Positions 1 to 64,000 of a DNA stretch of 64,000 bases are shown piece after piece. The position numbers were made by a program, and so were the translations under genes. The stretch comes from an uncultured delta proteobacterium (lineage in GTDB: Bacteria > Myxococcota_A > Polyangia > Polyangiales > Houyiibacteriaceae): NCBI GenBank assembly GCA_963699755.1, contig CAVOVB010000003.1:512001-576000 (forward strand), given 5' to 3'. Position 1 is the first letter of the stretch. Every line of letters starts with the position of its first letter. The notes under the pieces were generated by a model. That model was not told where the DNA came from, ran no database searches, and saw only the letters and a program-made list of their open reading frames with translations.

Positions 1-1252
1 CGCGCCCCTTTCGCTCGACGCTCGCGTCCGAATCCTTGGGCGAGACCTTGCGCGCCGCCGAAAGGGCCTCTTGGGCGTCCGAATCGCTGTCCCAGCTCGT
101 CCACCAGACGACGGCGATCTCTTGTTTGCGCCGGTAGACCACCAGCCGGTCGCCTCCCCAGCCGGCCGCGGCTTGCTCGTCCGTGCCCGAGGGGCGTCCT
201 TGGCCGAGGTAGACGCTGAGCTCCAGCTCGCCGAGCGTATCTTCTGCCATGCGATCGAACCCTGCGGTGAGGAGCGCTTCGTTGTCGGGAATCCGAATAT
301 CTTCGGCCGGCTCACGGGCGAAGTATTTGTCGGGATGTAGGATCTGCTCGCTCGTCGGCGGGGGGCGGCGATGGGCGTTGTTCACCGCAGGCCAGCCGCC
401 GCGACCTTGCACGGCAGCCACGAACTGGAGCCCTCTGAGGTAGGGCGCGACCAGCGTTACCCTGAGAATTGCCGGAGCATCATCGAGCTTGTCTCCGCGC
501 ACGAGGGCGTTGAGGTCGACGTAGTCACCCATCTGCTGAATGCCGGCGGTGGCCGCCGACAAGGGAATGCCCTGTTGCCGTAGAGCCTGCGCGAGCATGG
601 CCAGGGTGGCGTCTCCCTCGACGACCGCGCGGAAGGCATTGTCGGCATCCGCAGTGCGCTCCTTTTCATAGGATTCGCCTAGCCCGAGGCGTTGATCCTG
701 AAGCGCATGGACCAGCTCGTGGACGAGCACCAGGCGTGCCTCCTGAGTTTGCTCGGGACCGAACGATCCGAGCAGGCCCGCCATCACGTCGTCGCGGATG
801 ACCAGGCGTCCGCTCTCCGGATCGTAGTAACCGATGACCTGCTCGCCTAATATGTCGGCGAACATGCTCTGCAGGTCCGCTTCCGCATCGAGTAGACCGA
901 GCCCGCCATAGAGGAGCCTTGCCCGCTCGATCTCTTCTTCTTTGATTTGGGACCGCAGGCTGCGCGCGATCGCATCGCCGTCTTCGATTTCAATCGTGAC
1001 CTGACGTCGCAACCTCAGTTGCCGAACGGACTCCGCCGCGCGGATGAGTTTTTCCACCGCGGCCCGCTCCTTCGCGGTCGCGCGTCGCGCGACGCCAACC
1101 TGTGGCTCGGCAGGGCGATCCGACAAAGGCCTGGTCAGTGTCGGGCCCTGGGGCTCGGTGGAGGCGAGCGGCAGGCTCGTCTCCGGTCTGGCCTGCCGAT
1201 GGCAGCTACTCAGGAAGAGAGCAGCGGCCAAGCAGGCGACCCATCGACTCAT
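1..1252 (-). CDS. Putative zinc-metallopeptidase-like lipoprotein (3' end runs off the window; absent from ORF track)
   Basis: Hand translation from ATG 1252: MSRWVACLAAALFLSSC (lipobox), in-frame HELVHALQDQ (HExxH, codon at 721) and downstream VEGDA; ATGA overlap with rnj stop. Confidence 0.75.
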   Translation of the reverse strand, partial: MSRWVACLAAALFLSSCHRQARPETSLPLASTEPQGPTLTRPLSDRPAEPQVGVARRATAKERAAVEKLIRAAESVRQLRLRRQVTIEIEDGDAIARSLRSQIKEEEIERARLLYGGLGLLDAEADLQSMFADILGEQVIGYYDPESGRLVIRDDVMAGLLGSFGPEQTQEARLVLVHELVHALQDQRLGLGESYEKERTADADNAFRAVVEGDATLAMLAQALRQQGIPLSAATAGIQQMGDYVDLNALVRGDKLDDAPAILRVTLVAPYLRGLQFVAAVQGRGGWPAVNNAHRRPPPTSEQILHPDKYFAREPAEDIRIPDNEALLTAGFDRMAEDTLGELELSVYLGQGRPSGTDEQAAAGWGGDRLVVYRRKQEIAVVWWTSWDSDSDAQEALSAARKVSPKDSDASVERKGR

Positions 1253-2877
1253 GGTGCACCGTTCACGTCCACCGTGATGAGCGGGCGCTTTCGGTGACTG
1301 TGTACCAGGAAGCGTCGAGCGGCTTCAATTGCGGCTTCTTCGAGCTCCGCCGGGCCGGTGAATCGCCGCCCTCTGAGCTGGTTGCGGACTTGCTCTGCGA
1401 TCTTGCGTTCAATTTGGGCGCGGTCCGCGGCATCGAAGACACCTCGGGAAAGCACTCGCGGGAACCTGTGACTCCGTCCATCTCTGAGTGAGAGAAGGAC
1501 CGTGATCAGGCCTGCCGAGCCCATCGCGCGCCGCTCGGCGATGACCTCGGAGCTCAAGGACTGCATGCCGGCGATGTACACGCGCGCCGTTGGGATGGTG
1601 TCGACGATGCGCATCGCGTCTTTGGTGACCTCGAGCACGCTGCCGTTTTCGACCAGCTGTGTTTGCGCGATTCCCTCTTCAACCGCGAGCTCGAGATGGC
1701 GGCGCTGGTGATGGTGCGTCCCGTGCACCGGAACGAAGGCGTTGGGCCGCAGAAGTCGAATCATGCTCCGTTGCTCTTCACGGCAACCATGCCCACTCGC
1801 ATGAATGTCCGGGTGCCGGTCGCGAGTGATGACCTCAAGGCCGCGTCGCTCGAAGCGGTTGACGAGATCGAAGACGCTCAGCTCGTTGCCGGGAATGGCG
1901 CGCGAAGAGAAGATCACGGTGTCACCAGCTTCGAGGTGCACGCGCGCGTGCTCGTCGCGTGCCAATCGCGTCAGCGCCGAGGCTGCCTCGCCCTGAGTCC
2001 CGCCGGCGAGGATCAGAACCTTGTCGCGGCGCAGACTGTCGACCTCTTCGGGCGCGACCAAGAGGTCGTCGACCGATGGGATCAAGCCCAATGCGCGAGC
2101 GGTCTCGGTGTGCTTGCGCGCCGACATCCCGAGTAGGCATACCTTGCGGCCTCTTTCTCGCGCGATCCGCAGGGCCGCCCTCAAACGGAAGGCGTTCGAC
2201 GAGAAGGTTGCCACAACGACGCGGTGAGGGGAGCGAGCAATCCATTGTTCGAGGGCTGCCTCGGCATCGCGCTCGAGCCGCGCGCGCCCTTCGACATCGG
2301 CTCCAGTCGAATCACTCAAGAGGAGGCGCACCCCCTTGCTTCCCAATTGCTCCAGCCTTGTCCGGTCGAAGCGCTGGCCCTCGCAAGGGTCCGATTCGAT
2401 TTTGAAGTCGCCGGTGTGCACGACTGTGCCCACCGGTGTATCTATGATGAGTCCCGTCGCGTCCGCGATCGAGTGGTGCACGGCAAAGCGCTCCACCGAG
2501 ATCGAGCCGATTTGCGCGCGACTCCCTGCGGGGCTCACCCGCAGGTCGACGTTCTTGAGGCGGTGCTCCTTGAGGCGATCCTCGATCAAGGCGGCGGCGT
2601 AGGGTGGCGCGAAGACCGGCACCCGGAGCTTCTTCAGGAAGTAGGGAAGGGCGCCGATGTGATCTTCGTGCCCGTGGGTGATGACGATCGACTCGAGGCT
2701 CTTGCGCTGCTGCAGCAGCCAGTCGAAATCAGCGTGGACCAGCTCGGCACCTTCCTCATCGGTGAAACCGATCCCGCAGTCGATCGCGATCGTGGTGTCA
2801 CCGCAGACCATCGCGGCGCAGTTCATTCCGACCTCGTTGAGCCCACCAAGGGGTATGAACTGCAAACTATCCGTCAC
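1249..2877 (-). CDS. rnj: Ribonuclease J
   Basis: IPLGGLNEVGMN start, THGHEDHIG metallo-beta-lactamase motif, HTGDFK, HASGH; GTG start at 2877 inferred. Confidence 0.93.
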   Translation of the reverse strand: MTDSLQFIPLGGLNEVGMNCAAMVCGDTTIAIDCGIGFTDEEGAELVHADFDWLLQQRKSLESIVITHGHEDHIGALPYFLKKLRVPVFAPPYAAALIEDRLKEHRLKNVDLRVSPAGSRAQIGSISVERFAVHHSIADATGLIIDTPVGTVVHTGDFKIESDPCEGQRFDRTRLEQLGSKGVRLLLSDSTGADVEGRARLERDAEAALEQWIARSPHRVVVATFSSNAFRLRAALRIARERGRKVCLLGMSARKHTETARALGLIPSVDDLLVAPEEVDSLRRDKVLILAGGTQGEAASALTRLARDEHARVHLEAGDTVIFSSRAIPGNELSVFDLVNRFERRGLEVITRDRHPDIHASGHGCREEQRSMIRLLRPNAFVPVHGTHHHQRRHLELAVEEGIAQTQLVENGSVLEVTKDAMRIVDTIPTARVYIAGMQSLSSEVIAERRAMGSAGLITVLLSLRDGRSHRFPRVLSRGVFDAADRAQIERKIAEQVRNQLRGRRFTGPAELEEAAIEAARRFLVHSHRKRPLITVDVNGAP

Positions 2878-2986
2878 GGAGCTCCTCGCTGCGGGGCTAA
2901 AGGCCGCGCTCGCTTTGGTCAAGGCAACAATTGCCCCGTTGACCCTGGTGATCCCTGCGTGCTACGCCCCGGACCGCACGGGTTCA

Positions 2987-5044
2987 ATGCGCCGTTTCTT
3001 AGCGATTATCTGGGTAGTTTCTTTGGGGGCAACGTCGGCCGCGGCGCAGGGGCCGACGTCCGACGCCACAGCCCCGGGGGCGCGTGCGAATGCGGCGACC
3101 GCTGAAGAAGAGGCGATCGAGAACGAGGAGGAAGCCGCCCCTGAGCCTAGCCGAGAAGAGGAGCTCCCTCCCCAGCTCAGGGCTCCTAGCATCGAGGGCC
3201 TCGAGCTCCCGACGGCGCCAAGCTCGGATGCGGATGGGGAGCTCGAGGAGTACGAAGAAGACGAATTCGACGAGGACGCGATGGCAGCTGACGACGCGAA
3301 GCTCCTCGGCATGGCCGAGCCGCCTGCCGCCGATCCGACCCTCGCCAACTGGACCAACCCCCGCCCGGTGTTCTCTCTCAATGGCTATTTCCGCGTGCGC
3401 GGCGAGTACTATGACAACTTTGCCCTCGGCCGCGTCCCGGTCAGTCGGCTCAACGAAGATCCTTTTGCGCGTTGGATCCAGCTCGACAACGCCCCATCCA
3501 CCACAGAGGGCGGCGTGCTGCCGGCCGGCAACTGCAAGGGCGCGCCCTCGTCCGTGCCCGACGCGGCGCTACGTTGTGATGGCAGCGCGACGACACGCTT
3601 TGCGAATATGCGGCTTCGGCTGCAGCCGACGCTATCGCTCAGTGATAACATTCGCGTCCACATGATGGTCGATGCATTCGACAACCTCGTGCTCGGGTCC
3701 ACACCCGAAGTGAAGTCGGTCGATCAGTTTGGTCAAATCACCGGCCGTGCGCCGGGGGTTCCACTCGACAGCCTGACCCGGACCTCACCGCCGCCCGAGT
3801 CTTTTCGAAATACCGTCGGCGATACCATCCTCGTCCGAAGGGTCTGGGGCGAAGTGACGAACAGCACGATCGGTCAGCTCCGGTTCGGCCGGATGGGCAA
3901 CCAATGGGGCCTCGGCATGCTCTGGAATGCGGGCGAGGGGACCAACGTGCTCGGCACCGAGCTCGATGCCGACTTCCAGTCGGAGGTCGATCGGATTCAA
4001 CTGATCGGCAAGTTCAAAGGGATCTTCTTCGGGGTTTCCTGGGACTTTGCCAGCAAGGGCTACATCGCCGATCCCGTCGCGAACATCCAAGCCATTCCCC
4101 GCGATGCCAGCCGCCTGGACGACGTCAAGCAATGGAGCTTTCTCTTCGCGCGCCGGCTCGATCCACTCGCGCGCGACAAGCGCCTTGCCCGTGGCAAATG
4201 GGTGATCAACGGTGGCGCTTACTTCATCTACCGTTCGCAGTTCCTTTCGACTTCGGGCGCGCCGCTGCTCGGAACCCCGAGCGTCGTCGAGAACAGCTTC
4301 GTTCGGCGTGATGCAAAGGTCTACATACCAGACGGCTGGCTGCAGGTCCTTTGGAAGGATCTCCGCCTCGAGCTGGAGTTCGCGGGATTCTTCGGACAGA
4401 TTCAAAACGTCGAGGCTACGGAGTTCCCCAGCACGGCCGAAGGGAATAGGTTCAAGCTCCGTCAGTGGGGCTTCGCATTCGAAGGCGAGTATCGCTTCCT
4501 GCAAAAGAAGCTCGGCGTCTTTCTCAAAGGCGGTGCTGCTTCGGGCGACCCCGACGTCGTCGGGCTCTCGCAGTATGAGAACCTCATCGCTCAACCGGTT
4601 GGGCAGAAGGTCATCTCCAACTTCTCGTTTCACCCCAACTACGAGATCGATCTGATTCTTTGGCGAAACATCCTGGGTGCCATCAGCGGAGCCTATTATC
4701 TCGCGCCGGCAATCAGCTACGATATCATTCGTAGCGACTTCGGGCGGGTGCTCGGCGCGCGTATGGACTTCATTTACAGCCGCGCGATGTACGAGCAGCA
4801 GACCTACTCATCCGAGCCGAACTTGGGCGCCGAAATCGACCTGTCGATTTACTATCGGACCGAGGACGGGCCCAAGATTAGCGACGGTTTCTTTGCAGCG
4901 TTTCAGTTCGGGATCCTGTTTCCGCTGAACGGGCTCCGGTACCTGGAGGTGAACGGCAACCGCGAGCCGCTGGATGCTGGCACCGATGTGGGTGGAATTC
5001 GTCGCGCGATGGCGCTCCGCCTGGTCTTGGGCATCGCGTTCTGA
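2987..5044 (+). CDS. Myxobacterial outer-membrane beta-barrel protein (TIGR04551-like)
   Basis: Signal peptide, acidic N-terminal region, NMRLRLQPTLSLSDNIRVH..DNLVLGSTP, GRMGNQWGLGM, C-terminal aromatic strand LGIAF. Confidence 0.7.
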   Translation: MRRFLAIIWVVSLGATSAAAQGPTSDATAPGARANAATAEEEAIENEEEAAPEPSREEELPPQLRAPSIEGLELPTAPSSDADGELEEYEEDEFDEDAMAADDAKLLGMAEPPAADPTLANWTNPRPVFSLNGYFRVRGEYYDNFALGRVPVSRLNEDPFARWIQLDNAPSTTEGGVLPAGNCKGAPSSVPDAALRCDGSATTRFANMRLRLQPTLSLSDNIRVHMMVDAFDNLVLGSTPEVKSVDQFGQITGRAPGVPLDSLTRTSPPPESFRNTVGDTILVRRVWGEVTNSTIGQLRFGRMGNQWGLGMLWNAGEGTNVLGTELDADFQSEVDRIQLIGKFKGIFFGVSWDFASKGYIADPVANIQAIPRDASRLDDVKQWSFLFARRLDPLARDKRLARGKWVINGGAYFIYRSQFLSTSGAPLLGTPSVVENSFVRRDAKVYIPDGWLQVLWKDLRLELEFAGFFGQIQNVEATEFPSTAEGNRFKLRQWGFAFEGEYRFLQKKLGVFLKGGAASGDPDVVGLSQYENLIAQPVGQKVISNFSFHPNYEIDLILWRNILGAISGAYYLAPAISYDIIRSDFGRVLGARMDFIYSRAMYEQQTYSSEPNLGAEIDLSIYYRTEDGPKISDGFFAAFQFGILFPLNGLRYLEVNGNREPLDAGTDVGGIRRAMALRLVLGIAF

Positions 5045-5056
5045 GCCGAGCGGGGC

Positions 5057-5686
5057 TCACTCTTGCAGCAGGGCTTCCGCTTTTGCAGCAAGCCGCCGGC
5101 GCCTGCACCCTTCGGCAAGGACGATGCCCCGGAGCTGGGCGAGCGCACGCTGAAGCTCGTCGTTGACGATCATGTAATCGAAGAACGGGTAGTGTCCGAT
5201 CTCCTCGCGGGCCTTGTCGAAGCGGCGTTGCCGTGTTTCGGCGTCGTCGGAGCCACGTCCGTCGAGTCGGCGGCGCAGCTCGGCCATCGAGGGCGGCAAA
5301 ATGAAGACCCCGACGGCGTCCGGGTACTTCTCTTTGATCTGACGAGCGCCCTGATAGTCGACGTCGAACAGCACGCCGAGTTTTCGCGCGGCCCTCGCGA
5401 TGTTGATTTCGCTCACGCTGGTGCCGTAGAGATTGCCGTGAACCTCGGCCCACTCCGCGAAGCCGTTCTCGGCGATGATATCGTGGAAGGCGTCTTCGCT
5501 CACGAAGTGGTAGTCCTGACCGTCTACTTCGTTTGCGCGGGGTTGGCGTGTCGTGTGCGAGACGCTGAACCTCAGCTCCGGAAACTCCTGCAGCAGCCGT
5601 CGGGTGAGGGTCGTCTTTCCCGCGCCCGACGGCGAGCTGATGATCAACAAGATGAGATCCGGATCGGTCGACGGAGCGACACTCAT
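5057..5686 (-). CDS. gmk: Guanylate kinase
   Basis: SSPSGAGKTT P-loop, SVSHTTRQPR, DGQDYHF, EWAEVHGNLYGT. Confidence 0.96.
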   Translation of the reverse strand: MSVAPSTDPDLILLIISSPSGAGKTTLTRRLLQEFPELRFSVSHTTRQPRANEVDGQDYHFVSEDAFHDIIAENGFAEWAEVHGNLYGTSVSEINIARAARKLGVLFDVDYQGARQIKEKYPDAVGVFILPPSMAELRRRLDGRGSDDAETRQRRFDKAREEIGHYPFFDYMIVNDELQRALAQLRGIVLAEGCRRRRLAAKAEALLQE

Positions 5687-5731
5687 TGCACTACCCTTTC
5701 GATGCGACCAGTATTGCTTCACAGCGCTCGG

Positions 5732-6607
5732 TCAAAGCACATTCTGCGACTGTTCTCTCATTTGCTCGATGCAGGCCTTCAGCGCAATCACGTGCGCGGT
5801 CATGGTTGCATCCTGCACTTTCGATCCGATCGTGTTGGCTTCGCGCGCCATCTCTTGAAGTAGAAAGTCGATGCGCTTCCCGACCGCTGCGCTCGAATTC
5901 TCGACTAGCTCCAACATTTGGTCACGGTGGCTTTCGAGACGTACCAGCTCCTCCGTGACGTCGGAGCGATCTGCGAGGACTGCGATCTCCTGCTCGAACC
6001 GAGAGGGGTCGAGCTCGGTATCGACCACGGAAAGCAGGGTCTCGAGTCGATCGCGAAGCCGGGACCTGCGGCTCTCGACGAGATCGGAAGCTCCAGCCTT
6101 GAACGCCCCGACGATCTCGCTCAGCGTCGCAAGTTGGCAGCTGAGCTCCGAGGCTAAGGCATCGCCCTCCTTGTCACGCATGGCGATCACCGCTTCGCAC
6201 GCTTCTTTGGTCGCCTGCTCGAGTGAGCGTTCGAGCGCCTCTTCATCGATGGCACGATCGATGACGAACAAGTCGGGCACCGAAGAGAGCAGACCGAGCG
6301 GAACAGGCTCAGTAGGGTTGAGAGCATCCCGCAGCGCCGCGAGCTCCTTGTAGACCGCGCGCGCGCGATCGAGATCTAGCGTGGGTTGCGGAAGCGTCTG
6401 GCCCTCGAAGCGCGCGCTCACATCGACACGCCCGCGCTCCAGGCGCTCTCGAATCACGCGCTCGACGGTCGACGTGCGGCTTTGAATCCGAGATGGAAGT
6501 TGCACACGCACGTCTAGGAAGCGATGGTTGACGGTGCGAACCTCGAGCACGATCTGTCCTTCGCCGAGCGCTGCCCGCCCGCTTCCGTATCCAGTCATGC
6601 TCCGCAT
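5732..6607 (-). CDS. YicC/YloC family endoribonuclease
   Basis: MRSMTGYG start, VNHRFLD, GKRIDFLLQEMAREANTIGSK, EQMREQSQNVL; usual linkage to gmk. Confidence 0.93.
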   Translation of the reverse strand: MRSMTGYGSGRAALGEGQIVLEVRTVNHRFLDVRVQLPSRIQSRTSTVERVIRERLERGRVDVSARFEGQTLPQPTLDLDRARAVYKELAALRDALNPTEPVPLGLLSSVPDLFVIDRAIDEEALERSLEQATKEACEAVIAMRDKEGDALASELSCQLATLSEIVGAFKAGASDLVESRRSRLRDRLETLLSVVDTELDPSRFEQEIAVLADRSDVTEELVRLESHRDQMLELVENSSAAVGKRIDFLLQEMAREANTIGSKVQDATMTAHVIALKACIEQMREQSQNVL

Positions 6608-6614
6608 GAAACGA

Positions 6615-7127
6615 CTACTCGAGCCCGCGCTTGTGCTTGATCAGATCCATGACTTTGGCGTACTCGACCTCGAAAGCGGAGGTGCCTTCTTGGAGGTTTT
6701 TGATCTTCGAGCGCACCTCGGCATCTAGCCCGGTGTCGACTTCCATGTGCCGGCGCAAGATGGGCGTCATCTTCTTTCGAAGCGTGGCGTCATCCGCGTA
6801 GATCTCGATGACATTGCTACTGTGGAAGAGCATGTTGAGCAGTTGATCGACGAGGTAGGGAAGGACTTCATCTTGCTGCGGGAACCCCATCTCCTTTGCG
6901 ACGCGCTGTCGCATCTGGCCGAGCTTGGAGTAGCCCAGGCCTTCTCGCTCCATGCGATCTTTCGACTCGTCGATCAGCTGGCGTTCCCGCCGGACGTATT
7001 CCTTGAGCACGGCTTCGAGATCGAGCCGAACCTCGGCTACCTCCTCGACTTCGATGTCGTCGCCGGCGCTGAGAGCCCGTACCAGGTCGTCGACAATCGG
7101 GCCAATTTTTCCTGAATAAAGTCGCAT
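6615..7127 (-). CDS. DUF507-like protein
   Basis: MRLYSGKI start; IEIYADDATLRKK and EVRSKIKNLQEG..YAKVM patterns. Confidence 0.65.
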   Translation of the reverse strand: MRLYSGKIGPIVDDLVRALSAGDDIEVEEVAEVRLDLEAVLKEYVRRERQLIDESKDRMEREGLGYSKLGQMRQRVAKEMGFPQQDEVLPYLVDQLLNMLFHSSNVIEIYADDATLRKKMTPILRRHMEVDTGLDAEVRSKIKNLQEGTSAFEVEYAKVMDLIKHKRGLE

Positions 7128-7252
7128 GCTTATGATGTCGGCCCTCGACCTGGAGCGACTCCCTCCTGAATGCGGCGACACTAGCTAAGGCCAGGCTGCA
7201 GGTCAATACGAAGGAGAAAACGCGCTTTTTAGTGATTTTGGCAAACTATGCC

Positions 7253-7281
7253 TTGACGGTAATCCTTTGGTCATGCAACAT
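7253..7281 (+). promoter_or_regulatory. Possible sigma70 promoter of crp-family gene (TTGACG-N17-CAACAT)
   Basis: AT-rich intergenic region, 17-nt spacer, 18 nt upstream of ATG 7300. Confidence 0.4.
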
Positions 7282-7299
7282 ACCGTTAAGGCTGTAACT

Positions 7300-8028
7300 A
7301 TGGATTCTAATGCTCCTGCACTGCAAAACGGCTCCGGCGCGCGTCGACTGCGTACCACGGAGGAACGCCGTGCGAGGATTCTCGCTCGCTGCAGGGTTTT
7401 CGAGACATTGGCACCCGTGCTGCGGGAGCAGGTCTTGAACGGAAGCGCATTGGTGGATGCCGATCGCCGCGAGTCCCTTTGCATGCCTAGCGACCCTGCG
7501 ATCTTCGCGATTGGCAGCGGTCGAGTTCGGCGCGTGCGCCGCGCACCGGAACGAGAATTGACGCTCGGCTACTACGGCCCTGGCGATCTGGTTGGCGAGA
7601 TGTCGCTGGTCGATCCCGAAGCGCGGCTCGAAACGGTGGTTTTGGATTATGTGGAAGCGCTACGCATTCCGCCTCGGCTCATCAAAATGGTGATGGAAGA
7701 GGACCTCGGATTCGCTTCCGCTATGCATCGATTGATGGGGGAACGCCGCCTGCTCGCAGAACGGCGAATCGATGCACTGCTCACGCGAAGCGTAGAATCG
7801 CGTGTTGCAGAGTTTCTACTCGATGCGTCTTCGAGGCACGGTATTCCCGATTCACGGGGAATCCTGATCGGTGTGAAGTTCACTCATCAGGAGATTGCGA
7901 GCTATGTAGGCTCGACACGGGAAACCGTCACACTGGTGCTCGGCGCCTTCAAGAGGGCTGGCCTGATCGATACCGATCACCGCCGCGTCGTCATCAGAGA
8001 CATCGCAGGACTGCGCAAGAGGGTCTAA
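7300..8028 (+). CDS. Crp/Fnr family transcriptional regulator
   Basis: cNMP-binding fold (GPGDLVGEMS) plus HTH THQEIASYVGSTRETVT; start uncertain (7267-7300). Confidence 0.92.
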   Translation: MDSNAPALQNGSGARRLRTTEERRARILARCRVFETLAPVLREQVLNGSALVDADRRESLCMPSDPAIFAIGSGRVRRVRRAPERELTLGYYGPGDLVGEMSLVDPEARLETVVLDYVEALRIPPRLIKMVMEEDLGFASAMHRLMGERRLLAERRIDALLTRSVESRVAEFLLDASSRHGIPDSRGILIGVKFTHQEIASYVGSTRETVTLVLGAFKRAGLIDTDHRRVVIRDIAGLRKRV

Positions 8029-8105
8029 CAGCAAAAGGGGAGCGTCCGAACGGTGCGCGGCCTGGGGGGGCCGCTGCCGGGCGGACGGTTTTGTCTACCG
8101 TACGA

Positions 8106-8293
8106 CGGGGCGCGGAACAAACCCGTCACGCGGCTGCATCGAACGGCTCGGCGTGCAGATGTGGTTGGAAGCACCTGGGGCCTGGACCACGCACGCCGAG
8201 CCTCGGAACTCGCGCCAATCGGGGGTGGTTGCTGTCTTGCCGATTGTCACTCGTTACGTCGACTCCACCCCATGACGGGCTTTTTCCGCCCCC
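8106..8293. repeat. Inverted pair of repeat module 1 (8106-8150 +, 8259-8293 -)
   Basis: CGGGGCGCGGAACAAACCCGTCACG versus reverse complement GGGGGCGGAAAAAGCCCGTCATGGGGTGGAGTCGA. Confidence 0.65.
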
Positions 8294-8322
8294 TCCACAC
8301 GAAGACAGGACCCACCACCTTT

Positions 8323-8456
8323 CCCAACGGCAGGCGGCAGCGCGAGCCCGACGGGCGAAGCCCGGCGCGAATGCGCCGGCAAGGCAGAGCGAAGCAAATG
8401 CCGCCCCAGGGAGGACTACGGGCTGGGGTGGGCGGGCGGTGTAACAAAACCAAACC
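8323..8456 (+). repeat. Dispersed repeat module 2, copy A
   Basis: Near-identical to 19761-19882 and to reverse complement of 32303-32418. Confidence 0.85.
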
Positions 8457-8517
8457 AGCTCTCACACCTAGCAACCATCCAAGCTCAGATCTCCGCCGCT
8501 GTTACCGCGTCTGAGAA

Positions 8518-8532
8518 AGGGGACCGTCCCCT
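8518..8532 (-). terminator. Possible intrinsic terminator after mlaC
   Basis: AGGGGA-CGG-TCCCCT followed by TTCT on minus strand, immediately after stop. Confidence 0.4.
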
Positions 8533-8533
8533 C

Positions 8534-9184
8534 TTAAATCAGCTCGTCCTTGTCGTTCAGCTTCTTTTCCATCCGGTCGATCAAGCCGCTCCAGCCCTCT
8601 TCCTTGATCACCCGGCGAAACTGCCGCTTGTAGTTCATCACGAGGCTCACGTCGTCGGTGAAGATGTCGAAGACTTTCCACTCTGTACCGGCGGGGCTCA
8701 TGCTGTAGTCGATGGTGATAGCGGGTTGGCGCCTCTTCTTCGTGGACTTGGCCGACGACTTCACTTTGACGCCGGTTTCGATTGGTTCGGTGCCGACCCA
8801 GGTCACTTTGTACTCGAGCGTCGACTCCATGTTGCGTTGGTACTGACGCTCGACCAGCTGCCTTAGGAGGCTCACGAAGCGATCGCGCTCTTTCGGGGAG
8901 CGCTTTGCCCATTCTTTGTCGAGGGAGAGTCTTGCGAGCCGGTCGTAGTCGAGGAACTCGCCGAGGAGCACCGTGAGCTCTGCGGCGCGTACAGGAGTGT
9001 CGGGTTTCCGAAGAACCGCGCGTACCTTGTTATGCTTGGTGCGGATGAAACCCTCGGCCTCTGCCGCCTGGGCATCGGAAACCACGAGCTCGGATGCGTT
9101 GCTGGCGGCTTCCTCTGCGGCTGCGGGACCTGCAAGCCACAAAGAAGCAAGAGCCAGGCCTGTGATGATGAATAGTCGAGTCAT
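8534..9184 (-). CDS. MlaC/Ttg2D family periplasmic lipid-binding protein
   Basis: Signal peptide; LDYDRLARLSL..W, WKVFDIFTDDVSLVMNYKRQF. Confidence 0.85.
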   Translation of the reverse strand: MTRLFIITGLALASLWLAGPAAAEEAASNASELVVSDAQAAEAEGFIRTKHNKVRAVLRKPDTPVRAAELTVLLGEFLDYDRLARLSLDKEWAKRSPKERDRFVSLLRQLVERQYQRNMESTLEYKVTWVGTEPIETGVKVKSSAKSTKKRRQPAITIDYSMSPAGTEWKVFDIFTDDVSLVMNYKRQFRRVIKEEGWSGLIDRMEKKLNDKDELI

Positions 9185-9215
9185 ATCTTTCCCGTAGACG
9201 AGCTTCGTGCCCGGT

Positions 9216-10634
9216 TTATTCCTCGCAGTCGACCGGCCGCCAGCCTTTTTCCGTGACGATTGGCATGTTCGTCGCTTTCTCGAGGCCGGCGATGGCGAGG
9301 TTGTATTCGGCGGTGGCCATCAGATGTTTCGAGCGCGCGCCGAAGTAGGCGGAGACCGCATCCACCAGCTCTCTCGCGGTCGTCGTGCCGACCTCGTACC
9401 CCTGGCCCGCGGAGACGTACCATTTTCGGGATTCCTTCTCCGAACGCGACCAACTGGCGACGCGCCGCTTTGCATCCTGGAGCTGCTCGTAGAGGTCGGT
9501 CACTTCGAGCCCGATGCCAAGCTCCGCTTCTTCGGTCTTGCTTTTCAGGGATTCGATCTCCGCCTTCGCCGCTTTGACCCGCGCGTAGGTTCCGCCGAAG
9601 TCGAGCTTCCATCGGGCGACGAGACCGGCGAAGGCGCCGGCGAAGTTGCCCCGGTCGATGATGAACGGGTTGTTGACGTCGGTGATGCCGGGCGTTCTCG
9701 CGAAGGTGGCGCGCAAGGCGAGGATGATGTCGGGAAGGTAGCCGGCTCGCTTGACCACGAGGTTGGCATCTCTCGCGGAACGCGCCGCTTCGAGCTGATG
9801 CATCTCTGGGCGACTCTCGATGGCCCGCTCGACTTGCTCGCTCAACTCGAGGACCTCGCTCTGTACGGTTTGCAGTGGGCACTCGGGAACGATGGCCGGT
9901 TTGATGCCCGAAAGGATCTCGAGCGCGGCACGAGCCGAGGCTTCCAGGCGCAGGGCTTCCGACTCCCGCGACTCGATTTCGGAAAGGGCCGAGACCAGAC
10001 GCCAATAGTCGGTTTGTTTCACCCGTGGGTCGTCGGCTTCGAGGCGCGCGCGGAGCTTGTCGACAGCAGTCCGGAGCTTGTTCTTGCCCTCGGAGAGCAT
10101 TGCCTGGAGGTCGAGCGATAGCTGGGTGCCGAAGTAGGCGCGGCGCACGTCGAACACCACGCGCGAGAGCGTTCGGTCTCGTTCGTATTCGGCTGCGCTG
10201 ATGCCCGCCCTCGCGGCCTTCTTACCGGCGCGATACTTGCCAAAAGTGTAGATCGGAATGCCGCCCTCGATCCCTACCTCGCCGCCAGGACCCCAACGGT
10301 TCGCCCAGGGGATCTGAGGGTCGGGGCTGAATGCGGCCGTGCCCCGGGCGCCCGGAGCCACGAAGAACCTCGCCTGCCCTTCGAACTGCATAAACGGTGA
10401 GAGCTTCGCCTCACTCAATCGGGCTTGCGCCGCGTCGATGTCGGATGAGGCCGCCTTGAGGCCCGGATAGCGAAGGATCGCCGCTCGTGTGAACTCATCG
10501 ACGTGATACACTCGAGCAGGCGTCGATTGATCGACGAGAAGCCCCTGGTCACCTGGGGGCATTTCTTGCGCGACCAATTCCGCTGCGACACAGAGCGTCG
10601 ACGCCGTCACCGCGAGCGCGCAGAACCTGACCAT
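9216..10634 (-). CDS. TolC family outer-membrane efflux protein
   Basis: Signal peptide, two OEP repeats (VRRAYF; YEVGTTTARELVDA; YNLAIAGLEKA). Confidence 0.85.
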   Translation of the reverse strand: MVRFCALAVTASTLCVAAELVAQEMPPGDQGLLVDQSTPARVYHVDEFTRAAILRYPGLKAASSDIDAAQARLSEAKLSPFMQFEGQARFFVAPGARGTAAFSPDPQIPWANRWGPGGEVGIEGGIPIYTFGKYRAGKKAARAGISAAEYERDRTLSRVVFDVRRAYFGTQLSLDLQAMLSEGKNKLRTAVDKLRARLEADDPRVKQTDYWRLVSALSEIESRESEALRLEASARAALEILSGIKPAIVPECPLQTVQSEVLELSEQVERAIESRPEMHQLEAARSARDANLVVKRAGYLPDIILALRATFARTPGITDVNNPFIIDRGNFAGAFAGLVARWKLDFGGTYARVKAAKAEIESLKSKTEEAELGIGLEVTDLYEQLQDAKRRVASWSRSEKESRKWYVSAGQGYEVGTTTARELVDAVSAYFGARSKHLMATAEYNLAIAGLEKATNMPIVTEKGWRPVDCEE

Positions 10635-10679
10635 GCGCTTTTGTAGCTGGAAACGCGCGCCTGGGCCACGAATGGGCAG

Positions 10680-11267
10680 TTACTTGGGCTTCTTGGCCCC
10701 GCCGCCTTGCTTGGCGCCGCTGCCCTGCTTGGCGCCGCCGCCTGACTTGGCCTGCTGGTTGTAGCGCTGGATCAGAATGTCTGTGAGATCGAGGTTCGCG
10801 GGAACCCAAACGACGCCACCCTCGTTGGCTTCGATGATCATCGTGTAGCCGTCGGTCTGTCCAATGCGTCGAAGAATCTCCTGCATCTTCTCGAGGATCT
10901 TCTGAGTGAGCTCGCCCTCCTTCGTCGAGAGCTCCTGCTGATACTGCACGTACTCGTTCTGCAGCTCCATCAGGTCGGCCTGGTACTTCTCGACCTTCTT
11001 CTTGAGCGCATCCTGGCTGAGGACGTCCTGCTGACGTTCGAGGCTTTCCTTCTGTGCCTTCAGGGCTTCCTGCTTCTCGTTGAGCGATTGCTGCCGCTCG
11101 TCGAAGACCTTCTTCAAGCGGCGCTTGGCCTGGCGGCCGTCTTCGGTTTCGTTGATCGCGCGTTGGAGGTCGACCACGCCGATTTTGGTCTGTGCGTCGA
11201 CGGTGATCGCCGATCCGGCGAGAACGACGGTTGCCAAAGCGAAAACGACGATTCTACAAAAGCGCAT
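10680..11267 (-). CDS. skp: OmpH/Skp periplasmic chaperone
   Basis: KIGVVDLQRA, long coiled coil, LDLTD; downstream of bamA. Confidence 0.9.
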   Translation of the reverse strand: MRFCRIVVFALATVVLAGSAITVDAQTKIGVVDLQRAINETEDGRQAKRRLKKVFDERQQSLNEKQEALKAQKESLERQQDVLSQDALKKKVEKYQADLMELQNEYVQYQQELSTKEGELTQKILEKMQEILRRIGQTDGYTMIIEANEGGVVWVPANLDLTDILIQRYNQQAKSGGGAKQGSGAKQGGGAKKPK

Positions 11268-11291
11268 TGGAGCATCCTTTCAAGCCCGGCC

Positions 11292-11320
11292 TAGCTAGCT
11301 GTTTGGCGCGAGGCGGTCAA
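11292..11320 (-). promoter_or_regulatory. Putative promoter of skp (TTGACC-N17-TAGCTA)
   Basis: Exact 17-nt spacer, intergenic, 24 nt upstream of start. Confidence 0.5.
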
Positions 11321-11360
11321 GCCGCAGGACTTGTACGCCCGTGCAGAGGGTTTGATTCGG

Positions 11361-13955
11361 TCAGAACGACTGGCCGATGGTGAACTCGAAGCGAATCGGG
11401 CTGTCCTGGGGACGGCGCCGAATCGGGATACCCCATTCGAAGCGGAGTGGACCCAGCGGAGAGAACCATCTGAGCCCAAAACCGACTGAGTACCGCAAGA
11501 AGCCGCTGATGCCGCAGGGGGTCGAGGAACGATCGGCCTCGGGCGCCACGGGCGCCTGGCAGTTGCCGAACTGATCCCTGAACGAAAAGACGTTCCATGC
11601 GTTGCCGCCGTCGGAAAAAATCACGGCCCGAATGCCCACCGCCTCGATGAGCGGGAATTCGAACTCGATGTTGTAGAAGGCCTGGAAGTCGCCTCCGATG
11701 GGGCGGCCTTCGAAGGCGATCGGGAGATTCGGGTCACCAGCCGACGCCACGCCAGCCTGCGGGCCCACCGATTGAAGTCGGTAGCCTCGAATCGTGTAGA
11801 TACCGCCGAGGTAGAAGCGCTCGAAGACCGGAACCTCCTTGCGCGAAGTGATCAAGCCCAGCTCGGCGTTCACCTTGAAGACCACTGGGCCGAACACCTT
11901 CTTGTAGTATCGCGCGAACGCTGTTTGTCGGACGAAGGTGTTGTCGGAGCCGAGGTATTGGTCCGCGAGCTGAACCGCATAGTTTGCGAAGACACCGCCG
12001 GTCGTCGAAATGCGGTTGTCACGGTTGTCCCAGTTGAGGGTGAACCGCAGAGAGCTCGTGATGCCGTCACGGAAAGCGTTGGCGATGAAGATATTCGAGA
12101 ACGTGTTCGCGAGCTGGCCGCCGAGGCCGAGAAGGTTTCCTCGGGGCTGCGAAATCTTCACGTTCTCGAACTCGTACCGCAGGAAGATTCGGAATCGCGG
12201 ATTGAAGAGGGGATGGCCGGTGGTGATGTTGGCACCGGTCGAGTCCTGACGGAAGTCCCGGAAGTCCCTGATGCGCTTGAAAATGCCGAAGCCGAGACTC
12301 CATTCGGAGCCGAGGAACCAGGGCTCGACGAAGTCCAGGTCGATCTGTTGCCGAATGCCCGAAACCTGCAAGTTCAAGCCAAGTGACTGACCGCGGCCGA
12401 AGAGGTTCTGCTGCTGGATTTGCGCCGTGACGATGAAGCTTTCGAGCGACGAAAAGCCAGCGCCGACCTGGAACGTACCGGTTGGCTTCTCGGCGACTTC
12501 CACGTTGATCACCATTTGGTCGCGCGCCGTTCCTTCTTCCTCAGAGACGTCGACCCGTTCGAAGTAGCCGAGCTGATTCACCAGCGCGCGCCCATCCTCG
12601 AGCTTGGTCTGGTTGTAGAGATCGCCCTCGCTGATCCGAAACTCGCGGCGAATTACGGCGTCGCGGGTCTTGGTGTTGCCGCGCACATGGAGGCGCTCGA
12701 TGTAGACGAGTGGCCCTCGCAAGATGTTGATCGTCACGTCGACCAGGTGATTGGCCTCGTCGAGGTCAGTGCCCGGGACCATCTCGACCAGGGCATATCC
12801 CGAGTCGCGATAGGCCCGGCTGATGCCTTCGATGCCTTCGGCGATCTTGCTCCGGCTGAACCAGTCTCCGGATTGAAGCTTCACCATCTCGCGGAGCTCT
12901 GCCTTGGGGGCGATGGTCTCCACTTCGTTGCCCGCGCCGTCGGTCTCCATGACGTCGAATTCCCGAATCCGGAAGCGTGGGCCTTCCTCGACCGGAATCG
13001 TGATGTCGACGAAGGCGCGGTCTGCGGTGAGCTCCACCGTGGGGCGGCCTGGACGCATCATTAGGTAGCCCTTGTCGTAGTACCAGGCCTGGATGCGGGT
13101 CAGGTCCTCGTCGAAAGCGGAGCGGCTGAACTTGTTGCGGTCGCTCAAGAACGAGAACATGCCGGTTTCGTTCGTCTGCATGATCTTCAGCAACTCCGCG
13201 GAAGGGATCTCCTTGTTGCCCACGAAGCTGATGCGCCGGACCTCGACCTCGGCGCCTTCGTCGATTTTGAAGATCACGTCGACCTGGTTGGTGTCGCCGG
13301 AAACTCGTTTGAGCTCGTACTCGACGTCCGCGAGAAAGAAGCCTTCCTCGCTGTAGAGCTGGCGTACCGCATCGGCCTGCGATTCGACATCGGGCACCGA
13401 TAGAATCGTTCCGGGCTCGAGCGTAACGGCCTCGTCGATGTCGTCCTTGTCGACTTCGTCGTTGCCCTTATAAATGACGCTGCGAATCGCGGGACGCTCG
13501 ACGAGACGAACAGTGAGCTTGATGCCTGCGCCGAGCGGGTCGGACTCGAACTGCAGGTCGTCGAAGTAAGCCATGTTCCAGAGCGCCTTGGCGTCTCGGG
13601 TGACAGCCGGGTCGGTGCAGATCGAGCCTCTCCGAAGTTTCATCGTGACTCGAACGTCATCGGGATCGACGCGCCGCGCGCCGATGATGACGATGCGTCG
13701 AATCTCTTTGCCGTGACAGCTCGTTCGTGGAACCCGAATCGCTGCATCCGGATCCTCGACCGGCTCGTAGTCCTCGCCTTCTTCCGGATCCTCCTCTTCG
13801 GGAATCGGTTCAGGCGGTCGCTGCGGGGTCGGGGAGGTCCGAATAGGACGGGTCGCCGGAGGCGGTGGCTCCGGGATGCTGTCCCCACTCTGAGCGCCCG
13901 CCACAGAAGCGAGCCCTGCGAGCATCAGGGCTATGGCAGGGGCGGATGGGCGCAT
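11361..13955 (-). CDS. bamA: Outer membrane protein assembly factor BamA
   Basis: POTRA repeats (GNTKTRDAVIRRE), FYLGGIYTIRGY, WFSPLGPLRFEWG, terminal F. Confidence 0.96.
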   Translation of the reverse strand: MRPSAPAIALMLAGLASVAGAQSGDSIPEPPPPATRPIRTSPTPQRPPEPIPEEEDPEEGEDYEPVEDPDAAIRVPRTSCHGKEIRRIVIIGARRVDPDDVRVTMKLRRGSICTDPAVTRDAKALWNMAYFDDLQFESDPLGAGIKLTVRLVERPAIRSVIYKGNDEVDKDDIDEAVTLEPGTILSVPDVESQADAVRQLYSEEGFFLADVEYELKRVSGDTNQVDVIFKIDEGAEVEVRRISFVGNKEIPSAELLKIMQTNETGMFSFLSDRNKFSRSAFDEDLTRIQAWYYDKGYLMMRPGRPTVELTADRAFVDITIPVEEGPRFRIREFDVMETDGAGNEVETIAPKAELREMVKLQSGDWFSRSKIAEGIEGISRAYRDSGYALVEMVPGTDLDEANHLVDVTINILRGPLVYIERLHVRGNTKTRDAVIRREFRISEGDLYNQTKLEDGRALVNQLGYFERVDVSEEEGTARDQMVINVEVAEKPTGTFQVGAGFSSLESFIVTAQIQQQNLFGRGQSLGLNLQVSGIRQQIDLDFVEPWFLGSEWSLGFGIFKRIRDFRDFRQDSTGANITTGHPLFNPRFRIFLRYEFENVKISQPRGNLLGLGGQLANTFSNIFIANAFRDGITSSLRFTLNWDNRDNRISTTGGVFANYAVQLADQYLGSDNTFVRQTAFARYYKKVFGPVVFKVNAELGLITSRKEVPVFERFYLGGIYTIRGYRLQSVGPQAGVASAGDPNLPIAFEGRPIGGDFQAFYNIEFEFPLIEAVGIRAVIFSDGGNAWNVFSFRDQFGNCQAPVAPEADRSSTPCGISGFLRYSVGFGLRWFSPLGPLRFEWGIPIRRRPQDSPIRFEFTIGQSF

Positions 13956-13978
13956 CGTTCGGACTAGCGATCCGGGCG

Positions 13979-14007
13979 GCTATAGCCGCGGCCTAAGAGG
14001 GGGTCAA
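13979..14007 (-). promoter_or_regulatory. Putative internal promoter of bamA (TTGACC-N17-TATAGC)
   Basis: Exact 17-nt spacer; -35 overlaps lolD stop codon. Confidence 0.5.
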
Positions 14008-14720
14008 GCAGGTTTTCCTTGGTTTTCAAGGGTTTGAGAGCGGCGCTCGTCCGAATCGATGCGCCCGTCTTTCATCGAAACCCGCCTCGGCATCATGTCG
14101 GCGAAGTCGCGGCTGTGGGTCACGATCAGGAAGGTGATCCCATGTCTTCGATTCAAATCGAAGAACAGCGAATGCACCGATTCGCTGGTTTGGCTGTCGA
14201 GGTTGCCGGTAGGCTCATCGGCGAGCACGAGCTTGGGCTCCATCAAAAGCGCCCGTGCGAGTGCCACGCGCTGCTGCTCCCCGCCTGAGAGCTCGCCGGG
14301 CCGGTGTGTGAGGCGATCGCTCAAGCCGACCTCGTCCAAAAGGAGCCGGGCGCGATCTTCAAAGCGTCGCCCTCCCTGTATCAAGCCCGGCATCATCACG
14401 TTCTCCAATGCGGTGAACTCCGGGAGCAGATGGTGAAATTGAAAGACAAAGCCAATGCTTCGGTTTCTAAACTGTGCGAGATCCGAGCTTCCTAGCTGGG
14501 TGACGTCCTCTCCGGCATAGAGAATTCGGCCCTGCGTCGGGAGGTCGAGCGTGCCGATCAAATGCAACAGGGTGCTCTTGCCGGCGCCAGAAGGGCCGAC
14601 GATCGTGACCATCTCGCCGCGGCCGATGTCGAGATCGATCCCCTTGAGAACTTGTAGCGACCGGCCTTCGTGCTCGAAGGTCTTGGTCACGTTTTGAACG
14701 GAAACGAGAGGATCGGTCAT
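14004..14720 (-). CDS. lolD: Lipoprotein-releasing ABC transporter ATP-binding protein
   Basis: [39 protein letters not shown]. Confidence 0.92.
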
Positions 14721-14735
14721 CGAAACTCGGAGGCG

Positions 14736-16799
14736 TTAGTCGTAGCGGAGCGCGTCGACGGGCCGTACCCGACTCGCTTGATACGCGGGAAAGAGGGTGG
14801 CCGCCAGGCATACCAGCACGGTCGCGCTACCCACCAGGGCGAACTCTGTCGGATCGAGGTGCACCGGGAGCTTGTCGATGTAGTAGACCTCTGGATTCAT
14901 CCGAATTCCAAAGTGTTCCGCTGCGAATGTGAGGACGAAGCCCAGCCCCAGACCCATCAAGCCGCCTGCCGCTCCGATCAGCAGACCCTCGACCACGAAA
15001 ATCCGAATCACGCTGCGCGCCGAGGTCCCCATGGCTTTGAGGATTCCGACCTCCCGTCGCTTCTCCTGGACCAAAAGGGTGAGGGTGCCGAAGACCGAGA
15101 AGCCCGCGATGAGGATGGCGATGCCAAGGGTGATGAACATCGCGAGCTTCTCGAGGGCTAGGGCGCCGAAGAGCTGCTGGTTCATCATCTTCCAGTCACG
15201 CACGCGGAGGCCATCAAACCCCATCGCGGCGGCGAGGTCTGCGGCGAGGGCGGGCGCGCGTTCGACTTCCTCGACCTTGACTTCGACGCCGCTGATGCGG
15301 CCCTCGGACCGAAGGAAGCGCTGGGCCACCTCCAGGTCGATGTAGGCGTGCTTCATGTCGTACTCGTACATGCCGCTGTAGAAGATAGCGGCGATCCGGA
15401 AGGGGCGAGTCCTGGGGATGGGGCCGGTAGGGCCAAGATCGCCACGCGGGGAGACGACGGTGACGCGATCGCCGACGACGAGCCGGAGCGCCCGGGCGAG
15501 CTCTTGGCCGACGATGAGGCCGGGCATGCTCTCTTCGCCTTTCTCTTCCTTGGCCTCTTCGGGGAGGCCGCGGGCGGCTGTACGCTCCGCGCTCTGAATC
15601 ATCGCGTCGAGGGGACCGGCGTCGGTCGTGTCGAGCGATGAGTCGAGGATGCGCTCAGGGTGCTGCAGGTATTCGAGCTTGCCGTGCGTGAGGTTCTGTG
15701 CGAGGTCGGTGACCTCCGACACCGTTTCGGGATCGATGCCGCGAAGGATCGCGCCGGCGCGGTTCGACAGGCTCGAAACCATCACCTCGACCTGAAGAAA
15801 GGGAGTCGCCCCAACCACTCCCTCGGTGTCGCGGATCCGCTTCAGGAGCGGTTGCCAGTCATCGAGCTCCTCGTATGCCTTGTCGATCACGATGTGCGCG
15901 TGGTTGCCGAGGATCTTTTTCTTGAGGTCGGCCCGAAACCCGCCCATCACGCTGAGCACCGAGATCAACATGCATGAGGAGACGGCGACCGCGAGAATCG
16001 AGAGCGTGCTACTCGCGGCGAGGAAGCCCGTCTTCTTGGCGCGAAGGTGGCGTGCGGCGACCATCGAACGGAAGCCGATTCGTTCGAAGAGCGAAAGGAG
16101 CGGGCCGACCAGACGCAGGATGACCCGGATGGCGAAGATGGTGGTGACCGTGACGCGAACGACCGCGCGGAGCAGACCGGTCTCGTCGGCGTCGGAAGGC
16201 GATATCGGAAACAAGGAGGTGACGAGGAGGAAGGCGATGACGAGCGCGGCGTCGAAGACCCACCAGAAGCGGCGGCGGCGCGCGGCCGGCACGAGAAACC
16301 AACAGGACATGCTCAGGACGACGAGTAGCGGCGAGCTGATGCTCTGAAGCGTCGTCGCAGTCTGATGGAGCGTGGGCACCCAGGAGAGATCGAGGTCGGA
16401 GTAAGCGAGGTGGGTCAGGCCGAAGAGCAGGCTCGGGACCGTGCCGCCCAGTACGTGGCCGACCGAGACCTTCGCGGCCCAGACCAGAACCCCGACCGCG
16501 GCGCTCGTGATCACGGCATGCAGGGCCACGGTGATCGCCAGAGCCACGGTGCGGGCACGTCCGCGTGTGCCGCGTGGCAACCAGGCCGCGCGCTGAAACA
16601 CGCCCAAGCTCAGCAGCAGCAAGCTGAGTTGCACGGTGGCCCAGCCGATGGCGAGCCGCGCCCAGAGGAAATCGTTCTCGAGCGAGGCTTGAAACCATTG
16701 ACTGCTCGTCGCGCCGAACGCCAGAACGGCTGCGACATGCAAGACCCCGAAACTGCAGAGGACGGCTGTCCAGAAGCCAAGCGGCCGGGCTCGGCTCAC
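14736..16799 (-). CDS. LolC/E family permease with long N-terminal multi-TM extension
   Basis: VLSVMGGF, GMYEYD, LEKLAMF, EVGILKAMG, YYIDKLP, ATLFPAYQAS; about 240 extra hydrophobic aa at N-terminus. Confidence 0.88.
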   Translation of the reverse strand: MSRARPLGFWTAVLCSFGVLHVAAVLAFGATSSQWFQASLENDFLWARLAIGWATVQLSLLLLSLGVFQRAAWLPRGTRGRARTVALAITVALHAVITSAAVGVLVWAAKVSVGHVLGGTVPSLLFGLTHLAYSDLDLSWVPTLHQTATTLQSISSPLLVVLSMSCWFLVPAARRRRFWWVFDAALVIAFLLVTSLFPISPSDADETGLLRAVVRVTVTTIFAIRVILRLVGPLLSLFERIGFRSMVAARHLRAKKTGFLAASSTLSILAVAVSSCMLISVLSVMGGFRADLKKKILGNHAHIVIDKAYEELDDWQPLLKRIRDTEGVVGATPFLQVEVMVSSLSNRAGAILRGIDPETVSEVTDLAQNLTHGKLEYLQHPERILDSSLDTTDAGPLDAMIQSAERTAARGLPEEAKEEKGEESMPGLIVGQELARALRLVVGDRVTVVSPRGDLGPTGPIPRTRPFRIAAIFYSGMYEYDMKHAYIDLEVAQRFLRSEGRISGVEVKVEEVERAPALAADLAAAMGFDGLRVRDWKMMNQQLFGALALEKLAMFITLGIAILIAGFSVFGTLTLLVQEKRREVGILKAMGTSARSVIRIFVVEGLLIGAAGGLMGLGLGFVLTFAAEHFGIRMNPEVYYIDKLPVHLDPTEFALVGSATVLVCLAATLFPAYQASRVRPVDALRYD

Positions 16800-18403
16800 T
16801 CGGCCTCCGGGCGGAGCAATGGAAAGAGCAACACGTCTCGAATCGACGGCTGGTTGCAGAGGAGCATCACTAAGCGATCTACACCGAGGCCGAAGCCGGC
16901 CGCTGGCGGCATACCGTGCGAGAGTGCCCGAATGTAGTCGGCATCGAAGTCCATGGCTTCGTCGTCGCCGCGCTCCCGGTTGCGGAGCTGTGAATCGAAG
17001 CGATCAGCCTGCTCGTTCGGATCGTTGAGCTCGCTGAAGGCGTTGCTCAGCTCGCGCCCGTCGATGAAGAGCTCGAAGCGGTCGACGTAGGCCGGGTCGT
17101 CGTCGTTGCGACGCGCGAGGGGCGACACTTCCCAGGGGAACTCGGTAATGAAGACGGGAACCGACTGGGCGCCGTTGGGCGTCCGGTACATCGCGGTGAG
17201 ATCCGGCTCGACGAGAAGCTCGAAGACCGCGAACACGCGCTCGCCATGCGTCTCGCAATCGCGGAGCTGCTTCTGCGCTGCAAGGTCGAGCTTGGGCGAA
17301 ATGGCACTGCACGCCGCTGCGAAAGCCTCTTCGTCGTCGATAGCGTCACGAGAGAGCACTTCAGCCCAGGGCGTCTCGGGAACCTCATCCTGTCCTGCGC
17401 GGGCAAGGCGGTCTCCGATCGCCTGGCGCATGCGGACCCGCCTCCAATCGGCTTGGAGATCGAAGCTCCGCTCACCGACGAGGCCTGGAAACTTGGCCCG
17501 TAGGTCCGCGTCGACCGCGCGGAGCATGTCGACGACTAGATCCATCAGGTCCTCGAAGGTGGCGTAGGCCATGTAGAACTCGAGGATGGTGAACTCAGGG
17601 TTGTGCTTGGTGCTGATGCCCTCGTTGCGAAACGTGCGGCCGATTTCGTAGACGCGGTCGAAGCCACCGACGAGCAGTCGCTTGAGATAAAGCTCCGGAG
17701 CGATGCGCAGGATCAGCTCCAGGTCGAGGGCATTGTGGTGCGTGTGGAACGGCTTGGCCGTGGCGCCTCCACGAATCACATGCAGGAGGGGCGTTTCGAC
17801 CTCGAGGAAGCCCAGGCAGTCGAGGAAACGTCGAAGCGAGTGCACGATGACGCTGCGCGCGCGGAACACTTCGGCAACGGCCGGGTTTGCGAACAGATCG
17901 ACGTAGCGCTCGCGGTAGCGCTTCTCCACGTCTTTGAGGCCGTGCCATTTGGCGGGTGGCGGCAAGAGCGCTTTGCCCAGATGCTCGTAGCAGCGGGCAC
18001 TCACCGCGAGGGCGCCGGTCTTGGTCCGGATGGTCGGACCCTCAACCAGGACGTGGTCGGCAAGGTCGAGAAGCTTGAGCAGGGCCGCATCGCGGTCGCT
18101 GAGGCTCTCGGGCCGCACCAGCGCCTGCGCGTCGCCGTGCGGGGTACGGATCACGAGGAAGGGGCCGCGCTTAGCGACCACGCGGCCGAAGAGCGCAACG
18201 TGTGGCGCGTCGTCGACGAGCTCGTCTTCGAGTGGCAGCTTGGCGCAGGCCTCTTCGTCTGCGGCGAGTAGGACGAGGCGGCGGCGCTGGTCTTCGAGGG
18301 CAGGGTTGCTTCGCCAGGTGTTCGGGTAGGGCAGGATCCCCAACTCGCGCAGGCGTTCCGCTTTGTTCAACCGCGTTTGTCGCAGCTCGTCTTCGGTGGC
18401 CAC
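16796..18403 (-). CDS. lysS: Lysine--tRNA ligase (class II)
   Basis: RYRERYVDL, GGATAKPF, LRIAPELYLKRL, FRNEGISTKHNPEF, GLGVDRL. Confidence 0.97.
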   Translation of the reverse strand: MATEDELRQTRLNKAERLRELGILPYPNTWRSNPALEDQRRRLVLLAADEEACAKLPLEDELVDDAPHVALFGRVVAKRGPFLVIRTPHGDAQALVRPESLSDRDAALLKLLDLADHVLVEGPTIRTKTGALAVSARCYEHLGKALLPPPAKWHGLKDVEKRYRERYVDLFANPAVAEVFRARSVIVHSLRRFLDCLGFLEVETPLLHVIRGGATAKPFHTHHNALDLELILRIAPELYLKRLLVGGFDRVYEIGRTFRNEGISTKHNPEFTILEFYMAYATFEDLMDLVVDMLRAVDADLRAKFPGLVGERSFDLQADWRRVRMRQAIGDRLARAGQDEVPETPWAEVLSRDAIDDEEAFAAACSAISPKLDLAAQKQLRDCETHGERVFAVFELLVEPDLTAMYRTPNGAQSVPVFITEFPWEVSPLARRNDDDPAYVDRFELFIDGRELSNAFSELNDPNEQADRFDSQLRNRERGDDEAMDFDADYIRALSHGMPPAAGFGLGVDRLVMLLCNQPSIRDVLLFPLLRPEAE

Positions 18404-18417
18404 TTGCTAGTCCTCTG

Positions 18418-19564
18418 CTACTCGTCTCGGGGGTCGCCCGCCTTCTTCTTTTTCTTTGCGGCGTTCATCAGGAGATAGGTTTCGATGAACTCGTCGAGGT
18501 CGCCATCGAGGACGGCTTCGGCGTTATTGACCTTGTGATCGGTGCGCTCGTCTTTGACCATCGTGTAGGGCTGCAAGGTGTAGGTGCGCACCTGTGAGCC
18601 AAACGCGATGTCGGAGCGGTCGCTGAGAAACGCCTCTTCGAAAGCCTCTTCACGCTCCCGCCGGGCCTTCTCGAAGAGCAAGCCGCGGAGCATCTTCAAG
18701 GCGGTTTCGCGGTTCTGATGTTGGGAGCGCTCCGCTTCGCAGCGGACGGTGAAGCCCGAGGGGACGTGCTTCATTCGCACCGCGGACTCGGTTCGATTGA
18801 CGTGCTGGCCGCCGGCGCCGCCCGAGCGCATCGTGCTGACCTCGAGGTCTTCGTCGCGGATTTCGATCTCGCCCTCGCTGAGCTCGTCGCCGAGGTCGGG
18901 CACGACACTCACGCTGGCAAACGAGGTGTGCCGGCGCTTGTTGGCGTCGAAGGGGCTGATGCGGATCAGCCGGTGGACCCCGTTCTCGGCGCGGAGGTAG
19001 CCGTAGGCGTTGGGCCCGCGCGCGACGAAGCTTGCGTCTTTGATCCCGGCTTCGTCGCCGGCCTGCTTGCTCAGAAGCTCCGTTTTGAACCCGCGGCGCT
19101 CGCACCAGCGCAGGTACATCCGCAAAAGAATGTCGGCCCAGTCCTGCGCCTCGGTCCCGCCGGCACCGGGATTGATGGTGACGATCGCGTCGGTGTCGTC
19201 GTCCTTGGTGAGCATCCGCTTGAGCTCGAGGCTCCGGACTTCGGCCTCGATCGAAGGGAGCTGACTGGCGACATCGGCCACCACGCCTTCGTCGCCCTCG
19301 CTCGCCGCGAGGTCCAAAAGCTCGAGCAGGTCATTCGCTTCGCTATCTACCTTTTCGAATTCATTGAGGGTTTCCTCGGCAGATGCGCGCTCCCGCATCA
19401 GTTTCTGAGCCCGCTTCTGATCGCCCCAGAAACCCTCCGCGCCGCTCAAATTGCTCAGGCGGTCGATTTCGTGGCGAAGACCATCGAGGTCAAAGATACC
19501 TCCCCAGCGCCTGCATGCGCTGTACGAGGTCGTGGAGCTTTTCGCGGCATTCCCCTGGAGTCAT
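18418..19564 (-). CDS. prfB: Peptide chain release factor 2, programmed +1 frameshift after codon 24
   Basis: MTPGECREKLHDLVQRMQALGRYL then GGGAGG TAT CTT TGA C at 19504-19489; second frame has SPF and GGQ motifs. Confidence 0.96.
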
Positions 19565-19577
19565 CGGTCTGCGCGCG

Positions 19578-19606
19578 GACGTACCGCGGTGGCATGGTGC
19601 TGTCAA
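19578..19606 (-). promoter_or_regulatory. Putative promoter of prfB operon (TTGACA-N17-TACGTC)
   Basis: Consensus -35, 17-nt spacer, 13 nt from ATG. Confidence 0.55.
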
Positions 19607-19632
19607 AGGGGTCGCGGATATACAGGGCGTAC

Positions 19633-19882
19633 CGGGGCGCGGAAAAAAACGCGTCACGGGGTTGCGTCGAACGGGGCGCCTTGCAGAGGTGGCCGGAGGG
19701 GCTGGGGGCCTGAGGCCACGCAAGGCGCCCCTCCATAAGGTGACAGGCCGAACCAGGCTCCCCAACAGCAGGCGGCAGCGCGAGCCCGCAGGGCGAAGCC
19801 CGGCGCGAATGCGCCGGCAAGGCGCAGCGAAGCGACCGCCGCGCCAGGTGGGGGTGGACGGGCGGTGTAACTAAACCTCACC
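19633..19882 (+). repeat. Dispersed repeat copy B: module 1 (19633-19674) plus module 2 (19761-19882)
   Basis: Direct similarity to 8106-8150 and 8323-8456. Confidence 0.85.
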
Positions 19883-20006
19883 ACGCACCCAACTCAAGAT
19901 CCGCCCCCCCAAAACCGCGGCGGCCCACGTCGCTCGCGCGTCGCGCTCTTCACACCCGCACGATTTGCCTTGTCTTTGCGGGGGCTTTCCGGTTCACTTG
20001 CCGGCC

Positions 20007-20939
20007 ATGCGCGCTTGTAGACGTCTCGGCATCGCTGTGTTCGCCGTCGGCCTCGTGGCACTGACGGCTTGTGATACCGAGAAGCTCGCGGCGGATTCGA
20101 CCGCGGCGCTCTTCGGGCGAGCGGCTCCGGGCGTCGAGCAGCACTGGGACTACGAGCTCGTCGGCAAGTCGTTTCCAGCGAGCATCATCCAGCTCGAAGG
20201 CCTGCTGCGCGTCGTACCCGACAACGAGACGATCGGCCTGTCCTTGGTCGGCGCGTACATCGGTTACGGCACCGGGTGGATCGAAGACCGGGTCGAGGTT
20301 GCGGACATCGAGGACGACTGGGAAGAGGCCGACTACCTTCGACGCCGGGCTCTGGTCATGTACACCCGCGCATGGGATCTATCGAAGCACTTCCTGCGCC
20401 TCCGCGATCCGGGCTTTGACGAGGCGCTCAGGGGCGGGGTCGACACCCTCGAATCCTGGCTAAACGCGGTATTCGTCGAAAAAGCAGACGCGGCGATCTT
20501 GCTTTGGGCGGGGGCGTCGCTTGGCGCGCGAATCAACATGGGCATGGAGGACATGGACACCGTGGCGGACCTTCCGCTCGCGAAGGTGATTCTCAATCGC
20601 TCGGTCGAGCTAGACCCCGATTTCATGTTCATGATTGGTAAGATGACCATGGGCGTGTTGGCGGCTTCGGAGTTCCCACCCAACATGGATCGCGCCAAGC
20701 TGATCCTCGGCGAGGTGCTCGAACAGACGGAGCACCGCAATCTGATGGTCCAGCTGAACATGGCCCGCCACTACGCGGTGAACATCGGCGACCACGAGCT
20801 CTTCAAGGAGCTGCTGCAAGAGGTTCTCGATGCCGGCGACGTCCTTCCCGAGGCGCGCCTGTCGAACACGATCGCCCGGCGTCGCGCGGAGCGTTATCTC
20901 GGTCAAATCGAATTCTTCTTCAGCGACTTGAGCGAGTGA
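20007..20939 (+). CDS. TRAP transporter TatT-like (TPR) lipoprotein
   Basis: Lipobox LTAC; IIQLEGLLRVVPDN, RSVELDPDF, NTIARRRAERYL. Confidence 0.75.
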   Translation: MRACRRLGIAVFAVGLVALTACDTEKLAADSTAALFGRAAPGVEQHWDYELVGKSFPASIIQLEGLLRVVPDNETIGLSLVGAYIGYGTGWIEDRVEVADIEDDWEEADYLRRRALVMYTRAWDLSKHFLRLRDPGFDEALRGGVDTLESWLNAVFVEKADAAILLWAGASLGARINMGMEDMDTVADLPLAKVILNRSVELDPDFMFMIGKMTMGVLAASEFPPNMDRAKLILGEVLEQTEHRNLMVQLNMARHYAVNIGDHELFKELLQEVLDAGDVLPEARLSNTIARRRAERYLGQIEFFFSDLSE

Positions 20940-20958
20940 TTCTGAGCGGCGGGTAGCC

Positions 20959-21291
20959 ATGTTCATCGTCCTGAACACGCTCGTATCGGCGCTCGTCATC
21001 GGCGTCGCGGCGTGGCTTTCGCGGCGGTACCCAGCGGGTGCGGGCTTCCTCATCGCATTGCCCCTGGCGACGATGCTCGTCTTGCCGATGGCGTATCTGC
21101 AACACAGGGATCCGGGGAGCGCGTTTCAAACGGCACGGAGCATTCTGGTCGCGCTTCCGATCACGCTCCTGTTCTTCGTCCCGTTTCTGATGCGGGACCG
21201 CTTCTCGTTTTGGGGCGCGTACGCCCTGGGCTGCGCCCTCTTGCCCGTTGGTTACATCGTGCATCGCGCGATCATGCGGGCCCTCGGCTGA
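20959..21291 (+). CDS. Small 4-TM membrane protein (DUF3147-like)
   Basis: RRYPAGAGFLIALPL, four hydrophobic segments. Confidence 0.6.
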   Translation: MFIVLNTLVSALVIGVAAWLSRRYPAGAGFLIALPLATMLVLPMAYLQHRDPGSAFQTARSILVALPITLLFFVPFLMRDRFSFWGAYALGCALLPVGYIVHRAIMRALG

Positions 21292-22035
21292 CTAGAGCGC
21301 CGCGCCGCCGTGAACGTCGATGGTCTCGCCGGTGAAGTAGTCGCAGTCGAAGATGAACTTCACGGCCCGCCAGATGTCCTCGGGCTGACCCATCCGGCCG
21401 AGCGGCACCGAGGCCTTGATCATGTCGAGCGCCTTCTGGTTCATGTTGGCGGTCATCGAGGTTTCGGTGGCGCCCGGTGCGACCGCCCCAACACGAATGC
21501 CGTAGGGCGCGAACTCTTTCATCCAGGTGCGGGTGTTTGCGGCCAGGGCGGCCTTGGCCGCGACGTAATTAGTTTGACCGCGGTTTCCGTGACGGGCGAT
21601 CGACGAGATGTTCACGATGACGCCGGGCTCGTCGCGCGCGATCATGTGCGCCACGACCTCTTGGACCATCAGGGCAGCGCCGGTGAGGTTGATCGCGATG
21701 ACCAGGTCCCAGTCTTCCCGGGACATGCGTCGGATCTCTCCGGTCGTGCGGCTCTTGCCGACCCAGAGGCCATCGCGGATGATGCCAGCGTTGTTGATCA
21801 GGGCATTGAGCCCGCCCATCTGTTCCGCAGCCCAAGGAACGAAGCTCGCGATCTCCTCCTGGTTGGCGACGTTGAGCGTTCGACGGTGGATGCCTTCGGG
21901 GAGGGCGGCCAGGCCTTCCTCGTTGACGTCGCCCACGGCGACCTCGGCGCCCGCAGCGAGAAGTTGTTTGGCAAAGTGCTCTCCGAGCCCGGAGGCGCCG
22001 CCGGTGACGATGACTTTGAGTTTCTCGAGCTCCAT
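21292..22035 (-). CDS. SDR family oxidoreductase (FabG-like)
   Basis: TGGASGLG, NNAGI, YVAAK catalytic motif. Confidence 0.92.
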   Translation of the reverse strand: MELEKLKVIVTGGASGLGEHFAKQLLAAGAEVAVGDVNEEGLAALPEGIHRRTLNVANQEEIASFVPWAAEQMGGLNALINNAGIIRDGLWVGKSRTTGEIRRMSREDWDLVIAINLTGAALMVQEVVAHMIARDEPGVIVNISSIARHGNRGQTNYVAAKAALAANTRTWMKEFAPYGIRVGAVAPGATETSMTANMNQKALDMIKASVPLGRMGQPEDIWRAVKFIFDCDYFTGETIDVHGGAAL

Positions 22036-22084
22036 GGAGGCGCTTCCTACTCGCTGAGGCCGCTCGGGTGCAAGCCGGTCGGCC

Positions 22085-22909
22085 CTAGAAACGACCGCCG
22101 AAGGACAAACCAGCGCCCTTCCTCGACACCGACGGGGCGAGCCTCCAGCTGAACTCGTGCCTCGGCATGGGCATCTTGCGGCTGTTGTAGTCGCTCCAGG
22201 CCTTCTCGCTCGGTGTGTTGCGGAATGACGCTGCAAAGGTGCCGAGCCCGACGAAGATGAAGAGGCCGCCCGAGACGTAGCCCGCCGCCCGATCGGCTCT
22301 GGCCCCGGAGTCGGGAATCGGCGTAAACGCGATCACCAAAACGCCGGCAAGCGCATTGGTCAAACCGCCCCAACGAACCAAGAGCCGCTCTCCTTCACGA
22401 AGCTCGCGTGCGGCCTGGAGCTCGCCTTCGAAATGGGCGAGCTCGACCGCGGTGATGCCCTCTTTGCGCGCCTCCTCCCAACGTTCGAGTCGGCGCTTTT
22501 CATGGGGGATACGGGTGAGGGCGTAGATGCCGGTGGTCAGATTGGCCATGCCGAGGGTCATGAACATGACGCCCAGGCCGCGAGAGTGCTGGCTCGGGGG
22601 CTCGTCTTCGATGAGGCGCCACGCGCTGAGGCCCAGCATGATCATGCCTCCGGTGATTCCCGCCGCGCCGGCAAACTTCTGTTCGCGGGCCGTCTGCTCG
22701 GTCGATCGCGCCAGCAGCTCGTCTAGAAGCTCTGCGTTGTATGCAAGGGCGTCGCGGTCGAAGAGATCGGGCTCTTGCGTGATCACGTCGGCGCCGGCTG
22801 GGACGTCCGCGTTGGCGTCCTGATTTTCGTCTTGCCCGGCTACCGTCGCCGGGGATAGCGCGAGGGCAAGCAACGCGAGAGCTGGAATCGAGGCCAGGGT
22901 TGGTCGCAT
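22085..22909 (-). CDS. Hypothetical exported membrane protein
   Basis: Signal peptide, two hydrophobic hairpins, C-terminal GAGLSFGGRF strand. Confidence 0.6.
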   Translation of the reverse strand: MRPTLASIPALALLALALSPATVAGQDENQDANADVPAGADVITQEPDLFDRDALAYNAELLDELLARSTEQTAREQKFAGAAGITGGMIMLGLSAWRLIEDEPPSQHSRGLGVMFMTLGMANLTTGIYALTRIPHEKRRLERWEEARKEGITAVELAHFEGELQAARELREGERLLVRWGGLTNALAGVLVIAFTPIPDSGARADRAAGYVSGGLFIFVGLGTFAASFRNTPSEKAWSDYNSRKMPMPRHEFSWRLAPSVSRKGAGLSFGGRF

Positions 22910-22952
22910 GAGCGTCGGCCCTGGATAGCAGTGAGGGTCTGCCGCCGCCAAC

Positions 22953-23780
22953 TCAGCGCTTCTTGCGGTTTTGAAGGAACTGCTTGTGAGCCTGACTCAG
23001 CGAGTCATAGAAGCGCTGCGGGGCCGTTCGCTTGAGGCGCCAGGCCATCCGGCCTTCACGCATCGGCTGCACGTAGAGCTTCCCATCGCGCACCGAATCG
23101 ATGGCTGCCTTTGCGACGCCCGGCGCTTGCACTTTGGAGCGCTCCATCCAGCGGATCACCTGCGCATCTTCTTTCTTCGTGGTGGCCCCCCGTATCGCGC
23201 CGATGATGTTCGTTCGGAAGAACGTTGGGCATACGACCGCGACGCGGATACCTCGAGTCTTGTACTCCGCGTACAGGGTTTCGCTGAGCGAAACGACGCC
23301 CGCCTTCGTCACGTTGTAAGCGGACATGCTGGGCGGGGCCAAAAGGCCTGCTGCGGAGGCGATGTTGACCACGTATCCGTGCCCCTGCGCGCGCATCTTG
23401 GGAATCGCGGCCTGGCAACCATAGATCACGCCCCAAAGATTGATGTCGACCGCCCAGCGCCAGTCCTCGATCGAGATCTCGTCGAAGGGTCCGCCGACCG
23501 CAACCCCGGCGTTGTTGGCGATCAGGTCGATTCCGCCGAGCCGCATCTCGGTCTCCTCGACGAGGGAGAACACCGAGTCCCGATCGGTGACGTCGCATCG
23601 AATCGCTTCGGCCTGCGCCCCTTGGCCCCGCACGAGCGCGGCGGTCTCTTGTGCCGAAGACTCGACGATGTCGGAGATCATCAGAGAGGCGCCCCGGCCG
23701 GCGAGGTCGAGCGCCAATGCGCGGCCGAGGCCACTTCCGGCACCAGTGATGACCGCACGCAGCGGTTTCGGGAAAGACAT
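22953..23780 (-). CDS. SDR family oxidoreductase
   Basis: TGAGSGLG, NNAGV, YNVTK. Confidence 0.92.
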   Translation of the reverse strand: MSFPKPLRAVITGAGSGLGRALALDLAGRGASLMISDIVESSAQETAALVRGQGAQAEAIRCDVTDRDSVFSLVEETEMRLGGIDLIANNAGVAVGGPFDEISIEDWRWAVDINLWGVIYGCQAAIPKMRAQGHGYVVNIASAAGLLAPPSMSAYNVTKAGVVSLSETLYAEYKTRGIRVAVVCPTFFRTNIIGAIRGATTKKEDAQVIRWMERSKVQAPGVAKAAIDSVRDGKLYVQPMREGRMAWRLKRTAPQRFYDSLSQAHKQFLQNRKKR

Positions 23781-23901
23781 GAGTGGAGGGAAGCGCCGAA
23801 CCCTAGCTGCGTCAAGGTGCTTGCCAAAGGCCCGTCCGGTCGCCGCGCGCAAACCCTTCTGATCATGCGGTCGACTCGGTCCCTCGTCCCTGGGTTAAAT
23901 G

Positions 23902-23930
23902 AAAAGGGCGCCCCGAAGGACGCCCTTTTT
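23902..23930 (-). terminator. Intrinsic terminator (probably bidirectional)
   Basis: Minus strand AAAAA-GGGCGTCC-TTCG-GGGCGCCC-TTTT, 28 nt after stop at 23959. Confidence 0.85.
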
Positions 23931-23958
23931 GCCTATGCAACAGTCGACCGGACTACTA

Positions 23959-24450
23959 CTACTTCTTCTTCTTCTTTCCGTTGTCCGTGCTGTTGCTCGC
24001 CTCGTCGTCGATACACGTGCCGCCTTCTGGGCAGGACGCGTCGGCTTCGCCGTTCGGGCCACCCTTGCCCTGGCCTGGGTTGCTAGAGTCAACACCATCC
24101 TCGTTGTTGCCGTGGCCATTGTTGCTCTTGCCCGAGTCGCCACCGGAGTCCCCGCCGCCAGCAGAGGCCCCTCCACCGGAGTCCCCAGCGGCGTCCCCGC
24201 CTCCGGAGTCGTCATTGGAGTCTCCCCCACCGGAGTCCCCTTTGGAGTCCCCGCCACCGGAGTCCCCTTTGGAGTCCCCGCCACCGTCGTTCTCCCATTC
24301 GCTCGCCTCTGGGGCTGCCGAATGGACGCGGTTTCCGAGATCGTCGGCGAGTAAGAACATAGAAAATGGGCTCGCGTTGGCCTCGATGAGCCCCAAAAAG
24401 CTCACCACCGCTGCGAGTCCAAGACCGATTGTCAAACGCGAGATTTTCAT
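23959..24450 (-). CDS. Secreted low-complexity Gly/Asp/Ser-repeat protein
   Basis: SD GAGGTG, signal peptide MKISRL..ANA, GGGDSKGDS repeats, NNGHGNNEDGVDSSNPG motif, strong terminator. Confidence 0.7.
   Translation of the reverse strand: MKISRLTIGLGLAAVVSFLGLIEANASPFSMFLLADDLGNRVHSAAPEASEWENDGGGDSKGDSGGGDSKGDSGGGDSNDDSGGGDAAGDSGGGASAGGGDSGGDSGKSNNGHGNNEDGVDSSNPGQGKGGPNGEADASCPEGGTCIDDEASNSTDNGKKKKK
24139..24286. repeat. Imperfect 27-bp coding tandem repeat (GGGDSxGDS)
   Basis: CCACCGGAGTCCCCTTTGGAGTCCCCG unit with degenerate neighbouring copies. Confidence 0.8.
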
Positions 24451-24527
24451 CTTTGGCACCTCTTTCGAATTCCAGTATAAGAAAAAAATTACAGTCCTCA
24501 AGTGGGGTATGTTACTGATTCTTCGTT

Positions 24528-24935
24528 TTATCGCGGGCTACTGGCTCCAATGATGTCCTTGAAGGCGTCGCCATCGATGTTGCCGGATGCGATGCAGTAC
24601 CAGGAGCGCGGACCGTCGTCCTGGATGAGTCGGAAGTTGTACCGACGTCCTTGGATCTCGGTTGCAGAGATGCGCTGGCCACCTTCGACCCGAAAGCCAA
24701 GTGCATCGAAGGTGCCGGCATACTTGCCTCGCGTCAGCAAGTGCTCGCGCTGAGCCGCCGCGAGCGCTCGAAACGTCATCACCGCTTCGGGACGCTTCGC
24801 GCGGGCCACGTACTGCTGATACCGATTGAGGCCAACGGATGCCAGGACCGAGATGATCACGGTCACGATCATCACGTCGAGCAAGGTATAGCCGCTTCGC
24901 CGCGCCCGCACTTGTGTTGCTTGCTTTCCGCTCAT
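24528..24935 (-). CDS. Type IV pilin-like protein (PilE/PilA-like)
   Basis: [24 protein letters not shown] prepilin leader, [21 protein letters not shown]. Confidence 0.85.
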
Positions 24936-26176
24936 TTTCGCTCCTCCCCGTGGAGCCCTCCGTAAACGATGGTCTTGTCTTCCCAGTGCTGCGCGACGAC
25001 AGCGTCCCCCCGATGAAGGAAGCCGTCGCGGGCTCCCCAGCGCTTCTCCGCCGCCGAGAACAAAGTCTCCACTTCTTCGCGACGGCGCTCTTCCGACAGG
25101 AGCTCCCAGGACTCCTCCACCTGAGCGAATAGTACCGGCGGCTTGGACTCCGAAACCGAGGCTTCGGTGATGAAGCTCGAGAGGTCGCTTACGTCCTCCC
25201 GGCTGAGCGCCCGAAGCCCTCCTGAGTTGCCGAGATGCTCGCTGGCGAGAAAGAAGAGGCCAGCCAGCGCGACCGCGACACCAATCCCACGAGACAAGCG
25301 TTTCGCGCGCATTGGATCCACGACGAAGGTGGGCTTTGGCGCCGGAGTTTTCGGGACGACGGTTTCGGGCGCGGCCATGCGTTCCGGTTCCGTTGGCGCA
25401 TCGGGAACAACGCTTAGCAGGCCCGTGTTCCGATCCACGACGTCCGGATGCTCCATACCGACCTTGAGGTGCTCACGGTACTGACTCAGATCGAATAGCA
25501 GCTCGTCGATGAACTGGTATCGACTCGAGGGATCGTGGCAGGTCGCCTTGCGGACGATGCGGACGATGCCGGCAGGATAACTCCCGAGCTCTTCGAGCTT
25601 TGGAATGTCGCGTGCTTCCCGCGGTGGATCCCCGCCGGCGACCACGAAGTAGAGGAGGCGTCCAAGTGAGTAGATGTCCGAGCGCGTGTCGATGAGTCGC
25701 TGACTCGCGGTTTCAGGCGGTACGTACGGACCGCTTCGGGGAGCGATCCGGGGGCCCAAGAAGAACGGCTTGAGCTGGTCGTCGACCGGGATGTACTTCG
25801 GCGAAATCGTGCCCACCGGAACGTCGGTCGCATGGAAGCGCGCGACGATGCCTGCGACCGCAGTGAAATGCCGTAGCCGCTCATCGAGACGCCACGAGCT
25901 CCACGGCAAATCGCGGAAGATACCCTTGGGCGCCGGTGTCGCGAGAATCACGTAGGCGTCTTGCTTGACGATTTCGATTCCGGACGCGTCGGCGTAGCGC
26001 GGGATGTTTTGGAAATTGAGCTTCTGCCCGTCGGTGGTGACCGCTTGCAGGACGATGACCGAGACCTCCCGGTCCTCGCGATCCAGACCGCTATGCACGA
26101 CGATACCAGGCGCGCGGAAGATGGGCTTCCCCACCAGCACACCTGCCACGAAGGCATTGGTTGCAGTTTCTTGCAT
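24932..26176 (-). CDS. Membrane-anchored Ser/Thr kinase-like protein, probably inactive
   Basis: C-lobe motifs [22 protein letters not shown] retained; HRD and DFG absent; one TM helix; start uncertain. Confidence 0.65.
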
Positions 26177-26286
26177 GACTTGCAGTATAGGTGCGGAAAT
26201 ACAGTTTAGCCACACTTCAAGTGCCGAGATGGAAAGTTCGACCATGCTGTAACTCCGGGGCGAAGGTGTCGTATCCTCCGCGGGTC

Positions 26287-27651
26287 ATGCGGATCGTCAT
26301 CATCGGCAACGGCGTCGCGGGCATGGAGGCGGCCCTGGCGGTCCGCGCCAGGGAGCCGAGCTGGGAGCTCTGCCTGGTTTCCGAGGAGAGCGACCACTTC
26401 TTTTCGCGCACGGCGTTGATGTGGGTGTTCAGCGGCCAGATGAGTCATCGGGACATCGAGCCCTTGGAGCGAGATGCGTACGAGAGACTTGGGTTTCGAA
26501 GGGTCCGAGCGCGGGTGATTGGAATCGATACAGTCAAACGGCTCGTCTCCTTGGCTGGGAATCACGAGCCAGTCCCCTACGACCGTTTGCTGATCTGTTC
26601 GGGCTCCGCTCCGCGCCCTGGGCCCTGGCCTGGAAGTGACGCAGCCGGTGTGGGCCATTTCGTCACCTTGCAGGACCTCGCCTGGTATGAGCGCGAGGTC
26701 CACGGCGGGACCTCTCATGGCGGCGGGCCCCCGAGGCCCGAAGAGCATCTGGCCGCGACGGCGAACGATTCGCCTTATCGGTTTCGTGAGGTCGCAGCGG
26801 AGCGTCGCGGCCGGCCCGCCCAACGGCCAGCGGTCATCGGCGGGGGGCTCATCGGAATCGAGGCGGTGGAGGTCGCCCTGACTGCCGGCCTTCGGCCCCG
26901 GTTCTTCATCCGCGAGGAGTGGTTCTGGCCGATCGCGTTGGAGCCTCGCGAAGCGGCATGGATCGCCGACCGCATGAGGCAGCACGGGATCGAGGTGCAC
27001 CTCGAGCACGAGGTGGAAGCGCTCGAGGTCCAAGCCGACGGCAACGTCGCGGCAGTGCGCACCAACGAGGGGCGATACGAAGCCGACTGCGCCGTGATCG
27101 CGATTGGAGTCGTCCCGAACACGTCCTGGTTGGCCAACTCGGCGATCGAGCTCGACGAGCACGGCGGCATCGTGGTCGACGAAGGTTTACAGACGAGCGC
27201 AGTGGACGTGTTCGCCGCCGGCGACTGCGCGTCGGTACGCTGGTTCGACGGCACCCGCCGGCCCGAGCAGCTCTGGTACACCGCGCGCGATCAAGGCCGT
27301 GTGGCGGGGCGACGGCTCTTGGGTGACTCGCTGCGCTACGAGCGGGGAGCCTGGTACAACTCCGCCAAGCTGATGGACATCGAGTACACGACCGCGGGCC
27401 TGGTGAACTGGAATCTCGATGACGAGAAGAACTGGTTTTTCGAGGAAGACGGCAAGGTGCGCAGCACCACCCGGGTCGTCACGCAGAACGACCGTGTCGT
27501 CGGGTTCAACATGTTGGGTCGGCGCTGGGATCACAGCGTGCTCATTCGATGGATTGAAGAGAAGCGAAGCCTCGACTGGGTGCTTGGTCACCTTACCGAA
27601 GCCGCGTTCGATACGGAGCTCGTGCCGCCGCTGCGCATTCGGGGAGCATGA
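26287..27651 (+). CDS. NAD(P)/FAD-dependent oxidoreductase (pyridine nucleotide-disulfide family)
   Basis: IIGNGVAG, IGGGLIGIE, VFAAGDC. Confidence 0.9.
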   Translation: MRIVIIGNGVAGMEAALAVRAREPSWELCLVSEESDHFFSRTALMWVFSGQMSHRDIEPLERDAYERLGFRRVRARVIGIDTVKRLVSLAGNHEPVPYDRLLICSGSAPRPGPWPGSDAAGVGHFVTLQDLAWYEREVHGGTSHGGGPPRPEEHLAATANDSPYRFREVAAERRGRPAQRPAVIGGGLIGIEAVEVALTAGLRPRFFIREEWFWPIALEPREAAWIADRMRQHGIEVHLEHEVEALEVQADGNVAAVRTNEGRYEADCAVIAIGVVPNTSWLANSAIELDEHGGIVVDEGLQTSAVDVFAAGDCASVRWFDGTRRPEQLWYTARDQGRVAGRRLLGDSLRYERGAWYNSAKLMDIEYTTAGLVNWNLDDEKNWFFEEDGKVRSTTRVVTQNDRVVGFNMLGRRWDHSVLIRWIEEKRSLDWVLGHLTEAAFDTELVPPLRIRGA

Positions 27652-27652
27652 C

Positions 27653-28783
27653 ATGGACCAGCAAGGGCAAAACGGACTCCTGACGACCTATCGCGAGGGC
27701 TGGCGCAATCGGAACGTCGTCGGGCTCGTAGTCTCCCTGCTGCTGGTCGCGTTTTACGTCGTTTTGTACTGGGAGCACAAGGTCGAAGAGAAGCTCGGCG
27801 TCGCTCCGTTGACTGCGTTGTCCGAAGCGCTCGGCTTGCGCAATCGCTGGTACCTCTACGGCTTCCTCTATGCGGTCGCGATGATCGCGGGCGCCATCTA
27901 CTACCTTCGGCGCCACGGCAACAGCCGCTACAACCGATTTCGAATCACGGTGAACGTCGCGATTCAAGTTGCGCTGGGGTTCACGCTTCCGTTCATCATG
28001 CCCCTCTTTGGCGGCGAGGAAGTCTATTTGTCGTACTTCTGGCCGCTCAAGTACGACTACCTGTATCCGCAAACGCTCGCCGATCTTCCTTTGTATTTCT
28101 CTCTTTACACCGTCGTGGGCTCCCTCATCGCCGCGCCGGTCTTGGCCGTGCTTTACGGCAAACGTTGGTACTGCTCCTGGGTCTGCGGTTGTGGGGGCCT
28201 CGCCAATACGTTTGGTGACCCATGGAGACATTTGACGAGCAAATCGACCAAGTCCTGGCGCTTCGAGCACCTGAGCATTCACCTGGTGTTGCTCCTTGCG
28301 ATCGCGACGACCTTGCTGATCGGCCTGGACTGGCTGATCGGCAGCGAGCACCCGACGTTTCATCGGATCGTTTCGGGGAACGACTGGAGGGATTGGTCGA
28401 TCAAGAGCTTCTACGGATTCGCGGTCGGCTCGATCTTGGCCGGCGTGATCGGGACTGGCCTCTATCCGCTTTTTGGTCCGCGAGTCTGGTGCCGTAACTT
28501 CTGCCCGATGGCTGCCATTCTCGGCTGGGTTCAGAAAGTGGGACGGTATCGAATCAAGGTAAAGCCGGGGATGTGCATCTCCTGCGGCAACTGCAGCACC
28601 TATTGCGAGATGGGTATCGATGTTCGCTCCTATGCGCAGGCCGACCAGAGCTTCACTCGTGCATCTTGTGTGGGCTGCGGAATGTGCGCGCACATGTGTC
28701 CACGCGGCGTCCTCAAGCTCGAGAACAGCTGGGACCGGGCGGAGGACAAGGAGCGTCAACGACTTGCCGTCGTCGATTTCTAG
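27653..28783 (+). CDS. Membrane-bound 4Fe-4S binding protein (NapH/RdxA-like)
   Basis: Multiple TMs, CSWVCGCG, CRNFCP, two CxxCxxCxxxC ferredoxin motifs. Confidence 0.88.
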   Translation: MDQQGQNGLLTTYREGWRNRNVVGLVVSLLLVAFYVVLYWEHKVEEKLGVAPLTALSEALGLRNRWYLYGFLYAVAMIAGAIYYLRRHGNSRYNRFRITVNVAIQVALGFTLPFIMPLFGGEEVYLSYFWPLKYDYLYPQTLADLPLYFSLYTVVGSLIAAPVLAVLYGKRWYCSWVCGCGGLANTFGDPWRHLTSKSTKSWRFEHLSIHLVLLLAIATTLLIGLDWLIGSEHPTFHRIVSGNDWRDWSIKSFYGFAVGSILAGVIGTGLYPLFGPRVWCRNFCPMAAILGWVQKVGRYRIKVKPGMCISCGNCSTYCEMGIDVRSYAQADQSFTRASCVGCGMCAHMCPRGVLKLENSWDRAEDKERQRLAVVDF

Positions 28784-28786
28784 CGC

Positions 28787-29299
28787 TCAGCCGAACGCGC
28801 GGGTCCAGGCGCGGAAGACCTCATCCGAGAAGAGCACGAAACGGATTCGCTCGAGGCCCCAGGCTCGCTCTCCTACGACCTCGGCCGCGATCGCCGCGGC
28901 GTCTCCGACGGGGTAACCGTAGACACCGCAGGAGATGGCGGGAAAGGCAATCGTTCGGAGCCCATGCGCGACGGCCAAGCCGAGCGACGAGCGGAACGCG
29001 GCCGCCAAGAGCTCGGCATCGCGAGGTCGTCCAGCGTACACAGGACCCACCGTGTGAATGACATGGCGCGCCGGAAGCTCGAATCCGGCAGTGATCCTCG
29101 CTTCGCCCGCGGGACAGCGGACACCTGGCTGGACTTCGGGAATGGCGCGGCACGCTTCGCGGAGCGCGGGGCCTGCGGCTCGATGAATCGCGCCATCGAC
29201 GCCACCGCCACCGAGCAACTTCTGATTGGCGGCGTTGACGATCGCATCGACCGCTTCTCGAGTGAGATCGCCCTGAAGGATCTGGACTCTGGAGGTCAT
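28787..29299 (-). CDS. Macro-domain O-acetyl-ADP-ribose deacetylase (YmdB-like)
   Basis: GDLT, AIVNAAN, GGGVDGAIHRAAG, HTVGP, AISCGVYGYP. Confidence 0.93.
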   Translation of the reverse strand: MTSRVQILQGDLTREAVDAIVNAANQKLLGGGGVDGAIHRAAGPALREACRAIPEVQPGVRCPAGEARITAGFELPARHVIHTVGPVYAGRPRDAELLAAAFRSSLGLAVAHGLRTIAFPAISCGVYGYPVGDAAAIAAEVVGERAWGLERIRFVLFSDEVFRAWTRAFG

Positions 29300-29727
29300 C
29301 AGGGACCGTCCTCTGGGCGGAGCGAGGGAGCGGGCCTGCCCATGAGCTTCTCGAAGGTGGCGGCTCCGAGCGCGTCGGCCATGAGCCCGTCCAGGCGCAG
29401 CTCCACTGCCTCCTTTTCCTGGGGCGAATCATACACGAAAGCGATTCCCATCCCCGCAGGGCGGTCGCTACCGGCCTGCTTGGCATCCACGACCCATCGG
29501 ACGACGCCCCGGAGCAGGATCGGGGGTTCGAGCTGTGGCGCCCGAATCGTGAAGCAGATCGCCGTTCCGACCTGCAGGGGACGGTCGGTTCGGATGAAGG
29601 TCCCACCTTGGCTGATGTTGTGGGTGTAGTCGGACAGGAGGGTGTTGAGGCGCTCGTATTCCACGGGCAATTCGAGCGGAGCCCGACCCGATTCCCGACG
29701 CTCGCTGCTTTCCTCAGGCATACCCAT
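29299..29727 (-). CDS. PilZ-domain protein (TIGR02266-like)
   Basis: ERRESGR (RxxxR), NISQGGTFIRT, GVVRWV, GMGIAF. Confidence 0.85.
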   Translation of the reverse strand: MGMPEESSERRESGRAPLELPVEYERLNTLLSDYTHNISQGGTFIRTDRPLQVGTAICFTIRAPQLEPPILLRGVVRWVVDAKQAGSDRPAGMGIAFVYDSPQEKEAVELRLDGLMADALGAATFEKLMGRPAPSLRPEDGP

Positions 29728-29771
29728 GCCGAGGTTAGATGGCCCGGGCGCCAGCGGCAACAACAGGTCGC

Positions 29772-29800
29772 TTGACGGCGAATCGGCCACTGCCTAATCT
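29772..29800 (+). promoter_or_regulatory. Sigma70 promoter of S1-domain gene (TTGACG-N17-TAATCT)
   Basis: Near-consensus hexamers, exact spacing. Confidence 0.65.
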
Positions 29801-29866
29801 ACCATCCCTTTTTAACTCGGACGTTCCGCACCTGCGTCGAGCGTCTTTCGCGCGCGAGGATTGCGC

Positions 29867-32212
29867 ATGACTGATAACGATTCCAAAACAAGTGAGACCT
29901 CAACGGGAGAGGTGGCGCCTGTGGAATCGCAAGGCCCCCGTGAGACAGGCACCGAGACCGTGGCCGAGGACGTCGCGGCGAGTCAGTCCGTGGATCTGCA
30001 GGTGATCGAGTCCGTGGCGGACGCCGGGCCCGGGAGCGTGCCTGGGCACGTGACGCCCGCGGAGGCGGATACGATCTCTGGTGAGATGGCCGCGGCAGAG
30101 GCGCAGGGCGACACGGTGAGTGGGGAGGCCGCGCCCGATGGAGAGGAGACGTCTTCGGGGGAGGTGGGCGCCGCGGGCTCGGACAGGAAGAAGCGTCGTC
30201 GCCGTCGCAAGAAGAAGGGTGCACAGTCAGGCGCGAGTGAGGCGCCGCAGGATGGGAAGTCCGGGCACCACCACGCACCGTTCATTCATCTGTTCTCCGG
30301 AGGCGGGCCTCGAAAGCACGCGTTTGCGCCCGGGGAGGAAATTGCGGGACGCGTGGAGCGCGTGGAGCGCGGAACGGTCATCATCGACGTGTTCGGAAAG
30401 GCGACCGCGATCGCGGACGTTGATGAGCCCCGCGAGATTCCCGTCATCGCGCATGGCGCGGACGTGCCCGAGCAGGAAGCCGAAGCGGTCCCCGACGCGC
30501 CTCCAGCGGAGTCTCCGGTCGTCGAGGCGGCCGCCGCCGACGCAGCCGCGGTGGCGGCACCCGCCGTCGTGGCACCGATAGCCGAAGTAGCCCTCGCCGT
30601 GGAGCGCGACACCTTGGATTGGCAGTTCTCGGCGACCGGCGTGACGGACATCGACGAACTGGCGGAAGCGGACACCGTCGTAGCCGCTCAGGCCTTCGAT
30701 CCAACCAGCATGGTCGACGTGCCGGCGGCCCCGCCGTTGCCGACGACGGCACTTGGAACCGTTGCGGGGACCGTAGCGGTCGACGAGTCCGTGGCGGAGG
30801 CCGAGTCTGTGAGCGAGCCCGGGACCAGTTCAGAGGCAGACGCCGTGGCTCTGACCGAGCCTGCGGAGCCTGCCGAGGATCCCGCGGACGCCGATCTCAG
30901 CCTCCTCGATCCCTTGCCCGAGCTCGAGACTCCGGAGCTGGGCGCGATTTTCCGAGGGCGCATCAATGGGGTTGCCGAGAGCGGACACATCGTGCTCGTG
31001 AACCGAGTCATCGACAAGGCCGCGGTTCGCAAAGCGCTGCGCGCCGCCCGAGATTTGCACCATCGTGTGCAGGGCGTCGTCTACGGCTACAATCGCGGCG
31101 GCTTCGACGTGCTCGTCGGCGGCGTTCGGGCGTTCTGCCCGGCGAGCGCCATGTCGCTCACGCCCATCGAGGATCCCAACGCGTTCGTCGGGCAGCGCTG
31201 CGAGTTCTCGTTGCCGCAGGACAAGGGCAGCAAAAAGAGCATCATCGTCAGCCGACGGAGCATCCTCGAGAAGGAAGCTAGAAAGAAGGCCCGCGAACGG
31301 ATGGCCGAGCTCGAGGTCGGAACCAGGCTCCAGGGCAAGGTGCTCGAGGTGCGCGACTACGGCGTGCTCGTCGACCTCGGCGATGGCCTCGACGGCCTTG
31401 TTCACATGAGCGAGGTCTCCTGGGGCCGCGGCGTTCGACCGCAAGACGCCGCGAAGGTCGGTGATGAGGTCGAAGTCGAGGTTCTGAAAGTTCAGCAGGC
31501 ATCTCGCAAAGACCGCTTCGGTCGCGTGTCGCTCTCGATGCGCGCCTGTCAACCGGACCCCTTGGAGGCCGCCGGCGACACGATCCGGCCCGGAATGCCG
31601 ATCAAAGGGAAGGTCGTCCGGACGACGGAGTTTGGCGCTTTCGTCCAGCTCCAAGAGAACATCGAAGGGCTGCTCCACATCTCGGAGCTGGGCGGGAGCA
31701 GAGAGCTCACGCACGCCAAGCAGGCGGTCACCGAAGGCGACGAAATTCACGTCGTCGTCGAGCGAGTTGATCGTCAGCAAAGGCGCATTTCGCTCTCGAA
31801 GCTGTCGGATGCAGACGCTGCTGCGATCGAAGCGGGAGAAATTGAAGTCGGTAAGGCTCCACGCTCGCTCAAGCCCGGCTCGATCGTTCCGGTACTCGTC
31901 AAACGGGTCGACCACAGCGGTGTCCAGGTCCAGGTCGAAGGCATGCTAGGAAAGCGCGGCCGCGGCTTCATTCGCAGTCGTGAGCTTCAAGACGCGCACG
32001 ACGACAAGAGAAAGGGCGTGTCTCAGGGCGACGTCATCGAGGTGAAAGTCATCGGCGTCGAGCGCGACGGCTCCCTACGCTGCTCGGTTCGCGCCCGACT
32101 CCTCGATGACGAGCGCAAGGCCGTCCGAGAGTACCGCAAGGAGTCGGCGCAGCAGGGGCTGGGTACCTTTGGCGACTTGCTCAAAGCCAAGCTCGGCGGC
32201 GGCTCAGACTAA
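29867..32212 (+). CDS. Multi-S1-domain RNA-binding protein (ribosomal protein S1-like)
   Basis: S1 repeats (NRGGFDV..AFCPAS; DYGVLVDLG.GLDGLVHMSE; EFGAFVQL..IEGLLHISE), C-terminal GTFGDLLKAKL. Confidence 0.88.
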   Translation: MTDNDSKTSETSTGEVAPVESQGPRETGTETVAEDVAASQSVDLQVIESVADAGPGSVPGHVTPAEADTISGEMAAAEAQGDTVSGEAAPDGEETSSGEVGAAGSDRKKRRRRRKKKGAQSGASEAPQDGKSGHHHAPFIHLFSGGGPRKHAFAPGEEIAGRVERVERGTVIIDVFGKATAIADVDEPREIPVIAHGADVPEQEAEAVPDAPPAESPVVEAAAADAAAVAAPAVVAPIAEVALAVERDTLDWQFSATGVTDIDELAEADTVVAAQAFDPTSMVDVPAAPPLPTTALGTVAGTVAVDESVAEAESVSEPGTSSEADAVALTEPAEPAEDPADADLSLLDPLPELETPELGAIFRGRINGVAESGHIVLVNRVIDKAAVRKALRAARDLHHRVQGVVYGYNRGGFDVLVGGVRAFCPASAMSLTPIEDPNAFVGQRCEFSLPQDKGSKKSIIVSRRSILEKEARKKARERMAELEVGTRLQGKVLEVRDYGVLVDLGDGLDGLVHMSEVSWGRGVRPQDAAKVGDEVEVEVLKVQQASRKDRFGRVSLSMRACQPDPLEAAGDTIRPGMPIKGKVVRTTEFGAFVQLQENIEGLLHISELGGSRELTHAKQAVTEGDEIHVVVERVDRQQRRISLSKLSDADAAAIEAGEIEVGKAPRSLKPGSIVPVLVKRVDHSGVQVQVEGMLGKRGRGFIRSRELQDAHDDKRKGVSQGDVIEVKVIGVERDGSLRCSVRARLLDDERKAVREYRKESAQQGLGTFGDLLKAKLGGGSD

Positions 32213-32215
32213 TCC

Positions 32216-32418
32216 CGGGGCGCGGAAAAAGACGTCACGGGCTTCCACCGAACGGCTCGCGCTTCCGCGGATGTTGGCGGGCGGTGGGGCGGCTGGTTGC
32301 ATGGTTTGGTTTAGTTACACCGCGCGCCCACCCCCGCCCGTAGTCCTCCCTGCCGCGGCATTCGCTTCGCTCTGCCTTGGCGGCGGTTTTGGCGCCGGGC
32401 TTTGCCTTCGGGCTCGCG
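32216..32418. repeat. Dispersed repeat copy C: module 1 (+, 32216-32260) plus module 2 (-, 32303-32418)
   Basis: CGGGGCGCGGAAAAAGACGTCACGGG; reverse complement contains AAGGCAGAGCGAAGCGAATGCCGCGGCAGGGAGGACTACGGGC..GGTGTAACTAAACCAAACC. Confidence 0.85.
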
Positions 32419-32547
32419 GGGACTGCTATCTTGCTAGTGGCGCGGGGGACTTGTCTTGATGGCGCCGCTCGGCGGAACGCGCCCCCGTATCCTCCGATCG
32501 CGAGCACGCCCGTCGCGAGGGGTTCTCCGCTTGTATGCCTGGTCGAC

Positions 32548-32576
32548 TTGTCGCTTGGCTTATCGTCGTTTAGGCT
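32548..32576 (+). promoter_or_regulatory. Sigma70 promoter of tRNA-Val (TTGTCG-N17-TAGGCT) with GC-rich discriminator
   Basis: Exact spacing, 17 nt upstream of tRNA. Confidence 0.55.
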
Positions 32577-32593
32577 CCGCGCCGTTTCGAATT

Positions 32594-32665
32594 GGGCGAT
32601 TAACTCAGGGGTAGAGTGGTTTCTTCACACGGAACAAGTCGCTGGTTCAAATCCAGCATCGCCCA
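32594..32665 (+). tRNA. tRNA-Val (anticodon CAC)
   Basis: Cloverleaf: acceptor GGGCGAT/ATCGCCC, D-arm ACTC/GAGT, anticodon arm GTTTC-TTCACAC-GGAAC, T-arm GCTGG-TTCAAAT-CCAGC; full CCA not encoded. Confidence 0.95.
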
Positions 32666-32732
32666 CCCACAAATCATGGCTCGTTGAAGGCGGTCGGGCC
32701 GGCCGCTTGCGAGGCAATCGAAGGAGAAGCGC

Positions 32733-33758
32733 GTGTCTGACCTGACGACGTTGGTCCAGGGAATCCAGACCGGAGAGATGCGAGCCCTCGGGCGGGCCTG
32801 CCGGCTGATCGACGAGCGGGATCCTCGCGCCTTCGAATTGCTGAAGCGAATCTTCACGCACGAAGAGCGTGCCTACGTGATCGGCGTGACGGGCACGCCG
32901 GGCGCTGGCAAGAGCACCTTGGTCGACGGCCTGATTCGACTCTATCGCGACCAGGGCAAACGCGTCGCCGTTCTCGCCATCGACCCGACGAGCCCCTATT
33001 CGGGCGGTGCGATCCTCGGCGATCGGATCCGAATGCAACAGCACTTCACCGACGAAGGGGTGTTCATTCGTTCGATCGCAACTCGCGGTCACCTCGGCGG
33101 GCTTTCTCGCTCGACCGGTGACGTGCTTCACGTCTTGCGTGCCTCTAGCTTCGATGTGGTGATCCTGGAGACCGTTGGTGTCGGGCAGGACGAGCTCGAG
33201 GTGACGCAGCTCGCGGACACCACACTCGTGGTGATGGCGCCCGGGCTCGGAGACGATATTCAGGCGATCAAGGCTGGTATCCTCGAGGTGGCCGACGTCT
33301 TCGCCGTGAACAAGTCCGATCGCGTCGGTGCCGACGCCACCGTGCAAGACCTTGAGCAGATGCTCTCGCTTCGGCGCGCGCCGACCGGTGTCGCCAAGAT
33401 GCAAGGGCACACCGCCGTATCTACGCTGCGAAAAGGTCCGGAAGCCGAGGGCGGCGAGTGGCTGCCACCGATTCTCAAGACCATCGCCCATCGTCGAGAG
33501 GGGCTAGGCGACTTGGTCGATGCGTTTTCGAAGCACCGGGAGTTTCTCACGACGACCGAGGCCGGAAAGGCGCTTCGGGCCAAACGGCAAGTCGCCGAGT
33601 TCCGGGGAATTTTGTACCAGGCATTGATCGACGAGGTGGATGCACGCTTTGCCGAGCAGGTTAGCGAGAAGTTGCAGGACATCGTCGATGGCCGGACCGA
33701 TCCCTACTCGAGCGCAGAAGCTCTGGTGCGCGCCGCGATGAGCGAGCCGGAATCCTAG
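32733..33758 (+). CDS. meaB: Methylmalonyl-CoA mutase-associated GTPase MeaB
   Basis: GTPGAGKST, DPTSPYSGGAILGDRIRM, ETVGVGQDE, IQAIKAGILE, NKSD. Confidence 0.94.
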   Translation: MSDLTTLVQGIQTGEMRALGRACRLIDERDPRAFELLKRIFTHEERAYVIGVTGTPGAGKSTLVDGLIRLYRDQGKRVAVLAIDPTSPYSGGAILGDRIRMQQHFTDEGVFIRSIATRGHLGGLSRSTGDVLHVLRASSFDVVILETVGVGQDELEVTQLADTTLVVMAPGLGDDIQAIKAGILEVADVFAVNKSDRVGADATVQDLEQMLSLRRAPTGVAKMQGHTAVSTLRKGPEAEGGEWLPPILKTIAHRREGLGDLVDAFSKHREFLTTTEAGKALRAKRQVAEFRGILYQALIDEVDARFAEQVSEKLQDIVDGRTDPYSSAEALVRAAMSEPES

Positions 33759-33762
33759 TCGG

Positions 33763-34662
33763 TTAGCGCTCTCCCACGATGAAGTCGGCAAGTCGTTTGG
33801 CTCGATGCTCGGTGAGGGTGTCCGTCCCGCCCCAGATCGGAACGGCCGCACCGATGCGCGCGAAGCCGTCGTACAGAAGGAAGCGTGCGAGGAGCTCTTC
33901 TCTGCTGTGCAAGGAGCGAATGAACTGAATCGGGAAGGCGAAGGTGCCTAGAACCGGAACAAGTCCCACGAGCAACGCGGTCGAGGGGCGTTCCTTGCCG
34001 CGGATCGAATTTTGGACGATGCGACAGCTGGTGTAGAGCGAACGGGCCGCGGGTCCGGCGGCCACCATGCCGAGCGCCAACGAGCCTTCGCTGAGGAGGC
34101 CGAATGCGCACAGGAGCGGAAGAAACCAGTACTCGAGCGTCTTCACGAAAGGCTTGATGGCGAGGTGAACACCAAAATCGGTGGCAAACGTCGCCGAGTC
34201 TTCCTGTTCGAGGTGACCTCGTAGGAGCTCGGCATCGTTCTCGGACATCTGTCGCCGGTCGAGCCAGGCGGCGATGCGCTGCTCGGTGAACTCGCGCGCG
34301 AGCTCGGCTCTGTATCGTTGCGACAAGAAGAAGCGTCCAACGCGAGACGGAAGGGTCCGCCAAGGCACGCTGGCGAGTCGGCGAAGCCCCCCGTGGACGC
34401 ACCTGACGAGGCTCCCCGGTAGACGGCTCAACGCCGCGCTGCTCTCGCGCAGATACCAACGGACCGGGCGAGGGCGGAACCAGTCCGCCTCGGCTTGGCT
34501 GAGGTCGCCGCGTGCGAGACGGTAGCCGATGCTTCGGGCCGCGCGCGTCTGGGTCTTCCGCCGCTTGATTCCATGCCCAGCCATGAGAGCGGGCCGCATA
34601 GAGCGCGCCGTCGAACGGACGCCAGGTCCAACGCTGGCGCAGGAATTGTCGTCATCCCCCAT
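33763..34662 (-). CDS. Hypothetical membrane-associated protein (start uncertain, possibly a fragment)
   Basis: Fills gap between meaB and hydratase; protein-like C-terminal half (DFGVHLAIKP..PIWGGTDTLTEH). Confidence 0.5.
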   Translation of the reverse strand: MGDDDNSCASVGPGVRSTARSMRPALMAGHGIKRRKTQTRAARSIGYRLARGDLSQAEADWFRPRPVRWYLRESSAALSRLPGSLVRCVHGGLRRLASVPWRTLPSRVGRFFLSQRYRAELAREFTEQRIAAWLDRRQMSENDAELLRGHLEQEDSATFATDFGVHLAIKPFVKTLEYWFLPLLCAFGLLSEGSLALGMVAAGPAARSLYTSCRIVQNSIRGKERPSTALLVGLVPVLGTFAFPIQFIRSLHSREELLARFLLYDGFARIGAAVPIWGGTDTLTEHRAKRLADFIVGER

Positions 34663-34762
34663 CCAACACGATAGAGGCTGGGCGCTCCGGAGCCCAAACG
34701 TGCGGAAGCCTACAATTGCGTCCTGTCATGGCGGACAAGACGGCTTGGGCTAAAGTCCACCC

Positions 34763-35539
34763 ATGACCTCGTTTGTGGAAGTGACGCACGATGGCCACGT
34801 CAGCACCTTGACGATCGACCGTCCCGACAAGCTCAATGCACTCAGTGAGGAGGTGCTCGCCGATTTAGGCGCCGCCATCGAAACGATAGCTGGCAACGAA
34901 GACGTCTGGGCCGCGGTGATCACGGGGACAGGGAAGGCGTTCGTTGCGGGCGCGGACATTGCCGCCATGAAGGGCATGAGCGAGGCTCAGGGGCGCGCTT
35001 TTGGCGCGCTCGGGCACGATGTGTTCACGGCGATCGAGAATCTTCGCTGTCCGGTCATTGCGGCGGTCAACGGCTTCGCTCTCGGCGGCGGTTGCGAGCT
35101 CGCGCTTGCCTGTGACTTCGTCTACGCCTCGACTAGGGCCAAGTTCGGTCAGCCGGAGGTGAATCTCGGGATCATCCCCGGCTTTGGCGGCACACAGCGT
35201 CTGCCACGACGGGTCGGTTCCGCGCTTGCCCGTGAGCTCATCTACACCGGGCAGATGCTCAACGCGGAAGAGGCGCTTCGCATCGGCCTGGCCAACGCGG
35301 TATTCGAGCCGCACGAGTTGCTCACAGCCGCGCACAAGACGGCTGCCGAGATCGCGAGCAAGGGGCCGTTGGCGGTCGCCGCTGCGAAGCGGTTGATTCG
35401 GGACGGCGCGGACCTGCCGTTGCCGGAGGCGAATCGACTCGAACAAGAGGCCTTTGGTGAAGCCTTTGGCACCCACGATCAACGCGAGGGCATGGCCGCG
35501 TTTCTCGAGAAACGGGCACCGGCGTTCACAGGCGCCTAG
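34763..35539 (+). CDS. Enoyl-CoA hydratase/isomerase (crotonase-like)
   Basis: AFVAGADI, ALGGGCELA, GQPEVNLGIIPGFGGTQRL. Confidence 0.94.
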   Translation: MTSFVEVTHDGHVSTLTIDRPDKLNALSEEVLADLGAAIETIAGNEDVWAAVITGTGKAFVAGADIAAMKGMSEAQGRAFGALGHDVFTAIENLRCPVIAAVNGFALGGGCELALACDFVYASTRAKFGQPEVNLGIIPGFGGTQRLPRRVGSALARELIYTGQMLNAEEALRIGLANAVFEPHELLTAAHKTAAEIASKGPLAVAAAKRLIRDGADLPLPEANRLEQEAFGEAFGTHDQREGMAAFLEKRAPAFTGA

Positions 35540-35547
35540 GCCGAAAC

Positions 35548-38238
35548 TCAGCGTGAGCCAAAGGCATGCTCGATGCCTGGTCGATGCACGCGCGCTCGTT
35601 CGGCGCAGAGTGAAATCGCCTCGACCGTGAAGGCGAGGTTCCGCGGGCCACCCGAGAGGTCGGCGACTCTTGGATCGAAGAAGCGCTGCACCGCGGCTGC
35701 CGCCTCGTCGGTGCAAAACGACGCGGCATTCAAAGGTGAGCCGCCGACCTGTGTCCTACCGAAACGGGCGGCGAAGGCATCGAAGTTATCAGTGAGCCAC
35801 TGCCACGCGCGTTCTCGGGTTCGTGGGTTCTGGAATTGCTCGCCCAGCACGCTGCCGATTTCGTTGACACGAACACGAGGATCGAGCACCAGATCAAGCG
35901 CGCGTTCGGACAGCTCAGGCGTCTCGGCCTGTCCAAGGGCAGCGAGGAGGCGAATGCGCGTGGTGGCGTCGCTGCTCGACTCGAGAAGCCCGAGCAAATG
36001 CTCAAAGAACGCCGAGCCGTCGACTTGGACTGCGGTTGCGAGCACGAGTCCGATGAGCTGAGGGTCGACGACGTCTGGCTTCGCCTTGGACCGGTAGCCG
36101 ATGTAGCTTCGGCCGAGGCGCGCAGCCTGCTGACGGGCGTTTCCGTCCCTCACGTCCATCACCATGAATCGAACGACGGCCTCGCGAAGAATCTTCGTGT
36201 CACTCGAATCACTGGGCCTCGACCGCCATCCGAGCCGCCGGTAGCGCGTGCGGTAGAGCCTGCTCGCGTAGGTTGTCACCTTTGCGCGAAGCTCCGCGGG
36301 CGCAGCATCGTCGATCATGAATCGAAGCGGCCTCATCGGAGCGACCGCGAGCTGTCGAAGGGGGCTCGAGACCAGGATGGAGAACCAAGGAAGCATGTCC
36401 TCCACGCCCATGGTGCCCCGCTCGAACGCGGCCTCCACACTGTCGGCGACCGCCATCTGTCCCCGATCCGAGAGCTCTTCGAAGCCCTTCGTTCGGAGCT
36501 CCTTCCACTCGCCGGCGGACATCGAGAAGCGGAAGTAGCCCGCGGCCCTGGCATTCGGCATCCACCAGGTTGGGCAGCCTGGGAGCTCGATTTCGCCCTG
36601 TGCTTCGATGAGTGAGCTACAACTCGTCCCTGCGCTGTGACGGACGCAAAGGGGGATCCGCCAGATTCGGTCCGGGTCGCCGCTCGAGCCGATCGGGAGG
36701 AAGCGCTCTTGCGCCAGCTTCAGCGTGCGCGTGCCGCCTTCGCATGAGCCCGCTGCCGTCCCCGTTACCAGAGGAACGCCGGGTTGCGTCAGGAACGTGC
36801 GAAATGCAGGCGAGACCTCCGCACTGCCGACTTCATCGAGGGCCGCCAGCAGATCCGCGGAGGTCGCGGTGCCGCCCCGGTGTCGCCGCATGTAGAGGCG
36901 AATCGCCTCCCGAAAGGTGTCAGGGCCCATCCAGCGCTCGAACATTCCGAGAACGGCTCCGCCTTTTTCGTAGGTGATGGTGTCGAAGGCGTTCTTGATG
37001 TCATGGTTGCTCTCGATGGGCTGGGCGATGCTGCGTGCGCTGCTGAGGCTGTCAACCCGCATCGCGCGTTGTGCCGAGGCCGCCTCGACGAGCTCGACGC
37101 GATACTCGGGGTGCAGTTGCTGCACGACTTTGTTACCCATCCAGGTAGCGAACGCCTCGTTTAACCAGATGTCGTCCCACCATGGCATCGTGACGAGGTT
37201 CCCAAACCACTGATGGGCGAGCTCGTGCGCCAAGACATAGGCAAAGGCGCGTCGCTGGTATTCGGTTGCGCGCTTCTCATCGAGCAAGAGGAGCCATTCG
37301 CGAAAGGTGATCAAACCGACGTTTTCCATGGCGCCTGCCGCGAAATCGGGGACGGCTGCCAGATCGAGCTTTCGGTACGGGTAGGGGATGTCGAAGTAGT
37401 CTTCGAGCGCCAGGACGAACTCTCCGGTTCGTTCTAGCGCAAATCGCAGTTTCTCGCCTTGGCCCTTGGCAGCGAGACCGCGGAGCGGAATCGGGAACGG
37501 GCGTCGTTCGCTTGGCTCAATGGTCGGACCTTGAACGACATCGAGAGGACCTACGGCCCAGGCGACGAGATAGCTGGGGAGCGGAGGGGTTGGCATGAAG
37601 CTGATGCGTTGAAGGCCATCAGGAAGCTCGATCGTTCGGTCCACCGGCGTATTTGCCGCGGCGAACTCGCCCTGCGGAATGGTGAGCGTCACGTCGAAGG
37701 GGGTCTTGAAACGCGGCTCGTCGAAGCATGGAAAGGCGAGGCGCGCGCTGATCGACTCGAACTGCGTGAAGGCATAGATCTCCCCGCCGGACTCGACGCG
37801 ATAGAGCCCTTGGAGCGGGGTGTCGAAGCCGGCCGTGTAGGCGATGTGCAGGCTGCTCCGCCCAGCGGGCAAGGGCTCTTGCAACCCGATGCGAACCACG
37901 CCGTCCGATGTCTCTTGGGTCCAGGTCGCGGGGACGCTGCTGGTCGCGTGCGTGGCATGGATCGCGGTGACGTCCAGACCCTGACCGTGCATCCAGATTG
38001 TGGCCGAGGGTTGGTCGAGCTCGATGCCGATGACGGCCGTTCCGGAGAACCTGTCGTGCTCCGGAATGATCGTGAGACTCAGGCGATAGCTGGTCGGCCG
38101 AGTACCTTCGGGGAGCTTGCCGGTGGGAACCTGCCCGACCGGAGGAGTCGTTTCCAGTGGTTCTTTCGCGCCTCCGCAGCCGAGCGAGACGAAGAGGAAG
38201 AAAGAAACGCTGAGCGCCGCTCGGTTCCAGATGCTCAT
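35548..38238 (-). CDS. M1 family aminopeptidase lipoprotein with ERAP1-like C-terminus
   Basis: Lipobox SLGC, GAMEN, HELAHQWFGNLVT..WLNEAFA, YEKG. Confidence 0.93.
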   Translation of the reverse strand: MSIWNRAALSVSFFLFVSLGCGGAKEPLETTPPVGQVPTGKLPEGTRPTSYRLSLTIIPEHDRFSGTAVIGIELDQPSATIWMHGQGLDVTAIHATHATSSVPATWTQETSDGVVRIGLQEPLPAGRSSLHIAYTAGFDTPLQGLYRVESGGEIYAFTQFESISARLAFPCFDEPRFKTPFDVTLTIPQGEFAAANTPVDRTIELPDGLQRISFMPTPPLPSYLVAWAVGPLDVVQGPTIEPSERRPFPIPLRGLAAKGQGEKLRFALERTGEFVLALEDYFDIPYPYRKLDLAAVPDFAAGAMENVGLITFREWLLLLDEKRATEYQRRAFAYVLAHELAHQWFGNLVTMPWWDDIWLNEAFATWMGNKVVQQLHPEYRVELVEAASAQRAMRVDSLSSARSIAQPIESNHDIKNAFDTITYEKGGAVLGMFERWMGPDTFREAIRLYMRRHRGGTATSADLLAALDEVGSAEVSPAFRTFLTQPGVPLVTGTAAGSCEGGTRTLKLAQERFLPIGSSGDPDRIWRIPLCVRHSAGTSCSSLIEAQGEIELPGCPTWWMPNARAAGYFRFSMSAGEWKELRTKGFEELSDRGQMAVADSVEAAFERGTMGVEDMLPWFSILVSSPLRQLAVAPMRPLRFMIDDAAPAELRAKVTTYASRLYRTRYRRLGWRSRPSDSSDTKILREAVVRFMVMDVRDGNARQQAARLGRSYIGYRSKAKPDVVDPQLIGLVLATAVQVDGSAFFEHLLGLLESSSDATTRIRLLAALGQAETPELSERALDLVLDPRVRVNEIGSVLGEQFQNPRTRERAWQWLTDNFDAFAARFGRTQVGGSPLNAASFCTDEAAAAVQRFFDPRVADLSGGPRNLAFTVEAISLCAERARVHRPGIEHAFGSR

Positions 38239-39305
38239 CTCGGTGATCTTCGTCCGGGGTCGTGGCCGAGCGCGTACAAGCGATCGTAGAGCTCTCGCCC
38301 CAAGGGTTGGTGAGAGGTGCGTGGCAGCGCTTGGCCGAGGTAGGGAGGGAGACTTCGAAGCGACTGGGCGAGCTCCTCCATCGAAGGGCCTTCCGGATCG
38401 AGGGCGAGCTTCGAGGAAGGGCGCCGATTGGCGAACCAGCTCGCGGTCGCCGTGAAAAAGACGGCCAGGGCAATTGCCGCGACGAGTTTGGGTGGCTGCT
38501 CTTCGCCGACCATGCCCGCAAGGACGAATAGAATGACCGACAATGAAATGGCGATGGCCCAGCGCAGCACGCTCCCGGAGCCTGCGCTCCCAACGCCCCC
38601 GGCCTCGTACCGGACCAGCGTTTGCCAGTGTCGTTCGGGCGCCCGATTGAAGAGACCGTCGCTCACGAGGGCGGTTCGGAGCCAGGGGAGCGCGGCCGCG
38701 TGCGTGAGAAACGGGGCGGGGGCGGGAAGATGGGCGATGCGCCAGCAGCGGTGCTCGATTTCGATCGGCGAGGGGAACACGGGCCAGATGCCGAGCTTCA
38801 TCACCAACCAGGGGCTGACGACGATGACCGATGCGACGGAGAGAAGCGCGGCAGTGATCTCCTGGGCCAAGGCCCCAAACGGTGGAAGCGCCTCGACGGC
38901 GACGCGCGCGAGCAAGGCGAGCCCGGCGGCCAAGATCGGTAAGGTGGACATCTGCACCGCGCGCCCTGCGGTTTCGAGGTGGGACATCGCTTCGCATTCC
39001 TCGGGGGTGCGCTGCGCGAGGGCGATGGCGACCCAGGCGGTCATCACGCACAGGCTCGCGAAGAACCAGGTCCCAGTCAGCGGCAAGCGTGTCGACAGGG
39101 CCGGGTCAGCGGCGAGCGCCCCGGCGACAGCTGACGCCGGAAGCGCCGCCACGCTCGCGAAGAGGCAGGCGCGCCGATACCGCAAGAGCGCTCGCTCTCG
39201 CATTGCCGCTCGGGCCGACCGATGGACCGGGAACCAGGCTCGAAGGCCCGCACAGACCGGCCAGGGGAGTAGGGCGCAGGCGGACAAGACCAGCAGTGAG
39301 GTCAT
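38235..39305 (-). CDS. Multi-TM membrane protein with degenerate M48-peptidase-like segment
   Basis: Coupled to xth and M1 peptidase by ATGA overlaps; HAAALPW..ALVSDGLF..LVRYEAGG. Confidence 0.6.
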   Translation of the reverse strand: MTSLLVLSACALLPWPVCAGLRAWFPVHRSARAAMRERALLRYRRACLFASVAALPASAVAGALAADPALSTRLPLTGTWFFASLCVMTAWVAIALAQRTPEECEAMSHLETAGRAVQMSTLPILAAGLALLARVAVEALPPFGALAQEITAALLSVASVIVVSPWLVMKLGIWPVFPSPIEIEHRCWRIAHLPAPAPFLTHAAALPWLRTALVSDGLFNRAPERHWQTLVRYEAGGVGSAGSGSVLRWAIAISLSVILFVLAGMVGEEQPPKLVAAIALAVFFTATASWFANRRPSSKLALDPEGPSMEELAQSLRSLPPYLGQALPRTSHQPLGRELYDRLYALGHDPGRRSPR

Positions 39306-40072
39306 GCGAACTCCACCAGGACCGGCGCGTGGTCCGAAGGGGATTTGCGGCCGCGCTCTTCTTGGTCGACCACCGCGCCGATCGTGCGCTCGGCAAGCTT
39401 CGAGGTGCAGTACACATGGTCTATTCGGAGCCCGTTTCCTCGCTGGAAGCCGCCGCCTCGGTAGTCCCACCAGGAATACACGCTCCCGGCTGGATGAAAG
39501 GGGCGGACGACATCGTAGAGTCCGAAGGATGCGAGCTCGGTCAAGGCCTCACGGACTTCGTCGCAAGCAAGCACTGAGGAGCGCCACTCGGCGGGTCGTC
39601 CGATGTCGTCGTCAAAGGGGGCCACGTTGAAGTCCCCGCAGAGTGCGACCTGATCGACCTCGGGGTCGAACCGCTTGCCGAGCGCCTCGCGAAGCCGCGC
39701 AATCCAGCGAAGCTTGTACTGGTACTTGTCGGAACCGACCTCGCCGCCGTTCGGAAAGTAGGCGCTGAGGACCGTCATTCCGTCCAGCTCTGCGCTGATC
39801 AAGCGGGCTTGGGGATCGTCCTCGGCATCGCCGAGGCCCGTCACGATGTTCGACATCGGCTGCCGGCTCAGGATCGCCACCCCGTTGTATGTCTTTTGGC
39901 CGAACACGGCGGCTTCGTACCCACAGTCCCGGATTTCGTCGTACGGGAAATCAGCGTCGCTGACCTTCAACTCCTGAACACAGAGCACGTCGGGCCGGGA
40001 GGCGTCGAGCCAGTCGAGCACGTGCTGCCGGCGTGCCCGAATCGAGTTCACGTTCCACGTAGCGACCTTCAT
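39302..40072 (-). CDS. xth: Exodeoxyribonuclease III
   Basis: MKVATWNVNSIR, QELK, YNGVAIL, GDFNVA, YSWWDYR, RIDH, SDHAPV. Confidence 0.96.
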   Translation of the reverse strand: MKVATWNVNSIRARRQHVLDWLDASRPDVLCVQELKVSDADFPYDEIRDCGYEAAVFGQKTYNGVAILSRQPMSNIVTGLGDAEDDPQARLISAELDGMTVLSAYFPNGGEVGSDKYQYKLRWIARLREALGKRFDPEVDQVALCGDFNVAPFDDDIGRPAEWRSSVLACDEVREALTELASFGLYDVVRPFHPAGSVYSWWDYRGGGFQRGNGLRIDHVYCTSKLAERTIGAVVDQEERGRKSPSDHAPVLVEFA

Positions 40073-40096
40073 CCCCGTATGAAGTAGCATGGAATC

Positions 40097-43106
<3,010 letters not shown>

Positions 43107-43107
43107 C

Positions 43108-44697
43108 TCAGAGCCTCAGGGTATGCACACTGCTCACGTACTCGATGCCACGGAGCTCGTCGAGGGTGTCGCTACCGACGAGCGAATCGACGTTCCACAG
43201 GGCGAGTGCCTGACCGCCTTCTTCGTCGAGCCCTACCTGCATCCGCGAGACGTTGATGCCGCGGTTGCCGAGCAGCGTGCCAACCGATCCGATGACGCCG
43301 GGTCGGTCTTGGTTGCGAATGATGACGATGGGGCCCTCCATGACCGCATCGATCTCGTAGCCTTCGAGGTCGACGAGGCGAGACTCGCCCTTGCGCCCCG
43401 GTGTACCGGTGGCCGTGTGGATCCCCTTTTCGCCGGTGACCGTTACGCGTACCGCGGAGGCATATCGGTGGCTTGCCTCTTTCACCTCCGCGAGCCGAAT
43501 GCCTCGCGCCTGGGCCTCGTAGGGCGCGCTGATCGGATTGACCGGCTCTTCGAGATGGTGCTCGAGGAAGCCCGCCAGGGCTGCGCGTGCAATTGGGGTC
43601 ACGCCGAGCTCACCTGCTTCGCCGGTGCAGGTTACCCGGAGCTCACGCACGTCGATGGGATCGAGCTGCCCAACCAGGCTGCCGAGCGCTTTGGCAACGT
43701 CTAGGTACGGGCCGAGCCGCTCTGCGATCTCCGGGGGCAGAGCGGGCACGTTGACGGCGTTTTTCACGATGCCCAACTGAAGGTAGGCAATCGCCTGCTC
43801 CGCAATCTCGATGGCAACGCGCTCCTGGGCTTCGGAGGTCGAAGCGCCGAGGTGCGGCGTACACAGAACATTGTCGAGGCCGAGCAGCGGACTGTCGGGA
43901 TCGATCGGCTCTTTGCTGAAGACGTCGAGCGCGGCGCCAGCGATCTTGCCGTCGGTGATGGCGCGCGCGAGCGCCTCTTCGTCCACGATTCCGCCCCGCG
44001 CTGCGTTCACGAGCAGGGCGCTGCTCTTCATCTTCTCGAAGGCCGCGTCGCTGATCATGTTGGTCGTCTCCGGCGTGAGCGGGGCGTGAATCGTCACGAA
44101 GTCGGCGCGCTTGAAGAGCTCGTCGATCTCGACGAGCTCGATACCGAGCTCAGCAGCCCGGTCGCTGCTCATCACCGGGTCCACCCCGATGACCTTCATC
44201 TTGAGACCCTGGGCGCGGTCGGCGACGATACGGCCGATGTTCCCGAGGCCGATGATGCCTAGCGTCTTGAATGCGATTTCGCGTCCTTGGAATTTGCTCT
44301 TCTCCCATGTCCCGTTGCGCATCGAAGCGACCGCTTGCGGTATGTTTCTCGCGAGCGAGGCGAGGAGTGCCAGCGCATGCTCCGCGGTCGTCACCGAGTT
44401 GCCGGTCGGGGTGTTCATCACCACGATGCCTCGCCGACTCGCGGCCGGGATGTCCACATTGTCGACCCCGATACCGGCACGACCGACGACGCGCAGGCGG
44501 TGCGCTGCCTCGACGACTCGCGGGGTAACCTGGGTGGCCGAACGGATGATGAGGCCGTCGTACTCCCCGATGACCTCGCAGAGCTCGTCTTCACTCATGC
44601 CGGGTCGAAACTCGAGCTCAACACCCGGAGCGTCCCGCAGAACCTGGAGGCCCGCCTCGGCGAGTTTGTCGGACACGAGGACACGTACGTTGGCCAT
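43108..44697 (-). CDS. serA: D-3-phosphoglycerate dehydrogenase (with ASB and ACT domains)
   Basis: GRAGIGVDNVD, GLGNIG, NAARGGIVDE, TPHLGAST, NQDRPGVIG; SD AGGAG. Confidence 0.95.
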   Translation of the reverse strand: MANVRVLVSDKLAEAGLQVLRDAPGVELEFRPGMSEDELCEVIGEYDGLIIRSATQVTPRVVEAAHRLRVVGRAGIGVDNVDIPAASRRGIVVMNTPTGNSVTTAEHALALLASLARNIPQAVASMRNGTWEKSKFQGREIAFKTLGIIGLGNIGRIVADRAQGLKMKVIGVDPVMSSDRAAELGIELVEIDELFKRADFVTIHAPLTPETTNMISDAAFEKMKSSALLVNAARGGIVDEEALARAITDGKIAGAALDVFSKEPIDPDSPLLGLDNVLCTPHLGASTSEAQERVAIEIAEQAIAYLQLGIVKNAVNVPALPPEIAERLGPYLDVAKALGSLVGQLDPIDVRELRVTCTGEAGELGVTPIARAALAGFLEHHLEEPVNPISAPYEAQARGIRLAEVKEASHRYASAVRVTVTGEKGIHTATGTPGRKGESRLVDLEGYEIDAVMEGPIVIIRNQDRPGVIGSVGTLLGNRGINVSRMQVGLDEEGGQALALWNVDSLVGSDTLDELRGIEYVSSVHTLRL

Positions 44698-44735
44698 GGC
44701 TACTCCTGTGGAATCGGCCGCAAAAGCCGGGCGCA

Positions 44736-44764
44736 GAGCTAGCAGCACGCCATCGAAGGGTCAA
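44736..44764 (-). promoter_or_regulatory. Putative promoter of serA-hisZ-purA (TTGACC-N17-TAGCTC, TGn extension)
   Basis: Exact spacing, intergenic. Confidence 0.5.
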
Positions 44765-44783
44765 GGAGGGACGAAGCCCAAGC

Positions 44784-46781
44784 TCAGGCCCAATGGATAG
44801 CGCCGAGGCTCAGCAAGATGGCGGCGACCCTGTAACCACGCTGAGGGTCGCTATTGCCCTGCTGCTGGGTCACGAATTGCGCAAGCTGCTCGACGCTCTG
44901 CGGCGTTTCGCAGAGCCGAAGCGCAGCCCGAACGTCGTCGGGGAGTGCCGCGGTCGCCACGCCGGTGTCGATCCGTTCTGGCTGAATGACCAGATCCTGA
45001 CCGCGCTCGAGGATCAGCTTGGTCTCGAACCCGGCGGCAATGCGGCGTCGCAATCCTCGATCGAGGATCTCCCAGGCGTCGAGGCGCAGTGGAAAGCCGC
45101 TGCTCGGCGGGTCGACGCCGTCGTAGAAGGTCGCGGTGCCGGACCTCCAGGTGAACAGGTCGAGTAACTTCTCACGGACCTGCTCGGTGATTTGCTGGAA
45201 GAGCTCCAAGGGCTCGACGAGCCCGAGCGCAACCAGCGTATCCCCCAGCTTGCCCTCGAAACGCGGCATGACCGCCAAGGCCATGTCGAGCTCGCTTCGG
45301 GTGATCACACGTTCTTTGACCAGGTGCTCGCCGAGAAGCTCGCCGGCGAGGTTGCTCGTTACGAATGCCGGAACACCGTCCTTGGTATAGACTTCTTTGC
45401 GGACGCCTCCTTGCTCGCAGAGCCAAAGGCCCGTGCGGCGCGCGACCAAAGTCCGAGCCAGCGCCCTGACGAAACCACCGTCCTCGAAGTTGATGCTCAG
45501 ATCCGCAGCGGCCGAGGCCTGAACACGGGTCGTCGTCGGCGTCATGCGCGACACCGGAACGTGACGGTAGAGATCGTTGACCGAAGAAAGCGGCTGGAAA
45601 TCGCCGCCGGCCACGCTGATCAGATCGGCACCATCGACCTGCCCGGTCGCGACGGCTTCGACGACCTTCGCGTATGCCAGCGGTCCAACTGTCGCGCCGT
45701 TCGGTTTTCGGATCTTGTACTCGAGCGGCGTGACGTTCGTTGTGCTGGGATGCTCGTCCGAAAGCAGCAGCGGCGTCGGCGGCATCGTCACCTTGGGTAT
45801 CGTGTCGGCCGAGGTCTTTCGAATGCGGGACTCGGCCGCGATGGAGCCGACCAGTGCTGCGAGCTCTGCACGCAACACTTCTTCGGGTCGACTCTGCCAA
45901 GGTTCCAGCGCCGCCCAAAAAGCACGCGCGGTGGGGGGGCGTTCTGCGGGGTTGGCCGCGAGCGCCGTGAGAATCACCGAGCCCAACCCTTCGGGGAGCT
46001 GCGGTAGGAACTCGATGAACGGATGGACTTCGGCGTCGCGGATTGCGAGCAGCACGGCAAGCTCACTGCCACCGGCAAACAGAGGTCGGCGCATGAAGAG
46101 CTCGGCTGCGATGACACCCGTCGAAAACAGATCTGCGCGCTGGTCGACACCACCACCCGAGACCTGTTCCGGCGCCAGATAGCCTAGCTTGCCGTTGGCG
46201 CGCACCGCGGTGCTCACCTCGAATGCGTTGACGTCAGCACGCGCGATGCCGAAGTCTGCTATCTTCACGTCTCCGTGAATCGAGATCAGCACGTTGGAAG
46301 GGCTGATGTCGCGATGCACGATCCCGAGCGTTCCACCTGTGCGATCGGTTGCCCTGTGTACGGCATCGAGACCGCTCAAGATCTGACGCACCAAGTAGAC
46401 CACCAGATCGTGCTCGAGCCTCTGGCTGTCGCGCGTGAGGCGGCGGTTGAGCCGCCAGAGGTCACAGCCTGGAACGTACTCGAGGGTGAGATAGGGCTGT
46501 CCTTCGATCTCCCCGTGGCCGAGGACATGAACGACGTTTGGATGCGTCACGTGACTCGCAAGTCTCGCTTCTTCAGCGAACATCTGCTGCGCGTTGGCTT
46601 CGTCCGCGATGTGCGGCAGCATTCGTTTCAAGACCACAACCCGAGGTTCACCCGCTGCGCGCGGCTCGAGCGCACGAAACACTTCCGCCATTCCGCCAAC
46701 TGCAATACGGTCGACCAGGGTGTACGCGCCCAGCGGCGTATTGGGCGGTGGCGCCGGCGGCGGTGACGATGGTCGTGGCAC
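44784..46781 (-). CDS. Ser/Thr protein kinase with GYF_2-like and DUF4388-like C-terminal domains
   Basis: GGMAEVF, LKR, HRDISPSNVL, DFGIA, YLAPE; later ELLGEHLV..KLGDTLVALG; GTG start inferred. Confidence 0.9.
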   Translation of the reverse strand: MPRPSSPPPAPPPNTPLGAYTLVDRIAVGGMAEVFRALEPRAAGEPRVVVLKRMLPHIADEANAQQMFAEEARLASHVTHPNVVHVLGHGEIEGQPYLTLEYVPGCDLWRLNRRLTRDSQRLEHDLVVYLVRQILSGLDAVHRATDRTGGTLGIVHRDISPSNVLISIHGDVKIADFGIARADVNAFEVSTAVRANGKLGYLAPEQVSGGGVDQRADLFSTGVIAAELFMRRPLFAGGSELAVLLAIRDAEVHPFIEFLPQLPEGLGSVILTALAANPAERPPTARAFWAALEPWQSRPEEVLRAELAALVGSIAAESRIRKTSADTIPKVTMPPTPLLLSDEHPSTTNVTPLEYKIRKPNGATVGPLAYAKVVEAVATGQVDGADLISVAGGDFQPLSSVNDLYRHVPVSRMTPTTTRVQASAAADLSINFEDGGFVRALARTLVARRTGLWLCEQGGVRKEVYTKDGVPAFVTSNLAGELLGEHLVKERVITRSELDMALAVMPRFEGKLGDTLVALGLVEPLELFQQITEQVREKLLDLFTWRSGTATFYDGVDPPSSGFPLRLDAWEILDRGLRRRIAAGFETKLILERGQDLVIQPERIDTGVATAALPDDVRAALRLCETPQSVEQLAQFVTQQQGNSDPQRGYRVAAILLSLGAIHWA

Positions 46782-46855
46782 ACCTGGATTGTAACGGTGG
46801 CAACGGAAAATATCGATATCAGGGAAACAAAGTTGAGCAGAATTTGGAGAATTTG

Positions 46856-47521
46856 ATGGCTGATCAGGGCTCGAGAGCGGGACAACGGTATGCTGACGCA
46901 CAGATCCTCGAGTTTGCGGCGCGGACGCACCACCCAGAGGGCAGAGCGCTTGCCCGGGCATTCGAGGCGCCGGCGCGGCACGGCATGCCCGAAATTCAGC
47001 TTGGGCCAGCCGAGGGCAGGCTCCTGGAGCTGCTCCTTCGGCTTGCTCGGGCGCGCAAGGTCGTCGAGATCGGCACCTTGGCCGGGTACTCCGCGCTCTG
47101 GATCGCCCGCGCGCTCCCTGCGGACGGGCATCTGTGGACGATCGAGTCCGACCGGAAGCACGCGGGGGTGGCCGCCGAGGTTATCGGAGAGGCGGGCCTG
47201 GCAGATCGCGTGACCATCATCGCAGCCGATGCGGCCGAGGCCCTTCCAAAACTGCGTGATTCCGGGCCGTTTTGCGCGGTATTCCTCGACGCTGACAAAG
47301 GACGTTATGACCTATACGGCCGATGGGCAACTGAGAACCTGCGAGCCGGAGGCCTTCTCATCGGCGACAACGCATATCTCTTTGGAAGGCTCCTCGAGGA
47401 CAGCGAAGAGGCCCAGGCGATGCGCCGGTTTCATGAAGAGATGGCGCTCCACTTTGACTCTGTCTGCATCCCCACGCCCGACGGCTTGGCGCTGGGCGTG
47501 AAGGTCGACCGAGACGCTTGA
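46856..47521 (+). CDS. SAM-dependent O-methyltransferase (caffeoyl-CoA OMT family)
   Basis: VEIGTLAGYS, FLDADK, GGLLIGDN. Confidence 0.92.
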   Translation: MADQGSRAGQRYADAQILEFAARTHHPEGRALARAFEAPARHGMPEIQLGPAEGRLLELLLRLARARKVVEIGTLAGYSALWIARALPADGHLWTIESDRKHAGVAAEVIGEAGLADRVTIIAADAAEALPKLRDSGPFCAVFLDADKGRYDLYGRWATENLRAGGLLIGDNAYLFGRLLEDSEEAQAMRRFHEEMALHFDSVCIPTPDGLALGVKVDRDA

Positions 47522-47574
47522 CCATTCTTGAGGGGGCGGCGATATAGGCTTCCCCGCTTGGGATCGCTCCGGGC

Positions 47575-47603
47575 TTGACCGGGTTTGGGAGCGGCCCTAA
47601 CGG
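47575..47603 (+). promoter_or_regulatory. Putative promoter of act/cox cluster (TTGACC-N17-TAACGG)
   Basis: Exact spacing, intergenic. Confidence 0.4.
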
Positions 47604-47755
47604 GCGCTCAGGGAGAGGCGAAGTCGAGCGTACCCCAGCTCCCGCAAGCCGTGCCTGGATCTTGTTCGTCGAAAAATGACGAACCGACTTGTCCGACCCT
47701 CGAGCTTCGCCTAAATGGCGGCCGGTCGTTTAGAGGACTCAAGAGAAAACGCAGC

Positions 47756-48390
47756 ATGCAGATTTTCCCCCGCGAGTTGAACTACTTGCCCCTCGCGTTG
47801 GCCCTGGTGGCCGGCGGCCTCGGCGCAGGCGTGTTCATATTGTTCTGGGTCTACTTCACCCCTCCCAATCTGCAGGTTGGGTACACGCCGAAGCAACCCG
47901 TGGACTACAGCCACCGTTTGCACGCCGGAGAGCTTGGTCTGGACTGCCGCTACTGCCACTCCCAGGTCGAGCGCTCACACGAAGCGATGGTGCCTCCGAC
48001 GCAGACCTGCATGGGCTGTCACGCGGTGGTGCTCCCTGAATCGGCGAAGCTCGCGCCGGTGCGGCAGAGCTGGGAGACCGACGAGTCGGTCGCCTGGGTT
48101 CGCGTCCACCAGATTCCTGACCACGCGTTCTTCAACCATAGCGCTCACCTCCGCGCTGGCGTCGGTTGCGTTTCCTGCCACGGTCGGATCGACCAGATGG
48201 CGGTCGTAGGGGTGGTCGAGCCGATCGCGATGCAGTGGTGCTTGCAATGTCACCGCAATCCCGAGGAGCACATCCGGCCCAAGAGCGAGGTTACGAACAT
48301 GAAGTGGGAAGCTGACGAGGCTTGGATCGCCCAGCGCGCCGCGGTCGCCGCTGTTCTCAATCCACCTTTGCACTGTTCGGGGTGCCACCG

Positions 48391-48394
<4 letters not shown>
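47756..48394 (+). CDS. actA: Alternative complex III pentaheme cytochrome c subunit
   Basis: N-terminal TM and five CxxCH (CRYCH, CMGCH, CVSCH, CLQCH, CSGCH). Confidence 0.93.
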
Positions 48395-51504
<3,110 letters not shown>

Positions 51505-51510
51505 GAGCCG

Positions 51511-52971
51511 ATGAACTACGACGCACCAATCAAAGAACTCGGAGAGACGCCCCTTCTACCTGAAGGCACGACCGCCCACGACATCACCGAGACGATCGCA
51601 GGTGTCACGGAAAACCCCGCCCCTCGTGGTTGGTGGTTGCTGTTCCTGCTTTCGCTTTCCGGGCTCGGCGCAATGACCGCCGCGCTCGCGTACTTGTTCA
51701 TGCAAGGCGTGGGCGTTTGGGGCAACAACGCACCGGTCTACTGGGCCTGGGACATCACCAACTTCGTCTGGTGGATCGGTATCGGCCATGCGGGCACGCT
51801 GATCTCGGCTATTTTGTTCCTGTTCAGGCAGAAGTGGCGAACGAGCATCAACCGCTTCGCCGAGGCCATGACGGTCTTCGCCGTGCTTTGTGCCGGCTTG
51901 TTCCCGGCGATTCACACCGGTCGTCCCTGGTTCGACTATTACCTCTTCCCCATCCCGAACCAGATGGACATGTGGCCAAACTTCAAGAGCCCGCTCATGT
52001 GGGACGTCTTTGCGGTCAGCACCTACCTGACGATCAGTGTCATCTTCTGGCTCATCGGCTTGATTCCGGACTTCGCCACGCTGCGTGACCGGTCGAAGAA
52101 CCTGACCCGCAAACGTGTCTACGGTTCCTTGGCCCTCGGCTGGCGCGGCGCCCACCGGCACTGGCAACACTACGAGCGGGCCTACCTGATCTTCGCTGGC
52201 ATCTCGACGCCGCTGGTCCTTTCGGTCCACTCCGTCGTTTCGTTCGACTTCGCGACCTCGGTGGTTCCAGGCTGGCACACGACGATTTTCCCACCGTACT
52301 TCGTGGCCGGCGCCGTCTTCAGCGGCTTTGCGCTGGTGATGACCTTGATGTTGATCTGCCGCTCGATCTTCAAGCTGCACAACATCGTGACCATCCGGCA
52401 CCTGGACTTGATGAACAAGTTCATGCTCGGTACGGCGCTGCTGGTCGGCTACGCGTACGCGATGGAGTTCTTCATCGCCTGGTACTCCTCGAACCCCTAC
52501 GAGCAGTGGGTCTTCTTCCACAATCGCCTGGGCTGGGGCGAGCTCGACAGCAATGGAAATTGGGGTCCGCTCTGGTGGGCCTACTACGCGATGGTGTTCT
52601 GCAATGTCATCGTGCCACAGGTCTTTTGGTTCAAGCGCGCGCGCACCAGCGTTCCGATCATGCTCGTTGCGAGCGTTCTCATCAACATCGGGATGTGGTT
52701 CGAGCGCTTCGTCATCATCGTGACGTCGACCTACCAGGACTTCCTGCCGTCTTCCTGGGGCATGTTCCATCCGACCTCGATCGACATTCTGACCTACCTC
52801 GGTACCTTTGGATTGTTCTTCACCCTCTTCCTGCTCTTCGTTCGCTGGATTCCGATGATCGCCATTGCGGAGGTCAAGGGAAACTTGCCGGGGGCGCATC
52901 CCGACTTGCACGCCTTGGAGGCACATGACGAGGTACCGGACACACTGGTTGCGCCGGTCCCGGCGGAGTGA
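51511..52971 (+). CDS. actC: Alternative complex III NrfD-like quinol-binding subunit
   Basis: NFVWWIGIGHAGTLISA, WRTSINRFAEAMT, WHTTIFPPYFVAGA. Confidence 0.95.
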   Translation: MNYDAPIKELGETPLLPEGTTAHDITETIAGVTENPAPRGWWLLFLLSLSGLGAMTAALAYLFMQGVGVWGNNAPVYWAWDITNFVWWIGIGHAGTLISAILFLFRQKWRTSINRFAEAMTVFAVLCAGLFPAIHTGRPWFDYYLFPIPNQMDMWPNFKSPLMWDVFAVSTYLTISVIFWLIGLIPDFATLRDRSKNLTRKRVYGSLALGWRGAHRHWQHYERAYLIFAGISTPLVLSVHSVVSFDFATSVVPGWHTTIFPPYFVAGAVFSGFALVMTLMLICRSIFKLHNIVTIRHLDLMNKFMLGTALLVGYAYAMEFFIAWYSSNPYEQWVFFHNRLGWGELDSNGNWGPLWWAYYAMVFCNVIVPQVFWFKRARTSVPIMLVASVLINIGMWFERFVIIVTSTYQDFLPSSWGMFHPTSIDILTYLGTFGLFFTLFLLFVRWIPMIAIAEVKGNLPGAHPDLHALEAHDEVPDTLVAPVPAE

Positions 52972-52979
52972 GGCGAATC

Positions 52980-53558
52980 ATGGCTAACAACACGAAAAAG
53001 CCCGCCCTTTACCTGGCCGAATACGACACGCCGAACGCCATTGCCGCCGCCGCGATGAAGGTGCGCGACGCGGGTTACAAGAACTGGGACTGCCACACCC
53101 CGTACGCCATGCACGGCATGGACGAGGCGATGGGGCTCAAGCCCACCCGGATCGGCATCATTTCGTTCATCTTCGGGATGATCGGCGTCGCGACGGCAGT
53201 GTTCATGATTCAGTACACCAATGCGTTCGACTTCAACCTCTTGAACATCGGCGCCGGCTACCCGCTCATCGTCGGCGGCAAGCCGCCCGGTGCATTTCCC
53301 TCGATGGTGCCGATCATGTTCGAGCTCGGGATTCTTCTCACCGGCTTCGCGACGCTGTTTGGCTTGCTCGGATTGATCAAGCTGCCGATGTACAACCATC
53401 CGATCTTCGAGTCGGACCGGTTCGAAGCTGCGACGGACGACAAGTACTTCATCTCGATCGAAGCGGGTGACCAGAAGTTCGACCTCGATCGAACCAAGGC
53501 GCTGCTCGAGGCCACCAATCCGACCTACCTCGAGCTCATCGAGGAGGAGGTGCAGTGA
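52980..53558 (+). CDS. actD: Alternative complex III DUF3341 subunit
   Basis: HTPYAMHGMDEAMG, IVGGKP, PIMFELGIL. Confidence 0.92.
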   Translation: MANNTKKPALYLAEYDTPNAIAAAAMKVRDAGYKNWDCHTPYAMHGMDEAMGLKPTRIGIISFIFGMIGVATAVFMIQYTNAFDFNLLNIGAGYPLIVGGKPPGAFPSMVPIMFELGILLTGFATLFGLLGLIKLPMYNHPIFESDRFEAATDDKYFISIEAGDQKFDLDRTKALLEATNPTYLELIEEEVQ

Positions 53559-54181
53559 TGCGTGTCCTTCTCATCGTACTGGCACTCACGACGCTGGCGG
53601 CGGCTTGTGTGGGTGGCGAGACCGGCGAGCCGCCGATCGTCGGTATCCGGAACATGTACAACCAGCCGCGCTACGATACCCAGGAGCGACAACCGTTCTT
53701 CGCCGATCAACGCTCGATGCGTCCTCAGGTCGAGGACACCGTGGCCCGAGAGATGGACATAGGCCTCGCCTGGACGACTGGTCGCTCGGTCCAGGGAGAC
53801 GCTTGGCTCATGGAAGTGCCGCGCGAGATCGTCGGTCGAGGGGGAGGCGCTAGCGCCTTTCTCGACCGTGGCGAGGAGCGTTACAACATCTACTGCGCCC
53901 CCTGCCATTCCGTCTCCGGCGACGGCAAGGGAATGGTTTCGCGGCGTGCCGGGGCCCTCGGCGCAACCGGGCTCGTCGCTCCGAGCTTCCACGATGACCG
54001 GCTGCGGCACATCCCAGACGGCCAGCTCTTCGCGACCATCAGCAACGGCGTGAGAAACATGCCGGCCTACGCCTTCAACATCCCGGTCGACGACCGATGG
54101 GCGATCGTTCAGTACGTCCGCGCGCTGCAGCTGAGCCAGGCGCCCGCGGCCACGGCGAAGAACACGGAGCCATCCCAGTGA
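53558..54181 (+). CDS. actE: Alternative complex III monoheme cytochrome c lipoprotein
   Basis: Lipobox AAAC, MYNQPRY, CAPCH, MPAY, DRWAIVQYVRALQ. Confidence 0.92.
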   Translation: MRVLLIVLALTTLAAACVGGETGEPPIVGIRNMYNQPRYDTQERQPFFADQRSMRPQVEDTVAREMDIGLAWTTGRSVQGDAWLMEVPREIVGRGGGASAFLDRGEERYNIYCAPCHSVSGDGKGMVSRRAGALGATGLVAPSFHDDRLRHIPDGQLFATISNGVRNMPAYAFNIPVDDRWAIVQYVRALQLSQAPAATAKNTEPSQ

Positions 54182-55581
54182 CAAAAGCAGACGACAACGA
54201 CTATCGAGTCGGAAACGACGGCATCTGGCAGCGGGCCTGGCTCGCACCTCTGGGGATCGCCATCTTGGGCGGCGTGGCAGCGGTCCTGACGGCCGATGCG
54301 GATCGGCTTGGTTACGCCTACCTCTTTGGCCTGTTTGTGACCGCAACCTTCATGCTCGGCGCTCTGTTCTTGGTGTTGGTCCAATTCCTCACCGCGTCTT
54401 ATTGGGGCGTATCGTCGCGACGCATCGTCGAGGTCGTCATGTCTGGCGCGCCGGTCGTGGCGCTCTTGGCGATTCCCTTCTTGGCGGGTGTCGCCCTCGG
54501 CAAAATCGACATCTACGACGAGTGGCAGAGCGTCTCGGCTCAGGGTGCGCACGGTGACGACCATGGGGATTTCGATTCGGGCTCTGACAACGAGAGCGAT
54601 CGCGCGGAGCACAGCGCGCTCGGGCTCGGCGCAAGCGTGGCGCAGGCGCAGGGCCATGGCGAGGACCACGATGAAGATGCCGTCGATCACGGCGATACAG
54701 CCGCTCACGATCAGGGGCACCGCCACACTTCCCAAGAAACCGCGCTTCACCACGAGATTCTCGAAAAGAAGAGCGGCTATCTCAACACCACTGGCTGGGT
54801 CGCGCGGGGCATCGCGTATTTCGTCATCTGGTGCTTGATCGCCTTGGCGTACTTCGGTTGGTCAAGGCGCCAAGACGTGGATCGCGACCCAAGGCACACC
54901 GTTCGGATGCAGAGCCTGGCGGCACCGTCCCTCATCCTCTTTGCTGGCTCGCTCACCTTCGCTGCGTTCGATTGGCTGATGTCGCTCGAGGCTACCTGGT
55001 TCTCGACCATTTTCGGCGTCGTCATCTTCGCCGGCTCGGCGGTCTCCATTCTCGCCCTCACGATCCTGATTGGCCTGAGCCTCTACAAGCGCGGCCTGGT
55101 GGGTGACGCGATCAACATCGAGCATTTCCACGACCTGAGCAGGCTCATGTTTGGTTTCGTTTGCTTCTGGGCCTACGTCCAGTTCTCGCAGTGGATGCTG
55201 ATCTGGTACGCGGGCATTCCCGAGGAGGCCACTTGGTTCATGAAGCGCTGGGACGGTGGCTGGAAGTTCGTCTCCTACGTGCTGATCTTCGGCCACTTCG
55301 TTGCGCCCTTCGTCCTGCTGATTTCGCGTGTGCAGAAGCGAGCGCTTCCCTGGCTCCAGGTGATGTGCTTCTGGGTGATCTTCATGCACATCGTCGACAT
55401 CTACTGGTTCATTCTGCCGCAGGCTGGCGGTTTCCATGTTCAGCTCGCGGATATGGGAGCACTCTTCTTCGTCGGCGGTCTCTTCTTCGCATATGTCTTC
55501 TGGCAGCTCGGGAGGGTCCCCTTGGTGCCGGTCGGCGATCCCAGGCTTCAGCGGAGCCTTCACCTCCACCAAATATACTGA
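54178..55581 (+). CDS. actF: Alternative complex III membrane subunit F
   Basis: Multi-TM, FDWLMSL..WFSTIFG, SQWMLIWY.GIPEE..WF. Confidence 0.92.
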   Translation: MTKADDNDYRVGNDGIWQRAWLAPLGIAILGGVAAVLTADADRLGYAYLFGLFVTATFMLGALFLVLVQFLTASYWGVSSRRIVEVVMSGAPVVALLAIPFLAGVALGKIDIYDEWQSVSAQGAHGDDHGDFDSGSDNESDRAEHSALGLGASVAQAQGHGEDHDEDAVDHGDTAAHDQGHRHTSQETALHHEILEKKSGYLNTTGWVARGIAYFVIWCLIALAYFGWSRRQDVDRDPRHTVRMQSLAAPSLILFAGSLTFAAFDWLMSLEATWFSTIFGVVIFAGSAVSILALTILIGLSLYKRGLVGDAINIEHFHDLSRLMFGFVCFWAYVQFSQWMLIWYAGIPEEATWFMKRWDGGWKFVSYVLIFGHFVAPFVLLISRVQKRALPWLQVMCFWVIFMHIVDIYWFILPQAGGFHVQLADMGALFFVGGLFFAYVFWQLGRVPLVPVGDPRLQRSLHLHQIY

Positions 55582-55591
55582 GCGTGCACGG

Positions 55592-56239
55592 ATGAGTACG
55601 AAGCACAGAACACGATTTGAACCCCTCCGCTTCCTCCTCGCCGTTTCGACGTCGATGGTTCTTGGGATGGGCTGCGGCCAAAGCGATTCACCGAGGGCGC
55701 GCGTGAGCGCTGACGAGTACGAGATCATCAAGCAGCAGCAGGAGGAAGCCCTCCAAACCGGCACGATGCCTCTCGGCCAGGCAATGGCGGAGTACAGCTC
55801 CAAGCCCCGAGACCAGTTTGCTGCGCTTGCGCCAGAGCCGTCCGAGGACGAGTCGGCGCTCAACGGCTGGTCGTTCAAGGGCGCCGCTCCCATCGCGACG
55901 GGTGATGTCACCATGCCGCCCGAGTGCGTTGGTGGGGCAAACCCGGAAGCCTGTTGGGGCCAAAAGCTCAGCAACAGCAAGGGCTGCATGGCATGTCACT
56001 CGGTCGACGGCGTGAAGCAGCAACCTTGCCCGAACTGGAAGGGCCTCTTCGGAAGAGAACGGCCTCTGGTGAGCGGCGACACGGTCGTCGCCGACGAAGA
56101 GTACCTCACCAATTCGATCCTGAACTCCTGGGATCAGGTGGTTCAGGGCTACGGAAAGACGATGCCGCCGTACAATTTCCCCGAGCAGGAAATCGCGGCG
56201 TTGGTCGCCTACCTCAAGTCACTAGGAGAGGGCGGATGA
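55592..56239 (+). CDS. Monoheme cytochrome c lipoprotein (caa3 CoxB C-terminal-domain-like)
   Basis: Lipobox GMGC; GCMACHSVDG..WKGLFG..VVADEEYL.NSI..VVQGY..MP. Confidence 0.85.
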   Translation: MSTKHRTRFEPLRFLLAVSTSMVLGMGCGQSDSPRARVSADEYEIIKQQQEEALQTGTMPLGQAMAEYSSKPRDQFAALAPEPSEDESALNGWSFKGAAPIATGDVTMPPECVGGANPEACWGQKLSNSKGCMACHSVDGVKQQPCPNWKGLFGRERPLVSGDTVVADEEYLTNSILNSWDQVVQGYGKTMPPYNFPEQEIAALVAYLKSLGEGG

Positions 56240-56889
56240 TGAGCAGATCCCGCGCCGCGACGGTGGTGGTCTTGTCGGCGCTACCGGTTCTACTGACGGC
56301 CTGCCAGGAGCCCAGCCCGGATACGGCTAGTCTTAGGTACAGCGAAGACCTCTACGACGGCTGCGTCCAGTGTCACGGCGCTAGGGGCGAGGGCAACCCC
56401 GAGGTCGGGGCGCCTTCGATTGCGGGCCTCGAGCGATGGTACGTGAAGAGGCAGCTCCGTGGCTTCAAAAAAGGCTACCGTGGCTTTCACCCTGAAGACG
56501 TCGCTGGGAAGCGAATGTATCCGATGGCCCGCGCGCTCGACACGGATCAGAAAGTGGACGTGGTCGCCAACTACGTCGCTTCCATGGAGCCAACCCATCC
56601 GGCCCCGACCCTCGAGGGCGGCAATCCGGAAACCGGAAAGATCTACTTCGCTGTCTGCGTGCAGTGCCACGGAGCGAATGCGCGAGGCAATCTGGACGAG
56701 TTTGGTCCTCCATTGGCAGGCGCAAGCGATTGGTACCTGCTCACGCAGCTGCAGAACTTCAAGGCCGGGGTACGTGGCACCCAGCCCGACGACGCCATGG
56801 GTGCCAAGATGCGCCCGTTTTCCATGACGCTTCCCACCGAGCAAGCGATGAAAGACGTCATCGCGTACATTGGCACTCTATCCGAGTAA
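56236..56889 (+). CDS. Diheme cytochrome c4-like lipoprotein
   Basis: Lipobox LTAC; two CVQCHG, two WY..QL..FK.G.R repeats. Confidence 0.9.
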   Translation: MMSRSRAATVVVLSALPVLLTACQEPSPDTASLRYSEDLYDGCVQCHGARGEGNPEVGAPSIAGLERWYVKRQLRGFKKGYRGFHPEDVAGKRMYPMARALDTDQKVDVVANYVASMEPTHPAPTLEGGNPETGKIYFAVCVQCHGANARGNLDEFGPPLAGASDWYLLTQLQNFKAGVRGTQPDDAMGAKMRPFSMTLPTEQAMKDVIAYIGTLSE

Positions 56890-56907
56890 GCTACGAGGGT
56901 TTGACAG

Positions 56908-57018
56908 ATGGCAGGCAAGACGCGGGATCCAGACAACGAGGCACATTTTTGGTGGAAGTGGACCATGATCGGGGCCGCCATCTATATCGGTGTCGTGTTC
57001 GCTTTCATTTTGAACTGA
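56908..57018 (+). CDS. 36-aa single-TM protein (below ORF-track cutoff)
   Basis: MAGKTRDPDNEAHFWWKWTMIGAAIYIGVVFAFILN*; upstream GAGGG; fills the gap before coxB. Confidence 0.65.
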   Translation: MAGKTRDPDNEAHFWWKWTMIGAAIYIGVVFAFILN

Positions 57019-57034
57019 GGGTGTAGGGGGTCGA

Positions 57035-57775
57035 ATGCTTCAAGGAATTTACGACTTCATCAAGGGTATCTTCGAGCCGCTTGGCGATTACCTCATCGGT
57101 TCATCGGTCCCGGTAGCCTCGTCGTTCGCTGGGGACATCGACGCGCTCATTGCGCTCGTTGCCGTGTTCGTCGGCTTTTGGGCGCTTCTCGCCTACGCAG
57201 CGTTCTTCTTCTTGATCTTCCGCTTTCGGGCGCGAGAGGGGCATCGGGCGCAATACGTCACGGGGGAAGAGAAGGATCTCAAGCGATGGATCACCTATCC
57301 GCACGCAGCGATCATCCTTTGTGATCTGGTCATCGTCTTCATGGCGATCATGGTCTGGTACAATATCAAGCAGCGCCTGCCCGAGGCCGACAGCACCGTT
57401 CGAATCGTCGCGCAGCAATGGGCATGGAACTTCGTCCATCCCGGGCCTGACAACGAGCTCGACACCGATGACGACATCAATACTTTCAACGAGATGCATG
57501 TCCAAGAGGGCACGACCTATCACTACGAGCTCGTTTCCAAGGATGTCCTCCACGATTTCTCGGTGCCTGTGTTCCGTTTGAAGCAGGACGCTATCCCGGG
57601 CCGGGTCATGAAGGGCTGGTTCAAACCCACCCAGGCCGGCGAGTACGACATTCAGTGCGCCGAGATGTGTGGAATCGGGCACGGCATCATGGGCGCACGA
57701 ATCGTGGTCGAGACCCCTGAAGAACATGCGGCTTGGATGTCGCAGGGCAGCGCGGGCAAGCTTGCTTCCCGCTGA
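57035..57775 (+). CDS. coxB: Cytochrome c oxidase subunit II (CuA, no fused cytochrome c)
   Basis: Two TMs, QQWAWNF, DVLH, CAEMCGIGHGIM. Confidence 0.94.
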   Translation: MLQGIYDFIKGIFEPLGDYLIGSSVPVASSFAGDIDALIALVAVFVGFWALLAYAAFFFLIFRFRAREGHRAQYVTGEEKDLKRWITYPHAAIILCDLVIVFMAIMVWYNIKQRLPEADSTVRIVAQQWAWNFVHPGPDNELDTDDDINTFNEMHVQEGTTYHYELVSKDVLHDFSVPVFRLKQDAIPGRVMKGWFKPTQAGEYDIQCAEMCGIGHGIMGARIVVETPEEHAAWMSQGSAGKLASR

Positions 57776-57786
57776 ATGGAAAAGTC

Positions 57787-59517
57787 ATGGCTGAAGCAGG
57801 CACGATAGACACGCACGGCGCGCACGCGCACGACGCAGACCACGGGCACCACGAGCAGAGTTTCTTGAGCAAGTACATCTTCTCGACCGATCACAAGATC
57901 ATCGCGATGCAGTACATGTTCACCGGAATCGTCATGGCGCTGATAGGCGGGTACATGTCGTACGCGTTCCGCATGCAGTTGGCATTCCCAGGTGAAAGTG
58001 TCCCCGGCTACGGCGTCGTCTCACAGGGCGAGTACAACGCCTTGGTCACCAATCACGGGACGATCATGATTTTCTGGGTCGCCATGCCCATGCTGATCGC
58101 AGCCTTTGGCAACTACCTCATCCCGCTCATGATAGGCGCGGACGACATGGTGTTCCCGCGCATCAATCGCCTCTCGTATCAGATCTTCCTGATCAGCGCG
58201 ATCATTCTCATCGTTTCCTTTTTCGTTCCAGGTGGCGGCTTCGGCGGGGCCTGGACGTCCTATCCGCCGCTTTCGGCAAATGCGGAATACAACCTCACCC
58301 CGATGGGCGCGAGCCTGTGGCTCGTTGCCGTTGCGCTGGAGTTCGTGGCCTTCCTTCTCGGAGGCATCAATTTCATCACGACCCTCATGAATGCGCGCGC
58401 ACCCGGCATGAAGATGCACGACATCCCGATGGTACTGTGGATGATCGTCATCGCGAGCATCCTCTTCATGGCTTCGGTCGGTCCGCTCATTGCAGGAGCG
58501 GTCATGCTCTTCATGGATCAAGTGGTCGGCACCGGCTACTTCGACCCCGACCGTGGCGGCGATCCGGTTCTGTGGCAGCACCTCTTCTGGTTCTTCGGCC
58601 ACCCCGAGGTGTATGTCGTGCTCTTGCCGGCGATGGGGATCGTTGCCGAGATCATCTGCACCTTCGCCCGTAAGAAGCTCTTCAACTACAAGCTGATCCT
58701 CTACACCGCATTCGCGACCGGGATCATCAGCTTCTTCGTCTGGGCCCACCACCAGTTCGTCGCCGGGATCGACCCGCGCATGGCGAACATCTTCACCATC
58801 ACCACCCTGATCATCTCGATTCCCATCGCGGAGATGCTCTTCCTCTACATCGCCACGCTTTACGGCGGATCTATCCGTCTCACCACTCCGATGCTCTGGG
58901 CCTTGTCGTTCATCGCCGAATTCCTCATCGGTGGCATCACCGGCATCTTCCTGGGCGCGAGTGGCTCGGACATCTACTTCCACGACACGTATTTCGTGCT
59001 CGCTCACTTCCACTATACGTTCTTCCCGATCGCCATCATCGGGTTCTTCGCTGGAATAACCTACTGGTTCCCCAAGATGTTCGGACGAATGATGAACGAG
59101 ACGCTCGGCAAGATTCACTTTTGGGGCACGATCATCGCCTTCAACTTCATCTTCATCCCGCTCTTCATCCTGGGCGCCGCAGGTCAGCACAGGCGGATTT
59201 ACAACTTCCAGAACTTCCCCGACCTTGCGGGTATGCAGGACCTCAGGGTGATCGCGACGAGCGCCTTGCTCGTCATGCTCACCTTCCAGGTCATCTTCCT
59301 GTTCAACTTCGTGCACAGCCTCTTCAAGGGCAAGCCCGCCGGCAAAAATCCGTGGAAGGCCAACACGCTCGAGTGGACCGCGGACTCGCCGCCGCCGCAT
59401 GGCAACTGGCCCGAGCTCCCGAACTGCTACAGAGGCCCCTACGAGTACAGCGTGCCAGGCCGCGAAGAAGACTACTGGCCGCAGGACGTCCCACCGGACA
59501 CCGCCCCCGCCGAATGA
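57787..59517 (+). CDS. coxA: Heme-copper oxidase subunit I (A1 signature)
   Basis: TNHG, DMVFPRIN, GHPEVY, WAHH, HDTYF..AHFHY, RR pair. Confidence 0.96.
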   Translation: MAEAGTIDTHGAHAHDADHGHHEQSFLSKYIFSTDHKIIAMQYMFTGIVMALIGGYMSYAFRMQLAFPGESVPGYGVVSQGEYNALVTNHGTIMIFWVAMPMLIAAFGNYLIPLMIGADDMVFPRINRLSYQIFLISAIILIVSFFVPGGGFGGAWTSYPPLSANAEYNLTPMGASLWLVAVALEFVAFLLGGINFITTLMNARAPGMKMHDIPMVLWMIVIASILFMASVGPLIAGAVMLFMDQVVGTGYFDPDRGGDPVLWQHLFWFFGHPEVYVVLLPAMGIVAEIICTFARKKLFNYKLILYTAFATGIISFFVWAHHQFVAGIDPRMANIFTITTLIISIPIAEMLFLYIATLYGGSIRLTTPMLWALSFIAEFLIGGITGIFLGASGSDIYFHDTYFVLAHFHYTFFPIAIIGFFAGITYWFPKMFGRMMNETLGKIHFWGTIIAFNFIFIPLFILGAAGQHRRIYNFQNFPDLAGMQDLRVIATSALLVMLTFQVIFLFNFVHSLFKGKPAGKNPWKANTLEWTADSPPPHGNWPELPNCYRGPYEYSVPGREEDYWPQDVPPDTAPAE

Positions 59518-59527
59518 CGAGGCCGCG

Positions 59528-60106
59528 ATGAGCATGACGAGACCCATAGCAACGACCAGAACCGCCACGGGCATTCCAACGGGCAAGCTCGCCGTTTGGT
59601 GGGTCATCGGCTCGGAGATCGTGATTTTCGGAGGCTTGCTCGCCTCCTATGTCATGCATCGGCTGGGTCACCCCGAGTGGGCCGAATACGCATCCCACAC
59701 GAACACTTGGTTTGGCGGCGCCAACACCTTCGTGCTGCTGACCTCATCGCTCTTTGCCGTGCTCGCGCACCATGCTGCCGTGCATGGGGACGGAAAGACT
59801 GCGGCCAAGTGGCTCCTCGGGACCTGCGCGGGGGGCTTGCTCTTCCTCTGCATCAAGGCGGTCGAGTGGACGGGCGAAATTCAGCACGGCTACACGATCA
59901 CGGCCAACGGCTTTTGGAGCTTCTACTACACTGCCGCTGGGCTTCACGCGCTCCACGTCATCGCGGGCTGCATCATCATGCTGATCATCGCGAAAGAAGC
60001 CTGGGCCGGCAAAGAGCTTCATCGTGTCGAGCTCATTGGCATCTACTGGCACTTCGTCGATATCGTGTGGATTTTCCTCTTCCCGCTGCTCTACATCGCC
60101 AAGTGA
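59528..60106 (+). CDS. Cytochrome c oxidase subunit III-like
   Basis: SEIVIFGGL, NTFVLLTSS, GLHALHV, YWHFVDIVWIFLFPLLY. Confidence 0.93.
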   Translation: MSMTRPIATTRTATGIPTGKLAVWWVIGSEIVIFGGLLASYVMHRLGHPEWAEYASHTNTWFGGANTFVLLTSSLFAVLAHHAAVHGDGKTAAKWLLGTCAGGLLFLCIKAVEWTGEIQHGYTITANGFWSFYYTAAGLHALHVIAGCIIMLIIAKEAWAGKELHRVELIGIYWHFVDIVWIFLFPLLYIAK

Positions 60107-60118
60107 GGATGGACGATC

Positions 60119-60565
60119 ATGGCTGAACAGCAAGACCACGCACAAGACCACACAGGAGATCACAGCCAGGCCTTCTACTTGAAGATCTGGGGCATCTTGC
60201 TCGTGCTTCTCATCCTGAGCATTCTGGGGCCGATCGTTGCGCCGCACCTGGCGTTCGGTTTCCTAAAGGCATGGATGATTACTTTGATGACGGCGTTCGG
60301 AATCGCGGTCGTCAAGGCGTATCTCGTGGCCGCGAACTTCATGCACCTGAACATCGAGAAGAAATACATCTCGTACCTGCTTGCCACCATGTTGATGCTC
60401 ATGCTCCTGTTCTTTGCGGGCACCTCTCCCGACGTCATGAAGCACAAGGGCCAGAACTGGGAAAACGTCGCAGCGGAGACGGAAATCGAGCGAGCGCTCG
60501 AGGCCGAGGGCGCTGCGGCTGCACACGGCGAGCACGCCGGGGAACATCCAACGACCGAGCACTGA
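60119..60565 (+). CDS. Cytochrome c oxidase subunit IV-like
   Basis: YLKIWGILL, AVVKAYLVAANFMHLN.E. Confidence 0.88.
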   Translation: MAEQQDHAQDHTGDHSQAFYLKIWGILLVLLILSILGPIVAPHLAFGFLKAWMITLMTAFGIAVVKAYLVAANFMHLNIEKKYISYLLATMLMLMLLFFAGTSPDVMKHKGQNWENVAAETEIERALEAEGAAAAHGEHAGEHPTTEH

Positions 60566-60583
60566 TGAACCTAGGACTCGACC

Positions 60584-61174
60584 ATGCCTGATGACGCACT
60601 AGGGCGCCCGTACGGCGTGCCAACCAGGCGCGAGCCTGTCGTTCCAAATGGCGTGCTGGGAATGCTGATCTTCGTTGCGACGGAGATCATGTTCTTCTCT
60701 GGGCTGATCAGCGCTTTCGTCATCGGGAAGAGCAATGCAATCGGGGGCTGGCCGCCTCCGGGGCAGCCTCGTTTGCCTATCGAAGAGACTGCCCTCAACA
60801 CCGGGGCGCTCCTCGCGAGCGGCATCGCGCTCTATTTCGCCAACCGCGCGTTCAAGAACGACTCTCCGAGCACGAAGCGACTTCTCGCGCTCGCAATCGG
60901 CCTTGGGGGCTTCTTCGTGCTCTTTCAGGGTGCGGAATGGGTTGCGCTGATCGGCGAGGGGCTGACGATCACCTCCGGGCAGCTGGGCGGCTACTTTTAT
61001 CTGCTCGTCGGGACCCACGCGCTCCACGTGGTCGCAGGCTTCATCATCCTATTGTACACGTATCAGAAGCTCTCCCATCACGACCTCGATCGCTTCACCT
61101 TCTGGCCCGCGCAGATATTCTGGTACTTCGTGGTTGCGGTTTGGCCGATCCTCTACTGGGAGGTGTACCTTTGA
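60584..61174 (+). CDS. Second cytochrome c oxidase subunit III-like protein
   Basis: LGMLIFVATEIMFF, NTGALLASG, GTHALHV, FWYFVVAVWPILY. Confidence 0.9.
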   Translation: MPDDALGRPYGVPTRREPVVPNGVLGMLIFVATEIMFFSGLISAFVIGKSNAIGGWPPPGQPRLPIEETALNTGALLASGIALYFANRAFKNDSPSTKRLLALAIGLGGFFVLFQGAEWVALIGEGLTITSGQLGGYFYLLVGTHALHVVAGFIILLYTYQKLSHHDLDRFTFWPAQIFWYFVVAVWPILYWEVYL

Positions 61175-61449
61175 TTCGTCTGGCTCGGATGAGCGTTGCG
61201 CTCGCGACCGTGGCGGTCGCTTGGGCCGCCGACCTGGTCTATGCTTGTCCCTCCTGCGCCTCGCCGCTCGAGGAGAATCGGCAAGCGTTCGTCGATACGA
61301 CCATCTTCCTCACGGTGGTTCCGCTCACGATGATAGGCGGTTTCGTCTGGTGGCTTCGCCGCAAGATTCGCGATCAGGATGAGCCGCCCGAGATCGCCGT
61401 TCCTCACAACCTCCTGCGTGATGCCGGCCGGTTCTCGAAGGGACGCTGA
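61171..61449 (+). CDS. Small exported CxxC membrane protein closing the cox operon
   Basis: TTG start overlapping previous stop, signal peptide then ACPSCA, one TM. Confidence 0.65.
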   Translation: MIRLARMSVALATVAVAWAADLVYACPSCASPLEENRQAFVDTTIFLTVVPLTMIGGFVWWLRRKIRDQDEPPEIAVPHNLLRDAGRFSKGR

Positions 61450-61451
61450 GG

Positions 61452-62423
61452 CTACCAGAGCTGTTCCCAGACGGGCTGTCGGGCGTCGTAACGTTCGCCG
61501 CGAGATGCTTCACGCTCGGTGACCGCACGCGCAAAGGCTCGTGCCGCGAAGGCCAGCAGGATCCCGACCACAACGTCGATGAACCAGTGCCAGCGAAGGA
61601 ACATCGTTGCCATGATGATGTTCAGGGCCACGAAAGCCAGGATGGGCCAGAGCCAGCGGAAGGGTTGCATGTCCCGATGCGCGAACGCGTGTAAGGTGAA
61701 ATACGCGGGCCAAGCGGTGTGGAGCGAGGGAAAGATGTCGAGCTGCGCGCCGGCTGTGGCGACCGTGACCTCGACCTGCGTCCACCAAAACGCGCCCTGC
61801 AGTGGCTGGTCGAAGGGAATCGTCGCGTAAGGGCCGACGCCGGGCACGACCGTGTAGAGGAAGTGCCCCGCAGCGACGACGAGCATGCTGCCTGCCATCA
61901 ATTCCTGGAGCCTCCGGCCTTTGCCGAAGAACAGCGCCGGAATCAGCATCACGATCAGGATGAGGAAGTGGGTGTAGTAGAAGAAAGACAGCCACTCGAC
62001 GACCGGTCGGACGTTCCAGGCCTCCATCCAAAGCGCTGGGGTCGTTCCGAGGAGCCAGAGATCGATCGCGTAGAGACGATGGTCCATGAGATCGGGATGA
62101 AGAGCAGGGAGCAGGACGCGCATCTCGAAATAGGAAAGCACCATCGGCAGGAACAGCCCCAGGCGGTACGTCATGGCTCGCGCGCGCTGGTTGCGGATGA
62201 CCTCGCCGCGGCTGAGCACCAGAGCGCAGGCCGTGATCACCAGCAGGGCGAGGGCAAGGCGGCGAGCTACGGTTGCGTCCTGACCGTCGGGGGAAACCGA
62301 CACGCGCAAGAAGAGATACGCGTGAAACGCCAGGGCGACCACGTCCTGCACTGCGAGATTTTGCGCGGCGACCCCGATGGTCGTTCGTGCTCGCTCTGCG
62401 GCGCTGCGAGTGAGTTCCAGCAT
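61452..62423 (-). CDS. PAP2-superfamily membrane protein (Aur1/IPC-synthase-like)
   Basis: Multi-TM, PGVGP, FPSLH, HWFIDV. Confidence 0.85.
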   Translation of the reverse strand: MLELTRSAAERARTTIGVAAQNLAVQDVVALAFHAYLFLRVSVSPDGQDATVARRLALALLVITACALVLSRGEVIRNQRARAMTYRLGLFLPMVLSYFEMRVLLPALHPDLMDHRLYAIDLWLLGTTPALWMEAWNVRPVVEWLSFFYYTHFLILIVMLIPALFFGKGRRLQELMAGSMLVVAAGHFLYTVVPGVGPYATIPFDQPLQGAFWWTQVEVTVATAGAQLDIFPSLHTAWPAYFTLHAFAHRDMQPFRWLWPILAFVALNIIMATMFLRWHWFIDVVVGILLAFAARAFARAVTEREASRGERYDARQPVWEQLW

Positions 62424-62566
62424 GCGATTCTCGGTGGAAGCAAGTGTGTCGAGGCTCGAATCGCAACGCAAGCCTCTGCCCAATGGAAGCACCGCTTGGT
62501 TTAGCCCTAAAGGCGTATGAACTTGGGTAGCGGACGGAAGGGGCAAGGTGGGGTACAACGCGCAGC

Positions 62567-63211
62567 ATGGAAGCGGCAACGGCCAGGCGCCCGTCCATTC
62601 GCGAGGACGCGATCAATCTACCGAACTTGCTGACGATGCTCCGGATCGCTCTCATCCCCGGGGTCCTATGGCTGCTCTGGGACGGCACGCCCAAGGCAAA
62701 CTTCTGGGCCGCGATGCTTTACATCGGCACCGCGCTCACGGATCTCATCGACGGCTACTTGGCGCGTAGGTGGGGCCAGATCAGCGTGCTCGGCAAGTTC
62801 CTGGACCCGCTGGCGGACAAGCTCCTCGTGATGGCGACCTTGATCTTCCTGACCTACCTCGGCCGAATGCCCTTCCTTGGAGTCGTCGCCGTGATCATCA
62901 TGCTCGCTCGAGAGCTCGCCGTGACGGCACTGCGCACGATCGCGATGAGCGAGGGCGTCGTGATGGCGGCGATGCGAACCGGCAAAGACAAGACGGCGTT
63001 GCAGATGGTCGCGATCTTGATGCTGATCGTGCACCAGCGCTATACGATCTATTTTGGCTTCTACCAGACCGAGTTCGACTTCGCGCAGGTTGGTTTGGTG
63101 CTCTTGTATTTCAGCCTTGCCTTGGCTCTTCTGAGCGGGGGCGAATACTTCAAGCTCTTCGTCGATGCGGTCGACGCCAAGGAAGAGCGACTGACGCAAG
63201 CAGCATCGTGA
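62567..63211 (+). CDS. pgsA: CDP-diacylglycerol--glycerol-3-phosphate 3-phosphatidyltransferase
   Basis: NLPNLLTMLRI, TDLIDGYLARR..GKFLDPLADK, ARELAVTALR. Confidence 0.93.
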   Translation: MEAATARRPSIREDAINLPNLLTMLRIALIPGVLWLLWDGTPKANFWAAMLYIGTALTDLIDGYLARRWGQISVLGKFLDPLADKLLVMATLIFLTYLGRMPFLGVVAVIIMLARELAVTALRTIAMSEGVVMAAMRTGKDKTALQMVAILMLIVHQRYTIYFGFYQTEFDFAQVGLVLLYFSLALALLSGGEYFKLFVDAVDAKEERLTQAAS

Positions 63212-63990
63212 CCAGGATGAAGGGAACGGCGTCGCTCGAGACTCGCAGGTCGCGTCAGATTCTCGGACGGGTGTTTCGCGGAACAGGACTGCAGGACGCA
63301 TTTCGCAGGCTGGTGGACGAGCACGCGCTTCGGACCGCTTGGGTCAGCGCAATCGGCGCGTTCGAGTGGGTCGAGCTCATCGAGTACGACCAAGCGGAGC
63401 AGCGCTACGTCGAAGCCCATCGATTCGAGCGCTGTGAGTTGCTCTCGCTGCAAGGCAATCTCTCCGAGCGCGACGGCGACCCGTTTTGGCACCTGCATGC
63501 GATCGTGTCTCTCCGAGAAGATGGGCGCGACGTCACCTATGGCGGGCATCTGGTCGACGGGGTGGTGTTCGCGTTGGAGTTCCGGATCGATTGTTATGAT
63601 GAGGTCGAGCTGCGCCGAGCGAATGACGAGGCGACCGGCCTGCAGCTCTGGGCCAACCTGGAAGCGCCGCAGGCGGAGCAGACCGGTGTGCACGATGTTC
63701 CCCTCGGCGAAGCTCGTGGTCCAAGCGCCAGTTGGGCGATGGCTGCCGAGCTGTCCGCTCGGGCGAGTCCGGTCGAAACCGCAGACCACCGGCCGCAAAA
63801 GGGCGATTGGCTCGAACATCCGAAGTTTGGGCTGTGTCAAATCGAAGGCCTCAGTGGCGATGGCGTTTGCTTCATCAAGCTCCCCGACGCGCGCCGAAAG
63901 AAGATCAAGATAGACGCCTTGCAGCTGCTCGCGCCCAGGGACGACGACGGGAAAAAAATCTTCCCAGTACGGCCCCGAGGCAAGCAGTAA
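63208..63990 (+). CDS. PPC/DUF296-domain protein with extra C-terminal domain
   Basis: ELLSLQGNL..WHLHA..YGGHL; C-terminal GDWLEHPKFG. Confidence 0.8.
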   Translation: MTRMKGTASLETRRSRQILGRVFRGTGLQDAFRRLVDEHALRTAWVSAIGAFEWVELIEYDQAEQRYVEAHRFERCELLSLQGNLSERDGDPFWHLHAIVSLREDGRDVTYGGHLVDGVVFALEFRIDCYDEVELRRANDEATGLQLWANLEAPQAEQTGVHDVPLGEARGPSASWAMAAELSARASPVETADHRPQKGDWLEHPKFGLCQIEGLSGDGVCFIKLPDARRKKIKIDALQLLAPRDDDGKKIFPVRPRGKQ

Positions 63991-64000
63991 TCCGTCCCCG

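What the first reader, a model, noticed from the sequence alone, without database searches (positions are those of the whole stretch)
57035..59517. A1-signature heme-copper oxidase that appears to have lost the whole K proton channel
Seen: CoxA keeps all six His ligands, the HPEVY Tyr/Glu and D-channel entry residues (GNY, DMVFPRIN, GINF). Helix VIII reads IISIPIAEMLFLYIAT (GAG ATG at 58831-58836) where canonical aa3 enzymes have IAVPTGIKVFSWIAT, so the K-channel Thr, Lys and Ser become Ile, Met and Leu, with a new Glu next to the Lys position. The helix VI Ser is Ala (GIVAE vs GIISH), and CoxB lacks the ExxWT entry glutamate (LKRWITYPH). Established: these residues are essential in model A-family oxidases, and helix-VIII Glu is typical of NO reductases. 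Inference: concerted loss suggests a distinct subfamily with a rewired proton path or altered chemistry. Alignment was done by eye against remembered sequences, and novelty is unverified.
Basis: partly seen in the sequence, partly recalled or inferred. Interest (0 to 1): 0.8.

Follow-up and report, generated by a model that had tools for sequence, protein, structure and literature searches.

The report
Lysine-free oxidase with rebuilt subunit interface
This respiratory enzyme, found across many bacterial phyla, lacks the proton-channel lysine that laboratory enzymes of its family need; it likely still turns oxygen into water, probably through new charged residues between its two core subunits, so it is a natural test of what that channel is for.

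Summary
Aligned without gaps to R. sphaeroides aa3, S299, T359, K362 and S365 read Ala, Ile, Met and Leu, with Glu349 beside the Lys position. It marks a tight clade: at least 598 genome loci, 71-97% identical, no Lys in 86 of 86 sampled. The NO-reductase idea fails: the Tyr is kept and the NOR Glu lies six residues away. New here: CoxB helix II carries His90 and Asp97 (79 of 79); a mid-helix acid occurs in 122 of 123 Lys-less and 0 of 55 Lys-bearing pairs, from few independent origins. A model puts Ser344, Glu349, His90 and Asp97 in the subunit I/II interface. An uncalled 36-residue membrane gene precedes coxB in 78 of 82 clade loci and 0 of 88 others. In this genus the cassette seems to have displaced the ACIII-linked A2 oxidase, and it is the only haem-copper enzyme found in two near-complete genomes. 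Lys-less A-type oxidases are catalogued (PMC8239418), but this signature is not in that table. The scan found this clade before on other DNA. Verdict: new variant, likely an O2 reductase with a rerouted proton path; untested.

The parts
57787..59517 (+). coxA, subunit I, 576 aa (P0001). A1 signature HPEVY; K-channel positions A287, I347, M350, L353; new polar residues E185 (58339-58341), T307, T311, Q323, S344 (58816-58818), E349 (58831-58833), E378 (58918-58920)
   Evidence: AlphaFold model pLDDT 92, pTM 0.92, best match R. sphaeroides aa3, rmsd 2.1 A
57035..57775 (+). coxB, subunit II, 246 aa (P0002). CuA ligands H173, C208, E210, C212, H216, M219 intact; no entry Glu (L82); membrane helix II with His90 (57302-57304) and Asp97 (57323-57325)
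56908..57018 (+). small single-membrane-helix gene below the ORF-listing threshold, 36 aa (P0273); candidate extra subunit of this clade
   Evidence: profile hit just upstream of coxB in 78 of 82 core loci (54 of 58 not used to build the profile), 0 of 88 other loci; no Pfam or NCBIfam family
56236..56889 (+). dihaem cytochrome c (two CxxCH), likely electron donor; core member of the cassette
   Evidence: 50 of 55 loci with at least 9 kb upstream
59528..60106 (+). subunit III paralogue 1
60119..60565 (+). subunit IV (caa3-type subunit IV family, over the NCBIfam cut-off)
   Evidence: 69 of 69 loci with 2.5 kb downstream
60584..61174 (+). subunit III paralogue 2 (COX3 doublet, as in subtype a-III / coxMNOP operons)
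   Evidence: two separate subunit III genes in 68 of 69 loci
61189..61449 (+). small membrane protein with CPSC motif, frequent last gene of the cassette; function not assigned
   Evidence: 39 of 69 loci; no significant Pfam match
55592..56239 (+). monohaem cytochrome c, apparent chimera of an ActG-like N-terminus and the cytochrome c domain of the displaced caa3-type CoxB
   Evidence: residues 50-93 match the ActG-position ORF of same-family relative L117 (45%, E 2.5e-7); residues 108-213 match the C-terminal cytochrome domain of A2 CoxB in L113-L117 (38-47%, E 4e-14 to 2e-29)
47756..55581 (+). alternative complex III genes actA, B, C, D, E, F, co-oriented and contiguous with the oxidase cassette

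Best explanation
This is an intact A-family cytochrome c oxidase that lacks the K-channel Ser, Thr, Lys and entry Glu; it likely reduces O2 to water as an aa3-type enzyme and likely brings the chemical protons of the reductive phase along a rebuilt polar route at the subunit I/II interface. Electrons would pass from quinol through ACIII and the mono- and dihaem cytochromes c to CuA, haem a and the haem a3-CuB-Tyr site. The inferred route uses the Glu349(I)-His90(II) level, Ser344 and Asp97(II), with Thr307, Thr311 and Glu378 adding polarity on the subunit I side. The oldest changes are Ser344 plus a mid-membrane acid in subunit II, shared by all related Lys-less lineages sampled; Glu349, His90 and the 36-residue helix came later in this clade. 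Glu185 in the upper D channel likely retunes that channel. Shown: residues, conservation, clade, gene context. Modelled: interface location. Inferred: O2 activity (about 0.9), proton conduction by the new residues (about 0.55), direction of uptake and pumping stoichiometry.
For: Catalytic set invariant in the core clade; fold matches aa3; CuA intact. Haem A and O synthases are in the own genome, and haem A synthase in 5 of 5 congeners. It is the only A-type hit in 21 of the 34 carrier genomes among 121 of the order, and the only haem-copper enzyme found in G007 and G035 (100% complete, 1% contamination), with no bd oxidase found there. It sits in the oxidase slot behind ACIII where relatives have a Lys-bearing A2 caa3. 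Across 178 CoxA-CoxB pairs: mid-helix acid in CoxB in 122 of 123 Lys-less and 0 of 55 Lys-bearing; Ser at Rs356 in 122 of 123 and 2 of 55; among the Lys-less pairs, E349 and H90 together 83, neither 37, His alone 3, Glu alone 0. CoxA+CoxB model: score 0.86, best control 0.00 (mark reached by 116 of 157 solved complexes and 2 of 215 mismatched pairs; contacts agree at least 98%, partner pLDDT at least 86; a textbook pair, so the pass may be from memory). Its interface lists CoxA 344-345 and 348-349 and CoxB 89-90, 93-94 and 97. Helices VII and VIII and subunit II helix II border the cavity at the K-path mouth (PMC10095113, passages).
Against: No activity, structure or proton measurement exists here. 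The association rests on only 2 independent pairs on well-supported branches and is not significant; one origin is not ruled out. Three Opitutales members lack E349 yet keep H90 and D97, E378 is absent in 14 of 86, and sister lineages lack both E349 and H90, so these are not indispensable. I had no coordinates: no side-chain distances or water chain were computed, and none of the 25 listed best pairs involves E349, H90 or D97. G007 and G035 also have a weak alternative-oxidase-family match (E about 1e-9), so another O2 sink is possible. ACIII adjacency is local: actC in 11 of 55 loci. One other Lys-less row (L089, Gln) has neither Ser344 nor the acid.
Confidence: 0.52

Rival explanations
1. 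O2 reductase that takes all protons through a modified D channel. Glu185, near Glu274, would act as a second internal donor, and the interface residues would be structural or a charge-compensating well. Pumping may be reduced.
For: E185 (Rs S197) is in 84 of 84 covered core rows, Glu or Asp in 8 of 8 sister rows, and in none of the 55 Lys-bearing rows; D-channel entry residues are invariant. The K channel has been proposed to act as a dielectric channel (PMC7196763, passage). Recalled, not seen (searches did not find it): an R. sphaeroides S197D mutant is active but uncoupled.
Against: Oligoflexia-type and Elusimicrobia-type Lys-less enzymes lack E185 but have Ser344 and the CoxB acid, so E185 is not the general answer to Lys loss. 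It does not explain a buried His and Asp kept in 79 of 79 CoxB.
Confidence: 0.27
2. O2 reductase in which Asp97 of subunit II admits some chemical protons from the periplasmic side, giving less charge separation: a low-yield, high-flux oxidase.
For: By helix register D97 lies in the periplasmic half, against the start of helix VIII (interface residues 337-342 and 324-327; pairing inferred). The acid is the most widely shared trait of the Lys-less lineages. Recalled, not seen: P-side proton access in P. denitrificans pathway double mutants.
Against: Added polar residues E349, H90, T307 and T311 lie on the cytoplasmic half. The enzyme is often the only A-type oxidase, where a wasteful design is less expected (inference).
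Confidence: 0.12
3. Nitric-oxide reductase or other altered chemistry, with the helix VIII Glu as a metal ligand or proton donor.
For: Only the presence of a helix VIII Glu and the precedent that NORs arose repeatedly from oxygen reductases (PMC11214002, passages).
Against: Tyr276 is kept in 86 of 86; NORs lack it. The NorB Glu aligns to I343, not E349, and NorB's helix VI Glu residues are absent. E349 lies in the modelled I/II interface, not the active site. The own genome has separate cNOR genes.
Confidence: 0.04
4. Degenerate, inactive oxidase (a natural K362M null).
For: Mutations at the channel ends abolish activity in model enzymes (PMC8239185, passage); yeast T316K keeps 15% turnover (PMC7196763).
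Against: 71-97% identity across at least ten phylum labels, intact cassette, invariant catalytic residues, and sole haem-copper enzyme found in two near-complete genomes.
Confidence: 0.03

Closest known systems
Canonical A1 aa3 cytochrome c oxidases (R. sphaeroides 1m56/2gsm, P. denitrificans 1ar1; K362M mutant 3om3)
   Same: Fold (TM-score 0.84-0.86 by query, rmsd 2.1 A), HPEVY, His ligands, Tyr, D-channel entry, CuA subunit II.
   Different: About 38-40% identity; S299, T359, K362, S365 and E101(II) replaced; new E185, Q323, S344, E349, E378, H90(II), D97(II); TFFP instead of VMSL after the haem a ligand.
CoxN / coxMNOP (subtype a-III) alternative oxidases
   Same: Nearest annotated genes in the plasmid collection (about 43-46%, one named coxN); COX3 doublet; same broad branch (97/99); share F189, T339 and S315.
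   Different: CoxN-type rows keep Lys, Thr and Ser299 in 7 of 7 and have no CoxB acid. Gene order here is dihaem c, small helix, II, I, III, IV, III.
Lys-less A1 'Oligoflexia' and 'KC channel' (Elusimicrobia, Calescamantes, Methylacidiphilum) subclades of Degli Esposti et al. 2021 (PMC8239418)
   Same: A1 signature without the Lys or the subunit II entry Glu. My loci L137 and L146 reproduce the Halobacteriovorax and Bacteriovorax subunit I patterns, and P0128 resembles the Elusimicrobia pattern. They share Ser344 and the CoxB acid with this clade.
   Different: Those types are only 41-45% identical to P0001, form separate 100/100 and 100/99 branches, keep Ser at T351 and lack E185, E349, H90 and Q323. 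The window's pattern (Tyr, Ala, Met, Ile, Leu, Glu) is in no row of the table. A common origin is neither shown nor rejected (p-AU 0.07 with the Oligoflexia type; 28/38 support for all together). The HR19 row (Thr354, Phe351) may belong to the sister lineage; not tested.
cNOR NorB
   Same: Superfamily fold; a Glu in helix VIII.
   Different: Different position (I343 against E349); NorB lacks the Tyr and has helix VI Glu residues; 22% identity.

Membership tests
A-family haem-copper oxygen reductase (A1) | Six His ligands and helix VI cross-link Tyr | tested here: met
A-family haem-copper oxygen reductase (A1) | HPEVY Glu (E286) and D-channel entry D132, N121, N139, N207 | tested here: met
   upper channel differs (S197E, S200A, S201F)
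A-family haem-copper oxygen reductase (A1) | CuA-binding subunit II with two membrane helices | tested here: met
A-family haem-copper oxygen reductase (A1) | Phylogenetic placement inside family A | tested here: met
   PDB hits E 1e-124 for A against 1e-10 for B; branch with CoxN-like enzymes (only A-family rows, no outgroup)
Canonical two-channel A1 oxidase | K channel: K362, T359, S299, S365, E101(II) | tested here: not met
   below the NCBIfam CtaD cut-off, 587 against 671 bits
A-family haem-copper oxygen reductase (A1) | O2 reduction and proton pumping; haem a/a3 content | not testable with these tools
   Indirect only: haem A synthase present; sole haem-copper enzyme found in G007 and G035
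NO reductases (cNOR/qNOR and B-derived NORs) | Absence of the cross-link Tyr; Glu ligand in helix VI | tested here: not met
NO reductases (cNOR/qNOR and B-derived NORs) | Helix VIII Glu at the NorB position | tested here: not met
   NorB Glu = I343, six residues from E349
'Oligoflexia' Lys-less A1 subclade (PMC8239418) | Residue pattern Y S F S N D at Pd 280/291/354/351/357/292 | tested here: not met
   Window reads Y A M I L E; the pattern is matched instead by L137-type loci at 41-45% identity. The accessions in the table were not fetched.
Subtype a-III / coxMNOP | COX3 doublet in the operon | tested here: met
   68 of 69 loci
Subtype a-III / coxMNOP | Canonical K channel (listed as present for a-III) | tested here: not met

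The most novel reading that the evidence does not exclude
A widespread, unstudied branch of A-family oxidases has moved its second proton pathway out of subunit I and into the subunit I/II interface. A mid-membrane Asp of subunit II with Ser344 replaces the Lys-Thr pair, a Glu-His pair forms a new gate, and a dedicated 36-residue membrane subunit seals the rebuilt interface. It would be a third architecture for substrate-proton delivery in haem-copper oxidases, good enough to serve as a cell's only haem-copper oxidase and to displace a canonical ACIII partner.
Probability: 0.3. Interest if true: 0.82.

Novelty: new variant of a known kind. Interest (0 to 1): 0.6.

Why it matters
Why A-family oxidases need two proton channels, and whether the K-channel Lys conducts protons or only compensates charge, is still debated (PMC7196763, passage). 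This clade is a natural K362M/T359I/S299A enzyme under strong conservation, so it hands experimenters a short list of candidate compensating residues (S344, E349, E378, E185, CoxB H90 and D97, plus a small subunit) that can be removed from it or transplanted into the inactive R. sphaeroides K362M enzyme. It is the main A-type oxidase of many Myxococcota and occurs in Gemmatimonadota, Acidobacteriota, SAR324 and Opitutales, so its H+/e- ratio affects the energy yields assumed for these groups. NCBI names several members 'cbb3-type subunit I', which is a mislabel.

Tried and rejected
NO-reductase reading: rejected on position and on the Tyr; pairwise BLAST to NorB was too weak to place helix VIII. 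Independent-pairs tests for Lys loss against the CoxB acid and for E349 against H90: 2 and 1 pairs on starred branches, no significance possible (rows L062, L181, L192 and L212 were dropped for missing or misaligned CoxB helix, and six duplicate loci plus the window's own copy were left out). Expression: only three estuary metatranscriptome contig sets with 5-7% word share; short contigs of relatives cover coxA including helix VIII, but transcription is not shown. Promoter, terminator and FNR-like box scans (pattern recalled) gave chance-level counts. Neighbourhood clustering found no conserved nitrogen-oxide or regulatory genes, only oxidase biogenesis and ACIII genes (cluster names judged by eye; a first attempt timed out). 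Small protein: no Pfam or NCBIfam family; Atlas top hits unnamed at 0.86, a lead only; weak PDB hit to a 37-residue chain (8k9e_I, E 0.048; recalled as a Chloroflexus ACIII subunit), probably a hydrophobic chance match because most clade loci lack ACIII. No atomic coordinates reached the script machine, so distances were not measured. Two recalled mutant papers were not held.

Full report
Observation. The locus is a co-oriented run: alternative complex III (actA-F), a monohaem and a dihaem cytochrome c, coxB (57035-57775), coxA (57787-59517), subunit III, subunit IV, a second subunit III and a small membrane gene. Alignment to R. sphaeroides subunit I has a constant offset of 12 and no gaps from helix VI to X. 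S299, T359, K362 and S365 read Ala287, Ile347, Met350 and Leu353, and I361 reads Glu349 (GAG ATG at 58831-58836). Metal ligands, Tyr276, Glu274 and the D-channel entry are intact. CoxB has Leu where E101 sits. The AlphaFold model (pLDDT 92, pTM 0.92) matches aa3 at rmsd 2.1 A.

A clade, not an oddity. The best 120 protein hits are 77-93% identical. In 86 core rows (defined by CoxB His90, and one 100-support branch) position 350 is Met 71, Leu 13, Ile 2; Glu349 83; Ser344 86; Gln323 86; Glu185 84 of 84 covered; Glu378 72; Thr307 80; Thr311 80. An IQ-TREE run on 32 chosen rows gives the clade 100/100, inside a Lys-less group of nine rows (100/99) whose basal members lack Glu349, on a branch shared with CoxN-like and other Lys-less enzymes (97/99).

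What replaced the lysine. Its second membrane helix has His90 and Asp97 in 79 of 79 aligned rows from loci chosen by CoxA similarity alone. Over 178 CoxA-CoxB pairs (four dropped, six duplicates removed), a mid-helix Asp or Glu is in 122 of 123 Lys-less and 0 of 55 Lys-bearing enzymes. Ser at Rs356 is in 122 of 123 and 2 of 55. The entry Glu is in 26 of 123 and 54 of 55. Among the Lys-less pairs, Glu349 never occurs without His90 (83 both, 37 neither, 3 His only). These counts are not independent: only two independent pairs exist on starred branches and a single origin is not excluded. A CoxA+CoxB model scored 0.86 against a best control of 0.00 (116 of 157 solved complexes and 2 of 215 mismatches reach the mark; contacts agree at least 98%; partner pLDDT at least 86; a textbook pair, so likeness may explain the pass). 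What matters is its interface list: CoxA 344-345 and 348-349 and CoxB 89-90, 93-94 and 97 are named, while 307, 311, 323, 350 and 378 are not, which is no proof that they do not touch. In known enzymes, helices VII and VIII and subunit II helix II border the cavity at the K-path mouth (PMC10095113, passages). That the new residues face each other and conduct protons is inference.

An overlooked gene. Between the dihaem cytochrome and coxB lies a 36-codon ORF (56908-57018) with one hydrophobic helix. Homologues align across phyla. A profile finds one just upstream of coxB in 78 of 82 core loci with enough sequence (54 of 58 not used in the profile; misses L008, L060, L078, L122), in 0 of 88 other loci, and nowhere else at E below 0.01 among 57,161 fragments. 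It has no family assignment. It is likely a clade-specific subunit; binding was not tested.

Evidence for function. In 121 genomes of the window's order, 34 carry the clade (13 of 15 in its genus), and in 21 of them it is the only A-type match (unpublished genome G110 counts only as a non-carrier). The own genome (100% complete, 9% contamination) has besides it two cbb3 and two cNOR matches, no bd oxidase match, and haem A and O synthases. In G007 and G035 it is the only haem-copper match, with no bd match but a weak alternative-oxidase-family hit; haem A synthase is in 5 of 5 congeners. Relatives of the same family and order have ACIII followed by ActG, SCO, a caa3 CoxB with the entry Glu and a Lys-bearing A2 CoxA. 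In the window the monohaem cytochrome joins an ActG-like start to a domain 38-47% like the cytochrome domain of those CoxB proteins. The simplest reading is that the Lys-less cassette displaced the resident oxidase and left that relic; the direction is inferred. ACIII is not part of the cassette in general (actC in 11 of 55 loci), whereas the dihaem cytochrome (50 of 55) and the COX3 doublet (68 of 69) are.

NO reductase. Counted from the His-His pair, the helix VIII Glu of the genome's own NorB falls on Ile343, six residues before Glu349, and NorB's helix VI glutamates are absent here. NORs lack the Tyr (PMC11214002, passages); here it is in 86 of 86.

What is known. Degli Esposti et al. 2021 (PMC8239418; I saw passages, supplementary file 5 whole and parts of file 2) list many A-type enzymes without the Lys, including 'Oligoflexia' and 'KC channel' A1 subclades. 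The preprint (10.1101/2020.03.01.968255, passages) treats acidophile A2-like cases. The Halobacteriovorax and Bacteriovorax patterns are reproduced by loci L137 and L146, which are about 44% identical to the window's protein and form a separate branch. No row has the window's pattern. Ten literature searches (listings only unless cited above) showed no description or biochemistry of this clade, but subscription papers and several supplements were not visible. K-channel roles are taken from PMC8239185 and PMC7196763 (passages), and subtype a-III from PMC6431628 (passages). The S197D and pathway double-mutant results are recalled only. Earlier notes of this scan report the same clade in other genomes; I tested their Glu-His and Oligoflexia claims myself.

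Verdict. Observation confirmed; interpretation partly supported. It works like an A-family O2 reductase but fails membership of the canonical two-channel A1 type. Best mechanism: rebuilt interface proton route (0.52); rivals D-channel-only (0.27), periplasmic-side uptake (0.12), NOR (0.04), inactive (0.03). New variant of a known kind; interest 0.6.

Noticed in passing
window 56908-57018 (+): 36-aa single-helix gene conserved upstream of coxB only in this oxidase clade (78 of 82 loci).
   Followed up: yes
window 55592-56239 (+): Monohaem cytochrome c that looks like ActG fused to the cytochrome domain of a lost caa3 subunit II; probable scar of oxidase displacement in the ACIII operon.
   Followed up: partly
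L108:8441-10573, L109:5921-8116, L155-L157, L164-L166: Sister Lys-less lineages (48-59% identity range) with Glu185, Ser344 and CoxB Asp but no Glu349, His90 or small gene: intermediates in the rebuilding.
   Followed up: partly
L030, L061, L063: Opitutales members, two of them apparently isolates by their record titles, have Ile at 349 but keep CoxB His90 and Asp97.
   Followed up: partly
window 59017-59028 (CoxA 411-414): After the haem a ligand His409 the clade has Thr-Phe-x-Pro (85 of 85 covered rows) instead of Val-Met-Ser-Leu; a Pro in helix X near the haems is unexplained.
   Followed up: no
G007:C23:230644-231174, G035:C39:82601-83125: Weak alternative-oxidase-family match in the two congeners that lack both cbb3 and bd oxidases.
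   Followed up: no
L082, L083 (G000 C7, C1); L084, L085 (G000 C1): Own genome has two CcoN-CcoO fusion genes and two NorB matches (L084 with NorC and NorQ-like neighbours); the duplication may reflect the 9% contamination.
   Followed up: partly
L153:7890-9773: Hymenobacter plasmid carries a lone subunit I gene with no annotated subunit II or III within 8 kb.
   Followed up: no
L031: A MAG titled Klebsiella pneumoniae carries this cassette at 71% identity; the label looks doubtful.
   Followed up: no
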